From NCBI RefSeq assembly GCF_964204645.1, contig NC_134034.1, positions 13,467,062-13,531,061 of the forward strand: a stretch of 64,000 nt of DNA, given 5' to 3'. Under the pieces are notes generated by a model. The model had not been told where the DNA came from and made no database searches. It saw only the letters and a program-made list of their open reading frames with translations. Shown here piece by piece: positions 1 to 64,000 of this stretch. Position 1 is the stretch's first letter. Every line of letters starts with the position of its first letter. The stretch is from Tubulanus polymorphus (Eukaryota; Animalia; Nemertea). The position numbers were made by a program, and so were the translations under genes.

Positions 1-379
1 TTCGACTGCCGCTAAGTCAATTGAGTTAATCCCGGGGTTGGAGGTAAATGACCTCCCGCAATTTGTGCTGAGACAAATTTCTATCTCGCAAAAGGTTGTG
101 CTTTTCATTAGAAAAAAAGATGCTGTACGTTCTGTGCTTAAACTGCTTAGGTCGAACATGTATTCACTAGCTAGCCGTGGTAGTCCTCATGTTTAAAAAG
201 GCATTATTGCATTGCGTGGTGAATGATACTGGTGGCGCCACCTGGCTTAATGTATCATTTCACTACAATCTGATGTTGTAAACTTATACTTTCTTCTATT
301 GTTTCCACTATCCGTAAAATAAGCTGTTTATATGTTTCTTATTGCTAAATGTGTCGGTGTTCGAATGGGGTACCGGCAA

Positions 380-660
380 TGCTACTGTGGCGAGTGAGGA
401 TCCACCAACCAGTTGCGCTAGTGTGCAGTAGGACATCAAATACTGCGACAATAGAAGATTCCACTTGTGGCAAGTGAGGATCCACCAGGTGTTGCTAGTG
501 TGCAGTAGGACATCAAATACTGCGACAATAGAAGATTCCACTTGTGGCAAGTGAGGATCCACCAGGTGTTGCTAGTGTGCAGTAGGACATCAACTACTGC
601 GACAATAGAGGATTTTCCACTTGTGGCAAGTGAGGATCCACCAGGTGGCACTAGTGGTTA
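380..660. repeat. 77-bp minisatellite (~3.5 copies) with a CTCF-like core
   Basis: Unit gtggcaagtgaggatccaccaggtgttgctagtgtgcagtaggacatcaaatactgcgacaatagaagattccactt starts at 467 and 544. The same family is inverted at 12775-13125. Confidence 0.9.
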
Positions 661-2779
661 CTCAACTGTCCGCGCCTCAATTTATCGCTTCAATTTATCA
701 TAATATTTGGATTCAAGTTGATTATTGAAAATGAATGAATTTTGACTATGTTATTAAACTATAATCGGGAACTATCTGGTGGTATGCGCGCTGGTTCCCC
801 ATTGCATGTTATGTCACAAGATGCTCTCACTGCGCCAGTATGGATAGAGTTTTGCGTCGGTGACGTTGCCAGCAGTGATGAGAAATAATCTTAAGGGGTT
901 CCATTCCTATAACATCAATTGAACTTAATTTTAAACGAACAATTATGCATTAAGAGGGGTTTGTTTTGATTTTCGATTTTCGCTTAAGTGCATCTGCACC
1001 GCAGCGCGATGTATAAATCAGTGATGAACTTTGTTAGTACGCGGTGTATCGATGTAATTAGTAATTCTCTATTGAACGAGGGCACGACCTGTCAAACATA
1101 GTGAAAATTAGTAACTAAGGATACACCGCGCTGCGGTGTAGTTGCACTATAGCTATACTATTTCTTTTGAAATGCTAAAAACAAAAAAGTTGGAGTACTT
1201 GAATAGATTTTCGAATTTTTCTTTGGTTTTTAGTAAAAAAGCAATATTCAGGGTAAATTTAACCTGTTATCAATTCTAAGTATCTTCAATACATGATGTA
1301 TACCTGTCTAGAGACCTTCCAAAAGTATTTGCGGTAATAAAAGACCAACACGTAAATATGCAGTTAAAAAGTAGCGACTAAACCGCAAAAATTTGAGACA
1401 AATTACTTATTTCTTAAAATGGTTCCCATAGAGTGACTTACAGAGACTTAATCTTCCATTAGTTACTATCAATATTATTATCAGTATTATCATTATCACC
1501 TATTATTCCTTACACAGTGTCTTATTGTAAGGCTCTAAGGAGCTTTACAGAATACGTGATAATATATATACAATTAAGTCGCAATGTAGAATAAAATGAG
1601 ATAAAACTATAGTAGTCTTCAGACCTCAGGTAAAATGCCTTCTAAAAAGGTAAAAGCGTTTAATGAACTGTCCAGCTAAACATTCATCGGTAGAGCATCG
1701 AAACAAACAGTCAATAACATAACGCATTACTAATGGAACTTTAATAAAATGTCCAAAACGGTCTGAAAACTGCAAATAAAAAAAAAACCTAAACAAGAGC
1801 ATTGAGCATCTCTTTATGTACGTAAACGATGGGTATTGTATCGATCGGACAAACTCTGCTTTATGAAATTATCGGTTTTCGGCGCGTGTTGATAAGTCCC
1901 GGCATTCGACGGGCCGAGTACGCGGTCCATCGCTAGGCTGACGAGCAGATGTAATTACTCGAAAGTGTTATCGCGTGAGAATGAAGTGCTTTTGTCATTT
2001 TTGGCAGACATTAATTTCTAGACATGTAAATGTGTGATATATGTGCGTTTATTGAATCAGCGTGTTCCATTAATTAAAGCATCAGTTTCTGCAGCTAGAA
2101 TATGTCCTACCCACCTCGGTCTACTGATGGGAGGTGGCAGCCATTCTCAACTTGGCCTTTTCATTTCAGGAAAAAAAAACGAACCGCCTGCTTCCATAAA
2201 CCCCTTGAATCTATGTCATCAACCACTTCAGCTTAAAAATTGATAGAGGTAGCCATCTTTTCTGGAGTGGTCTGAAGGTCAAATCAGTAACAGGCAATTT
2301 GATGACGTCATGATTTATAGAAGCAGGCAGCCATTATTGTAAAGTATATGGTCTATAGATCAATTCATTTGATGATGTCATAGGGGGTTCTCTTCTGGAA
2401 TGGAAGATCCATTTGCTATGTACCCATAGTCCTTACTTGATGATGCCATCATAGTGGAATTTTATGGTGGCGGCCATCTTTTCTTGAAGGGTCTATAGAT
2501 CAATTGACGAGGTAATTTAATGATGTCACAGGGGGAGTTATGGTCGCAGCCATCTTTACAGGAAGGGTCTTTGAGATTTTTTCGAAAATGATTTTTGCTC
2601 GTTTTACCCCCGCGTGTTAAGATATTGAAATGATTTATGATAATGTTTGTGTACTGTGTAGAAACGATGTTCATTGGAAGAACAAGAAAACAGCAACAAC
2701 AATAGCACTGGTTTATTACATCAGGTATTCATCTCTGTATCGCTAATCTATAGGAGAGATGAGACTGAAAACCACGGCT

Positions 2780-3080
2780 GCAATCCGCTACATTCCACGG
2801 TCTCAAGTTTAGATCAGTTATACAACCAAAATTAGAACGGCCCAAATATATATTGGTTCTATAACCAATCTTACAACTCAAGACCAGTCTAAGTTTATTT
2901 GGTTCTATAACCAATCTAATGACTTGGACCAGTCCAAGCTCATTTGGGTTCTATAACTGGTCTAACAACTTGAGACCAGTCTATGCTCATTCTGGTTCTA
3001 TAACCAATCTAACAACTTGAGACCGGTCAACCAGATTGGCTATTGAACCAAAAACAGCTGAGACCGGTCTTGGACATAAG
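2780..3080. repeat. Degenerate ~47-bp tandem repeat related to the internal sequence of the GGGCC MITE family
   Basis: Repeated ttggttctataaccaatctaacaacttgagaccagtc; same family as 31465-31960. Confidence 0.75.
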
Positions 3081-3829
3081 CCTTAGCCGTGGAAGCAAGT
3101 CTGTGATGTTTAAAGCTTCTAGAAATTTCCAACCAGGTGTTTCCCTAATGAAATTCCCTGTAATTAGTTCCAAAAATGAAGCTATTCAAATCCATTGCTC
3201 TCCTGTAGATTGGTGCCTAATTTCTGGACTCATAGTTGTACCGTATGAAGCACAAAGAACTGAGAGAGAGAGATTCTCTTGTTCGTTGGATGAAATGTGA
3301 TAGCGAAATGCTACAAGAAAAACCTGTACTTTTCACCAAATAATCACCCATACAAAAAGAAGAGAGGCAAGGGCCACACTGCGTAGAGCTAACATGAAAT
3401 ATTTTTAGAATTACAAGTTTTTAACGGAAACTTTTCTGTCAATTCTCGGCCATTTTCATTCGCCCCTCTTTTATCAAACGATCTTGAAATTGTTGTCTGA
3501 ATGTGCTTAAAAAAAATCTTGCTTACGAACCAAATCTAGTCACGTATTTCTCCTATTTTCTTAGTATTTTTCACTTCAGTTTTCGCTGTTTTTTCAAACT
3601 TCTTAATTTCGCTTTAAACTCGAAAAAAGCATCATTTGGCACTTTTTCCACTTGCCGTAACGAAAGTCCTTTGCCACACCTTTTTACAGCATCAAAAAGC
3701 AAAATTATACACATTTTCTCTATGCTGCTTTTTTGTTATTTCAAACGTGTTTATGGCAAGGTGAAGGTCAATGAAAGGTCATCAGTTCTAATGATCTTGG
3801 TGTTGATATTCTTGTGGGAGGGAAGAGTC

Positions 3830-4490
3830 ATATTTCTCAAACTCTTACTCAGTATTTGATATCAACTCGGGTTAGAATTTTACCAGTCCCAACTTAAGAG
3901 ACAGAGTCTACTGTATTTCACAAACTCTTACTCAATATTTGACACCAACTCTGGGTAGAATTTTACCAGTCTCAACTTTACCGCAGTAAGAGACAGAGTC
4001 TACTGTATTTCACAAACTCTTACTCAGTATTTGACACCAACTCGGGGTAGAATTTTACCAGTCTCAACTTTACCGCAGTAAGAGACAGAGTCTACTGTAT
4101 TTCACAAACTCTTACTCAGTATTTGACATCAACTTGGGGTAGAATTTAACCGGTCTCAACTTTACCGCAGTAAGAGACAGAGACTCTTGCTTCTCTTACT
4201 CAGTATTTGACACCAACTCTGGGTAGAATTTTACCAGTCTCAGCTTTACCGCAGTAAGAGACAGAGTCTCCTGTATTTCACAAACTCTTACTCAGTATTT
4301 GACATCAACTTGGGGTAGAATTTAACCGGTCTCAACTTTACCGCAGTAAGAGACAGAGTCTACTGTATTTCACAAACTCTTACTCAGTATTTGACACCAA
4401 CTCGGGGTAGAATTTAACCAGTTTTAACTTAACCGCAGTAAGAGACAGAGTCTACTGTATTTCACAAACTCTTACTCAGTATTTGACCCC
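3830..4490. repeat. 92-bp tandem satellite (~7 copies)
   Basis: Unit gacagagtctactgtatttcacaaactcttactcagtatttgacaccaactcggggtagaattttaccagtctcaactttaccgcagtaaga. Confidence 0.95.
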
Positions 4491-4620
4491 AATTTCATAT
4501 AAGTTTTGACGAACAAGTTATTTAGTCCTCTCGACCAATAATCCCGGGATGAATTTCAAAAAAAGCTTTTTAGCAATTAAGCACGAATCGTAAAACGTAT
4601 TTTCTCATTCATTTATTCAG

Positions 4621-7600
4621 GTTCTGTCGCTCGGCGCTGAAGTTCTACCGGAATACAAACTACAATCTCCGCGTATACATCGCTGTACGATTCTACACTA
4701 TTCGCCGTTTAAGGCCGTATGGGACTGGCTGATATTGATCCTCGTTATTTACACGGCCGTTTTCACGCCCTACGTCGCCGCGTTTCTGCTCAATGAAAAA
4801 GACCACAAACGCGGCTACAAAAACGACCCGCACGGAAAATACGCGCGTTACAGCGAGCCGTTAACGATCATCGACCTGATCGTAGACGTCATGTTTATCA
4901 TCGACATTCTGATTAACTTTCGCACGACGTACGTCAACAAAAACGACGAGGTCGTCAGTCATCCCGGCAAAATAGCCGTGCACTATTTCAAAGGTTGGTT
5001 CCTGATCGACGTTGTCGCGGCGATACCGTTCGATTTGTTGCTGTTCGGATCGGAAACCGACGAGGTATAGTATGAAGTCTGTGTTTGTTAGTTTAGATAT
5101 TTAAACATCGTCTGCCTCAAAGACAGACAGACGTCTGCCTCTAGGCGGACAGACGTCTATACAAGAAAGAGGTCCGTCCTTCAGACAAACACCTGTATTT
5201 GTCTAGACTATAGACAGCAGAGAGCCGGACGGTGTACGTTCAAAATCCCATAGATCAAAATCCCACAAGTCAAAATCCCATAGTCAATATCCCATTGTTC
5301 ATAATCCCACATATTATGATCAAAATCCCATATATTTTTATTATATACTATGGGGTATCTTATTTTTTACTATACAGTGCCGAATACTGTAGAAATATGT
5401 ATATGTTAATAGAATATAACCTATATGCTGTATGTAGGGCCTAATATAGGCTAATGAATGAATACAGATTGGTCTTTGATCTAGAGGATTAGACTAATTA
5501 TGATATGCTTTGATCAAAGGTGATTAAGTTGAGATTAATTCGAGCCGGACAGACACTAGTCTGCCTGTAGATGGATGGATGTCTAGACAACATGGCGACG
5601 TCTGCTTTAAGATCAACGGACATCTGTCTGCCTCTAGACAAACTGACATCTGTCTGCCTCTAGACAGACAGACATCTGTCTGCCTTTAAATGGAAAGACT
5701 GTGAGAAATGTCTGCTTGCAGGTGTATGTCTATGACAGCAGAGCGTCTGCCTCTAGCTCATGTCTGCCTTTAGACAGACACTGATATCTTCCTTGCCTCA
5801 AGATAGACAGACACTGTTCTGTTCGTAAAACAGGCTAACTGTCTATAGGTGGCAGAGGAACAAACACCTGCCTTGCCTCTACAAAGAAGGACATCCGGAT
5901 GGAAAACCTCTTACGACCGACCTCTGCCTTGAGTAGACGCCTGTCTGCGTCTAGACGGACTAAAGTCTGCCTTTAGACCGACGGAATGAAATGCATGCCT
6001 AGAAAGATATTGAAATAAACCGAGCTGAACTCCGGTCGAATTGCGGCTTTAAAATTGAATCTCAAAGATTCGAGAGTAAGGCGAGGTCTGTTTGTGTAGT
6101 ATACCTGATAATACTACCCTCTTTCTTACTATCAGTGAATTTCCTGAAATATTCTCACCCTCAATCACTCTTCCTTGGAACTTTATGGACCTGGGTTCCG
6201 TGGTTCCAACGCTGCTCTTTGTTAAGCTTGACTTTTTAGAGTTCCAGTGTTTTTCAAAACTAACCAAGAAACGGTTGAACCAGGTCCAGATTATCTTTGG
6301 CGGTATTTGACAATGCTGCCTTCTAAAGACCTTACTGTCTTTCTACTGTCCCTTTGAATGCCCAGACACGCTAATTTCCAACCAGGAACATGCAGTCTCC
6401 TTTTCTAATATCCTTCAATAACTGCTATCACCATCCAGTAATATATATATATATAACTAATTATTATCAAGTTATGTAGTAGATTTTGTTTTCCTCCTAA
6501 CTCATGTATTGTCGACCAAACTCAACTGAATTGCGCGACCTGGTAGAAGTGGCCGGTAGAGAGTTTGTAATCTGGAATTGCCATTTCTAAACCGGTTCAA
6601 TCGAAATCGGCCAAACATCTACTAGACTGCAGTTTAGTTTGGTTGGTAATTCGTAGAATTCAGCCCCAATCTGTGGAAAACACAGTGAATAAACTAAGGG
6701 TCCAGGACCCAGCAGTTCATTAGTTGTCAGTAAAGTTTTACTTCTTGGATCAAAATCATAGCATTTTCAATGTTTCCACTCTAGTGTCAAAACTGATCTG
6801 AAGACAGAAGATTTGGGTTAATAGTTTCTCTGCAAAAGATTTTGCTTTCGAATTGCTATAGATACTAAACATTTGAAGCAAGATTTTAAAACAATTTTTG
6901 AGTACGAGTCCGGAGTTTTGACACGAGGATAGTTTTTGAGAGTTGAATTCTACCATTTATTTGTTGTAATTGTAACTAATCATGATAATTTTGTCCGGCG
7001 CAATTCGGCAAATAGATTCCTTTTGATTGATAGAACTAAGGCGAAGCAGCCATTCATCAATGGTTTTTGGATGTTGAAATTCACGAGTTAACCCTTTGAT
7101 GGCCGTTATTGCGCACATGTTAATCTTTCGATAGCTGTCATCGCGCACGTGTTAACCCTTCGATGGCCGCTATTGCGCCGGACTAATTTCAGTGTCCTCG
7201 TGATGAATCAGTCGTATATTATGAAGTATCGTGTATTGTATATATATATATACATATATAACCGATCGATGTATCTTCTTTCATTTTCTCTGTTTCATTC
7301 GATTCCCACCAGGAGGCAGGTTAAACCATTTCCGATATATACTTTAATTCTCTTCCATTCATATTCGAATATTTTATTTATTTTTTTCATCTCGGTATCT
7401 GCATAAATAACTATATATATGTATATATTCGATAGATATATATGATATGGTTAATGCCTTTGATATCATTGCGAATAATCTTGGCCGACGGGTGCACCCC
7501 CTATTTTGTCTAATTTCTTTTTCATTTATTAATTCGGCTTGGCTTCATAATCCTCACGCACCCCCGAACATGTGTAATGAGTCAGGCTACTGATGGGGTT

Positions 7601-10600
7601 AGGGATTGTTTAGGGTATTATGTAAGGGTAAGGATGTTTACTGGGTAGATTGATTATCTTACTCTGGTAGGGCGGAGAAGGGTCGGTAGTATATAGGCAA
7701 AAGTAAAGTTGAAGGTAGGTCTATATTTAAGGATTAGGTGGAAACGTTTGTAGGCCGATGCAGCAGGGATATCGCCACAGGTCTCACAGGTTCAATGTTG
7801 GACCGGTATTAAGAAATGTGTATTTCGTAAAGATACATTGAACGTGTGTCATACATTGAACATGTGTCACCGGGGATCAAACCCGGGTCTCGTACATAGA
7901 AAACAAGCGCGTTAACCAGTAGACCAATAGCGGGGATCAAACCCGGGTCTCGTACATGGAAAGCAAGCGCGCTAACCAGTAGACCAATAGCGGGGATCAA
8001 ACCCGGGTCTCGTACATAGAAAACAAGCGTGCTATCCAGTAGACCAATAGAACTAATCCACAAGGTCTAAGGGGAACCGCTGAAGATGAGGGTGTGTGAG
8101 GGAAAGTAAAGGAGCAGTAGTAATCTTGACAAATTTTTTTTTTAATTTCTTGGTTCCCGGGCCGATCCTCAATAAGCATGAGACGCTAGTTTTAACCCTC
8201 GAGCACTCACCGCTGCTAAATATTCACCGTTCAAATCATTAAATATCGGCGTCGAATTCGTATTTTTTCCCTCCTTTGCTCGCCTTCTTGCATTTCGCAA
8301 ATTTTTTCAAAAATTTTAAAAACTTTTCATTTTTTCATAAACCACCCCTCCCCCCAGCCGTACGCGTATTTCAATGCTTTTCCCACTCGTCAAACAACGA
8401 ATATCTAATGCTTTATAATTGAATGATTTATATATAAACTTTCGAACCGAATAAGTTGACTTTATTTCCATCAAAAATTTAGAAGAGATATGTGTGATGA
8501 AAAGCGGATAAGACCAACATTTCAAACAGCGCTAAGATTCATCTACTGATAGAATGAAAATGAAAACGATGAATTTATATGAATTCGTAGTTTGTTTCTG
8601 AATACAAAATCTTTACCGAACAAACTGAAGCATAATGTATTCAGATCAACCGATTATTGACGAAATAGCGAATCAAAACGTCGCGCGGCAGACGGACACT
8701 CACGACAGACGGACACTCGGAACAGACGGACACGCGCGACAGACAGACGGACAATAAAATATGCCACAAAACGACGAACCCGCGCTGCGGGTGTCCATTT
8801 TATCTCGACAGTTTTGCTTCGTAAGCCCCTCGGACCATCGGTCTGGTTGTATTTGGAATAATCGGTTATCAGCGATCGGTTTGTCTCTCGATGTTAATTG
8901 AATGTTATTTATGTAAAAGCGCTGAAATGAATTAACTTTGCCTCCAATTCGCAGTGTTTTTTGTCGCCATCAATTTTTCCTCTTTCATTCTCTCTCTCTA
9001 TATATATATATATATATTTATTCATCATTGTCGTCTTTTCATCGTAATCGTCAATAATTTATATATTTCCAACTCATCTCGTCGTGGTAGAGGACGGTAT
9101 CCGCTCGGTCGGAAAAACAAAAACGTTAAAGGAACGATAACCGCACCCAAACGTGGTGAACAAATAATAAGATAAAAACCCACTATCTACAGATTAAAAA
9201 GATTTAAAAACAAGAATTTATTTATTCAATCTAAAATATATAGAATACACGACGTTTCGATCTCACCCTAGAGATCATCGTCAGGTCCTGACACCTGACG
9301 GTGATCTCTAGGGTGAGATCGAAACGTCGTGTATTCTATATATTTTAATCTGTAGATCGTGGGTTTTATCTTAAAAATGTTAAAAGCTGATCGCGGTGAA
9401 AACTATCTGGGATGAAAATATCGAGTTCCCTGGGTTGTGTATGCACACCCAATATTACCCATATACAGACATGATGATTCACCGATGTAAAAAAAAAAAA
9501 ACAAAGCAACTATGTATACATTTTTCTAGATGATTTCTCTTGTTTCTATTCTCATGTTTTATTTTTTCATTTTTGAAAAGGTCGAAAGGGCAATCGCCAC
9601 TAAGGTATATACATGCACTCACTCTCCGAGACTTACAATGATCCGTAAGAGTCATTACAGAACTTGAGGGGTCGATTCCACAGTTTTGAGTTTAGCCTGA
9701 GAGATAAACTTAAATCTTTTCTTTAATCGAACACATAAAATTGCACTGAAATGGTTTGAATGCTTGAACAAGAAACGATAGTAGTTTTGTACGTAGTTGT
9801 GCTGTTTACAGGCAACTCAAAACAACTTGAGTTCTAGTGAGATCCTTATGCCTAGCCTACATATGTTTCAACTAAATCACATTGGCGCAGGTGGCAGCGC
9901 AACGTCATTCAACTCAATGCAACTCAAGCACTAGCAACATCAATAAGTAGGATAGCTGAAGCCTAGTTACAACGATCACCAAAGGCTCAAACCAACAAAA
10001 GAAAATTTCACTGCCAGTTTAGGTCCTCTGGCCAACTTTCTCAAACAGAACTTTTCTCCTTGATATAGTTCATTTCTTTACATATTAATTTTCTTCGCCT
10101 TTCCATTTGAAGGGGTAAAATAAGTTTTTTGAGAGGTCAAAAGTATCTTGTAGACTTATATAGTTCACGATTCAAAATAGAAGAAATTGCAAAAAAACAT
10201 AGAATATAAACTAGAATATCCTTGAGGGGATTGGTTTGTGCAGCCATTAAGTAGAGAATGATGCACGAGTCAGTTAGTAAACTGGACCCAGTTCCACAGT
10301 TGTGAGTTAGAGTTAACTCTGAGTTAAAGTTAGTTCATTTTCAATGTTTTAACCCAGGGTCAAATCTTAACTCAGAACTGTGGAACTGGACCCTGTAGGT
10401 TAACGATAACCAAAATGATGAATACTATAGTAACAATGGAATATCAATTATCACTTTGTCAACTGAACAACTTGAACATTATCTAGACAACTCTAAAAAA
10501 ACTATCACTGATAAATGAGAAAATGAACAACTCGGAAAAATCGTTCTTTCTTTCTGAAACTTGAACATTAATTATTCTTCGTTTTTAATTGCAGACGACG

Positions 10601-13600
10601 ACGCTGATCGGATTGTTAAAAACGGCGCGGTTGCTACGACTGGTGCGCGTGGCGCGTAAACTCGATCGTTACTCGGAGTACGGCGCCGCCGTTCTGCTGT
10701 TGTTGATGGCGACGTTCGCGTTGATCGCGCATTGGCTCGCGTGTATCTGGTACGCGATCGGCAACGTCGAGCGGCCGCATCTCGGCGATTTGAAAATCGG
10801 TTGGCTCGACGACCTGGCGCGACACACGAAGCAGCCGTACAACGAGAACGATACCGATATCGGCGGGCCGGATTTGAAGTCGAAGTATATAACGGCGTTG
10901 TATTTTACGTTCAGCAGTTTGACGAGCGTCGGTTTCGGCAACGTTTCGCCGAATACAAACTCCGAGAAAATATTCTCCATTTGTGTGATGTTGATAGGAT
11001 GTAAGTATTCTCATACGGGTTTCATCGCTGAATTCAGGGCGTCGCCACTTACCTGGAGCCGGTTCCATAGCCAAGACTTAAGTCCAAAAGTCGTCTTAAA
11101 TCTTAAGGCTGGTCTTAAACTGTTAGATTAACTATAGAACTAAGATAGTCTTAGACTGGTCTTAAGTCTAAGCCATGACAATGGAACCGGCCCCTGGAGA
11201 TCAGGGTAAAGTCGGGGAATTTTCTTTTCCTTGTCAATTTCTAATTTCATTGATACATCACAGGTCCATCACTGATATGGTCTCAATCCACGCACTGTTT
11301 CCAATCATCCCCGGTTGTCAGGAAATATCCCTAAAGATACTTAACTGTCCTTCAAAATACTTAGCTGTCCGCTGACAGTCTGAAAATATTTACTGTCGCA
11401 TTTTGATGCGTTCAGAGCTGTCAACCATCCCTGATTGCAGGGACAGTCTCTGGAAATACTGTACTCTCCGCCCTGACGCTGTCAACCATCTCTCATTATC
11501 AGGAACAATCTCTGAAAATACTTCAATGTCCCCCTGATGTACTCAGAGTTGTCAACCATCCCTGATTGCAGGGACAGTCTCTGGAAAAACGTTATGCCTA
11601 GCGCACATCGACACTGCGATTGGAGACAACTAGTTGCAAGGCAGTTTTCGGCGCATGAGAGGAACTGGCTGGATACAATCAGTTGCTTGAATGTGTCGAT
11701 GTGAGCGAGCTTACGATTGGTAAGCGTCGATCTATCTCCAGTTCCAGCCAGTTGCCCATGTTCTACTTTTGAGCAACTGGTTGTACTCAATCGCAGTCAT
11801 ATCCGTCGATGTGCGCGCTCTGGATTTCGACGATCGACGCGCGCCATGCAGTTGCTGCAACTGACCGGTTGTAACTAGATTTCGATGTGCGCGGGGTAAT
11901 CGTTCGATAGCAACTAGTTGTCTCCAATCGCAGTGTCGATGTGCGCTAGGCTTTACTGTCCATACCCGACCTGCCTCTCCCTATAGATACTAACAGTCAT
12001 CCTCATGTATTTGTTTGTCTTCAATTTTCTCCTACTCTCCTTCTTTCAGCTCTTATGTATGCAAGCATTTTCGGTAACGTCAGCGCGATTATTCAGCGTT
12101 TATATTCAGGCACGGCGCGTTATCACACGCAGATGCTACGCGTTAAAGAGTTCATTCGTTTTCATCAAATACCAAACCCTCTACGACAACGCCTCGAAGA
12201 GTATTTTCAACACGCGTGGTCGTATACGAACGGCATCGACATGAATATGGTACGTTAATCATTTGCATAAATCAACGTATCATTTTCATGCGATATTTGC
12301 TCCCTCCGTATCAAGTTAAAACCTTGAGAACTATTCTGGAAATCTAGACTATAAGACAAATTTTCTGTGGACAATGGCAATTTATGATATTCTTTTTCGA
12401 GAAAATGGTAAAATTTTACCTCGGGTTGGTACTATTGCAAACCTGACAATTATTTTGGGATTGCCTCAGAGTCAAACTAGCCACAAGATTGATAGCTACT
12501 CGGCCCTACACTAGATGTGACGAGCCTCAGTCCTTTCTTATTGTCTTCACTTTATACATGGTTTCTTTTTTACAGGTCCTCAAAGGATTTCCGGAATGTC
12601 TACAAGCCGATATATGTCTACATTTAAATAGAAATCTTCTCAACAATTGTCCAGCCTTTAAAGGTAAGCTTAGTTACAGCAATATACGCGTGGATAAACT
12701 CAATCAAAAATTACATCGAGGTAGACTTCTAAACTTCTAAATGCTTTTAATCTTCTGGGTTCTTATAGTTTATACACTAGTGGATCCAGTAGTTGATGTC
12801 CTAGTCAACAGTAGCACACCTGGTGGATCCTCACTTGCCACAAGTGGAATCCTCTATGATGTCCTACTGCATTCTAGCAATACCTGGTGGATCTTCACTT
12901 GTCCCGAGTAGAGTCATCTATTGTCACAGTAGTTGATTTCCTATTGTACACTAGCGACACCTGGTTGATCCTCACTTGCCACAAGTGGAATCCTCTATTG
13001 TCGCAGTAGTTGATTTCCTATTGTACACTAGCGACACCTAGTGGATATTGACTTGCAACAAATGGAATCCTCGCCGCAACAGTTTTAATGTTAATGATGG
13101 TACACTAGCGACACCTGGTGGATGTTCAGTATAGTAATAACGACAGACGGATACAGAGTCCTCATTAATGTGTGTATTTGGTTTTTCTTTCATCGAGGAG
13201 CCAGTCCCGGTTGTCTTCGTGCGCTGTCTATCAAGTTTAAAACGACGCACGTACCGCCTGGCGATACTCTCGTTCATCGCGGTGACGTGTTAACCGCGCT
13301 CTATTTTATATCACGTGGATCCATAGAAATACTGAAAGACGACGTCGTCATGGCGATTCTCGGTAAGTAATCTACGATTTCTGAGATTAATTCGTTGAGT
13401 TGATTTTCGAGTAATTAGTTTAGATCAGTTATAAAGGTATCAATCTGCCGCCTGGGTCTACCTGAGCGGACATTCAATATTTTATCACCACTCCCAATTG
13501 TTCAGGCTTCACATGTGTTCAGTACTTTATGCAAACATTGTTAATCAAAAATGAACTCCAAACATCAGATATTAGACATTTTATCAGTTTCAAAAACTTA

Positions 13601-16600
13601 ATATGTTTTCGATACTTCATCGGAGACATTTCTAATTGAAAATGAACTACAAACACCAGATATTAGACATAATTTTATCAGCACACTTTCAAAAACTGAT
13701 CGTCCACACTTCACATATGTTCAGTGCTTCATCTGAGACATTTTCAATTCAAACAGCAGTCATTACACATTTTATCAGCAAACTTTAGAAAACTGATCAT
13801 CCACACTTCACATGTGAATATGTGAAGATGTTAGTGCCAGATTGCCGATTGATACTCGAATCAAATAAGCAAACAATATTTTTCCTGGTTCTATCTTCTT
13901 GATTTTCATTGTGTCTCAGGCAAAGACGACGTGTTCGGTGAAAATATTTGCCAACACGAAACAATCGGTAAATCGAGTTGTAACGTACGGGCTTTAACAT
14001 ACTGTGATCTCCATAAAATTCTCCGCGACGACCTTCTCGACGTGCTAGAAATGTATCCGGAATTCGCCGCGACGTTTTCGAAAAATCTAGAAGTGACCTT
14101 CGACCTGAGAGATGTAAGTATTGTCTGTTAGCTCGTTTCGCTCCTATCCACCTCAGGTGAAATTGAAACTCCAGTTAGGTCTACTCGGGCTGGGTTTTGT
14201 TCCGTGACGGAGTCTCATGACATCATCGGGTTCAAATCCCAAATATTTAGTTCAAACTTCTTTTTTCGCCTATATTCGATTAAACCTACAAATGTTTAAG
14301 GAATGAGATTATGTTTATGTCCCACACTGTATTTCATGTCTATAACGTTGAATTTTTCTAGTTGGATTTAAGTAAAACGCCACCTTTAAACTTAACGCGT
14401 GTAAACGTCAGGTGTTTGAAATGGGTACGTTTGTTTGATTCGTGTTGGACGAGGTCGGTTTAGTGTAAAAAAAAAAGAAGATGCACCACAAACCACAACA
14501 GTATGGTTTATATATATATATATTTATATCTAGGTCACCCACTGTAGGATTCAGTATTGTTTGTATTAATTCAACACTCCTAGCCCTTCTGGTAATGAGA
14601 AAGTTTGTTCCTAAATTCAGGGAGTTTAACAATTTTAAAGAACCTTTTTAAAGAACCTTGACCGCACTCAGAAAGGGTCAGCAATTTAGGGACTATGTTG
14701 GTGCGGAAAGAGGAACCGTGCCAGCTCTCAACAGGGGAGTTAGAAGAACAAATGGAGAAATTTTAGGCACCTTAACAATTAGGGGGGTTTAAAAGGGTTG
14801 TTTTGTAGAAGGGTTGTTTTGCTAGAAAGGTCTGAGTTGGAAATTCGGGAGTAAATTTGTCTGGAATTGTGCATGCTGGTCTCGAGCGAACAGGTTTATG
14901 AATTGGCTATATCGAGCTAACCAGTGTTAGAAATAGAATTGTTAGAAAAAAACTGTGTTCTCACTATAGATTTTGTTCCGCAAAGATTCAATGAAATAGG
15001 TTGTGCTAATTGGCTGCAATATGATATCTACAGTGAAAATCCATAGTAGGGATTCCTTTTATGACATCATCGAATGACCTAGTTATTTGGTTTTTAAGAT
15101 GGAAACTCCCGATGACATCATAGAATTGATTATTGCGAGACAAGATGACAAGATGAATTCGCTGATGTCACAAGGATTTTTACAGTGACAGCCATCGTTT
15201 CTATCAATTCAAATTTTGATTCTGATGATGTCATAGCGGGTTTATGGAAGAGGCCATCTTTTCTCAAAAGCTAAATTTGAACGATCGTTAGACAAACGCT
15301 CGTTGTGAGAACCCAGTTTTACCTGTATTTCGGTATTAACAATTAAACAACAGCACCGTAGGTCGCCTCTGTTATCATGTGCATGCTTCATTGACCCAGT
15401 TGTCGGTGGATCTCGATGAATGTCGATCTGTAGAAATGAAAAGCAAAAACACATTGCTTTATTTGTTTAATCATTGAAACATTGTTTAAATCAGTTTATG
15501 ACCTGTATTTTCTGAATTCGATGAAAAAGCAGCGATTTTAGAGTTCATCTCGGTGCACTATCTTATCCAAGAGAACCGAGAAGCCCTTAGGAAATACGTA
15601 GCTGAAATTACTAATTTTCAAAATCTTGGACATGCTTCGGTCGATTAAGCATTTAAGGGGATGAAGGCCTTGAAACTGGTACATCCCTATCTAGTTCTCG
15701 GAGTACAAGTGTAGAATATCAGAAATATTCCAACGATGGCACCTCTAGGAGATCATGCCCCCTTTTTTTCTCTGCCACGTTTTCGTCTACAGTTTGCGTT
15801 TGTTCTCTCTTTTTTTTCAGGAAGATTTAGTTTTACGGCCGCCGAAACAAGAAGAATCGGAGGAAGAGGCAGACGGACCGCGGTATACATTCCTTCGTAA
15901 TCGCAAATCAAAGTCTTCCATTTACCGTAAACCACCGAGTTCAAGAGCAGCCACTTCTACAACCCCCGGAACAGGTAATTCAATATCTAGCCACTAGGGG
16001 GCACTGTACAGCCCCCGGAAAAGGTAATTCAATATCTAGCCACTAGGGGGCACTGTACAGCCCCTGGAATAGGTAATTCGATATCTTTACACTAGGAGGC
16101 ATTCACCAAACCTAGCAACAGGTAATTCAACACCTATACATTAGGGGCTGCTCTACAAACCTGGGAACAGGTAATTTGATATTTATTTACTGCAACCAAC
16201 CAGCCCTAGTTTGGTAAGAAAGGGTTAACCATCCCAGCACAACAGTGCAGATCATAGAGCACGCTGTGATGCACACATTGATATTCTTACAGATGGGGAC
16301 GATGAGAAAGCACCGGCCGCGTATAAACCAGGTCGATTGAAAAAACGTCAGCGCAGCGAGGAAGGTCACAGCGTCGGTACGTTATCGAGCGACGACGACT
16401 ATCGCGAAAGCGGCGTCGGAATACTGGAGTTTTCACCGGATAAAGCCGGACAGGACGTGACGCCGGCGAAGTTTAAATTTGCTCATTCGGCAGCTCCACC
16501 TGACGGGAAGAAACGACATTCAGGGACGTTCAATCAAATCGCAGGTAAGGTTGACCTGACGTATGATGCCGTAGTTTTAGGTTCGGTTGTTTCCAGTTTT

Positions 16601-19600
16601 AACTTAATGTGTGGAGCTGGTTTTATTGACCAGGGTTTAGTTGCACAGTCAAGGCATAGATTTGTGATCGGGTCTAAACTCGCGAACTTTCGACGAAACT
16701 ACATTTTTTGCGTGCAAAATCTTTTTTTTACCTCGAAAAGAAATCGGAAAAAAAAACTTTTTTCGTTTAACTGTCGATTGTAGAATGTTCTGGAATGGCG
16801 AGAAAAGATTACAAATTCACTGTTACATGTTTTCAGACAAATTCCGACGCAGTTTTAATGATTTGAGGCAGGGTAAGATCATCGTGTAAACATATTCAAT
16901 CTCAGATCTTTCAAAACACCGAGAAATTCACGATATTTTACCGACTAATCAGAGATTCTCTTTTTTCGGTGGAGTTGGTTTTTGTCTTCATCATCTATTT
17001 TTTCTGTAAATGTGAACATTTATTCGGGAATTATCTACGAATTTAGAAAACGTTTGTACCGATTGCTCTCCTTGTGTGTGTGTTTGTGCGCGTGCGTGGA
17101 ACTCTTTTTTCTAATTTTTTGTGTCATCAGAATTATCAAAATGAAATGATTAATCTCTAACTTGTCTAACGGGCAGGCGAGGGAGCATCTCAAAAAAACG
17201 TTTTATCAGTTTGAAAACATTCTATTCTTCATTACAATGATCAGTTTATAAGGTTGGGCTGTTGCCTCTATCCTCCCTCCTGTGGGCAGACGGACGCCTC
17301 CCTTATTTTAAAGGCCTAATACCTCCCAAACTATTGCCTGGTCTGTTTGGATGCTAGTTAAGGTCGCCAGGTACCCTTAGGTTTAGACTTACTTATACCC
17401 ATGGATGCCTATGGTGCCAAATTTCTAAATGCAAGGAAAAAATTGGTATTTTAACATGTAAAAAGAGGTCATAGCTTCCATTTAAGTCTAAATAATCTTA
17501 ATTCTAAAGCCAATCGAACAACTTGAGCCCAGTTAAGATTTAAGACCACTTTTGGACGCTAATCGCGACTGATGAACCGGGCCCTAGGTGGTTGGACCTC
17601 ATTTAGTACTACATCCACATTCTTAGAAATCACCCCTCTTTTTTGAGACGCCCCCTTAATCTTATCGGCTTTTTGAGATGCCCCCTTAATCGATCTTTAA
17701 AGAAATAAGATAAATTTAACGTTTCCTACTTCAAACTTGAATCGGCAGTTTTCTTTTGTCTAATTTTCTATCGCGTCCCCGTCATTTCAAATTTCGTAAT
17801 CTATTAAAACTGAATCGTATATAACTATGACGACGCGTTTTAACGGTCACTGATTATTGCGTTGTGTTGTTGTTAATTCGTAGCGATATCTCGGGAAAAT
17901 TTTCACCTTCAAACAACGCCACAACCGCAACAAACGGAAGAAGGTAAAAGAATTATTTTACGACGGAAAATAGATTAAAAACTATATTTATTACATCTCT
18001 CTTATATCTTATAACATCATATACTACTATCATTTATATGTAAACTATTTCTGTTCGTTTATTCGAGGATTATCCATTTATGGATTCTTTTAGAAATAAA
18101 TGGCTGTTGTCTTTGCACAATCCCCATGAGGGGTGGCATTCCGAGGGGAGCCAAGGCAACCCTCCCCCCCCCCCTATTTTTGCCAAGATAATATTTTCGA
18201 GGGGAGCCAAAGGAGCCCCCCCCCCCCCCTATTTTTTGCCAAGATAAAATTTTCACAACCAGTGGCAAATTAATGCCGGTCATTTTTTCTTAGTATCACT
18301 CCAGATGCTCAGAAAATTATCCATTTTTTCAGATTTCCTTGTGGTAGGGCCTCCATGGTGCTTGCGTGCGTTCATGTATTGTGTGAACAAAGTTTCTGAT
18401 TCTCTCATTCATATTTTCGAGTTCTTCAATTAGAATGTCTATACGATAATGCAATGCTCGTTTTCGTGGATATTTGAAATCTGTTTAATGTTTAAGTCTG
18501 TTCAATCAATCCTTCCTCGGCAGGGATTAGAACTTAGACACGAACCCCTGCCGCACTAGACCGCGTGCGCATGTTTACAGCAGGAAAACTTGCGGCACTC
18601 ATCAGATCGCTCGTTGTATAATCAAATTTCACAGATAAACTATAAATGGAAAAACCCGGGCTAAGATAAACCTTATCGGCTAATAATGACATCGACTTAC
18701 AGGTTCGAATCCCTGCCAGAGGAGGATGATATCCAACGCTTGTTTTCTTTGATATTCGAAATCTGTTAAATGATCTATCGTAGATGGACATGTGCTCTCT
18801 GAAACTAAACTGTCTCATTCTCTATATATCTCTGCATGAACTGAGCATCCAACACCTGATTAGACTTAAACGAGCTTCAATTGATCGTATCGTTATTCGC
18901 CACCAAATAAATTGGGATTTGGGATACCGGCCATTCCACCAGGTGGCGCTTGATAAACAATGTTAAAAAAACCGTGAAATCATGAAGGTTAATGAAGAGA
19001 ATAAGGAGAATAGTTTATTCCGTAAGAGTTTATTCCAATTTGATTGAAGTGTTGAAGGAAATTATCACTGAATCCCCGCTTCCCTCAGTGATGTTGCTGT
19101 TTTAAAACTAAGAGAGTAGCGACATTTATTCATTGTCGAGAATGTTATGCAATATATTGGTGTTATTTTATGTGTTGAGCGAGTGGTGGTGGCCGAGTGG
19201 TTAGAGGGTACGGCTCTGGGAAGCCAGGTTGTGGGTTCGAACCCTGTACATTGCCGTAGTGTCCTCGGGCAAGACACTTATATCTCTCTTCACCCAGGAG
19301 TAAATGGGTACCTGGTCTGATAGATGACCTCTGAGCGGCTAGTAGCTAGTCGGGTGTTACTTCTCTCCACGGCGACATGACTGTGGACTGTTGACTGTGG
19401 GTAATAATACAAATCTAATGAAAAGCGCTGTTGAACGTTGTATCACAATAAAAAGGGTGCTTTAGAAAGTAAATTCCTATTTTACTATTTTTCATCAAGG
19501 CGTCAGTAAACATTCTAGTTAGTTTTCTCGTTCTAATTCGATTCAATATTCATGTGATTTCGTTGTATTGTTGTTTCAGGGGCACTGTCGAAAGTCGATG

Positions 19601-21577
19601 CAGTCGTAAATACAATCACCGGTCAACGACGGAAAAGTCAAACGGAGATGGCGCCACTGTTACAACAAGAGCCGCAACAAGGAAGCCCGACGCAACAGGT
19701 ACGTAACGCTTGACATGTAGTTGTCGGGAAAAGTTTAATTTTCCTGCTTGTTTACGGTTATTACTGTTGATAAAAGATATCTCGGGTAATTTACTGCCCT
19801 TTCCCATCCTCCCTCTGAAAAGATGTCATTATTCCCCTTACACATAAATATTATAGTCAGTTGTCATTTAATAAGAGTTTATATACCGCCGATGAATCAT
19901 ATTTTCATCCATTTTTCAGCAAAAGAAACAAACAAGTAGCAGTAGCGTTCCGAAATCTACCTCTAGTATGACGTTACCCGTCTCTAGTCCGTCGAGTCAC
20001 TCGCAGTTCGAAGACGTAACAACCACTCACCAGACGGCGCCCACGGTTGTAATCGACGGTCAGCCAGTGCCGCCTGTCGGCGTACGGGAACGAGCGAGTC
20101 CTCACGATGTCGAACGTCGCCTCGATGATCTCACTAGGTAAGAATCATCCGCACCGATTCGAGATTCCACTAGGTGGTGCTTTAAATCATGTTTTCTGTA
20201 CAAAATATTGAGAAAACAATGATTCCCCTGGCGTTAGTGTCTTGTTTTCTCCCAAGCGCCATTTAAATGGTTGGAATGAAATAAACTTACTGGATATGAC
20301 CTTACTACACTCTAAATTCAATTGGGAAAACTTGAAATCCTACTGTGGCAATTGAGTTTCCACTAGTGTGAAGTCAGTCTTCCAAAGCCTATACTGTAAA
20401 TGTTACTGTGGCAATTGAGGATCCACTAGGTGGTGCTAGTGTGAAGTCAGTCTTCCAAAGCCTATACTGTAAATGTTACTGTGGCAATTGAGGATCCACT
20501 AGGCTGTGCTAGTGTGAAGTCAGTCTTCCTACGTGTATATTGGAAATGCTACTGTGGCAATTGAGGCTGCACTAGGCTGTGCTAGTGTGAAGTCAGTCTT
20601 CCTACGTGTATATTGGAAATGCTACTGTGGCAATTGAGGCTGCACTAGTTAAGCCTATTCATATCTCCAAATTCGTATTTTTATTTACAGGCAGCTAAAC
20701 CGATTGGAGCATAAAATGGGGTCGGATATCGCCATGATTTTAGAATTGCTACGGCAACAGCACCAAGGTAAAAATGGCGGCTCGCCACCCCCTCCGCCAT
20801 ATCCACAAACTGATGAGGAAGAGGTGAGCTTGTTGTGTCTTATTTGCATAGATTTGAATGAATTTGCATACATTTCCATATATTTTGACAAATTTGCATG
20901 TATTTCAATGATTTGCATATACCATGTATTTAGATATTTGACACCCATTTATTACGACGCTCTTTAGGAGGAGTCTGCCGATTCTGAAGGTCAGGAGGAG
21001 GAAGAGGTCGACGAACCTCCGCCGATTGAGCAACCACAACCGACGATGGAACACCATCTGATTGACCTCGAAGACGCTACTAGTACTACTCCGCCATTAC
21101 CGTCACCTCCCACTGAGTATACGCCAGCTGCTACACATCCTGCTGATACGGTTATGGTAAGCATCTATTCTCACTGCTGGCTACGAAAAATATCTCCAGT
21201 TCTCTCACCGGTGCCTCTACAAATGATTCCTGCTGCCAACTCGGCTTTATTCTCAATCCTCATCGGTAAATTTTGAGAGAAAGCTGACTATATCAGTTCC
21301 GGTATATTTATAGTGACAATTGGGGGCAGCACCGTATAATCAAGCTGGCACGAAGTTAACTAACTGAAGTTCTCAATCCATTGTTCGAAATGAATAATTG
21401 GGTGAATTTACTTTTGAATTTCAGCTGGAACACGAATTCGAATCGCCATGGCAACTGCGTTTATCACGGGAAATCCCGCCCACGTCTGCCGTCGCTGCTG
21501 TTCAGCCCGACAGACGGCAACAGTCGTTGTCGTCTCCGAGCGACCCGCAAGCCAAAACAGGAAACCAGAACGTATGA
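4621..21577 (+). CDS. KCNH2: ERG-type (Kv11, KCNH2/6/7 / seizure group) voltage-gated potassium channel, 5'-partial, multi-exon
   Basis: Phase-consistent GT-AG exons: 4621-5064, 10595-11000, 12050-12249, 12576-12663, 13198-13362, 13920-14113, 15821-15974, 16293-16544, (17884-17943 optional), 19580-19698, 19920-20137, 20691-20823, 20968-21156, 21425-21577 (TGA). Translation gives [16 protein letters not shown]4 [27 protein letters not shown], pore [27 protein letters not shown]6 [12 protein letters not shown], the C-linker/CNBHD, and the C-terminal coiled coil [17 protein letters not shown]. The symbol denotes the invertebrate co-orthologue of KCNH2/6/7. N-terminal PAS exons were not found in the window. 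Confidence 0.95.
5105..6000. repeat. Degenerate gtctgcctctagacagac repeat region
   Basis: Many dispersed copies of gtctgcct..agac at 5110-5215 and 5545-5985. Confidence 0.6.
7870..8050 (-). repeat. Three tandem 60-bp tRNA-derived units (tRNA-Gly-like, no acceptor stem)
   Basis: Minus-strand unit ctattggtctactggttagcgcgcttgctttccatgtacgagacccgggtttgatccccg carries A-box and B-box-like motifs. Confidence 0.75.
9169..9372. mobile_element. Palindromic Penelope-like element remnant carrying two inverted minimal hammerhead ribozyme motifs
   Basis: Near-perfect inverted repeat centred at ~9289; each arm reads CTGACG(A/G)-T-GATCTC-TAGGGT-GAGATC-GAAAC-GTC. Confidence 0.7.
10285..10392. mobile_element. 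PIF/Harbinger-type MITE (second copy at ~47394-47501)
   Basis: TIRs gacccagttccacagtt / aactgtggaactggacc with a CTG target-site duplication. Confidence 0.7.
11056..11193. mobile_element. PIF/Harbinger-type MITE, 138 bp
   Basis: TIRs gagccggttccat / atggaaccggccc with a CTG TSD; near-identical copies at 32927-33064 and 63280-63417. Confidence 0.8.
11595..11952. mobile_element. MITE with ~42-bp perfect TIRs and a TTA TSD, inserted in a degenerate tandem repeat
   Basis: gcctagcgcacatcgacactgcgattggagacaactagttgc and its exact reverse complement ending at 11951. Confidence 0.85.
12775..13125. repeat. Inverted copy of the 77-bp CTCF-like minisatellite in an ERG intron
   Basis: Repeated cacctggtggatcctcacttgccacaagtggaatcctctat. 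Confidence 0.85.
15962..16185 (+). repeat. 49-bp tandem repeat spanning an ERG 5' splice site
   Basis: AG|GTAATT recurs at 15975, 16024, 16073, 16122 and 16171. Confidence 0.9.
17884..17943 (+). CDS. Candidate 60-nt cassette exon of the ERG channel C-terminus
   Basis: ttaattcgtag acceptor and AG|gtaaaa donor; symmetric phase 1-1; open as (A)[19 protein letters not shown](G) between exons 16293-16544 and 19580-19698. Confidence 0.55.
19178..19490 (+). mobile_element. tRNA-derived SINE with a CORE-like central domain and an L2-type tail
   Basis: A box tggccgagtgg, B box ggttcgaaccc, central gtgtcctcgggcaagacactt..cacccaggagtaaatgggtacc, 3' aaagcgct..tgaa tail. Confidence 0.8.
20340..20650. 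repeat. 73-bp minisatellite with a CTCF-like core
   Basis: Unit tactgtggcaattgaggatccactaggtggtgctagtgtgaagtcagtcttcc.. starts at 20404 and 20477. Confidence 0.9.
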
Positions 21578-23179
21578 TCCCGTACGCATTGTAAATAACT
21601 TATCATCATCAACACGCTGAAAATAGGAACAAGCCCGGTTGCTATGGTTATGATTGCTTTAGCGACTGAGATGATAGTATCATTTTGAACATTCCATATT
21701 CGACTATGGTTGTGAGAGTTGAACTGTTTATATGTGATATATTGGGGGCGAGGGTAGGGAAGCCCTTACTCGTATAATAGGAAATATGCGGGATCGCGCC
21801 GGGCAGACGGACTCCTGGAAGTGTGGCCCGTCGTCGCCGAAGTGTGTGAAAAAAATCTATCAGGTTCATCTCGTGGTCAACAGATGGCGTACTCTACTTA
21901 TTGAATAACTTAGGATGTATTTTAGAATTATGCTTTATACGCTGACTAGGCTACTGCGCGCTTCGTGAAAACGTATCGTTTTTAAAAGCGTGGGCGTATC
22001 GGGAAATGGAAAGGGACGATACGTTCATACGATGAAACATTGTTTTCGAAATAATCGAATATCCTCTCATCCTTGCGTGTAGACTTACTAGCTCATCCTC
22101 TCTCACAGGAATTGGAACTTGATGGCATCGGGAGGCCTTGCCACGGCATACACCTCAGCCCAGCATACACTGCCTGATTAGCACCAGTGTGCTTCAGAAT
22201 GCACAGCTTAATTGCAAATTCCTATCAGATTGCGCTTTCTAAATGAATATCTATGATCTGATATCAGCTACCGGGTAAAAGACAAATTCAAGGATAAGAT
22301 ATGAATAGAATAAACATGATTTCTGATTGGCTAGTGATGATATTATGTCTAGGTATGCGGCGAGCCCGTCGTACAGGTCTCAGATCTAATAATCTTGTTG
22401 TATGATCTGTAAATCTAATATTGGGTAAGACAAATTCATTGATAGATATGAAAAGAACGCATCTATTGGCTAAATTGAAATGTGATTTCTGATTGGCTAA
22501 TGATGACAATATGGCTAAGTGGGCGAGTACATTCTGAACTTGGGTTCATCGGGCAGGGGTTTCATGCGATGCTATCAAATTCGAAACCTGCTGACGACCG
22601 AGGATATTCTAGCTCAGCCCTTGTATATAGCGACCCGAATTTTTTACCGGAGCCTACCCTAGAGTGCGACATCACATTTCTAGCGATCTTAGAAATGTTT
22701 TCAACAATCATCACGATATTTTCTTTTGAATTTAAATTCCATGACATTTTTTACGTGTTCTTGCCACCGAGAAAAGAGTTTTTTGTTTTAGATTTTGATA
22801 TTTTCTAGAATCAAGTTCCACAGTTGAAATAATATGGCTTTTATGTCGGTGGGGGGGGGGGGCACGGTGGGAGGGGGGCAAAAACAAAAATTACTAACTC
22901 CTAAAATCGATATCAATTTCACGTATGAAGATTCTAGAAATCTTACTCTACAAAGTAATTGGAAATGAACTGATTTTGAAGTTAAAGTAATTGAAAATGA
23001 ACTAAGTCAATTTCAGAGTTTACTAAATTTCCTCTCATACTGTGGAACTTGGTTACGTCAATATCCTATGGTAAGATTTAAGGCACATTGTTTTATATTC
23101 TCATGAATGATATGTACATTAATTTTAATGCCAGCTATTTTGATAAGTAAATTACTGATACTCGTTTAGCCTAGTAAAA

Positions 23180-24020
23180 CAGTAGACTCAGTGAATCAGT
23201 CAAGTCGGTGAATCATTTGTTTTCAGATAAAATGCGGAGCTTTTAATCAGTTCCAACTTAACTGCAATAAGAGACAGAGTCTGCTGTATTTCTCAAACTC
23301 TTACTCAGTATTTGACACCAACTCTGGGTAGAATTTTACCAGTCTCAACTTAACCGCAGTAAGAGACAGAGTCTACTGTATTTCACAAACTCTTACTCAG
23401 TATTTGACACCAACTCGGGGTAGAATTTTACCAGTCTCAACTATACCGCAGTAAGAGACAGAGTCTACTGTATTTCACAAACTCTTACTCAGTATTTGAC
23501 ACCAACTCGCGGTATAATTTTACCAGTCTCAACTTTACCGCAGTAAGAGACAGAGTCTACTGTATTTCACAAACTCTTACTCAGTATTTGACACCAACTC
23601 TGGGTAGAATTTTACCAGTCTCAACTTAACCGCAGTAAGAGACAGAGTCTACTGTATTTCACAAACTCTTACTCAGTATTTGACACCAACTCGGGGTAGA
23701 ATTTTACCAGTCTCAACTTTACCGCAGTAAGAGACAGAGTCTACTGTATTTCACAAACTCTTACTCAGTATTTGACACCAACTCTGGGTAGAATTTTACC
23801 AGTCTCAACTTAACCGCAGTAAGAGACAGAGTCTACTGTATTTCTCAAACTCTTACTCAGTACTTGACACCAACTCGGAGTAGAATTTTACCAGTCTCAA
23901 CTTTACTGCAGTAAGAGACAGAGTCTAACTCTTACTTGGTATTTGATGCCATCTCGCGGTAGAATTTTACCAGTCTCAACTTAACTGAGTAAGAGAGAGA
24001 GACAGAGAGATAGTCTACTG
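23180..24020. repeat. Second array of the 92-bp satellite (~8 copies) inside a CAGTAGACTC-ended (Tc1/pogo-like) MITE
   Basis: Same unit as 3830-4490; a left end acagtagactc near 23180 is the reverse complement of the repeated gagtctactgt. Confidence 0.9.
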
Positions 24021-25370
24021 CTATAGTTACTTACAAAAAATTCTGAAAGGCCACATGTCCTTTTGGACTTTGTTTTTCTAGTCACAAACAAGTCACAAAG
24101 CTTGGCTTGTAAATATGTAATATATACTAGTATTTTCTAGACGAATTATCCGCAGTCTACATGTGCATGTATCATGTACATTTTGATTCACATGTTCATG
24201 TTACATGTTCATGTTTTTGTAACATGTACATGTGCAACCCTATTGTATATAGTTCATATCTAACGTAATGTAGCTATCATTCTGCAGCTTAAAGCCACCC
24301 CTTCAGACATTCACGATTGTAATGTGTTGATCAGTTTTTGAAAGTGTGCTGATATAATGTCTAATATCTGTTGTTTGTAGTTCATTTTCAATAAGAAATG
24401 TCTCAGGTGAAGCACTGAACACATGTGAAGTGTGGACCATCAGTTTTTGAAAGTATGCTGATTAAATGTCTAATGTCCGGTGTTCGTTTTCAATTAAAAA
24501 TGTCTGAAAACAACGTGAAGCTTGGACAATCAAAAATTGTAAGACTGGCGATGAAAAATCAAATGTCTGAAGGGTTGCAGAATGCAGGCAGCAGCAGCAG
24601 AGGTAGGCATAGCTGCGTAATAAAATCAATCAAATAGCTACTGCGCCCACCACCCGCTTGGGGGTCAGGCTCTTGGGCTTTTATTATAAAATTCGTCTAT
24701 CTCGTATAAATACAACGAATTCGCTTGTACATAGAAACATATAAATTATTTACTTTTATTAATTACAATTAATTATCATCATAATTAATTGATTATTGTG
24801 ATTATTAGTGTTATTATTATGATCATTATTATTTATGATTTTGCTCAAGATGTTTTTTCTGTATATGTTGCTAAACTTGTTTAAAGAGAGTTATTCTTCA
24901 TAGAATTGCTATTTTATCTGGTAACTTCCCCTCCTATTTCCACTCTCTCTTTGTTCACCCCTCTTCTATCTTGCTCCCCTCGTCTCACTCTCCTTGCTCT
25001 CTAGTCCTGTGAGAAATCCTATTTCCTCAAAGCAGTGCTGTTTGAAGATAATGCCCTTTAATGTGTATTACGTCTAGACTGCGACGTATAGGCTGGTAAT
25101 GGATGTTGCTAGTACACCACAATGTGGTGTGTTGATGTTAGCGAGATGGCAGCACCTGTCAAGCAGTGAAATATTAGTAACTAACAATATACCGCATTGC
25201 GATGTAAATGAATTAAACCGGTGTGCCCATTATTGAAACACACTTGGGTGGAACTTTTTAGCAAATTTAAAGTATATAGTTGAACCACAACTGGGTAAAT
25301 ATTTGTAACTACAATATATGCACAAGCGCGCTGTCATTTCATACAGCAACGTCTGACTTATGTTTGTTAA

Positions 25371-25521
25371 CCCTTTTAGTGCTGACTAACTCTTATTCTA
25401 AAGAGCTGGTGATAATCTAAAATTGTGAAAAATTCCACCCCAGTGCGTTGTATAATAGGCTTACCGCTTTAGTGCATCAGCAATTCATACACCGCAATGC
25501 AGTGTAGATGCACTGAAAGGG
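25371..25521. mobile_element. piggyBac-type MITE (related copy at ~57330-57522)
   Basis: TTAA-cccttttagtgc ... gcactgaaaggg-TTAA. Confidence 0.75.
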
Positions 25522-26629
25522 TTAAATCGACTGCAAAAGCTGATAATTTCTAACACTCCTTCCTCTCACCCTCCCCTTCCCTAGACTGACATCTTCCACT
25601 CTCATTCATTCCCCTCCCTCAACTTCATCGGTTATACGTATCTTCTGTTAACTCTCACCTTCCCCTCTTCCCTTATTTCTCCATTCTCCCCTCTCTTATG
25701 TCTCCCCTCTGATTTTTTTCCTATGGGTTTGTCTCGCTTCCACCCCCCCTTCTCACCCCCCTCTGTATCCCTCCTCTCTCCCCGATCTTTTTCTACGTGT
25801 GTGTACTAGTCATTGTTTTAATCGAGTGTGTGTTTTTTCATATTTTTGTACATCGTAATCGATATTTAAAAAAGAAAAAGAAAATCTCATTGTTTCACCC
25901 GATTTTAGAAAGTCAGACGTCTCGCAGCGGTCTAGATGTCGCCTTCTCTGTATCTTTTTATGTGTAAGCTTATATAATTCTTTAACATCATGAATCACGG
26001 ACCTTAATTGATCAACAGTTTAAAGTGTAATGAGAAGAAATAGACCATGTTCGGAGGGGGGGGGTTGTAGTTATGCATAAACAGCCACCAGTCTATATAT
26101 TGAACCAATCAGATGCATTGTATCTTACTGACAGGTTTGCTCTATCGATATAACGTATCTGATTGGCTAGATGGATAGACTGGTGGTCGCCGAGCGGCAA
26201 CCTGTCCGCCCAAGAAGAATCTTTGGCAGTGTAATTTAGACCAATGAAGGGTTTGTGTTGGCGTGAGGCGATCAAACCCTGGCAAGCGAGGATGATGATA
26301 ATGTAAACGTCTTTCACTATCCCATAGATGGACTATTTATGAACTGATTGATCAAGCAATTTATCTATGAACCTGGGCATCTACTTTTTAAATTTGTTAT
26401 TGATAGGATAAATGGAATTTAACCATGACAGAGAAATGCTTAAACGAGTAAATGGACAAATATTCATGACATAAACACAAGTTGCCATATATAATATCAG
26501 TCAGGAATCGTGTTGTCGAGTGAAATGTTAGATGAAGAGTAATAGCGCATAAATTACATCCATATGTGTGGAAATAGAATGTAACTGTCAGAAAATTACA
26601 ATTGCATCGGTTATTGATTACTGAACTAA

Positions 26630-27160
26630 ATGTCTACTAGGACTTAAACTTGATGACATCACGAGACTCTGTCACAGCACAAACCCCTGTCCTAGTAGAC
26701 ACATCCTCCCTCACGGGGATTTAAACCTGATGACATCGCGAGACTCTGTCACAGTACAAACCCCTGTCCTAGTAGACACATCCTCCCTCATGGGGATTTA
26801 AACCTGATGACATCGCGAGACTCTGTCACAGTACAAACCCCTGTCCTAGTAGACACATCCTCCCTCACAGGGATTTAAACTTGATGACATCGTGAGACTC
26901 CATTACAGTACAAACCCCTGTCCTAGTAGACACATCCTCCCTCACAGGGATTTGAACCTGATGACATCACGAGACTCTGTCACAGTACAAACCCCTGTCC
27001 TAGTAGACACATCCTCCCTCACAGGGATTTGAACCTGATGATATCGTGAGACTCTGTCACAGTACAAACACCTGTCCTAGTAGACACATCCTCCCTCACA
27101 GGGATTGGAACCTGATGACATTATGAGACCCGGTCACAGTACAAACCCCTGTCCTAGTGA
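26630..27160 (-). repeat. 77-bp tandem satellite (~7 copies) derived from a tRNA-like SINE head
   Basis: tgatgacatc recurs every 77 bp from 26651. The minus strand has the B box ggttcaaatccc followed by tgtgagggaggatgtg, as in dispersed copies near 14190, 18520, 18700, 29490 and 60750. Confidence 0.9.
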
Positions 27161-27897
27161 CAAAACCGCGATTCTGTACGGTTCTGGCTAATTTCACAAC
27201 AATCGTAAGCATATTTTAAGATTGTTAAAAATTCACAGCATTGTACATGTATGTACGTACCTGGTCGACTTAACAACCCTCTCATTCATAATCACACACT
27301 AGACTGTAAGATGTTGTATTTGTTACACGCGTGTCAAGACGATGTATTTAATTATTATTTCAATCAGCGCGAGCTTTAGGACAGAATACGTGTTCATCGA
27401 TATCTATAAAGCATCAGGTGTGTTTTAGAGACGCGCGAAACAACTTTTTAATGAATTTCGATTTCTCTGTAAAATCGTATTCAGAGCTTCTTCCTTGCAA
27501 GTGTGTTCAAATATTCTTCTTTGCCTGTAAAATCAGTGGTACTTAAATAACAAATGATAAGCTTGTAGATCGAAAGTTCTGGTCATAAAATAACGGAAAG
27601 TCTGCCAATACCTCGTAAGGTATTGGTACGACCTTACTGGGTGGTGTTTCAACATTTTGAGGGATAGATAGTTGAGAATTGGGGAAATTGAAAGTCTTTC
27701 CAAAAAATCTTCATTAAATTCGTCGCCACTAAGGCGTTTTTCCCGGTTAAACTCGACAGGTCGACTACTACCTACCAGTACTATGCAGGGAATGATCAGC
27801 TTTAGATTGTTTATTATCATTTTGATTTACGATTATTATTATAGTGTTACATTTATGTTCACAAGGTTATAAAAAACGAATCATGGAAATTGATCGA

Positions 27898-27903
27898 AAT
27901 AAA
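27898..27903 (+). terminator. Candidate poly(A) signal ending a long (~6 kb) ERG 3' UTR
   Basis: AATAAA followed about 40 nt later by a GT-rich tract (ttgtttgtctgtgg). Earlier AATAAA hexamers also exist, so the site is uncertain. Confidence 0.3.
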
Positions 27904-28139
27904 AGAATTCTCATACATTTTGCAAACGATTTAGTTATATTTGTTTGTCTGTGGATTGATTTGGCTTTGTATCTATCTACCATGCAAACAACCCGTAGAT
28001 AAGCCTGCTGCAGTTACAATGCATTACACATATATAGACATTTGACCGTTTTCACCGTACTGCTTCCAATTATCATAATCCAGTCTTCACTTTGCCAGGG
28101 TGGGTTTGGGCTAAAGTTGGTATAGTTCATTGATAGCAT

Positions 28140-28990
28140 GGGCATCCCCAGGATTGTTATGCCCCCACGGTGGGGGCATACTGTATTCACTTCGTTGTCC
28201 GGCTGTCTGTCGGCAGTGGTTTCCGTGCCCTAGCAACTAAACCCTTTGACAGATTTTCTTCAAATTCAACAGTTGTGTTGTACTATATGAGGTTAGTAAC
28301 TGATCAGATTTTGGGTCCTGTAGGTCCAAGGTTTTAATTTAAATGAATTGAATTTAATTTCCGGGCTCTTACTCATAAATGGTTTAAGATAACTTACTGG
28401 AATTCTATGGATGGGTTATCCTAAAGACCGTGAGTAACTGATTAGATTTCGGGTCCTGTAGTTCTAAGGTCAAGGTCACCGGAAGCCGTTTTGTATTCTT
28501 CATTTCCTACCATCAGAAATAGGTCGACATACACTCGGGGTGTTTCCTACACTCAGGCGTTTCACCTGATGTGGGGGCATCAGTGGTCTTCAGCGATATT
28601 CTAGTTTTTGGAGGGTTCATTTTTAGGAATAAAGGGGGTCCACATTTCCTGCCATCAGAAATAGGTCGACATACACTCAGGGCGTTTCCTACACTCAGGT
28701 GTTTCACCTGATGTGGGGGCATCAGTGGTCTTCAGCGATATTCTAGTTTTTGGAGGGTTCATTTTTAGGAATAAAGGGGGTCTTGGGGTCCACCCCAGGA
28801 AATTTTTGAAAATTTCGTGCAAGCAGGCACGTTCTGGTGCAATCTGAAGCCGATAGGTAGACTGGTTCCTGTTTATAGGTAGACTGGTTACCGTTTACTT
28901 AGCATGTATCGATTTTATTTTGCTAATTTAAAATGCCATGTGCCGACATTTGAAAATTGGAAAAAGGGGAACCCCCCTAGGGACGCCCAT
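28140..28990. mobile_element. Nested insertion: Helentron/DINE-like element (~28157-28605) inside a GGGC(A/G)TCC-ended MITE, with a ~140-bp direct duplication across the junction
   Basis: ttatgcccccacggtgggggcata palindrome, gtcc/gtct microsatellite, 3' gtgggggcat..ctagtttt. 28510-28640 is repeated at 28652-28782. A relative of the host MITE lies at ~41625-41882. Confidence 0.6.
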
Positions 28991-29731
28991 GGATAGGAAT
29001 GAAGAATGACATATTTGTAACAAAACCATCAATTTCCTCTGCCATTCATGCAGTAATCAACGAAGATAAGAGAAAACAATGGATAATTCGTAAAATAATG
29101 CAATGTCATAACGTCGACTATATTCATTTCAACATGGCTACAATGGACTACACTATCATATCATATTGAGTTTAATCGATTTCACTATTCATATTTCAGT
29201 TTATAAATCAATTTAGGAGTTAGGCTACACCAAGCCTCTATACTTTCATGAGCCTGATGTCATCGCAAGAAAACTGCCGCGTCGTAAATTCCTGCCTGAT
29301 TAGCTCCAGTGCCCCAACCGCAATAGAAACATGGGGTACCAATCGGTTTGCCTATTGTATAATCGCTGAGGCAAATACACGGATTGTTCGTGCTAAAAAT
29401 GAGACCTTATTCCTTTCTGATTGGCTGATAATGACCGTCGTGGCTAAAAGAGTACCATAACTACAAACTAGAATCATGCAGGGTTTTCTGCTGTGTACGA
29501 GACTCGCATAGACATCGGGTTCGAATCCCTGCCGACGGAAGGTGGCCTACTCTGTGAAATCAGGTTAAAATGGAGGTATTTAGATTAGGATATTATGCGA
29601 TTTACTCAGATCACGGGCAAAACTGAGGAAACTAAGACTAAAACTACGATTGAATCTATTTAGGATGAAATATCTTTTTTCAGAATGGATTTATATTTCG
29701 ACGCACGAACTTCGGTCTATACTTCGGTCGG

Positions 29732-32700
29732 TCAAGGGGACAGACGCTCGAATAGCCAGCCGTTTTCGCCCACGTGGGTCAAGGTCGAATCGATGATCTC
29801 GCCGTCTGCTCGACGACGGAACACGATGCGGTCGTGCAGACGGTTCGTTTGTCCCTGCCAGAATTCGATCACAGTCGGTTTGACGATGAACCCGCCCCTG
29901 TAAATAGAAACAAATTATTTTAACTTTTTTGCTGCATCAGTCCACCTCAGTTTATCGTTATAACTCTTCGTACACACACCAGACAACTTCTTGTCTCTTT
30001 GAGATTGCATATTTTGGGAATTAGAATAGATTATATACTCAACTTACCAATAGTCGGGTTTAGGCACAACTTTATCCTTGTACTCTTTGGTTAGTTCATC
30101 ATTTTTTTTCTGAAGCACCTACAAGAAAAAAACATCAAATTCACAGAGCCATCGGTTAATCAACGTGAGTTAAGTCCAAACATATCATTATCCCGATGGA
30201 AATTAAATTCTCATAGATGCCTACGATTTAAGACCAATCTAAATTAAACCATCTTTACTCAATTGAAAATCTAACAACTAAAGACAAATTGTTAAGTCTT
30301 AAGACTGCTTTTGGACCTAAGGCACAACTACACAACCGGGCCCTGATTGGTTTCAGTGAAGGAAAGATGGCTGCCTCCATAAAATCCCCTTAAATTCACT
30401 AGCCATGGTAAGTAATTTGATGATGACCGGGGATTTATAAGCCATCTTTTCAGGAAAGGTCTAAAGATCAATTCAGTAGTTATGAAGTAAGCGTCCGTAT
30501 TTTCAGTCGGGTTTTTAACCTACCTCTCTATTGGGTATAACCGTACTCTGATGGCTCACTGCGGCTCCTATTTGACTAGACTGTGGACGACTGTGGAAAT
30601 ATTCACTGGATTCCGCCTCTGATAGTTTTTCCACTTCACCTTCGATTCTCACCTGCCGAATAAAATCTGATTCATTTTGAAATTTGATCCACGGAATTTT
30701 GATCCTCAAGTCTAGGAACTATTCGTTAATAAAATAAGAGGGCAGCTAAGCATTTTGTGAGACTGTTCCTGGCAATCATGGGGGCAGCCAAGCATTTCCA
30801 GGAACTGTTCCTGGCAACCAGGGGCAAGAACATTTGCGGGAACTGTACCTAAGAATCAAGAAGCAACGAAGAATTTAATGGAACTGTTCCTGGTAGGTAT
30901 TTATAGATAGCAAAGCCTCTTCAGATATTATATGGAGGTGGTTGGCGGCTCTGAGGAGGAAAAAGCAAAGCCTTGAATCATTCATACCTACCGATCGACT
31001 CATTGGGTCCCAATAAAAACAAAGCGAAGCAAAGGGATTCGATAACTGCAAAATCAATAAACAGACAAATTAATTATTATCGAAATCAATTAAATTATGC
31101 CTGATGATGGCTAATAGGTTTTAGCAAAACTTCATAAAGACTAGGTAGTCTTCATGAATTTTTGTTTAAGCCAAAACATTGCCCAAATATATATTAACAT
31201 TCGAGAATTGTCCTTTTGGCTGAAATCATTGTGGGATATCTCATCTCGATTGAGGTGAATTTTCAGTTACGATCGTGAGTTCGCGTTCGATTACTCAACA
31301 GCCCTGTTGTTACCTGACGACACCACGATTCACTGGGATCATTTACCGACCAGTAAAACGACAAACACGCTAACGGATTTTCATCCTTCAAAAAATCGTG
31401 TAAATAACAATTCATATATATCAACCGTCGTTACAAATATTTGACGTCAAAATGCTTATAATCTGAGCTAAGATTGGTCTGATACCATATTGGTTGTATA
31501 ACCGATCTAACAACTTAAGACCAATTTAAGCTCATTTTTGTGCTATAGCCAATCTAACAACTTAAGACCAGTCTAAACTCATTTTGGTTCTATAACCAAT
31601 CTGACAACTTAAGACCAGTCTTAGCTCATTTTGGTTCTATAACCAATCTAACAACTTAAGACCAGTCTAAACTCATTTTGGTTCTATATCCAACGTAACA
31701 ACTTAAAACCAGTCTAAGCTCATTTTGGTTCTATAACCAATATAACAACTTAAGATCAGTCTAAACTCATTTTGGTTCTATATCCAACCTAACAACTTAA
31801 AACCAGTCTAAGCTCATTTTGGTTCTTACCAATTTCACAACTTAAAACCAGTGTAAGCCATTTTGGTTCTAAAACCAATCTTATAACCTAAGACCAGTCC
31901 CTGCCCGTGTTGGTTCTAAGACCAGCATGCAGCTCAGTTTTGTTTTAGACCATCTATATAGTCACAACTGGTTCCACGAAAATGCAACTTTTAAAATCTC
32001 TACTTGTTTGAAAATGAAATAGACCCGACAACGTTCGTATCAACGTATCCCCCCCCATAGTTTCAGGATTTACTCACCAGTTCTTGAGCTTTACGACTGC
32101 CGTAATTCGTATAGAATTTAAAACCGTTGTCGTCGAATCCCTTGAGAAGCACCATTCGAGCAGACGGCTTCCCATCTCTGTGAAAATAGACACATAAAAC
32201 ATCAGATTGATTGATTGATATTTGATTTACATAGAACATATACAATGATACAGAGAAAAGAATTATCAAATACAAAATGAGAATACCAATTTAATACATT
32301 AAGTAGGAGATGATTCTATGAATGACTGACCCAAAGCCTCAAGGCTGTATCACGAAAGCGAGGGCCATCCCTTTACGAAAGGAATTAATATCATCAGACT
32401 TCGGAGAGAAGGCCCGGGGCTGGCGGGCCAAGTGGCGACAAGACTATTGGGATCTAATTCCCAGAATGAAATCGTACCCCATTGTGAGATTAGGTAGTCC
32501 AAGGACAATACGGCATATCGACAAATTCAAGTTCTTGAATTACTCGTTTGATGGCACTAGTCAGAACTAAGCCTAGTCAAAGGTTAGTATCGGACTACAG
32601 TACTGAGCTCATCTTGATTTAAGTCTAATACAGAGCCGTTGATCTATGAGTAACAGTAAGATCATCTGGCATTCTGACTAATCTTGATTGTAAAGGCGAT

Positions 32701-33848
32701 CTAACGGTTTAAGACCAAAGTATAACATCCTTTTGGTTCTATAACCAAATCGAAGCACATTTCATTTCTATAGCCAATCTAACAGCATAAGACCAGTTTA
32801 AGCACATTTCATTTCTATAGCCAATCTGACAACTTAAGATCAGTTAAGCTTATTTCAATTCTATAGCCAATCTAACAATTCAAAATGGGTCTCAAAATTT
32901 AAGACCATCGCCTAAAGTGAAACCAGGGGCCGGTTCCATAGTCGCAACTTAAATCCAAAATTGGTCTTAAATCTTAAGACTGGTCTTAAGCTGTTAGATT
33001 AGCTATAGAACTAAGATAGTCTTAGACTTGTCTTAAGTCTAAGCCATGACTATGCAACCGGCCCCAGGGCCTGAAACACTGAAATTTCACATACGTACTT
33101 GGAAGCAGTAGCTAATGTCATCGCGTTACTCTCTAGTATTTTATCACATGAGCACGCCTCTTCAAACCATGCAGTAAACTGTTTTATCGGGTCACGAGAT
33201 ACTAAATCGTTGATGTCGAATTTCTCTTCTTTGTTGTGATACGGCTTTCGCATTCCTGTCGCGTAGAATTATATAAATAATGCATTCCGTTAAGCCTGTT
33301 GTATGGTTAAAGTTGGGTAAAAGTGCAGATCCACACCTCACGTGATTGACGCAATCTGCTGCATGACAGAATCCAGGCTAAAATCTTTCTAGTGAAGATA
33401 TCTTAAATTAACCAGTGGCAATGTAGGTCTACTGAATTACTGAATTTTGAATCTGAAACATTGATATTTAATGTAATTGATTGAACCGTTTACGCGGAGA
33501 GGTGTGGATCTGCACTTTTACCTATAGTTTTTACCTAAAAGTTAAGACCCATCTGAATCAGAAACACCAACCCCTGGGAAATTTAGAGTTACATAACATG
33601 TAAAAAGGAATACCCTATTGTAAAGCAGCAAAGCAACCGGGTAATGGCATGCAATCTAAGGGCCACAGGGGGTCTACAGGTTACTGACACAAATGTTATT
33701 ATCCACTAATTTAATATGGTACCTTACTATTTCTTAACTTACCAGCGACATTGAGCGACATGTTTTCGATTGTGGAAAATCCCCGGCGATAAAAACTACG
33801 AATGACCCAGTTACTCGTAGTAGTCGTTATCTTTCGTAAAAATGTCAT
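29732..33848 (-). CDS. PNPO: Pyridoxine/pyridoxamine 5'-phosphate oxidase
   Basis: Minus-strand exons 33848-33743, 33255-33099, 32177-32078, 31045-30992 (or 31385-31314), 30652-30524, 30118-30048, 29897-29732; all GT-AG and phase consistent. Motifs: [75 protein letters not shown]. Confidence 0.96.
31314..31385 (-). CDS. PNPO: PNPO duplicated exon 4 variant (exon 4a)
   Basis: 72 nt, phase 0-0, tttttgaag acceptor and CAG|gtaaca donor. Encodes [24 protein letters not shown], homologous to exon 30992-31045 ([18 protein letters not shown]). Confidence 0.8.
31465..31960. repeat. 47-bp tandem repeat (~10 copies) in PNPO intron 3
   Basis: Unit ttggttctataaccaatctaacaacttaagaccagtctaagctcatt. Confidence 0.9.
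32927..33064. mobile_element. PIF/Harbinger-type MITE
   Basis: gggccggttccatagtc ... gactatgcaaccggccc with a CAG TSD. Confidence 0.85.
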
Positions 33849-36701
33849 GTACGTCCTTCACTCCCTACTGAGATAAGCCTGCCTCAATAAAGTGAAAGTA
33901 ATCACTTGATTTGTTTTGAATTTGTATCTCCGGCCTCGAAAGGAGGTGGGCTCCGAAAAATTTAGATTAATTTTACATTCAATTCAATTCGAATTTACTA
34001 TATTACGCCTTACGTGAATGGGGTAGTAGCGGCAACGCTAATGTGGCAAGCGTGGATTGTTTTCCGAGTTGTAAAGTACACCCGCGGTCCCGCAGTGTAT
34101 GATCTCTAGTGAGAGTTCTAAAGAAATGCAATTTGAGGAGTCAATTAAAAACTGGCGGTCGCCCGTATCCAAAGTAAGCCTCACAGCGCCTTCGATTTAA
34201 CCAGAAATAACGTTCGAATATTGAGAAAGCGAATTTTCATGGGATATTTGGCCCATTAGCAACTGAATTAACAAATTATTTATGATAAATTAAATTTGAC
34301 TTTCAAGGATAAGGAATTTAGTTGCGATTAAATAGTTTACTCAATATGATAAATTCGTTGCAAATATTCAAGCATTAAGTTAATTTGGAGAACACCGTCG
34401 CGCCGAAATAATGAGTAGAATTCATTTGCTTTATTCGTATAGGATTCGCCATGGGAGCTTTTGTGATGTTCATTCTGCAGGTGTCGGAATTCTCAGGCTC
34501 TGATCACTTCATGTCTCGATTCAAGCGTCTTGCCTTTCTCACAAAAATAACAGATGTATTATACAATTTCCGAATTTCTCAAAATTTCAAAATCTTTTTG
34601 TATCAAATCAGGTTTTAGAAATGTTGTGAGTACAGGGCTAAACGTGAGTTATTTATTGTTAGATTATCTGATATTCTATTTCATAATTCAAATTATTTTT
34701 TCTTTTCAGTGTTACTATCCTTTTGATGTTATTCGATATGGAATAAAAACGATTGTTTTCTCTCGCAAAAAAGAATGAGTCCTTTTTTACCGAATATTAC
34801 CTGAGGATTTCACTACAGAATTGCGTTGATCGAATCAACACAATTGACTAGATTGACCAGATTTATAGTGTTACCTAACACTGCACTTAGATTCATCAGG
34901 TTCGAATCCACACAGAGGGAGTATTACTACCCTCCCTACGTTCGTCCACCAGGAAGTTTAAAGTTTTTGTTACATTTTACATCATAAAAATGTACAGAGT
35001 AATTTCTCTAGCCGTATATTTCATATGATCAAATGCGTCACTTGTATTGTCCACGGTCAGGTCTCTTTAAAAATGTGATGAAGGATCCCGGTTTTTTTTT
35101 TCTTGAGAAGGTGCACAATCAAAAACCGGTTTTCATTATAACACCTGGGAATAGTGTATTGCCTGTTAAACCAGCTGTCTGCCTCTAGTACACAACATAA
35201 AAATGTAAAAATAAATTTCCACAAAGCGTTGCTGTTAGTATTTTTTCTCTCATTCGTTCGGGACCATCGAATACACGGATATTCGTATCGACGGATGAGA
35301 AGGTGGTGAAAGCTGCACAGACGATCCGTGGTTCGCTAAGGTAAGTACATAATCCTTGAGGTTTTGGATTAAACGTTTTATGTTTGTTTCAATCAGTGAC
35401 TCTGTACATATCTACATAATTCAAGTGCAAAATGTTGAAACGATCGATTCGTCACTCATTGGATGACTCGGTTTCTGTGATCTTTATGCATCAGCGATTT
35501 TCCATGAACGCTTAATAGTAATTTCACCATCCAATGGCATCGTAACTGATTAAATGAAATAATTTTGTTAATGAGTTCGAACTAATCAAACCTGAGTGAG
35601 ATTATTTACGCAGCAACCTGCTGCTGTATATCAGTCGTTTGTATAGGATTTTTCAATTTTTCAAAATCAATTTTGTAAACGATTTATCCATCGAATTCTC
35701 CTCCCTCCTTCCTCTCGTACCTTCCCCTCTATCACACCTCCCTCTCTCGATTCACCAACAACCTCAGTATCTGATGTTGTTTAATTGTATCTTGTAGATT
35801 GTTATGAGTAGGATTGCCGAATGACGTAGTTCACTGTAGATACAGCCGCTTCAAGCTGTAGCGGGTGAATCTCACGTCCTCTGTGCTGTTTTATTAACCG
35901 ATTAACTATGTGAATAATTGAAGTCTATTGAATGAATGCCTTATGCCCTGGTTTTTTTAACAAAGCTTCGCTATAACTGTCAATCTGTTGTCTGCGCTGG
36001 TCGATGTAGGTCCCTGCGCTATATAGTGTATATAGGCTCTTATAGTTCAAGGTACTGTTTTTCATATATGGTACATACAACAACGTATAAAGATGTATGC
36101 ACTGCACTAGGTTTTTTTTCTGAATGAAGATATGCTCTAATGTTAAGCAAAGGCGTGTCCGTTTAGAAGAACAGTCGTAGTTTAGTAGATTCACTTGATA
36201 TCAAATCGACTCAAATCACTGTCTTAATTTCAGCTTCAGATGACTTACTGATATCGCATCTCAGAGCGCCTGATTTTCAACAGGTTTACGATCCACTTTT
36301 CTAAAAATCCTGGATCTGTCCCCGTAGACCTACATATAGAATAAATCAATCTGAAAAATGTGAACGGCAACCCGCGGTGGTGGAATTTTTTTTGGGAATT
36401 TTTTCCCGTAGTGGATTTATCGCTATAATGCGTCGCCGTTTGATTAGAGCAAGTGGCTCGCTAATTCAGTCTCGCGGCCCACCGGGAACTATACACGATA
36501 AAAACCATTCCATTAGTTGATTGTAGAAACCACAAAAACAACTAATAACACTTAATACTTGTATCTATCGTCTGGTCTTTAGGGACGTAATCGTACTCAT
36601 TGCCATGGATAATATTAGCACAATTAAGCTGAAATTATAAATGATCGTGTATACATGTATAAAATGCATTAAGTCCAGTTCTTTCGACAGGAGAAGATGC
36701 C

Positions 36702-39700
36702 ATGGAAACCCTACGTTACTCAGTATTGTGGCTAGTTCTGTTTAGTTGGAGTTTTCTGATGACGGCCACCTCGGCGAAGACGATGCGAGTCGGTAGGTTT
36801 TTTTTACATATTTCGCAATTCGATTTTTTTTCGATGTGATTCTCAGACGTCGAATTGCTTCTATCGCCTGAATATGCAGTGAATTTGCCCTAGGGTCGTG
36901 TAGGGCTAAACAATTTCAGAACGATTTTCTATCGATTTCATAGAGATAGGAAGCTTATTCGAAAACCAGTCTTGTGTTAAATGTTTTGAATGTTTTAGTG
37001 TTAATACGTATGGATTGGCTTCTATGAAAAAATATCTCTATTCAACCAACAAATCAATTTTTAAATGCCTCGATTAAATGCAATTTTAAATCAATTTATC
37101 GAAAACACCTGATGTTGTTTGTTTTTGACGCCTTTACAATTTATTACATTGATTCCGGTAAATACTTTATAGTGTTATTTAAGGGTTTCTGTGTGAATCG
37201 ATTTTTATACGTCATCAATATTTGGGTATCAATATAGCAATAAGAGTATTGTAAATAATGGCTTTAGTTATGTAAATTGAACTCGTGTTTTCTAATGAAT
37301 TTCAATTTCTTTATGATATTGAAATTGCAATCGTGATATTGTGCTGTCGCTTGTGCACTACGTCATCAGTATTTGTAATTAGAAATGATACTCACTTGTC
37401 AACATTGGCATTGATTTTGTAATTAAATATGTTTCATGACTCATATATTCTACTCAATGAACTATCACGTCATCAAATGCATTTTTCCAATAAACTTTTA
37501 TTTTACAGTTTGTATCGTTACTGATGATTTTGAGAAATTGCAAGAAAGAGTGGAATATTTTTCGACCGCCATCGCGCGAGTTCAAAGTCGAAATAATTCC
37601 CCCAAACCGTCTATCAATTTTACCTTCGTCGATGTCCGGTCAGAAATCAGGACCGGATTCGGTCTCAACGATAAACGTGAGTTCCATGTTTGTATTTTAT
37701 GAAAATCAAAACCTAGACGACCCACAGTACTGTGACGAGGGACGTTTTCACGACGAGGGAAAGATAATTTTGTCTATAGATATTCACAAAAGAGAAAAAA
37801 TGAAGACATTTTAAAAAACGTAGAAATGTCATTCAAAATCACGTATAAACAAGAGATTTTTGATATATCAAAGTTTCTAAATGTGTCCAGAATTTGGATT
37901 TTTTTTGCGAAGTTCAGCGGGTAAGATACTATTAAAAAGAAAGTCTAATTCATCCCCTTAAATATTGTATATTGAACACATTCTTTCCTTTTTGCCCAAA
38001 TGATTGTTAGAAAATGTTTGTACAGGTAAACGGGTAGACCTAATTCTAAACTGAAAAACTAGTGTCCCGTGCCACCCGATTTATTGGCATTGTTTGCGAC
38101 ATCTATAGCTGCGAAAAGGAACTACGTATTTTCAATAAAATCAGATTTGAAAATTTTCAGTAAAAACAGTACTGCAAGCAAAATATGACGTCACGATCGG
38201 ACCACCGGTAGATTATTTTCAAAGATACTTAGAAACAGGAGAATATTTCGTCGTCGGCGCCGGTCTTCAAGCTAAAGCTTGTCCGTCTAATAGTAAAGTG
38301 CACAACGTTCTGCCGACTTTGTATCAAGCGATGAGTCTGGTTTTTAGTTTCATTAAAACTTCAGAAGACACTCACTGCCGTCGTTTCATGATCATCACAC
38401 AGAATACAGGTACGTATCGACGAACAGTAGGCTATATTCATCACCATATTGTACCGGCGATATTCAACATTTAACCACACCAGTGTAAACGAACACTTTG
38501 ATGATTCAACCAAAACATTTGAAAACATCGAAAAATCATTATCAAGGAAACTATGCTCATATATATGATAATGATAATGATTCTTAGTTGAAAACCAAAA
38601 AATTCGGGATTTTTTTTTATAAACATTAACAGTTCGATGTTTAAATCTTTCGGTTTTTCTATTGTGTTTTTATTCACGACAAATTGCGAAATTCTACCTC
38701 TCACCCTTCATCAGATATCGCTTAATTCTTCTACGTCTTACCTCGGAATTACTCGGAGTAATATTAGACTTCACCTTTCAGTTTTATTACTCCAAGTTCT
38801 TACTCTGTTATCCCTATACTCTCTACTATTTAGTTATATACGTAATGTCTAACCTTTCACTGTTCAGATTTATGTCAAAGGTACCCCTTGTTGTTTTATT
38901 ACTAGTTATGTTTAGTTTGCGAGGCATAGCTTCCTGCTAATATATATTATGAGTTTATCATAGTTTACGAGTATTTCCTACATCTTTCTGTTTCTGGTTA
39001 TTCCAGCTGATGTTGGCTGTTTAGTTAAGCCTCAGACACACTGGGCGCCCAGTGTGTCCGGGCCTTTAACAACAATCGAAACGTTCTATGATTTCATTTT
39101 GATAACCGCTTTAAATCAAAATCGTCTACGAAGTTTAATGATTTGAACTAGAGGTTTTAGAAATGGTCTTGACGCGTAGGCCCGGGCAAACTACATACTG
39201 TCTACGTCATTATCGTATCATTATAAAACCCGAATGCGATTGGTTGTTTCTCTTTTTCAGGTGAACTCGATGATTTTCTTCGCGTGTTCGAGTCGTACAA
39301 AAAGCGGTTTAGCGGGAAACCCTGTTTCAGACATTACCCGTTCGTGATGGATTGGTCGAACTACCGCTATAATCCGAGTCACCAAACGTATAAACAAATG
39401 GAGGCTTCACGAGCTCTTGGTATATCGCACATTATTGTATTCTCGAGAATGCCGAACGCGTACCACCCGTTCGAGACGGTAAGTATAAGGAGATCTCTAA
39501 AATTAGGGATTTCATGGACAGCATGAAGTATACACGTGGTTATGAAGGCTATTTTTGATTTTTTTTCAGGCAACTAATTTTGATATGAATACTTATCTTT
39601 ATCGCTGGCTTCATCTAACATATGTGAGTATTCCTTTTTCGTTACACAGTAGCGACGTTTAGATTCATTTCTATGGTACATTTTCAGTAACTAAGAAAGT

Positions 39701-42700
39701 AGCGACGTTTAGATTCATTTCTATGAGCCATTCCCAAAACTAAAAGAGTAATGACGTTTTAGACTCAATTCTGTGAGTCATTCTCAAAACTAAGAGAGTA
39801 ATGACGTTTAGACTCAATTCGATGAGACATTTTCAAAACTAAGAGACTTTATGTTTGTGCTAGTATTGTATGATAACTCTTTTCCCTATCGTTTAGGATA
39901 ATGTTCCCTACACGGATTTAGCAAGCAACCACATCTCACAAACGAATCCATCGATGTCATTTCTAGATATGTTTAACGACGATCTAGTGAACACGTATAA
40001 CCTGACCAGATTACCAGCAGACGATAAGACTCGTGATTATGGATTGTTCGACACTCTTCTTACTTTGAATAAATTCGCCGAGCGACAAATTGAAGAAAAA
40101 TCGGACAGGTTTTTTGTATGTGATTTTCGTTCCTGTTCTCTTTATATCTTTGACGATTCTGTCGAATTATGATGAACTACTAACGATGACCTTTCCGTTC
40201 TCAATAACCGCAATGATTCAGCAGAATTATGATGAGCTACTATAATCAACGATGAACTTTTATTCTGAATAACTTAAATGATTCGGTAAAACTGTGATGA
40301 GCTTCTTACGACGACCTTCTCATTCTCGATTTCAATGACTTCCCCATGGGGAATTTATTAAAGGCCATCCCCGGAATCTTCGGTCATTTTTGGTAAGATA
40401 ATGTTCAGTTAACTAATATTTTAGCTTAGCATTCTATAAGTATCGTTGTTATAGGAATATGAGGTAATAATTTTTAGGGGACTACAGTGTTATAAACCAG
40501 CTGACAATGATTTGCTTCATCAGGACCCAAAATCAAACTGAAGTATCTAGCCAAACCTTTTAAATGCGATGGGGTTATTTACTCCTAGCTCTCTCACTGA
40601 ACGCTATTCCGTTACAAAAATGTCCGTGTCTTACTCGATTGTATAGGATTCTAAAGTGGAAGTTGATGGTTTAAGCGGTCGTTTCAACTTCTCGCTGAAG
40701 AACTGTCTCGAGTCGCCAGCTGTTTATGTTTGTGAAACAAACGCGGATAAAAGTGAAACTAAATGCGCGAGGACTGAATTAAAGGTACGTTAAAATCGAA
40801 ACCAGCTATTCAGAATTTCACTTCGGACAAAATAAATTGCGTCTTCTACGATGATTGAGTCGGTCTATAGCTTTATAATAAAGTCAACCTCCTCATTATC
40901 AATTAAAATATAATATTCTGGGCTCGGTTTTATAGACTGGTATTACCTTTAACCTGGGGACTAACTTAATTGATAATGAATTGAGTTAGCCCCCGGGTTA
41001 AAGGTAATACCAGTCTATAAAACCGGGCCCTGAGGTTTCTGAGTGGGGGCATACTCTTCCGTCTGTCAGTGGAGATTTCCGTACAACCCTAGTTCAAATA
41101 TTTACCTACTGAACCAGAACTCTCCGCTGGAATTACTAGCGATTCCCGACGGTTTTCGAGAAGGGTTACATAGTTCAATGTTCATTGTTGTTTTTTTTTT
41201 CATGTTTAGTACACAGATTGGAATAAACTCGAGGAAGGCGAACCGATCAATTCTATTCCAAGTCAAGGTGTCAGTGTATTATCCGCTAACCTCGGACAAA
41301 TACTGATAAGACTGGTCAGTATAGATATATGAATATAATTCGTATTTCTCGTCACTTCTTAAACGCAAACTCAAAGACGCAGCTTTTAAGACAGTTCCCC
41401 GGCCTTACGTATTTCATTGATACCGCTGTTTAATTTGAAACAGGAACCGCCGTTCTTTATGAAACCAAAAGATGGAGACCTAACCGGATTATTTTACGAT
41501 TTACTCGAAGAATACAGGCGTTTACTGCGTGTCGAGCATAACTACTTCACATACGCAATAAGTGAGGATCTATTCACTACGTTGGAAGGCTTTGTAAGTA
41601 TTCATTTTAACGTAACGATATCACGGGTGTCCCCAGGATTTTTGGGGAGTTCGTTTTTAGGAAAATAAGGGGTGTCGCGGGGTCCTTCCCCGGAAAATTT
41701 TTGAAAATTTTGAGCAAGCAGGTGCGTTCTGGTAGACTGGTTCCCGTTAAATTTGCATGTATCGATTTTATTTTTCTAATTTAGAAAATGCAGATCATGC
41801 GCCGACGGTCGTCGACGTTTGATCATTCAAAAAGGGGTTCGTTCGAAGTACCGAATCCCCCCCCCCCCCGAATCGCCCATGGATATGGAACTATAGTGAA
41901 AATGGTCTGGTGGAAAAAGTCAGCGCCTGGTACCCAATTCAACATCCGCAACAAGGCTATGATCAGTTTGAAATTTTGATTTCCAGGGGCAGGTAGCAGC
42001 GGGCGGATTTGCCATCGATTTAGAACGGGACATCGACGTCGACTTTAGCGACCCGATCTATCCTGCGTCGCTGCATCTCGTATCGAAGTTGCCTGCAGTT
42101 GAAAAGAATCGCTGGCAGTTTCTAAGACCGTTCGTCAGCACGTTGTGGCTGGTCGTTCTTGCGACGGTATTCGTCATTAGTATATTGCTGTCTTTGTTGA
42201 CGTTTATAGACTACACAACCGACACGATCTCGTTGGGGGACAGTTTCTTCTTCACAGTGGCTCAACTCAGTAGCGGCAGTTCGGAGACTAATCCCAACGC
42301 CATTCCCAGTAGGATCCTCGTCGCCGTTGTAATGTTTTTCAATATAGCCCTATCGGCCGCCTATACGGCCAATATGACGGCGTTTCTGAGACTCAGAGCT
42401 GATGATCAACCGATAACGGATCTCAGCGAATTGATCGAAAGGGGCGAGGGTAATTTCGGCGTTATAAACAATACCGAAGTTCAGAAAATTTTGTCCAAAG
42501 CTCGGAAATTTCCCGAAATAATGGTGTGGAACATAATACGCCGGACCGGTCACATAGTGCCGGATTTAGAAACGGCCGTTGAAAAAATTGTCAACGAAAA
42601 TTTTATATTGCTAACCGACACGTTGACGGCGCGGTACGCCGTGGCGCAGAGATGCGATCTAATCGAGCACGGACTGAAGCAGTTATATGGATTACGGTTC

Positions 42701-43422
42701 GCGCTCGCGTTGCCGGAAGGTTCATTACTAAAGCGTCCAATAAATGCGTTAATCGCCACCGTAAGAGCGAGAGGTCTGCAAAAAACTGTCGAAGATAAGT
42801 AAGTTAGGAAATGATATGGTTGAACCAGTGGATAACTGGCATCTACGATGTAACAATTGGGCCCGGAGTCTTCCGATTGTTACTATATAGGCCTGTATCA
42901 TAACCATTGGTAAAACACTATATCCGAGTTGTGATGATAATCTATAGAGAATTCCACAGTAATAATAACGGAAAATAAAGTCCGAAAATGTTTCGTCTAA
43001 ACGCCGAATAAATCGCGTCTAGCTCGGAGAAACATTTTCGAACTTTATTTTTCGTCACATAATTCTATCTACATGGTAACTCCAGCATATTCTCCAATCA
43101 ACTGATGGCCCCGGATTATGTAATCGGATTCGGTATTCACTTTCTACGCGTCCTATGTCGTTTATTCATGTTTTTTTCCAGGTATTTGAAACGTCAGTTC
43201 AAATGCGACAATCACGACAGGTGGTCGAACGAAATATCGGAGACTGAACCGTTGACGTTTTTTGAAATGTCTGGTGTGTTTTTCACGTTGATTATTGGAC
43301 TGGTCGTCGCGTCATCGGTAGCGGTTATAGAATATTTGGCGTTGGTCTACAAAAGAGCGAAATTGCAGAAAAATGCCGGCAGCGACGCAGGCAACCTATC
43401 ACCAGAATCTGAACCTCTTTGA
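36702..43422 (+). CDS. Divergent ionotropic glutamate receptor / ionotropic receptor (IR)-like channel with signal peptide and amino-terminal domain, ~818 aa
   Basis: Exons 36702-36792 (gccATGG, signal peptide), 37509-37676, 38161-38409, 39261-39478, 39570-39623, 39897-40115, 40647-40784, 41210-41326 (or 41314), 41444-41593, 41987-42798, 43182-43422. ATD hallmarks (VTIGP; VEVDGLSGRFNF), S1 (EPPF..DLL..ERDIDVDFSDP), pre-M1 FLRPF..LW, M3 AYTANMTAFL, S2 (ITDLSEL..FGV; FALALPEGS), M4 (EMSGVFFTLIIG..IE). Confidence 0.88.
40921..41029. mobile_element. Foldback MITE, Harbinger-type
   Basis: Nearly fully palindromic (cggttttatagactggtattacctttaacc / ggttaaaggtaataccagtctataaaaccg) with a CTG TSD. 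Confidence 0.8.
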
Positions 43423-43492
43423 ATATCATTTATACATTAGACAACGTGTTGTCTTGACTTTCGACTGTATTACCTTTGTACGACTGTGTCAA

Positions 43493-43904
43493 TACAGTTA
43501 AACCCACTTTAATTCGGATCATTGGTTTAATCCGAGTTTCAATCTAATCCGGATAGGCCAGATCCATTTCACGGGTTGATTTATGGGGTGGCTTTGGGCG
43601 TTCGAAAACATATGAATTGACACCCAGCGATTCCCGGAAATTGCATCTTTTCTGGTTTATTTCTCCAAAAGTATCTAATACCGAGGGACGAGGCTCTAGT
43701 AGCCCAACTAGTGGCCATTTCATCCGAAAAATACCTTTTCATTTCTCCCGAACCCCAGCCTTTCAATTTTCGTAGATCCGCACCTGCATTTTATACATGA
43801 ATATATGTAGCGTGTATTGCTTAATGCGGGATTTCCGATAAAATGGACTCACGAATCAAATCGATTCCCAACGATCCGAATTCAAGTGGATTTATACCAC
43901 TGTA
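43493..43904. mobile_element. Tc1/mariner-type MITE downstream of the iGluR-like stop
   Basis: TA-cagttaaacccactttaattcggatc ... gatccgaattcaagtggatttataccactg-TA. Confidence 0.55.
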
Positions 43905-44915
43905 GAAGTTCGATTCTCAGGTTTGAAGCTGTCTCACTGTTTTGAGAGTAGCTGCTATTCACAAGGTCAGTGTTCACAAACGGGTGATTTTCAGGGACGG
44001 ATCCAGGGTTTACACTTATTCAAATGGCTGAAAGACTTTCATATTATGAGGTGAATTGATGGGGCTATAATCTGTAGTATCTACGGTGGTGCTAACGCGA
44101 TAATGGTTACGATTCAGATTTAGGCTTTATATAAATGACAAAGTCAGTTTTCCATGGACTAATGAAAAATTCTTCAATGTCATTTAAGAATAAAGAAAAG
44201 AGGATATGTGAAAGATTTTCACCTTGTCTTAGGCCTCTATCAGCTACAAAGTATTGTGAAGTGCTACCATTAAATTTAACACATGATTTGATGGAATTTT
44301 ACATATTTCTGACCACATTTAAGAAATTTCCACTAATATTATCAGCAATTTATTTCCACTGTAACGTTATCCTACGAATCGAGTCGAAAGCTTTTTTTAA
44401 AATCAGCAAAGGCGCAAAAAGTCTTCAAAGATACAACTATACAACCTACAAAAAAGATTTAAACTCTTTCAGAGGCTGGATCCAGAAGTCAGTAATCCAG
44501 ACTAGTAATCTGGCGAGTCGCGCGTGTTTAGAATCTTTAAAACTTTTCAACCGTACAATGTACGTAAACTGTCATCCTCGCTTGCCAGAGGTCCGGTATC
44601 ACTCCCGAACTTTAAAACCTTTACAGCGTACAATGTACGTAAACTGTGTAAGAGATACATTTCACACATAATGGAAGACCAAATCACTGATTGTTTTACT
44701 GTTTGTGACTATTAGAAAATAAATGATTCTATTCATTGTTTTTGTTTATGATTTGATTGTCTGCGTGTGGGGGATGTTATTGAAAGGAATCATTTTATGT
44801 ATATCCCTTCCACGTCATGGACTCGTACAGGATTTGTTTGCAGTGAGCGAACTGTTCGCAAAAATGATATGAGAACAAGCCACGATTTTTTTATGATTGA
44901 GAGACATTACGGATT

Positions 44916-45968
44916 TTAGTGTTGTTTTGCAGCGATGCAGGGCCTGCAGACGAGTTTACGAGCTTCTTGCTGATAGAAATCTAAACACGCGATATAAACG
45001 ACGAAATTCAAACAGAAATTCAAATCTTGAACATTCGTCGCAAACAGTGCGTAATAAAGAACGTCGAAATTCGGTCCACTTCCGTATAGGGTGTGAATGA
45101 GGATCCGAATCCAGAACATAGTCCACAAAACACAAGCAGGTGTCACCGTAACCAAAAACAAAACCGATACCGAAATCAAATTGACGAGAAATCGATAAGA
45201 TTTATCGTCTGTATGTCCGCCATGTTTTTGTATGGCCTCACTTCCGGTAGCTCGACGAGTTTTGATCAAAGTCGAGGCGATCACCACGTTCGATATGATC
45301 ACAATAAAACACGGTATCGCGAACGTGGTGATCAATTCCACTACGATCACTATAATCGTGCCGGCTCCGAGCAGACGATCGAAAATCAAATCACAACTAG
45401 TGCCTTTTTCATTCAGATCATACCCGAATACAAACGGCGATCGACCGATCATTGCTATGATTACGATGGAACAAATGGCAATTATCCGACTGCGAGATGT
45501 GATCAATCGTTCGCGTTTCAGCGGAAAATGAATCGCGACGCATTTCTCTACGTTGTACAACATCAAAGTCCACGTCGATGTCGCAGACGAAATGTACCAA
45601 AGATACCGAAATATTTTACACACGGCCATGTGAGTGGCCAAAAAGTCGAAGAATACTTTGCCGTCCGTGTATTCGTACAAGGCGTTATTCATCCAACTAT
45701 CGGTCAGACCGTTTGTGATTAGATTCACCAGATCGCTGGCCGCCAAAAACGTCAAATACTGCGACGTCGATTTATCGCGTCTATTCATACGTGGGAAAAT
45801 GATCAACGATAAAACGTTGCCTCCCATACCCATGAAAAGAATAAACGGGAACAGACAGGCTCGGTAGAAATTCATAAAGAGTTTTACATTATCGGGCGGC
45901 CTCATCACGACCCAACCATCGCCAGTGGTTTTGTTAATGACGGCGGTTGTGAAATTATAATCCAACAT
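44916..45968 (-). CDS. Intronless orphan rhodopsin-class (peptide/FMRFamide-receptor-like) GPCR
   Basis: Seven hydrophobic segments with TM1 GMGGN, TM2 LAASD, TM3 C..EKCVAIHFPL (DRY variant), TM5 AIP..N, TM6 FLVTVTP, TM7 NFCLNFVVY; N-terminal sequons NFT and NKT. First in-frame ATG is 45968; the true start may be upstream (see findings). Confidence 0.9.
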   Translation of the reverse strand: MLDYNFTTAVINKTTGDGWVVMRPPDNVKLFMNFYRACLFPFILFMGMGGNVLSLIIFPRMNRRDKSTSQYLTFLAASDLVNLITNGLTDSWMNNALYEYTDGKVFFDFLATHMAVCKIFRYLWYISSATSTWTLMLYNVEKCVAIHFPLKRERLITSRSRIIAICSIVIIAMIGRSPFVFGYDLNEKGTSCDLIFDRLLGAGTIIVIVVELITTFAIPCFIVIISNVVIASTLIKTRRATGSEAIQKHGGHTDDKSYRFLVNLISVSVLFLVTVTPACVLWTMFWIRILIHTLYGSGPNFDVLYYALFATNVQDLNFCLNFVVYIACLDFYQQEARKLVCRPCIAAKQH

Positions 45969-46110
45969 CTCGTATCGTTTCGCATTTGGCAACCGGGTAA
46001 TACTGGCTACGGCGCCGACGACGGTAGACAGTTGTTCACGGTTTTAATGTTTCCATTTCAAACTTACTACTTCAAATGCTCTTTCGTGACTGCGAAAACA
46101 AATGAGGAAG

Positions 46111-46425
46111 TCAAATTTCAACAACATACAAGATGGATCGCGTGCATAGTATGACTGAATCAGTCTCACCAACTTGAAGTGAATTTATGAGAAACTTCAT
46201 CGATTTCGTAATGAAATCAAAACAGCACAACCGCCACACGCAACCGCTCTTTCGTGTTGTCGTTATTTTCAGTTCTCTCAAGATCGATTTACGATCTTCG
46301 TGCGATTCGGGTGTTGAAATGGGACGTTCGTTGACAGACATCAAAATTGGATCCGATACCGATTTTCTATAGCACGCGTCGCATAGGTAAACTAACAAGA
46401 GCGTTAGCACAGCACATACTTCCAT
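46111..46425 (-). CDS. Small ORF beginning with a signal-peptide-like sequence, immediately upstream of the GPCR
   Basis: gcaATGG start, MEVCAVLTLLLVYLCDA hydrophobic leader; a G|gtgaga donor near 46170 and a tttcgcag acceptor near 46090 suggest splicing. No recognisable family. Confidence 0.35.
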   Translation of the reverse strand: MEVCAVLTLLLVYLCDACYRKSVSDPILMSVNERPISTPESHEDRKSILRELKITTTRKSGCVWRLCCFDFITKSMKFLINSLQVGETDSVILCTRSILYVVEI

Positions 46426-47524
46426 TGCAGGCTAAACATGGGGCAGTGATGCAAGTTTATCAGAAAACCACTTTCATTTCCTCAACTTTTTGAAAAGCTT
46501 AAGAAATTGCCTTAGTAAGATAGAAACCCGCTATACATAGATTTAAAAGATCTAAAAAACGAAATACATGATATTTCGAACCCTCACTAGAGATCAACGT
46601 CAGGAGTACCTATATAACTACTGTCAGGTGTTAAAGCTGTTTAAACAGCGATCAATCGATGAAGAAGTAAATTGATGATGCACTTTCGGCATCGCACGAA
46701 GTATCTTTTTTAATCGTCTGAGCCGAACAAAAGTCTGCTCGCAGCTCAAAGCATTGACCAAATGTATTTCTTTTCTTAATTTGGCTGTTCCATAAATTTC
46801 CTTGCACGAGGCAATTTCATGATTCTGATATTTGAGTAGAATATTTCAATTACTATTTTTTGTAAGTAAATTGTTTTAAAAATTCAAAATCATCAATAGA
46901 AGATTGATTTGTTAATAAAAAGAACTGGCGTTCAGCAATTCGAAGGGAATGTGGAATTGGCCACCTGCCTACCTATGGTTTGTGTTCTATCAACGTGAAG
47001 TGGGAAAAACGAAGGCATCTGCGTGGCATTGTTTTGTGATGTGCTAAACGGGTACAATCACTAGTAACAGATGGTAAACGGAATCGTATCGTGTGACATT
47101 GGAGAGAACTCCCATTTTCGGTGATAGTGAAATATCAAACCACTTACTACAGAATCGATAGAAACTGCTGGTATCGTTACCATCTGATTCCTAATGACAC
47201 CAGTTCAACTCGCGACGTGGACTTCATTTTCATTTCGCTTCGCTTCGATCGACACAAACCTTAGGTAGGTAAAACTCCGCAATATTTTTCAAAATTGCTT
47301 TCGACCGAATTTCTTTGAAAGCGTCCTGGACAAGTTTCTTTTATTCCAAAAAATCAATTTTCCAGAAAGTAATATATCAGAGTTAGACCACAGGATCCAG
47401 TTCCACAGTTGTGAGTTAGATTTAACTCTGAGTTAAAGTTAGTTCATTTTCAATGTTTTAACTCAGAGTCAAATCTTAACTCACGACTATGAAACCGGGC
47501 CCTGATCATACGTGCATTTCAGAT

Positions 47525-49273
47525 ATGCGGTTGTTGCTAGTATCAGGTGTTGTGTGCTACGTTTTGGTGACTATCGCCTTATCGCAGTCAGACGCTACAA
47601 CTGAGGCTCCTAGTTCATCTCACGCCCCCATTGATGATTCATTACGTGAGTAACTATCAGATTCTGGACTGTGAATCTTTTTATCGTTTCTTTGTAGGAA
47701 TGTATTCACAACAAATTCGGACAGTACTACATAATCGGGAATATATCATCTTATGTTTGGCCAAACAATATGCCGTATTAGGCCCCCTATCATTAGAGAT
47801 TTTAGTCGGCAGTTTAACATTAACTTTCTTCATGAACCCCACCTGGAAAAAGTCCTGGATCCACGCCTGCGTATAGATTTGGTTTTACCCGAATATTTAC
47901 TTGCAATATTGTCTAATCGAAGCCGTTTTTTGTAAATTGCACACCCTAAGAATGTCTTGTTTGATGTCAATATTCATTATTTCTATGCTTAAATTACATT
48001 TTGTCTAAAGCTTTATTGTTTTTTAGTAACAACAACAACAGGGCCAGTTGCTCAAAAATTGGTAAGAGTTAACCAGTAGATAGTGTGACTTCGTGACAAT
48101 CAAAAGTCCATTATTACAATGGTATTTATCCACTGGTTATCTTTAACCACCTTTTGAGCAACTGGCCCCACCAGATGTATATCACACGGTTTGTGTTTAA
48201 CCCGTTTCTTATTTCTAGAATGGGTAGTTGTGGGCATTGTCGGTTCTAGTAAACAAGCCGTTTCGCTGGTACACGATCCAAAAACCAAGGAAGAAGCTGA
48301 GAAATTCTGCGAGGAGAAAAATGCCGTATTGTACAACACAAAACAGGATGCATTACAAACTGACTTGGTAGTTAGATACATAGGGTAAACTCATCTCGTA
48401 CATATCTATATCTATATGCGATAGAAGATCTCTCCAAGTCTATTGATGCAGAGGAATGAATTAAATACATATAAATAAATAGTAATTAATTTTGATAACT
48501 TATTATCCTAATAACCTGAACAATGAACTCCAATGGTCTCGCTAATCCAATGCCTTTGCAATCATTGCGTACTAAGAATGATAAATATGAATATCGTGAA
48601 TTTTAGAGTTATTAGGATATTGAGTTATCAAAATTGATTACTATTTATATTTCTGTAAATCATTCCCCTTATTAATGTCATCATAACGATAATTGCTGTA
48701 ATCATGCAATCATTTATAATAGTCTACCATCCAACTGACTCTATGACGTCTAGAAATCAATCTTTGGGCATTTTTGGTTAGAGCTTGGCACCCGGGCACG
48801 ATTTTCCTTCTTAACGAATACCCCGTATTTAGCGCCCCCTATAGGCCGAAAGTGAAAAATCCCAGAGTGGCAGACATGTGTTTCAAGGTTGGGGGAGTGT
48901 CACCTTTCATTTAAGCCCGGGTGCCAAGCTCTACCCAAAAATGCCCAAAGATTGGTCTTGGATGGCTTGACTATAATTTATACTTTTGATTGCGTTATTC
49001 GATCTTATTTATGTTAATTTTTGATTGTTAAACTTCGTTTTTAAACTTCTGTTATTGTATATTAGAGGATTTTGGTCGTACGTATCATTTTTTTTCATGA
49101 ATTTCAGTCGTGGAGGTGGTATCTGGATCGGCACTGGTTATAACAGTTACCGTTGTAACGCCATCTACGACGCACAGATTGTAAACACCGCCTGTAACAA
49201 CAAACTACCTTTCCTATGCGCCCAGACAAAACCGATCTCAGCACAACCCGGCGAAGGCGATGGTTTCCGTTAG
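47525..49273 (+). CDS. Secreted protein with one compact C-type lectin-like domain
   Basis: Exons 47525-47645 (signal peptide MRLLLVSGVVCYVLVTIALS), 48219-48384, 49108-49273; phase consistent. CTLD pattern KT.EEA..FC...A.L, IWIG, C..C..LPFLC. Confidence 0.8.
48041..48168. mobile_element. Harbinger-type MITE
   Basis: gggccagttgctcaaaa ... ttttgagcaactggccc. Confidence 0.75.
48453..48974. mobile_element. Two adjacent inverted-repeat elements (~48453-48667 and ~48719-48974) in lectin intron 2
   Basis: caatctttgggcatttttggttagagcttggcacccgggc versus gcccgggtgccaagctctacccaaaaatgcccaaagattg; a second AT-rich inverted pair lies just upstream. Confidence 0.7.
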
Positions 49274-50366
49274 TATTTTCTCAATATACATTCTCTCTCG
49301 CTAATGTTACTTCTGATATTCAAGTATCTGTTATTATGGAAATACAGTCGAATTCCGTTATAATTCCATGATACTTTCTAATACCACCGCTTACTTGACG
49401 GAAACGTTTTTCCGAAAACAAATTATCGCACAACTCATATTCAATATCATTCTTTTAAATGGCATTTCGTAAATGACGACTTTTTCTTCATTGCTCCCCT
49501 ATAATGGCATTATAAAGGATATTCACTGTACGTTTTCATTATTGAAGACATTGTCACCCTCGAATTTAGCTTGTTACAAACCGATAAATTTGTATGCTCA
49601 TTTTCCTTCTTATTTCAAGGTGCGGTAATTTATAATCTATTTCTAGTCAAAACGAATTTTCTCTTGTAGAACATAACGGTGGTAATGGGAATGGCTTGTT
49701 TGGCAAAAAATAGGCTCAACGTGATTCGTCAAAAAACCGTACAACTGTAAATAAGTATGATATATTATATTCAATAAAGTGTTCGTATTGAAGCCACACA
49801 TCTTTATAACAAAATAAGAGTTAGTTTTAATTAAAATTTCAAAAGCTTCGAGGCTTTTTTTCGATGTTTTATGTTGGAGTGAAATTCTTTTTCATAAACC
49901 GATCTACGATTGATGTATTATTTTCAAATTTCGAGAACCTCTCTCTATTGGACTCTGGAAAAATACGTCAAAATCTTCGTTGGTTCTAGGATTTCCTCGT
50001 AATTTGCCAGCAAAGTTATCACGGTCAACGTTTAAAATAATGGGCGAATCAAAAGTTCAATTTTAAAAAAGCTGATCATAGAATAAACAAGATCATTTGC
50101 TTCACCCGCAAATGGAGAATAACAGAAATGTCCCACTCTCGAAAGCTACCGACTTTTCTATCAAAACTATTGATAGTGTTCCACTTTTATAAAATCTTTT
50201 GTTATAAATCGTTTTTGTGACGTTGATATATAATGATTATAGATGTAGTTGTGCGCACGCATTATTTCAAATACTCGTAGTTCGGTTCGATGTCGGAACA
50301 TTGGTTTTAAATATAACGACCACTCACTTCCTTCAACTCGTCTTACTGAAAGGTCGCTGAAACACT

Positions 50367-51467
50367 ATGCAGAATACCACCAGCGCAGTCGTTGAGTTGA
50401 CTGCTTGCGAGCAATGGAAAAAGAAACCTATCAGATGGGATTTTAAGTTCAGCGTATTGGCATACATCTATTTCGTTGGACCGGCGACGATTTTCAGTAT
50501 AATATTCAACAGCTTTACCTTCGTAATTTTGAACACAATGAAAAGTCGTTCTTATTACTTAGTCAAAGCGGTAGCGGTCAATGATGTTCTGTACTCGTTG
50601 TCTGTATTCGTCATGTACCCGCTTAGGACTATTCATGTTTACCGACTTCTGGGAGATATTGTTTTTCGTGTGGATGACTGGCATTTTGGAAGGGCATTTG
50701 TTAAAGTTTCTCACGGATGTTATTACATATTCTTGCTCACTCGCAACTGGTGTGTTTTCTTGTTGAGTTTTGAGAAGTGTGTAATTGTGTTGTTTCCTTT
50801 GAAATCACGTCTGTTTTGGAATAGAAAAGTTGTAAATTCTCTGTTAGTTATCATACACCTCGGTTCAGTAGCCATGTACTTTCCTCAACTCGTCCCCAGA
50901 TCTCCTTTCTTTTTTACAAAACCATGCGGTGAATCAGGACCGACAATAAGTATGAACAAAAAAGTCAAACTATGGCATTTTCCAGAATTGCTCTCAGTGT
51001 TTCTGAAATGGAACAAAGCGATATTGAAATGGCCGGAATTCATATTCGGGGTTTAGATTCCGATGACATTCCTGTTTATAACAAACACAGCCTTAATCGT
51101 GATTCTCCTTTTTAAACGCACGTCACGCGGTAAGATGCTGCAGTCTGCGCAAAAAACCGAAATCAAAACGGAATCGAGTTCGATAGAGACACGAGTGATG
51201 AGAATGGTTGTAACAGTTGTGTCTGTTTATATCGCATGCGAGTCAGTGTTTCTTATTGACCGACTCGTATCAGCGGGTTACATAAACCTGAAGGGCAGAT
51301 ACAAATACGGAATGGTCGTCCGGAAAACGGGTATCGGACTGACTGTGGTCGATTCGTGCGCTAACTTTCTTATCTATAGCATTACAAACCCAAATTTCAG
51401 ACAAGCTGGCACGAAACTATTACAGAGCTTTGTCAATCGCCTGAAGCCCCGCGCCCGCTGTCGATAG
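50367..51467 (+). pseudogene. Intronless orphan rhodopsin-class GPCR interrupted by one in-frame TAG (51054-51056)
   Basis: ORFs 50367-51056 and 51063-51467 are in the same frame (EFIFGV*IPMTFLFITN, within TM5). TM2 VAVND, TM3 EKCVIVLFPL, TM6 VYIACE, TM7 DSCANFLIY..NPNFR are intact on both sides. Confidence 0.8.
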
Positions 51468-53049
51468 ATTCCAGCGATTAGATTTAGTTTGAATATTTAG
51501 TTTGTAGTCTCGCTGTCTGTAGAATCTTTATGAAGGTTATCCCCATTTCAAGACTGCAAAATGTCGTGTAATTATGAAATTTTGCACAGCTCTGATTAAG
51601 TGGTATATACTGCTGTGGGGTACATCAATTCGCGGGACATTTCCAATCAAAACACAACAACATCATTCCCAACATAAACTAAGAATTGCTTTTTGTATAA
51701 TACATTTCCAATGGACGGGCAGTGTTCTTAGTAAAGTGTCATGTAAGCATATATTATATATTATCCGACAGAGATCTGTGGATGAAACTATATATAATTA
51801 TTCACCTTGGTAACGCGAAGTTTCAGATATCGTTGGTATTAATTACGTGTAACGCAGCATGATGTCTGAAATATCATAAATATAGGCTGCCGAATACAGA
51901 CTTTGAGATTCAAGTATCGATTTAAATCCCACGATAATCGGTCCATGGTTTATATGTATGGAAAAGTTGCGTAAAATCTGAAATATAAACTACAATAGTT
52001 TCGCCCGTTTCCCTTATTCAAAAGAATTTGCACCAGCTGACCTCTACCGTCCATTATTGAGAGGCTACCTCCTGACGAATTGCACCGATTTGTACCCATG
52101 AACATTTTTCTTTGTTTCAAAATATTCTCACAACATATCTGCCATTCGCTCACATACCAATATTGAATTTGATTATGTTAAGTAAGTTACGTATTCACAC
52201 CAAAAAAGGAGTTCATGATAAAGAAATGTTAAAGTGACAATCAAAATATAGCTGGGGCAATTTAATAATTATTATTTGGTCAAGAAACTGCTCCTCGATT
52301 GAAATCGGTATTTTTCGATAGGAAAGCATCAACGTTTGATTGTTGCTAAAAACTTCATGAAACGGTTGAAAGGTTTTAACGTGAATCATATTTATTTTTA
52401 TACAACAATTATAGAAAATGCCAGATTAAGTGCTTGAGGAATTAAAATGTAAGTTCCTTAAACACGACGACTGTATATTAAAAAAGACCAATCATAATGG
52501 ACGTATAAACTAGGACAATTTACTAATGTTCATATATACTCATTTATCAAAAAAACTGCAACTCTTTTTTCCGATAGGACCTTTATCACATCGCATACTG
52601 AAAACTACAACTGCGAAAAAGTTGCTATAAACTAAACTATTAACAATTGAAGAGTAATAACATGATGATGAAGATGTATGTTGTTTTATTATTATGACAA
52701 CTATTATTTATCATATAAGTTCCTCATGAACAAACACGTGAACTGTATTACAAAAACAGTTCAACATAAGATGCATTAAACTAGAGATAAAACCTAGAAT
52801 ACACTCTGAAAAGACTAAGATTAACAAATCAATCTATAATTTCATTTTCATTGACTTTATTTTCAATCATTGTAGGCTGATATGGATAACAGTTTATATG
52901 TAATTATTATCACAAATCATTCAAAGCTATATATGCTCAACTAAGTATGAAAATTATCTGAACTTAAGTTCACAATGTTGATATTATATCTCAGTAAAGG
53001 TGCAACTCAACCGACCTATGAGTCAAAACTAGCTGGAGTCTTCGGTGGT

Positions 53050-54521
53050 CACTTCTGGATGGTAGGATCTAGATGACTAATGTATCTCATGCTGGGCCTT
53101 TCCAGATTCATCTTTAGCTGGAATAAGAAAAAGAATGATTTTCTGTAGTCACACAATTCTTTGATTAATTGTAATTGACATGTGTATCAACTTAACTTTC
53201 TTAAGATTGCCGAGCATCCCTTTTTCATCATCGTATGGTGTCATCTTCTTAATCATGGTGGGCCTGTTCAGATTAAGTTTACCTGAAATGAGTTTAAGAA
53301 CGACATTCGGTAGTTACACAATTCTTTCATAAATTGTAATTGTCATGTGTATCAACTTAACTTTCTCAAGATTGCCGAGTTCAGTATCGTCTTGTTGTAG
53401 CATCCTTTCATCGTTATCTTCTGTCATCTTGGGGCGTCGTCGTCTTCTGGGGGAGTCCTGAAATGAAAAAAGGAACAGAGATGAAAACCTGGTACGGAAC
53501 AAAACTAATGTCCGAAAGTGTCGGCTCCCGGCACAAGTCATGTGCAGAGGATACCAGAAAAAGAGTCAGCCAGGAATTTACTGCCCTCAACACACCCTCA
53601 CACAAAACGCGAAAACCTGAATGTCAACGCCTCACGTTCACCATCTAACCACAGGGTGTACTGGGTGATGTTAGTAACTGACACACCTGTAAGTTTGTTC
53701 AAGACAAAAATAGCGCAGTACAACCAGATTGCCCGAATTGAGATTCAGGATCTCAACTAGCACTCAAAGGCGTGACAAGAGACTTCATCCCTGCCCGAGG
53801 TAGTCACAAGGACTCAATGAAACTAGCACTCACAAGCCGACAAGAGACTTCATCTCTGCCCGAGGTTGTCACAAGGACACAATGAAAACTAGCACTCAAA
53901 CTAGAAATCAAAGGGCGAGACAGTAGAATCATCCCTCATCCGAGTGGTCACAAGGACCAATGAATACTAGTGGCGTGACAGTCCAGTTTAACCACTCCAT
54001 TTTCACCGCGAACATCCTACAGATTTGCCCGTCATTAACGTCGCCAAGCACACTCTGCAGTTAGATAATGAACGTGAAGCAGTTGTCTTCCTGGTTTTCG
54101 TGTTCCGTATGAGGGCGTGTAGAGGGCAGCATTTCCTGACAGACTCTTTTTCTGACATCCTCTGCACATGACCGGCGAAGGGGCCGACGCTTTCGGACAT
54201 GTGTTTTGTTCCATAGAACGTTGAAAATCGATAGAGAAATCGGCCCTGAAAAAAAAGAAGGAATTAGACGCTGGAAAATATAACGGATTAATAAACACAG
54301 AACAGTAACACATAAAACATAAAGACGTCGTTCCTCACAAGGGAGGAACCAGCTTGTAGAGCGCAGCGTCATCGCGAGGATGATCGCCGGGATGAACGCC
54401 ATATTCGAAATCCTGTCAGCACAGTGTGAAGATCAAGAGATGAATGACTGGCCTAGTGATTCTACTCACCGTCGACCGGTGGCGTATTTCAATACTGACC
54501 AATAGGCAGTCGCGCTGTTGT
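53050..54521 (-). ncRNA. Putative spliced minus-strand transcript without a consistent long ORF (lncRNA or decayed gene)
   Basis: Pyrimidine-rich AG acceptors on the minus strand give exons starting at 54521, 54412, 54245, 53457, 53282 and 53117, with donors after 54470 (gtgagt), 54339 (gtgagg), 53362 and 53197 (gttaag). Reading frames do not join into one protein. Confidence 0.4.
53493..54215 (-). repeat. Long imperfect inverted repeat (arms 53493-53700 and 54010-54215) around three ~65-nt tandem units
   Basis: The reverse complement of 54010-54215 aligns end to end with 53493-53700 (shared blocks such as ggaacaaaac, atgtccgaaag, gtcatgtgcagaggat, cagaaaaagagtc, tcacgttca), roughly 75% identical by eye. 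Confidence 0.9.
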
Positions 54522-55613
54522 CTGTTGAAAGGGTTTACATTGAAGTTTGTCCACCGTTCCGCTGTTACACCCACCGGGCGATCGTGACGTCACCTCTGTA
54601 ATACATCCAGCATATAGACCAGGCACACGGGTACCATTGAATATTGATCTATAGAAATATCTCTGAACAGTTCGAATTGTCGAAGTTACCGCATGATAAA
54701 ACACTGACGCGACGTCACCTTTATACACCCGGCATATAGAATAAACTTGATAGAAAAATAATAGCAAACAATTTGAATCCCCACTGCTCCTATACTGCGA
54801 TGATGCTGATCGTTTACAGACCCTTGGTTGCAACGAAGTTTGTTAATCCTTTACCGACGGTTATACTACGTAATAAAATACAAAGAACATCAACCAACTT
54901 AATTATATAAAATGAACGTAAATTTCCTCAAATGGTGAACGCAGTTGGTAGACTACTGAAGAGGCTGACCTACTTTCTAAATGAAGTATAACGCCCCGCT
55001 GAGATGGAATGTTATACTGTATTCTGGAATCCGTCGATACTTTTAAACGAATACCTCAAACATCATTTTGGGAAAGCTTTTTAACATTAATTGAATTATC
55101 GATTGATTGATTCAATTATTTCTAGCAAAATATCAGATAACCATCTAATTCATTATCGACTGATTCGTTCTATGGACACAAACAAACAAGTCTAGTTCAT
55201 GAATTCTTGCCCTATGAGACCTAATTTGATACTATGTGACTTCCAAAAGTAGGGTAAATTGTAAATTTTGATACAAATATACAGCTTTGAATCGTTAAGG
55301 CCATAGCCCCAGACTAATGGCAAGTGGATAATAGAAATGAGTTTACAGGGTTAGGTTTTTTTTTTTGGGGGGGGGGGGTAGTTAAGCTTTAGAGTACCAT
55401 AGTTTAAAAGGTTAGGGTTCAGAGGGTTAGAATCGCCAATTCATTGCTATTTTTATCCTTTTGCGCCGATCGTTGCGATCGCATGATACGCGCGATACAA
55501 TCGTGATATTCAACCAGAATCGCGAATTCTTTAGAATCGCATGCTATCCTTTTGCGACTCGATCGTAGCGATCGTAATGCCAGAGGCTAGTGGTCAACCG
55601 TTAATGATATATT

Positions 55614-55967
55614 CAGGGGCGGATCCAGGGGGATGGGTAGACAATATTGGAAGAAAATTTAAGGGCACCTTTCTGATCTTAGGGCACACCCAGTACCCAG
55701 GTCAATGCGAGTGCTGAAGGTGCGACGTCCTTCGAAGGGGGTATGGGGGCCCTCCCCTGAAAATTTTGAAAATATGGTACCATTTAAAGGCTTTTAGAGG
55801 GCTTCTAGAGACTAATTCAGCGCAATCCAGAATAAACGACCCGGACACGGAATTAGCGGTTGCTGAAATAATGCCGTCAAAAATATTGCCGGTGAAATTT
55901 CGAAGGGCACTTAAAAATTCTAGACCGTATTGGGCAATACGGCTAATACGGTCTGGATCCGCCTCTG
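55614..55967. mobile_element. MITE with caggggcggatccag TIRs
   Basis: caggggcggatccag ... ctggatccgcctctg flanked by atatt on both sides. Confidence 0.7.
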
Positions 55968-56311
55968 ATATTCAATTCATATAATCGTAGAATAGCGTTT
56001 TGAAATCATATGAATCACAAATTGATATATTATTTCCTTAAACTATGAATAGAATCGAAAAGATCGCAAATACTGTGTGATTGTGCTATTCAGAAATACC
56101 GCACCGTTCTCCAAGTTTATTCGACTAAGAACAAAAACTAGATTCGGTGCAAGAATACTCGTATAGATTCGGTGCAATCCAGCTATTCGGAGCAAACCTT
56201 GCTAAGCACCGAGTGACCACGCTATTCGTGATATAACCCTTACTTCACTTCCTGGTTTCTGTCAAAAATAGCAAATATTTTGGTTAATATTTCGTCCTTA
56301 GTTTTTTAAAT

Positions 56312-59300
56312 ATGCAAGAGAAGATGTTGTCATCTCTATTGAAACAACATCAACAAAAACAACAAGCCAGAAAAGACTCTCAGGGTAAAGAACAACCACA
56401 AGAGACTAATCGATTAGTATCAGGAAATACTCCTTCCGTCACAGAGTGGTGAACAACTGGTACTCGCTCACGGAAGATATAGTGAATGCTCCATCTACAA
56501 ATGCTTTCAAATTACGTCTCGATAAACACTGGCAAGAAAAGCATTTCCTACTACGGGTCGAGCACTACTAACTTGGACCTGAATGTTATCGGAATTCACG
56601 GATGTTGTTATGTTTTCCGCTATTACCAAAGTGCTGGCAATACCTGGCAACTTAAGCGAAACACCGAGGCAGTCAAATTTATAGGCCAATAGGCCTTCTT
56701 CAATGACTGCGAAAACGATACGATACGATACGATAGTATTGAGTTGTATCTTTGCTATCCGTCCTGACTTTGTTGACACCCACCGAAAAACCGCTTACAA
56801 TAAATAATGTTTATTTATATACATTGATATCTATAGTATACGTTATTTAAGGGGTTCTGTGTGAGTCGATATTAAGCACTACGTCATCAATATTGGCGTT
56901 TCAAAATAATTACAATTGTGAATTTTGGTGTTCGTTTAAATAGATATAGGCCTATATCGATGATCAGCCGGGCCTATATCAGGGCTCCTCTGATTGCCGG
57001 TCGTGTTGTTTTCAAGGCGTCGATGAATTTTAAAGTTTGTTTCCGTGTTCATTTTTCAGAGAAAAAGAAGAAAGAAGTGACGACTGCTGTAACTAAACTG
57101 ACACACGCTCTAGTTGACCATCTGAACGCTGGGTAAGAACTAAACCAGTGCTTCTAGCCTGATATCAGTCAATATAGAAAATAAAATATGGGTCCAAGAG
57201 AAGAAAAGGTTAGAAGATTAGGACAGGACAGGCGTAGGATAGATAAATCTGCTGAGATGAAGGTCACGGTCCAGTTTCACAAAATCTTATTGCATAGATT
57301 GAATTTCTTCATTATTTCAGTTTATCTTAAACCTTTCAATGCTGACTAATTGATACCCAAAATTGCTGGAGATAATTCGAAAATTTTGAATTTTAAAAAT
57401 GCACTGAATAGTGGGCATACCGCTGTAAGTGCGTTAACACCACGGTGCGATGTATCGTTAGGCTACTAGTAAAGTCTGTCACCGGTTTATACACCGCACT
57501 GATGGGTGGACGCGCTGAAAATGTTAAATCAATTCACGAGTTAATCATGTTTTGTGAAACGACCTCGGTTATAAGCGGGGATGACAACGGTAGGCTACCG
57601 GTACGTCACATTACAAGCCGGTATAATGTTAATTGTTTCAGCGTTGCGCAGGCTTACGTGAATCAGAAAAAGTTAGACACTGAAACGAAGATCTTGCAAG
57701 CAAATGCCGCCCAGTTCGCTAAACAGACAACACTCTGGTTGAGACTTGTCGAGGACTTCAATACAGCCTTGAAGGTTTGTTAGTTGAATGTCTAATATCT
57801 GGTGTTTGTAGTCCATTTCCAATTAAAGATATCTCAGGTGAAATACTGAACACATGTGGACGATCAGTTATTGAAATGTGCCGATGAAATGTCTAATATC
57901 TTGTGTTATTGGGATGAAAGTATGTACTCAATTTGATTTATTTGTTTTTCTCAGGAAATAGGCGATGTTGAGAACTGGTCTCGCAGCATGGAAACCGACA
58001 TGAGAACGATATCCAGTGCTTTAGAATACGCTTATAAAGGTATTTACAAAAACTCTGCATGACGTTTCTTTCTTCTCATTTCATCCCACCGCGATATTCA
58101 ATGGTCTTTAAAAGTTATCTAATGAATTAACTATGAATTCCTGCTCCTGGCTCTCCCTCTCCCCTCTCCCTCACCCTCTCCCATTGCCTCTCCCTCTCCC
58201 ATTGCCTCTCCCTCACCCTCTCCCTCTCCCATTGCCTCTCCCTCTCCCATTGCCTCTCCCTCTCCCTCCCCTCTCCCTCTCCCCTCTCCCTCACCCTCTC
58301 CCTCACCCTCTCCCTCTCCCATTGCCTCTCCCTCTACCATTGCCTCTCCCTCTCCCTCCCCTCTCCCTCTCCCTCTCCCTCTCTCCCTCTCTCCTGTTTA
58401 GTTCTATAGTTAGTTCGAATAAATATACTTTTCAAAGTCCTAGAATTCCTAGATACGCTGTCAAGAGTTAAGATAAGACCGGGGCCTTATTGAACGCTTG
58501 CAACCAAATATGATTAAAAGTAGAACTAAAATGAGTTTAAACTGGTTTCAAGTAGTGAGATTGATTATAGACCTGAAATGAGCTTGGACTGGTCTTAAGT
58601 TGTTAGTTTGGTTATGGAACCAAAGTAAGCTTAGACTGGTCTTTAGTTGTCAGATTGGCTATAAAACCAAAATGAGCTCAGACCGGTCTTAATAAGTAAG
58701 CCTTGACTATGCAGCTGGTCCTTGTTCTTTGAACCTTCAACCTTTAAGTAGAGTAGAAATATATTATAACCGGAAAGCTGTATATTTTTCTTCCGCTGTC
58801 GATTAAAGCTGAAAGAAAGTGGTACGTCTATGATCTTACAATACGTGTAGTTAGTTTCATTGTTGATTGTTGCTTTGTCTTGTTCATCTACAACTTAATT
58901 TGCTGACAACTGGTGGTACTTGGATACCAGTTGTGTGTCATTATAATCACAAGTAGTCCCATATTAAAATCATATTTCTCAATATTATTTAGTTACTTAC
59001 ATCACTAATGCCAGCCGGGTACGCACCAATTTAGATGCATGATTTTTAAATAAATGTCATGAATATCTGCACTCAATTCAGATCTGTTCGATTTGCTTTT
59101 TGTTCGATCTTGATTTGGTTTTGTTCTGAACTTAGTATTAGACCGTCCAACTCTACTATCAAATTTTGTCCGAAGAAATCCGACTTGAGCAGAGTCTTCT
59201 GTACCATCCAACTCAGATGTCATTCTCAAGTCAAAAGAGGTGACTTGAGCGGAGTCTACTGTATCATCCAACTCAGATATCACTCTCAAGTCAAACGGTC

Positions 59301-59669
59301 TTACTTGAGTGGAGTCTACTGTACCATCCAACTCAGATATCACTCTCAAGTCAAAGATCAGACTTGAGCGGAGTCTACTGTATCATCCAACTCAGATATC
59401 ACTCTCAAGTCAAAGATCAGACTTGAGCGGAGTCTACTGTATCATCCAACTCAGATATCACTCTCAAGTCAAAGATCAGACTTGAGCGGAGTCTACTGTA
59501 TCATCCAACTCAGATATCACTCTCAAGTCAAAGATCAGACTTGAGCGGAGTCTACTGTATCATCCAACTCAGATATTGCTGCTTTTATTCGCGAGGGGTT
59601 TAGTTTGTAAAAGAATTCTGTATTTAAAATACATGTGATGCGTGGTTATTTTTTGCAGGAGAGCAATGA
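56312..59669 (+). CDS. BLOC1S1: Biogenesis of lysosome-related organelles complex 1 subunit 1 (BLOS1/GCN5L1)
   Basis: Exons 56312 (or 56324)-56384, 57060-57132, 57642-57774, 57955-58039, 59659-59669 (an unspliced alternative end stops at 58062). Gives [73 protein letters not shown]. Confidence 0.95.
56388..56735 (+). mobile_element. 5'-truncated CR1/L2-clade LINE 3' end in BLOC1S1 intron 1
   Basis: Translates to [38 protein letters not shown], the typical C-terminus of CR1-group ORF2, followed by a short 3' UTR and a (CGATA)4 tail. Confidence 0.85.
58145..58395. repeat. (CCTCTC)n-type polypyrimidine tract
   Basis: About 250 bp of cctctc/ccattg/cctcac hexamers. Confidence 0.95.
59180..59576. 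repeat. 59-bp tandem repeat (~6.5 copies)
   Basis: Unit gacttgagcggagtctactgtatcatccaactcagatatcactctcaagtcaaagatca. Confidence 0.95.
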
Positions 59670-59832
59670 GCTACAAACTACCCTATCACCCGCGAGATTT
59701 ACCAACTGATTTAGGTCATCGAAATCTAGCTGCCGCGACTACAGAAGACAGCCCCGCCTCAAACGGTGACAAACACAAATAATCAATTGTTGTAATGATT
59801 TTATATATCATGTAAATATTTTGTAAAAACTT

Positions 59833-59980
59833 GGGACCCAATTCCGCAGTTGTGGATGATGCAGGGACCCAATTCCGCAGTTGTGGATGATGCAGGGACC
59901 CAATTCCGCAGTTGTGGATAATGCAGGGACCCAATTCCGCAGTTGTGGATGATGCAGGGACCCAATTCCGCAGTTGTGAA
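59833..59980. repeat. 31-bp tandem repeat (~4.7 copies)
   Basis: Unit gggacccaattccgcagttgtggatgatgca. Confidence 0.95.
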
Positions 59981-62900
59981 TGAAATCTATGAACGTCACA
60001 TCTTACAGAAACTGCATCGAGAATCAATTAACTGATTTCTAGTCTAAATGCTATTGTAATTATTTGTAAATATAATAGATATCTAATTTATTTAATTCCT
60101 GTCAGTCTTGATGAAGATGTTTCTTTTTGAAAACCAGGTAGAAGTTGTTAATATATATATGTAGTTCATTTTCGTGTAAAATAGCTCTGGTGAAGCCTTG
60201 AACACATGACAAAAAGTGCCACAATATATGAACATACAAGACATTAAGCGATTCCACAAAAATCCATCAGAATATAACGATGCTTTTTCATATCTTAAAA
60301 AGTTTTTTTTTTATTTTCCATGAAAAAAATCAGGATTTTATACAAGCCAGAGATGCATTGGAATGTTACTAATACAGAAAGATAGACAGATAATAATAAT
60401 CATAATAATAAGAGGAATGGGGGAAAAAACGTTAAATAAAATTTCATCTAGTCGAAGGTCGACTTGAACAATCGAAAAATATTTACAAAACCTGAAAAAA
60501 AAATTATTACACAAATTGTTTACATCGATTACATTTACTCAATGGATATAACATCTATAAATAACGTATCCCGACTCCTGCCAGGCGTCTGTGCGAGGGC
60601 CATCCTCCCTAAACAGTAGTCGCAGGGATGAAATAATCTTGTGGACACATCCTTCCTCAGCAGAGATTTGAACTTGATACCTCATCTTTGAGGGCAGGGA
60701 GTGCCATCAGCTGGTTCAAATCCTTACGAGGAAGTAACGTGGCTGGTCTCGCAATGCGTTCAAATCCCTGCGAGGGAGGATGTGGTCGCCATACCACTCC
60801 TGGCAATCGAACACATCACCGCTGGATCCCCAATCGGGATTGAGTTTGAGATTACTTCGGAAGATTTTTTCTAACAATCGCATCTCGCCCTTAAAGTTCG
60901 CACACGGAATGATGGAATGAATTTAAACCTGTACGGTACCTGAGAGAAGCAGAGTGTGATTGGACCATTGATTATATTCAATATCTACCGTACAAGGGTT
61001 TACTTTTCAGGAATGACACATGTACCGAGTCCCTGGACTCAGATCAGCCCCGATGTCTTAGTCCGGTGGTGTGATAAGCGGACCAGTGCGCACATCTCAT
61101 TAGAGTGAATGCTAGGTCCGTTATAAATTGGAATGGACTAAATTTAGAACGCTCGAGATAAGTTCGTGAGTACGTGGCTATAAATGCAGATTACGATGAT
61201 TGTTTTTTAAGGGATGATTTGAAGATCGAAACTCGTTTTATTAAGATATGACGCTAGAAATTAACAGACCGCGTCTCGTGTGTACTTAAAATCAGAATAC
61301 TGAAATCGTACAAGTTTCCGGTCCGGACTACTGACAAAAATCGATTATAAACTTATATCGTTGGTCCCGAATGGTCACCGAATTAATACGATCCCTGCCG
61401 ACTACGAGATATCTCTTAAGTCCAGTTCCACCATCATTGCCACAACAAATTATCTCGTAGCTGCTTCATCTTGTTCCCTGTTTGATATTTGCACTCCGGC
61501 ACACGGGAATGAGTCAATGACACGGTTCCTGATTGGCTGGCAACGTGAACAAACTCGACTTAATTCTCAATGCTCATTGGTCAATTTCGAGCAAAAACAG
61601 ACTTCATCGTCAGCCTACGAGCATATTCATCGTGGCAATCGGGGGCAGCACCGTATTAGCCGGCAGCGAACGAGTTAAGCCGGTTTTACTTTACATCTAT
61701 AAGACACATATATACTAAAATACCGTAAATTCCTAACAGAAATTTTGCAACAATTGTTCTTATATTTTTTACTGTGGTCCCCATTATTAGTATTATTAAT
61801 GTTGAAAGATACACTGACACACTCATATATCTATATATATATATATATATATTTATATACATATATATTGTAATGCCTATATAGTGTACACCCTATATGG
61901 CGTACACTATATCGGCCTATCATACGTACTACTAACTTATTGCATTGTTGCACGTTTTTTTTTTTCATTTCATTTTTACAGATGTTCTTATTACTGTTTC
62001 GAGAACCTCGTCGAACGAAGTCGACTTTAATACCGCTGCTGGTTTAATATTCGTTCGTAATTCTCCGTCGAAATGAACGAGAATTGTATCGATATAATTT
62101 CCGTATTAAATACATTTTAAAACCGTAAATACGAGGACTGTATGAGAATTATACATCTATAATCTTGTATTAATACAAGTTGTACGGGAATGTACATCTC
62201 GTATTGATGATATTAATACAGCTTGTACATGTATGATCAATTTAATACACCTTGTATGATCTGATGAAAATAGCTTGTATTAATACAGCCTGAACAGTGT
62301 ATTGATATAGCACGTGCAGTGTATTAATACATGTGTACTTTGTATGATCTACATGAATAGAGCTTGTTCAATATATTGACACTGCTTGTACGAACGATTA
62401 ATACATCTCGTATTAATACAGCTGTATGAAGTAGTAATACATCTCGTATTAATTCCGCAATACAGGAATACACACAATATATGTATATTAGCACATTCTT
62501 AATGAAACTATACACAGTCGGCTAAATCTAATATATTTACAGTTATAGTTCGTTTTTAACTAGTACAAAGAACGTGAAATTTTTTCTAGATCGGTTTCAT
62601 TCAATATCGGGATCTATTTCTTTCTGGCCTTGAACAAAGGTCGCGGTAACAACCACCGCCAGAAGGAGCATCGACTGCTTAATTCAAAGAATGTTGTATT
62701 ATTTATTATTATTACGAAACAGTTAATACGACTATACATTGTATTAAACACTTCACGATAGCCACTTAAAGCTTAGATAGGTCTTCACAGTACACCGAGC
62801 TCACAATTTAGCAACAAAGGCGCCACCTATACAATCATAAACCGCATATGTATACATATATTTTGAACACTATACTAGTACAAGTTTGTTTCAGTTGCTG

Positions 62901-63279
62901 CCTTGTATTTGGAATTTTCATTATGCGTCGCTCAAGAGATACTTTTGAATGTATTACATGTAGTTTCAATAGAAACCTTTGGTCGATTATTTGTACGCGC
63001 TAAAGCCAGCAGCAGGGGTCAGTTACGTAGGCCAGGGAGGCGCTTACTGATGGAGGAGTGTATCTGGTTCTTAAGTAGAGTACATTCCAACCACAAACAT
63101 GGAGCTGGATGATCCACGGGTAAAATCAAACTCACACTGCTATAGCCACAATCAAACGGAGACATAGAGTGTCTAACTCGCCGGGGACTAAACCCATGTC
63201 AACTTTAGCTCCTGCCTGCTCTGACTTAGCCCTGTCATCAAAAGCTCATAGTGATTGTGACTTATATTGTTAGGTGCAG

Positions 63280-63417
63280 GGGCCAGTTGCACAGTTGTGA
63301 CTTAAGTCCAAAAGTGGTCTTAAATCTTGAGACTGGTCTTAAGTTGTTCGACTGGCTATAGAACTAAGTTGGTCTTAGACTGGTCTTAAGTCTAAGCCAT
63401 GACTATGCAACTGGCCC
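63280..63417. mobile_element. PIF/Harbinger-type MITE
   Basis: gggccagttgcacagt ... actatgcaactggccc; same family as 32927-33064. Confidence 0.8.
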
Positions 63418-64000
63418 CGATGCCTCCCTGTGTCCACTATCTCTAACGAAGGTTCGATTGTTTCGATGTGAAACTGACTCCGGTTTACTGATCATTCAGC
63501 AACTTCAGTTTACAAACGATAAGTCGATATTTCACATGACAAAAACGCCCTACAAAAAACGTGGACAAGGAAATCGTCTTCGGGCCCAGAAAAGTTTTCT
63601 CGCCTTCAGAAAATAATCATTGATTCCATCATTTTTACTGCCGTGAAAAAACGACATAGAAACTAAATCTAATTTTCCAGATTCCATTTACTAGATTCTA
63701 CAGCGCCCAGAAAAAGGTGCATAAAGCGTACGAAGCGTATTGAGCTAAAACGATACAAATCCGGCGCGTGCGCCGCGTGTGAAAATAAGACGGATTTAAA
63801 TGAATCACAGCGAAAAAATAAGATACTACAGAAATAATTACTCGAATCGAGAAATCAGCTCTTTTTCGAGAACATGCAAATGAAAACCTAAGAAAGATCT
63901 AACAGGCTAAACAATCAATATTATTTCTTCTTGATTATTATTATTATGAATGCAGATTATATGCAAATTAGTGATGAAAAAGGATGCTTATTGGTCGTCC

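Follow-up and report, generated by a model that had tools for sequence, protein, structure and literature searches.

The window analysed here, a stretch of 64,000 nucleotides from the genome of the nemertean Tubulanus polymorphus, carries on its minus strand a complete gene for pyridoxine-5'-phosphate oxidase (PNPO) with seven exon positions, each of which we read and translated separately. Coding exon 1 (33743..33848) matches residues 1-36 of the RefSeq isoforms X1, X2 and X3 at 100% (tblastn) and is joined to exon 2 at 33743/33255; the RefSeq start codon lies at 33848 and another in-frame ATG at 33761. Exon 2 (33099..33255) follows from its translation and from the joints 33743/33255 and 33099/32177, both at a contig depth of 508.6. 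Exon 3 (32078..32177) ends on ..SRKAQEL in phase 0 and provides a donor that is shared by two versions of exon 4. Beyond these, exon 5 (30524..30652) starts with VRIEG, serves as the shared acceptor and has joints with 31314 and 30118. Exon 6 (30048..30118) was placed by direct reading, by its junctions and by tblastn of the RefSeq isoforms, and exon 7 (29732..29897, including the stop codon) is reached through the joint 30048/29897 and encodes the PNP_phzG_C domain (PF10590, 65.3 bits).

The two versions of exon 4 follow each other directly on the minus strand. The upstream copy, exon 4a (31314..31385), is the long one: its 72 nt encode 24 amino acids with an Arg-Gln end, it is flanked by ttgaag and gtaaca and it takes part in the joints 32078/31385 and 31314/30652. 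Behind an intron of 268 nt (31046..31313) lies the short copy, exon 4b (30992..31045), whose 54 nt encode 18 amino acids with an Arg-Ser end; its flanks are ttgcag and gtaggt, and it is reached from exon 3 through the joint 32078/31045. Both exons are of phase 0-0, have an AG acceptor and a GT donor, and are multiples of three in length. The initial annotation of this DNA had placed two phase 0-0 exons with intact splice sites between exons 3 and 5, and on re-translation both the coordinates and the peptides proved exact. A motif scan of the whole window revealed no third copy of exon 4, so that the gene has two copies only. PNPO itself is single-copy: in a search of the whole 268-Mb assembly the Pfam matches occur at this locus alone.

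Some further properties of the gene were recorded along the way. Introns 3 (31486-31899) and 2 (32753-32878) contain 8.9 and 2.7 copies, respectively, of a 47-bp tandem repeat, which is very abundant genome-wide (summed contig depths of tens of thousands in sequencing runs X2 to X4). The upstream RefSeq ATG adds 29 residues (33848-33762) in front of the Met that matches other PNPOs in alignment, and residues 1-27 have an AlphaFold2 pLDDT below 50; this N-terminal extension may be a targeting peptide or a mere disordered tail.

Identity of the gene and its isoforms

RefSeq holds three protein models for this gene, annotated as pyridoxine-5'-phosphate oxidase-like, all of which map on the window from the ATG at 33848 with no mismatch inside exons (tblastn). 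Isoform X1 (XP_074658824.1, 266 aa) contains the exon 4a peptide exactly, as residues 122-145; isoform X2 (XP_074658825.1, 260 aa) contains the exon 4b peptide exactly, as residues 122-139; and isoform X3 (XP_074658826.1, 242 aa) has neither. The three form one cluster at 90% and were reached by a search with exon 2, which led to database proteins and from there to a homology search; full-length sequences in all analyses are database proteins. Although these models describe the same gene, they are automated predictions that are silent on the exon pair, its conservation and the position at the FMN site.

Both full isoforms are recognized as PNPO by domain profiles. For PF01243 (PNPOx_N) and PF10590 the scores are 99.6 and 67.8 bits with isoform X1 and 101.2 and 67.8 bits with isoform X2, all above the curated cut-offs of 28.1 and 27 bits. 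The NCBIfam equivalog TIGR00558 (pdxH, cut-off 180 bits) is likewise exceeded by both (249.7 and 259.0 bits). Of the residues that bind FMN and substrate (human numbering), an alignment of 69 sequences shows R95, R141, R161, W219, R225, H227 and R229 to be invariant, with K100 nearly so, and the Tubulanus protein has all of the invariant ones. Residue 139, in a column that varies among invertebrate PNPOs, is Gln in isoform X1 and Ser in isoform X2. Taken together, the gene is PNPO (PdxH), and its product is predicted from sequence to carry out the FMN-dependent oxidation of PNP and PMP to PLP.

The hairpin encoded by exon 4

Comparison with the human enzyme shows where the exon pair acts. Human PNPO (1NRG, 8QYT) has the same fold and domains as the Tubulanus protein (phmmer against 1NRG: E = 2e-87 over residues 30-266), and the residue numbers of isoform X2 coincide with the human ones (R141, R161, W219, R225, R229). 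In the alignment to 1NRG the six extra residues of exon 4a fall between human Glu134 and Pro135, and its final Gln aligns with human Gln139. This bears out the initial description of exon 4a as a 6-aa loop insertion that keeps the Gln, and of exon 4b as an exon of normal length with Ser in place of Gln. The same description had assigned the RQ-V-R stretch to FMN contact, which agrees with the listing of Gln139 and Arg141 among the residues holding FMN in human PNPO by a 2024 review (PMC10969823); that paper mentions neither splicing nor isoforms.

AlphaFold2 models of both isoforms, built on the 69-sequence alignment, are confident (mean pLDDT 87.6 and 88.2). They place the hairpin strands at 126-136 and 141-154 in isoform X1, and at 126-133 and 138-148 in isoform X2. 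According to the models, exon 4 encodes a predicted beta-hairpin in the split barrel that binds FMN. The hairpin ends at the counterpart of human Gln139, and the long exon is predicted to extend each of its strands by about three residues.

The retrieved PNPO proteins of primates and other vertebrates have an exon 4 of short length that ends in R-Q, as judged from proteins only, whereas the short exon of Tubulanus ends in R-S. To our knowledge vertebrates have a single PNPO exon 4, and we know of no alternative exon there. Outside vertebrates the Gln is far from universal: Ser, Cys, Val, Ala, Met or Tyr occupies the position in many invertebrate PNPOs, some of them confirmed and some apparently single-exon. 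Since residues other than Gln are common, also in species that have only the short exon, the short form is probably not a crippled enzyme, and the idea that the Ser of exon 4b is a defect was rejected on these grounds.

The same variability can be turned into an argument that the two isoforms are both made and biochemically equivalent, the pair being kept for other reasons such as control of splicing or of expression level; if so many residues are found at the Gln position, loss of the Gln is apparently tolerated. Against this speaks the fact that the exon 4 region belongs to the FMN site, and we return to equivalence below, where the comparison between phyla bears on it.

Intronless PNPO copies were also encountered in metagenome contigs from ENA. 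One contig (L007) carries two tandem intronless PNPO genes (7473-8204 and 10001-10777), both lacking Gln at the FMN-contact position (N-R-T in one, S-R-S in the other). Another (L008, 1.8x) carries at 8786-9340 an intronless PNPO of 184 aa, with a 20-aa equivalent of exon 4 that ends in R-Q; the loop length is thus intermediate, and several Trp occur at positions that are usually Arg. It resembles a retrocopy made from the PNPO mRNA of an animal.

RNA evidence for exon use

Evidence from RNA comes from one RNA-like sequencing run (run X2, not to be confused with isoform X2), which is kept as Logan contigs, so that the depths given here are not read counts. It contains cDNA, because its contigs are spliced, with minus-strand GT..AG introns at every PNPO intron. 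Runs X3 and X4 behave as DNA from the same sample, and run X5, labelled as possible RNA, gave nothing. Of the joints, 15 of 42 are listed, and conserved contigs may have been filtered out.

Outside the exon 4 region the PNPO introns are spliced at depths of 500-670: besides the joints on either side of exon 2, exons 5 and 6 are joined at 586.5 and exons 6 and 7 at 665.7. From exon 3 the flux divides, with a depth of 443.9 into exon 4a and 143.3 into exon 4b, which amounts to about 76:24 in favour of 4a; exon 4a in turn is joined to exon 5 at 353. In this one run the predominant form is therefore 4a, which is fully spliced, and roughly one quarter of the flux from exon 3 goes to exon 4b. The initial annotation had allowed for the case that exon 4a never occurs in RNA, which this run contradicts. 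It had also named five junctions by which the use of the pair could be judged: 32078>31385, 31314>30652 and 32078>31045 are present, while 31314>31045 (exon 4a to 4b) and 30992>30652 (exon 4b to 5) are not among the joints listed for the run. Nor is a joint from exon 3 directly to exon 5. Exon 4a is thus seen joined to both of its constitutive neighbours, and exon 4b to the upstream one.

Book-keeping of the contig depths adds to this picture. The inflow into exon 4a (443.9 + 12.7) compares with an outflow of 353 to exon 5 and 98.8 into the unspliced intron behind it (contig 31017-31341). As the outflow equals the inflow, there is no room for a joint between 4a and 4b. For exon 4b the inflow is 143.3 + 98.8 = 242 and the outflow into the next intron 123.9, so that about 118 units are unaccounted for. 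Adding these up, 353 + 118 + 124 comes close to the 586.5 observed between exons 5 and 6. Since the missing outflow of exon 4b is the amount needed to fill exon 5, a joint between 4b and exon 5 is implied by the contig depths, together with RefSeq isoform X2, and probably exists.

The contig that accounts for the intron outflow (30766-31003, depth 123.9) crosses the 4b donor and extends into intronic sequence with a stop in frame; part of the RNA containing 4b is therefore unspliced downstream. Overall, unspliced contigs of the run cover intron 5 (30119-30523) at a depth of 57 (about 590 when spliced) and the region from exon 4a to exon 5 (30653-31313) at 99-124, which suggests that the introns around the alternative exons are removed slowly.

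The read-through contig could be taken to mean that exon 4a alone gives the working enzyme and that exon 4b is a decoy or poison exon leading mostly to unspliced or unproductive RNA, with the RefSeq model X2 having no real mRNA. The in-frame stop, the 4b to exon 5 joint not being among those listed and the lack in exon 4b of the Gln that contacts FMN would all fit. The depths do not, however: the units missing from the 4b outflow are the ones that exon 5 needs. The comparison with other species, given below, makes the decoy exon improbable.

Mutually exclusive use of exons 4a and 4b, which the initial annotation had put forward, is supported. Isoforms X1 and X2 each contain one of the two exons, and three of the joints expected for alternative use (exon 3 to 4a, 4a to 5 and 3 to 4b) are present in the run. 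Neither the RefSeq models for Tubulanus nor the joints listed include a form with both exons. Judged from the contigs of this single run, the two exons appear to be joined rarely or never.

Probable exclusivity of the two exons

In Tubulanus we found nothing that would enforce exclusivity among the three mechanisms considered, namely steric hindrance, RNA pairing, and frame shift with decay. Steric exclusion can be dismissed, as the 268-nt intron between 4a and 4b is too long for it. For docking and selector pairing a repeat search returned only weak inverted matches of 15-17 nt; RNAduplex on whole introns produced meaningless full-length duplexes and is uninformative on selector pairing. Because the lengths of both exons are multiples of three, transcripts that include both or skip both would escape nonsense-mediated decay. 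The situation may differ in another nemertean, Lineus longissimus, where the intron between the long and the short exon measures 44 nt (4596-4639 of locus L010). Splicing can probably not remove an intron of this size, and mutual exclusion would be steric there.

Exclusivity is not absolute, given that RefSeq contains a model that skips both exons (isoform X3 of Tubulanus) as well as models that include both in decapods and in Physella. Models of the latter type, in which the hairpin is duplicated, are Portunus X1, Homarus X1, Physella X1, a UniRef entry of Scylla olivacea, and models from Macrobrachium and Petrolisthes. They may reflect leaky exclusivity in decapods and Physella, or be artefacts.

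Conservation and age of the pair

The initial annotation had proposed to look for both exons in related genomes, and pairs were indeed recovered from nemertean, annelid, mollusc and decapod loci or isoforms. The taxa sampled are those returned by protein searches. The long and short forms of a species are alike except for exon 4. Such pairs, without any retrieved form including both exons, were obtained for Lineus longissimus (290 and 284 aa), Owenia fusiformis (273 and 264 aa), Aplysia californica (240 and 234 aa) and Scylla paramamosain (273 and 267 aa). Physella acuta (287 and 281 aa) and Homarus americanus (278 and 272 aa) have in addition a form with both exons, of 305 and 296 aa respectively. 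For Portunus trituberculatus the long form (273 aa) and the form with both (291 aa) were retrieved, and the short form was not. Region-restricted protein searches with Scylla and Tubulanus X1 queries added no long-loop forms beyond decapods; bacterial PdxH dominated their results.

In four genomic loci (Lineus, Portunus, Physella and Owenia) the exons were placed by exact translation. The order exon 3, long, short, exon 5 is the same in 4/4 loci, and each exon is of phase 0-0 with AG/GT sites. Including Tubulanus, the short exon measures 54 nt in all five species and the long exon 72 nt, except in Owenia (81 nt). The long exon accordingly encodes 24-27 aa and ends in R-Q, and the short exon encodes 18 aa, mostly with an R-S end. 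Apart from the 44 nt in Lineus, the intron between the two is 268-865 nt long. A duplication that is recent or confined to Tubulanus can be discarded in view of this order and length, which are conserved across four protostome phyla.

Each class also has its own loop motif, common to several phyla: FYW-S-x-N-x-E-x-x-[ST]-[WIV]-[SCA]-R-Q for the long exon and FYW-[ED]-[PA]-[LM]-M-[RK]-[SV] for the short one. The two classes cannot be told apart by the core of 12 residues that precedes the loop. Between phyla the short exon is the better conserved one (mean identity 0.67; long exon, 0.52). For a dN/dS comparison even Lineus, the closest species that has both exons, is so remote that synonymous sites would carry no information. 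Within Tubulanus, about 3-5% of the intron positions around 4a and 4b (30766-31341) differ between sample S2 and the assembly, with several small indels; none of the differences among the rows listed lies inside either exon (there are 17 further rows), which is a weak sign of constraint.

Several loci contain one of the two exons. A profile scan found the short exon alone in the sea urchin Lytechinus and the wasp Vespula, and the long exon alone in the annelid Dimorphilus. The Lingula locus (L015) consists of the last two exons and Ns only and is uninformative on exon 4. This distribution is most simply read as a single duplication that preceded the divergence of the protostome phyla, with later losses.

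These data bear on the decoy exon mentioned above. A poison exon would hardly be expected to be better conserved than its productive neighbour, to retain intact splice sites and a fixed length of 54 nt in five species, or to be the only exon 4 in the sea urchin and wasp loci, and the vertebrate exon 4 is short as well.

Biochemical equivalence of the isoforms fares somewhat better but is unlikely in our view. That several lineages retain just one of the two exons agrees with it; the class-specific loop motifs and the exact lengths, kept in four phyla over a very long span, would scarcely have lasted unless each peptide were under selection.

Least probable is that the exon was duplicated independently in Tubulanus and in other lineages and that the long loops resemble each other by convergence. 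The core without class signal, and a long-long similarity between phyla that is no higher than long-short, could be cited in its favour. Nonetheless, the long copy would each time have to arise upstream of the short one, with the same phases and (save for the long exon of Owenia) the same lengths of 72 and 54 nt, and the loops would have to converge on S-x-N...[ST]-x-x-R-Q for the long and [ED]-[PA]-[LM]-M-[RK]-[SV] for the short class.

Proposed explanation

Summarizing, the best explanation is that Tubulanus has a single PNPO gene with a tandem pair of exons 4, of which normally one copy enters each mRNA, and that the duplication predates the split of nemerteans, annelids, molluscs and arthropods; we put the probability of this reading at about 0.8. 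An exon would have been duplicated before that split, giving the tandem pair, and both copies would have been kept since in fixed order and length, the long one upstream (72 nt) and the short one downstream (54 nt), to be used as a mutually exclusive pair. The long form would have an extended hairpin and keep the counterpart of Gln139, an FMN contact of human PNPO, and the short form would have a hairpin of vertebrate-like length with Ser instead of Gln. The products X1 and X2 may then be isoenzymes, distinct in their redox behaviour, their regulation or the way they bind flavin. As PNPO forms dimers that bind FMN where the two subunits meet, heterodimers of X1 and X2 are possible.

A bolder version, to which we would give even odds, is that protostome PNPO has a switch of its FMN-contacting hairpin that is more than half a billion years old, and that the two isoenzymes form an undescribed layer of vitamin-B6 homeostasis. 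Such isoenzymes, which could also heterodimerise, would differ in how they bind flavin, in whether they prefer PNP or PMP, or in their feedback inhibition by PLP.

The rate of vitamin-B6 salvage is limited by PNPO, whose control through allostery and the tight binding of PLP is being actively studied; in humans, mutations of the gene cause neonatal epileptic encephalopathy. As far as we know, detailed work on PNPO has all been done on enzymes with one form of the exon 4 hairpin. The pair thus offers a ready structure-function experiment: natural hairpin variants that differ at an FMN contact, spread over four phyla and hundreds of millions of years. On a practical level, it accounts for the PNPO isoforms X1, X2 and X3 in many invertebrate genomes, and it flags the models including both exons as probably non-functional.

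Comparison with known exon pairs

A full-text literature search yielded no paper on alternative or mutually exclusive exons in PNPO; a candidate paper uses the two terms independently of each other. The initial statement that no such pair had been described holds in this respect, but not for sequence databases, where automated RefSeq models of Tubulanus and many other species carry both forms. The decapod, gastropod, Owenia and Lineus pairs found in RefSeq and GenBank have the same two classes, the same order and the same lengths as the pair in Tubulanus; tandem models including both exons occur in some decapod annotations and in Physella, whereas none was seen for Tubulanus.

The pair is a further case of mutually exclusive exons derived from tandem exon duplication, a kind that is already known. 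Exons 9 and 10 of the pyruvate kinase gene PKM and the exon pairs of tropomyosin arose in this way. PNPO differs from these in the 18-nt length difference between the copies, in that skipping or including both leaves the frame intact, and in that no enforcing mechanism was found in Tubulanus. It has several of the marks by which mutually exclusive clusters are recognized: adjacent homologous exons of the same phase, intact splice sites and conservation of both copies in other species. Few mutually exclusive exon pairs are conserved across phyla, and with PNPO a metabolic enzyme joins them; the pair stands out because it is conserved in four phyla and because it exchanges a portion of the site where a vitamin-B6 enzyme binds its cofactor. 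Like the pairs in PKM and tropomyosin, exons 4a and 4b of PNPO are adjacent, homologous and of the same phase, probably enter the mRNA one at a time, exchange a single structural element and have been conserved over long evolutionary times.

What the first reader, a model, noticed from the sequence alone, without database searches (positions are those of the whole stretch)
53493..54215. Long hairpin with strand-biased G-U-compatible divergence: candidate hpRNA (endo-siRNA) or ADAR-substrate locus
Seen: ~210-nt arms about 75% identical. By hand I count about 20 transition differences that give G-U pairs in the minus-strand RNA, versus about 7 that would do so on the plus strand (these become A-C mismatches on the minus strand). 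Neutral decay of a DNA foldback should give a symmetric split. The favoured strand is the one carrying a series of splice signals, and the stem runs from just after one acceptor (54246) to just before the next (53458). Known: Drosophila hairpin RNAs are spliced transcripts with long G-U-rich stems that are diced into siRNAs, and A-C mismatches in long dsRNA are preferred ADAR sites. Inference: a structurally selected dsRNA gene in a lineage where such loci are not well described.
Basis: partly seen in the sequence, partly recalled or inferred. Interest (0 to 1): 0.8.

Follow-up and report, generated by a model that had tools for sequence, protein, structure and literature searches.

The report
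Wobble-rich hairpin module of dispersed repeat
The long hairpin and its one-strand G-U bias are real, but this is one slowly decaying copy of a hairpin module found at least 178 times in this ribbon-worm genome, so the bias was inherited from the repeat family and does not mark a hairpin-RNA gene at this locus.

Summary
Observation confirmed. Arms 53486-53700 and 54010-54222 give 212 aligned pairs, 78% Watson-Crick. There are 21 transitions that are G-U on the minus-strand RNA and 6 on the plus strand. Predicted fold energy is -396 (minus) versus -321 kcal/mol (plus).

Interpretation partly supported. The hairpin is not a unique gene. A 37-mer from its arm occurs 178 times, on both strands, and similarity between copies continues beyond both arms, so the hairpin is not a MITE either. 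It sits inside a repeat unit that is 2.8 kb here and about 6 kb elsewhere, with no recognisable coding sequence.

All 68 full-length copies examined show the same bias; the family majority state has 33 G-U and 9 A-C pairs. Changes private to one copy are symmetric (38 versus 33). Changes shared by three or more copies favour G-U (37 versus 14), and 22 pairs show paired double changes against 0-5 in shifted controls. Flanking sequence shows no strand-biased mutation.

So pairing on one strand was probably selected in the lineages that spread the repeat. The window copy is now decaying.

I could not get RNA data, so transcription, splicing, dicing and editing remain untested. Earlier follow-ups of this scan reached the same reading for other copies (s1-492787, s1-503523).

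The parts
53962..54212 (-). 5' arm of the hairpin, read on the minus (G-U-favoured) strand
   Evidence: Family register of 254 pairs mapped onto the window copy.
53497..53767 (-). 3' arm of the hairpin
   Evidence: Together with the 5' arm: 186 WC, 33 G-U, 8 A-C and 21 other pairs.
53755..53960 (-). Central region of about 66-bp tandem units (three to four). The window copy lacks a 47-column stretch of this centre that most copies have.
   Evidence: the repeat finder families D2-D4. The gap in columns 291-347 of alignment A1 is shared with L009.
54223..54360 (-).
   Evidence: In the 68-copy alignment most columns are at least 97% identical. Sequence read.
53459..53485 (-).
   Evidence: Nearly invariant in the aligned copies.
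53031..53458 (-). Tandem units of about 165 bp, each with an exon-like piece. Copy number varies between family members.
   Evidence: Direct repeat D1, 102 nt, 85% identity, spacing 165. Two to four units in other copies. In the window copy the donor-like site is GTTAAG, a weak match.
52298..55170 (-). The whole repeat unit as kept in the window (about 2.8 kb). It is collinear with units of about 5.4-6.4 kb elsewhere. The window copy lacks 1.6-2 kb between 53024 and 53031, and it lacks the family's 3' terminal segment.
   Evidence: BLAST of the window against six 19-kb loci and 30 flanked loci.

Best explanation
The 737-bp foldback is one old, slowly decaying copy of an internal hairpin module. 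The module belongs to a dispersed repeat family with at least 178 copies, units of about 6 kb, and no recognisable protein-coding sequence.

Shown: the imperfect arms and the excess of G-U over A-C pairs on one strand were already present in the family's ancestors and are carried by every copy examined. Variation between subfamilies keeps pairing on that strand, through G-C/G-U and A-U/G-U swaps and paired double changes. Changes private to single copies break pairs without any strand preference.

Inferred: a single-stranded form of the module, most likely the RNA of the strand that reads as minus in this window, had to stay folded in the lineages that gave rise to new copies. G-U wobbles let the RNA stay paired while the two DNA arms drift to about 78% identity. 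That drift would make the DNA less of a perfect palindrome.

What the folded RNA does is not shown. My best guess is a structural element of the repeat's own transcript. For example, it could loop out about 740 nt between the two conserved pyrimidine-CAG motifs, or serve as a processing or stability element. When transcribed it would also be a Dicer or ADAR substrate as a by-product. At this locus there is no sign of a function beyond family membership.
For: - **Copy number and context.** The full hairpin query found at least 35 full-length matches at 79-86% identity among 40 scored of 172 candidates. A 37-mer of the arm found 86 forward and 92 reverse hits against 0 in the control. Similarity between copies continues through both hairpin ends and over 2.8-6.4 kb.
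- **The bias is inherited.** All 30 copies, then all 68, have more G-U than A-C pairs on the same element strand, whichever genomic strand they lie on. The majority state is 198 WC, 33 G-U, 9 A-C and 14 other, binomial p=0.0003.
- **Selection signature.** Singleton variants give WC-to-GU 38 versus WC-to-AC 33 (p=0.64). Variants shared by three or more copies give 37 versus 14 (p=0.0018). Pair-keeping versus pair-breaking counts are 50:33 for shared variants and 49:98 for singletons, Fisher p=1e-4.
- **Covariation.** 22 pairs carry shared double changes that keep pairing, against 0-5 in registers slid by 1-3 columns. RNAalifold found 18 such pairs among 30 copies.
- **Pairing by strand.** 89.5% of cells are canonical on the favoured strand and 80.5% on the other.
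- **No mutational asymmetry.** Transition rates in the 280-nt flanks, oriented to the same strand and taken on internal branches, predict a GU:AC ratio of about 1.06. This figure is my own arithmetic from the counts.
- **The window copy is decaying.** It has 10 private substitutions, and 6 of them break pairs.
- **Engineered precedent.** Hairpin-RNA transgenes with 18-21.5% G-U pairs keep the RNA paired while disrupting the DNA inverted repeat, and they still trigger RNAi (PMC9263138).
Against: - No RNA evidence of any kind. Two of the three runs offered behave like DNA, and the one guessed to be RNA holds nothing. Transcription of the favoured strand, splicing and small RNAs are therefore all unshown.
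- G-T is also the most stable mismatch in DNA, so a single-stranded DNA hairpin would leave the same signature.
- Double changes in an inverted repeat can also come from DNA-level conversion between the arms, and 20 of the 22 count equally on the other strand.
- The polarity of shared variants was taken against the majority state and a midpoint-rooted tree, not against an outgroup.
- Copies are mosaic between subfamilies, which inflates parsimony counts.
- The shared-versus-singleton contrast for GU:AC alone is only p=0.04.
- The repeat's class and mode of spread were not determined.
- The donor-like sites are weak or not conserved.
Confidence: 0.62

Rival explanations
1. The selected form is single-stranded DNA, not RNA. 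The repeat spreads or replicates through a strand-specific ssDNA intermediate (rolling-circle or Helitron-like, or hairpin-primed). The module must fold in that strand, and G-T wobbles are tolerated there while A-C mismatches are not.
For: - The unit has no LTRs and no terminal inverted repeats.
- It has a sharp common 3' boundary, at the same position in 13 of about 40 scored matches, and no poly(A) or simple-repeat tail in the three ends read.
- It has no reverse-transcriptase or transposase ORF of its own.
- Unchecked first-reader notes report strand-specific G-T wobbles in foldback termini of Polinton-like DNA elements of the same genome. This is a lead only.
- All the selection statistics fit ssDNA as well as RNA.
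Against: - No Helitron-type termini (5' TC, 3' CTRR after a hairpin) were recognisable at the 3' end.
- The hairpin lies about 4 kb inside the unit rather than at an end.
- The favoured strand is also the one carrying the conserved pyrimidine-CAG motifs, which suggests an RNA reading.
- No Rep/helicase partner element was sought or found.
Confidence: 0.15
2. There was no selection. This is an ordinary old foldback whose master copies accumulated strand-asymmetric transitions: deamination of the non-template strand during germline transcription, or RNA or cDNA editing during retroposition. That produced a G-U excess, which every daughter copy then inherited.
For: - In the hairpin centre, internal branches give C-to-U 27 versus G-to-A 9. 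In the upstream flank the counts are 46 versus 20. This hints at some C-to-U excess on the favoured strand.
- Most G-U/WC polymorphisms are C/U opposite G, about 16 against about 6 G/A opposite U (my tally from the pair table). That is the type deamination would make.
Against: - The downstream flank shows the opposite trend (C-to-U 52, G-to-A 60).
- The pooled flank rates predict GU:AC of about 1.06, against 37:14 among shared variants and 33:9 in the standing state.
- A-to-G is not elevated in the stems (0.38 per site versus U-to-C 0.35), so ADAR hypermutation of an RNA intermediate is not the driver.
- A mutational bias does not explain 22 covarying pairs against 0-5 in slid controls.
- Nor does it explain the excess of pair-keeping changes over transversion mismatches among shared variants compared with singletons.
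Confidence: 0.15
3. One reading: this particular locus is a host hairpin-RNA (endo-siRNA) gene or a dedicated ADAR substrate, maintained by selection here.
For: The minus-strand RNA would contain uninterrupted helices of 32, 26 and 19 bp, long enough for Dicer and for promiscuous ADAR editing. The fold is very stable.
Against: - At least 178 copies with the same structure and bias.
- The window copy's nearest relative is 93.6% identical, and most of its private changes break pairs.
- It carries internal deletions and lacks the unit's 3' end.
- Every scored match of the hairpin in the genome was another family copy, so no separate target gene appeared.
- No RNA evidence.
Confidence: 0.03

Closest known systems
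Drosophila hairpin-RNA (hpRNA) endo-siRNA loci
   Same: Both are long inverted repeats whose transcript would fold into a stem of several hundred base pairs. The stem here is long enough to be diced (helices up to 32 bp).
   Different: hpRNA loci are single or tandem host loci whose arms derive from, and target, a specific gene (PMC10317233 and PMC10292708, known to me from their abstracts as listed). Here the hairpin is a module of a repeat dispersed at least 178 times. No separate target was seen, and no small RNAs could be examined.
Foldback and MITE transposons (terminal inverted repeat elements that fold into hairpins)
   Same: Both are multi-copy, dispersed, have long imperfect inverted arms with tandem subrepeats between them, and are potential sources of hairpin siRNAs.
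   Different: The arms here are not the ends of the mobile unit. Similarity between copies runs on for hundreds to thousands of bases on both sides and there is no TSD at the arm ends. The whole unit has no terminal inverted repeats.
Engineered G:U hairpin-RNA transgenes (Nat Commun 2022, PMC9263138)
   Same: In both, wobble pairs on one strand keep the RNA fully paired while the two DNA arms are no longer a perfect inverted repeat. The G-U share is comparable: 13% of cells here against 18-21.5% in the constructs.
   Different: Those are designed constructs in plants, where the benefit is escape from inverted-repeat DNA methylation. Here the pattern arose naturally in an animal repeat family, and its benefit is only inferred.
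Large non-coding non-autonomous retroelement derivatives with a conserved RNA structure (LARD-type elements of cereals). Recalled from my own knowledge, not checked here.
   Same: Both are multi-kb, non-coding, multi-copy units in which a conserved RNA secondary structure, rather than a protein, appears to be what is preserved.
   Different: LARDs have long terminal repeats. This unit has none, and its mode of spread is unknown.

Membership tests
hpRNA / endo-siRNA locus | Transcript folds into a long, near-perfect dsRNA stem | tested here: met
   Predicted only: -396 kcal/mol, z -17.9, with uninterrupted helices of 32, 26 and 19 bp on the minus strand.
hpRNA / endo-siRNA locus | The hairpin strand is transcribed | not testable with these tools
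   No RNA run holds the stretch. Two runs behave as DNA, and the one guessed to be RNA holds nothing. No predicted protein or transcript ORF was found in the large collection.
hpRNA / endo-siRNA locus | 21-23-nt small RNAs arise from both arms (Dicer products) | not testable with these tools
   No small-RNA library was available.
hpRNA / endo-siRNA locus | Discrete host locus whose arms are complementary to a separate target gene | tested here: not met
   At least 178 dispersed copies. Every scored genomic match of the hairpin is another family copy. Only 40 of 172 candidates were scored, so a short target match cannot be excluded.
Foldback / MITE transposon | The inverted repeats are the termini of the mobile unit | tested here: not met
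   The alignment of 30 copies with 120-bp flanks stays conserved beyond both arm ends. Similarity extends over 2.8-6.4 kb.
Foldback / MITE transposon | Target-site duplications flank the arms | tested here: not met
   The flanks of the arms are family sequence, not target DNA.
Foldback / MITE transposon | Many dispersed copies | tested here: met
   86 forward and 92 reverse hits of a 37-mer, on contigs C1-C12 and C55.
ADAR substrate / edited dsRNA | A-to-G differences between RNA and DNA in the stem | not testable with these tools
   No RNA reads.
ADAR substrate / edited dsRNA | If editing fed back into new copies: an excess of A-to-G over U-to-C in the stems on the favoured strand | tested here: not met
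   Internal branches in the arms give A-to-G 43 (0.38 per site) and U-to-C 48 (0.35 per site). G-U/WC polymorphisms are mostly C/U opposite G.
LTR or TIR transposon (the whole unit) | Long terminal direct or inverted repeats bound the unit | tested here: not met
   Self-comparison of three 19-kb loci shows only internal tandem repeats and the hairpin.
Non-LTR retroposon or Helitron-like element (the whole unit) | Defined 3' end shared by copies | tested here: met
   13 of about 40 scored matches end at the same query position, 298. Three ends were aligned.
Non-LTR retroposon or Helitron-like element (the whole unit) | Poly(A) or simple-repeat tail, or a CTRR end after a hairpin; TSDs or A/T insertion site | tested here: inconclusive
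   No tail and no clear CTRR in three ends.

The most novel reading that the evidence does not exclude
The repeat family is a self-propagating, non-coding 'hairpin gene'. Its conserved, G-U-buffered stem of about 250 bp is a dedicated substrate of the worm's Dicer or ADAR machinery. It would serve either as the repeat's own brake or decoy, or as a host-tamed siRNA source. That would give Nemertea (and Spiralia) a class of dispersed, structurally selected long-hairpin RNA loci not described there.
Probability: 0.2. Interest if true: 0.7.

Novelty: new variant of a known kind. Interest (0 to 1): 0.38.

Why it matters
For this locus the result is deflationary. A striking strand-biased hairpin is explained by descent from a repeat family, and it should not be annotated as a host hairpin-RNA gene.

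For the family the result is more interesting. A non-coding repeat with at least 178 copies has kept about 250 base pairs of one-strand pairing through wobble and compensatory changes. That pattern means a folded single-stranded nucleic acid mattered for its spread.

If that molecule is RNA, it offers a natural counterpart of the engineered G:U hairpin design. It would also be a concrete entry point to endogenous dsRNA biology (Dicer, ADAR) in ribbon worms. In my literature searches I found no work on hairpin or dsRNA loci in ribbon worms.

It is also a caution for genome scans. A G-U/A-C asymmetry in a foldback has to be tested at the family level before it is read as selection at a locus.

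Tried and rejected
- **RNA evidence.** The look-up of sequencing runs returned two runs of unknown kind, which cover introns, flanks and repeats alike as DNA would, and one run guessed to be RNA that holds nothing. Both caps are used, so expression, strand, splicing and editing are untested.
- **Rfam, 51500-56000, permissive threshold.** Only two chance-level hits, neither in the hairpin.
- **Pfam on the four ORFs that overlap the hairpin and its upstream flank.** Nothing.
- **Protein Atlas on the 114-aa upstream ORF.** Low recognition and no family.
- **Large protein search with the 113-aa ORF that runs into the 5' arm.** This was also a possible back door to transcript-derived ORFs. No hit.
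- **Ordinary MITE or foldback.** Rejected because the flanks are conserved.
- **LTR or TIR element.** Rejected.
- **Local transcription-coupled mutation at this locus.** Rejected because every copy carries the bias in either genomic orientation.
- **ADAR hypermutation of an RNA intermediate.** Rejected because there is no A-to-G excess.
- **Variable 5' truncation as a retroposition hallmark.** The upstream end points cluster at a few positions, so they look like subfamily mosaics rather than random truncation. Not accepted as evidence.
- **The count of structure pairs.** Not used, because it needed an 811-character structure string typed in. Equivalent slid-register and opposite-strand controls were scripted instead.

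Full report
**1. The observation**

Reading 53300-54400 and the repeat finder show four collinear inverted-repeat blocks. These merge into one imperfect foldback.

A local alignment of the left arm with the reverse complement of the right arm pairs 53486-53700 with 54010-54222. It gives 212 pairs, of which 166 are Watson-Crick (78%). Of the transition mismatches, 21 are A-C on the plus strand, which means G-U in a minus-strand RNA. Six are G-T on the plus strand. The two-sided binomial p is 0.006.

The minus-strand RNA of 53450-54250 folds at -396.4 kcal/mol and the plus strand at -321.1. Uninterrupted helices reach 32, 26 and 19 bp on the minus strand, against 18 bp at most on the plus strand. 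The centre (53755-53960) consists of tandem units of about 66 bp.

**2. It is not a single locus**

Searching the window's own genome (268 Mb, 77 contigs) with the 737-bp foldback returned at least 35 further full-length matches at 79-86% identity. They lie on many contigs, and only 40 of 172 candidates were scored.

A 37-nt piece of the arm, allowing three mismatches, occurs 86 times forward and 92 times reverse. The reversed control pattern occurs 0 times, and 59 hits are exact.

When 30 copies are aligned with 120-bp flanks, similarity does not stop at the arm ends. So there is no target-site duplication at the hairpin, and the hairpin is not a MITE or foldback transposon in its own right.

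BLAST of the window against these loci and against six 19-kb loci shows a repeat unit of about 2.8 kb in the window (about 52298-55170). It is collinear with units of 5.4-6.4 kb elsewhere. The window copy lacks 1.6-2 kb between 53024 and 53031, lacks a 47-column stretch of the hairpin centre, and lacks the family's 3' terminal segment.

**3. What the unit is**

- No ORF of 100 aa or more within the units resembles a transposon protein.
- The ORFs overlapping the hairpin region have no Pfam match.
- The 114-aa upstream ORF is not protein-like to the Atlas.
- The 113-aa ORF has no relative in the large protein collection.
- Rfam finds nothing.
- Self-comparison shows no LTRs and no terminal inverted repeats, only internal tandem arrays (about 165 bp and about 66 bp) and the hairpin.
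- On the favoured strand the unit has a sharp common 3' boundary: 13 of about 40 scored matches end at the same position, out of 239 candidates. There is no A-rich or simple-repeat tail in the three ends read.
- Upstream end points cluster at a few positions, which looks like a subfamily mosaic rather than random truncation.

I could not assign a transposon class. The exon-like pieces in the 165-bp units have conserved acceptor-like motifs, but the donor-like sites are weak (GTTAAG). A candidate GTGAGG donor upstream of the hairpin in the window copy is absent from the family majority.

**4. The G-U bias belongs to the family**

In pairwise arm alignments, all 30 copies show about 29 G-U-compatible against about 9 A-C-type transitions on the same element strand, whichever genomic strand they lie on.

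I then aligned 68 full-length copies. I defined the pairing register from a strand-neutral DNA alignment of the two arms, so that A-C columns were not dropped. The majority state is 198 WC, 33 G-U, 9 A-C and 14 other, out of 254 pairs. Every one of the 68 copies has more G-U than A-C. The binomial p for 33 of 42 is 0.0003. The window copy has 186 WC, 33 G-U, 8 A-C and 21 other.

The asymmetry therefore says nothing about selection or transcription at this locus.

**5. Is the family-level bias selection or mutation?**

Three tests bear on this.

*(a) Age classes.*

| Variant class | WC to G-U | WC to A-C | WC to other mismatch | Double change keeping WC |
|---|---|---|---|---|
| Seen in one copy only (mostly after insertion) | 38 | 33 | 65 | 11 |
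| Shared by three or more copies (arose in lineages that kept spreading) | 37 | 14 | 19 | 13 |

The singleton split (38 versus 33) gives p=0.64. That symmetry is what neutral decay under strand-symmetric mutation predicts. The shared split (37 versus 14) gives p=0.0018. Pair-keeping against pair-breaking changes are 50:33 for shared variants and 49:98 for singletons, odds ratio 3.0, p=1e-4. Counting polymorphic pairs without assuming a direction, WC/G-U alternations number 56 and WC/A-C alternations 22.

*(b) Covariation.* 22 pairs carry shared changes on both sides that keep pairing, against 0-5 when the 3' partners are slid by one to three columns. RNAalifold on 30 copies found 18. Examples are A-U 15 / G-C 9 / G-U 6 at one pair and C-G 21 / A-U 8 at another. 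On the favoured strand 89.5% of cells are canonical pairs; on the other strand 80.5% are.

*(c) Mutation spectrum outside the stems.* I oriented the 280-nt flanks to the favoured strand and took internal branches of the tree. The upstream flank shows C-to-U above G-to-A, and the downstream flank shows the reverse. Pooled per-site rates are about 0.80, 0.82, 0.59 and 0.49 for C-to-U, G-to-A, A-to-G and U-to-C. These predict a G-U:A-C creation ratio of about 1.06 (my arithmetic). That is far from 37:14 or 33:9. A-to-G is not elevated in the stems, and most G-U/WC polymorphisms are C/U opposite G, so heritable ADAR editing of an RNA intermediate is not the cause.

Caveats:
- Polarity rests on majority states and a midpoint-rooted FastTree.
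- The copies are mosaics.
- Double changes can also come from arm-to-arm DNA conversion, and 20 of the 22 count equally on the other strand.
- G-T is tolerated in DNA hairpins too.

**6. Most likely mechanism**

- *Shown:* the hairpin is an inherited module, it has conserved pairing biased to one strand, and it decays neutrally after insertion. The window copy fits this, with 10 private substitutions of which 6 break pairs.
- *Inferred:* a single-stranded form of the favoured strand had to fold in the source lineages. I rate RNA as more likely than ssDNA, because the same strand carries the highly conserved pyrimidine-CAG motifs that flank the stem base at about 25 nt and about 28 nt. The 130 nt upstream of the hairpin are the best conserved part examined.
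- Wobble pairs allow the RNA to remain about 90% paired while the DNA arms are only about 78% complementary. Engineered G:U hairpin transgenes exploit exactly this property and still trigger RNAi (PMC9263138).
- Whether the natural hairpin serves splicing or processing of the repeat's transcript, its stability, its spread, or small-RNA production is not shown.

**7. Comparison with known kinds**

It works like a hairpin-RNA locus only in its predicted structure. It fails the tests of being a discrete locus and of having a separate target. The RNA features cannot be tested here.

It resembles foldback and MITE elements in copy number and arm structure, but it fails the defining feature that the arms are the termini.

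It is best described as a structured internal module of a non-coding dispersed repeat. That is a variant of known repeat-borne inverted repeats, unusual for the evidence of one-strand structural constraint.

**8. Earlier notes of this scan**

These notes name the organism as the ribbon worm Tubulanus polymorphus. They report follow-ups on other copies (s1-492787, s1-503523) with the same conclusion: hundreds of copies and a one-strand G-U bias kept by selection. One of them also states that the repeat appears to be transcribed and spliced.

I reached the copy-number and selection conclusions independently on a different copy set. The claim of transcription and splicing I could not check. The organism's name is taken from those notes and was not verified here.

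Other unchecked notes report strand-specific G-T wobbles in foldback termini of Polinton-like elements in this genome. That keeps the ssDNA rival alive.

**9. Verdict**

The reading as a hairpin-RNA or ADAR gene at this locus is not supported, but structural selection at the level of the repeat family is supported. The locus itself is ordinary, a decaying repeat copy. The family is moderately interesting and needs RNA data.

Noticed in passing
window 54223-54360 (minus strand) and the same stretch in 68 copies: The roughly 130 nt just upstream of the hairpin are the most conserved part of the repeat examined. Most columns are at least 97% identical, more conserved than the arms. The stretch ends in two tandem T-rich-CAG motifs. 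This could be a processing or promoter-proximal signal of the repeat.
   Followed up: partly
window 53031-53460: Tandem units of about 165 bp, each with an exon-like piece on the minus strand. The number of units differs between family copies, from two to four.
   Followed up: partly
window 50367-51467 (+): Two adjacent ORFs (229 aa and 134 aa) have hydrophobic, seven-transmembrane-receptor-like sequence and are separated by a single stop. This looks like an intronless receptor gene with a lesion.
   Followed up: no
window 58133-58471 (+): A long CT/CC-rich simple repeat that translates as (PL)n, with strong local GC skew (-0.19 over 58001-60000).
   Followed up: no
window 59005-59367 and 59716-60027: Two tandem-repeat arrays, with repeated peptide motifs visible in the ORF translations on both strands. 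They are unrelated to the hairpin family.
   Followed up: no
window 594-683, 9132-9306, 33355-33522, 63277-63418: Short stretches that match the flanks of other loci fetched for the hairpin family (81-89% identity). These are copies of other dispersed repeats of this genome.
   Followed up: no
same genome, other contigs (earlier notes s1-496616, s1-526870, s1-513948, s1-513980, s1-487556): Unchecked first-reader notes report strand-specific G-T wobbles in foldback termini of Polinton-like elements. If real, one-strand wobble bias in foldbacks may be a wider feature of mobile DNA in this genome. That would favour an ssDNA reading.
   Followed up: no
L049, L077 and about 10 further loci (for example L043, L046, L054): Several family copies match only the first roughly 270 nt of the hairpin before diverging, or have a different centre. 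So at least one more subfamily or rearranged form of the module exists.
   Followed up: no
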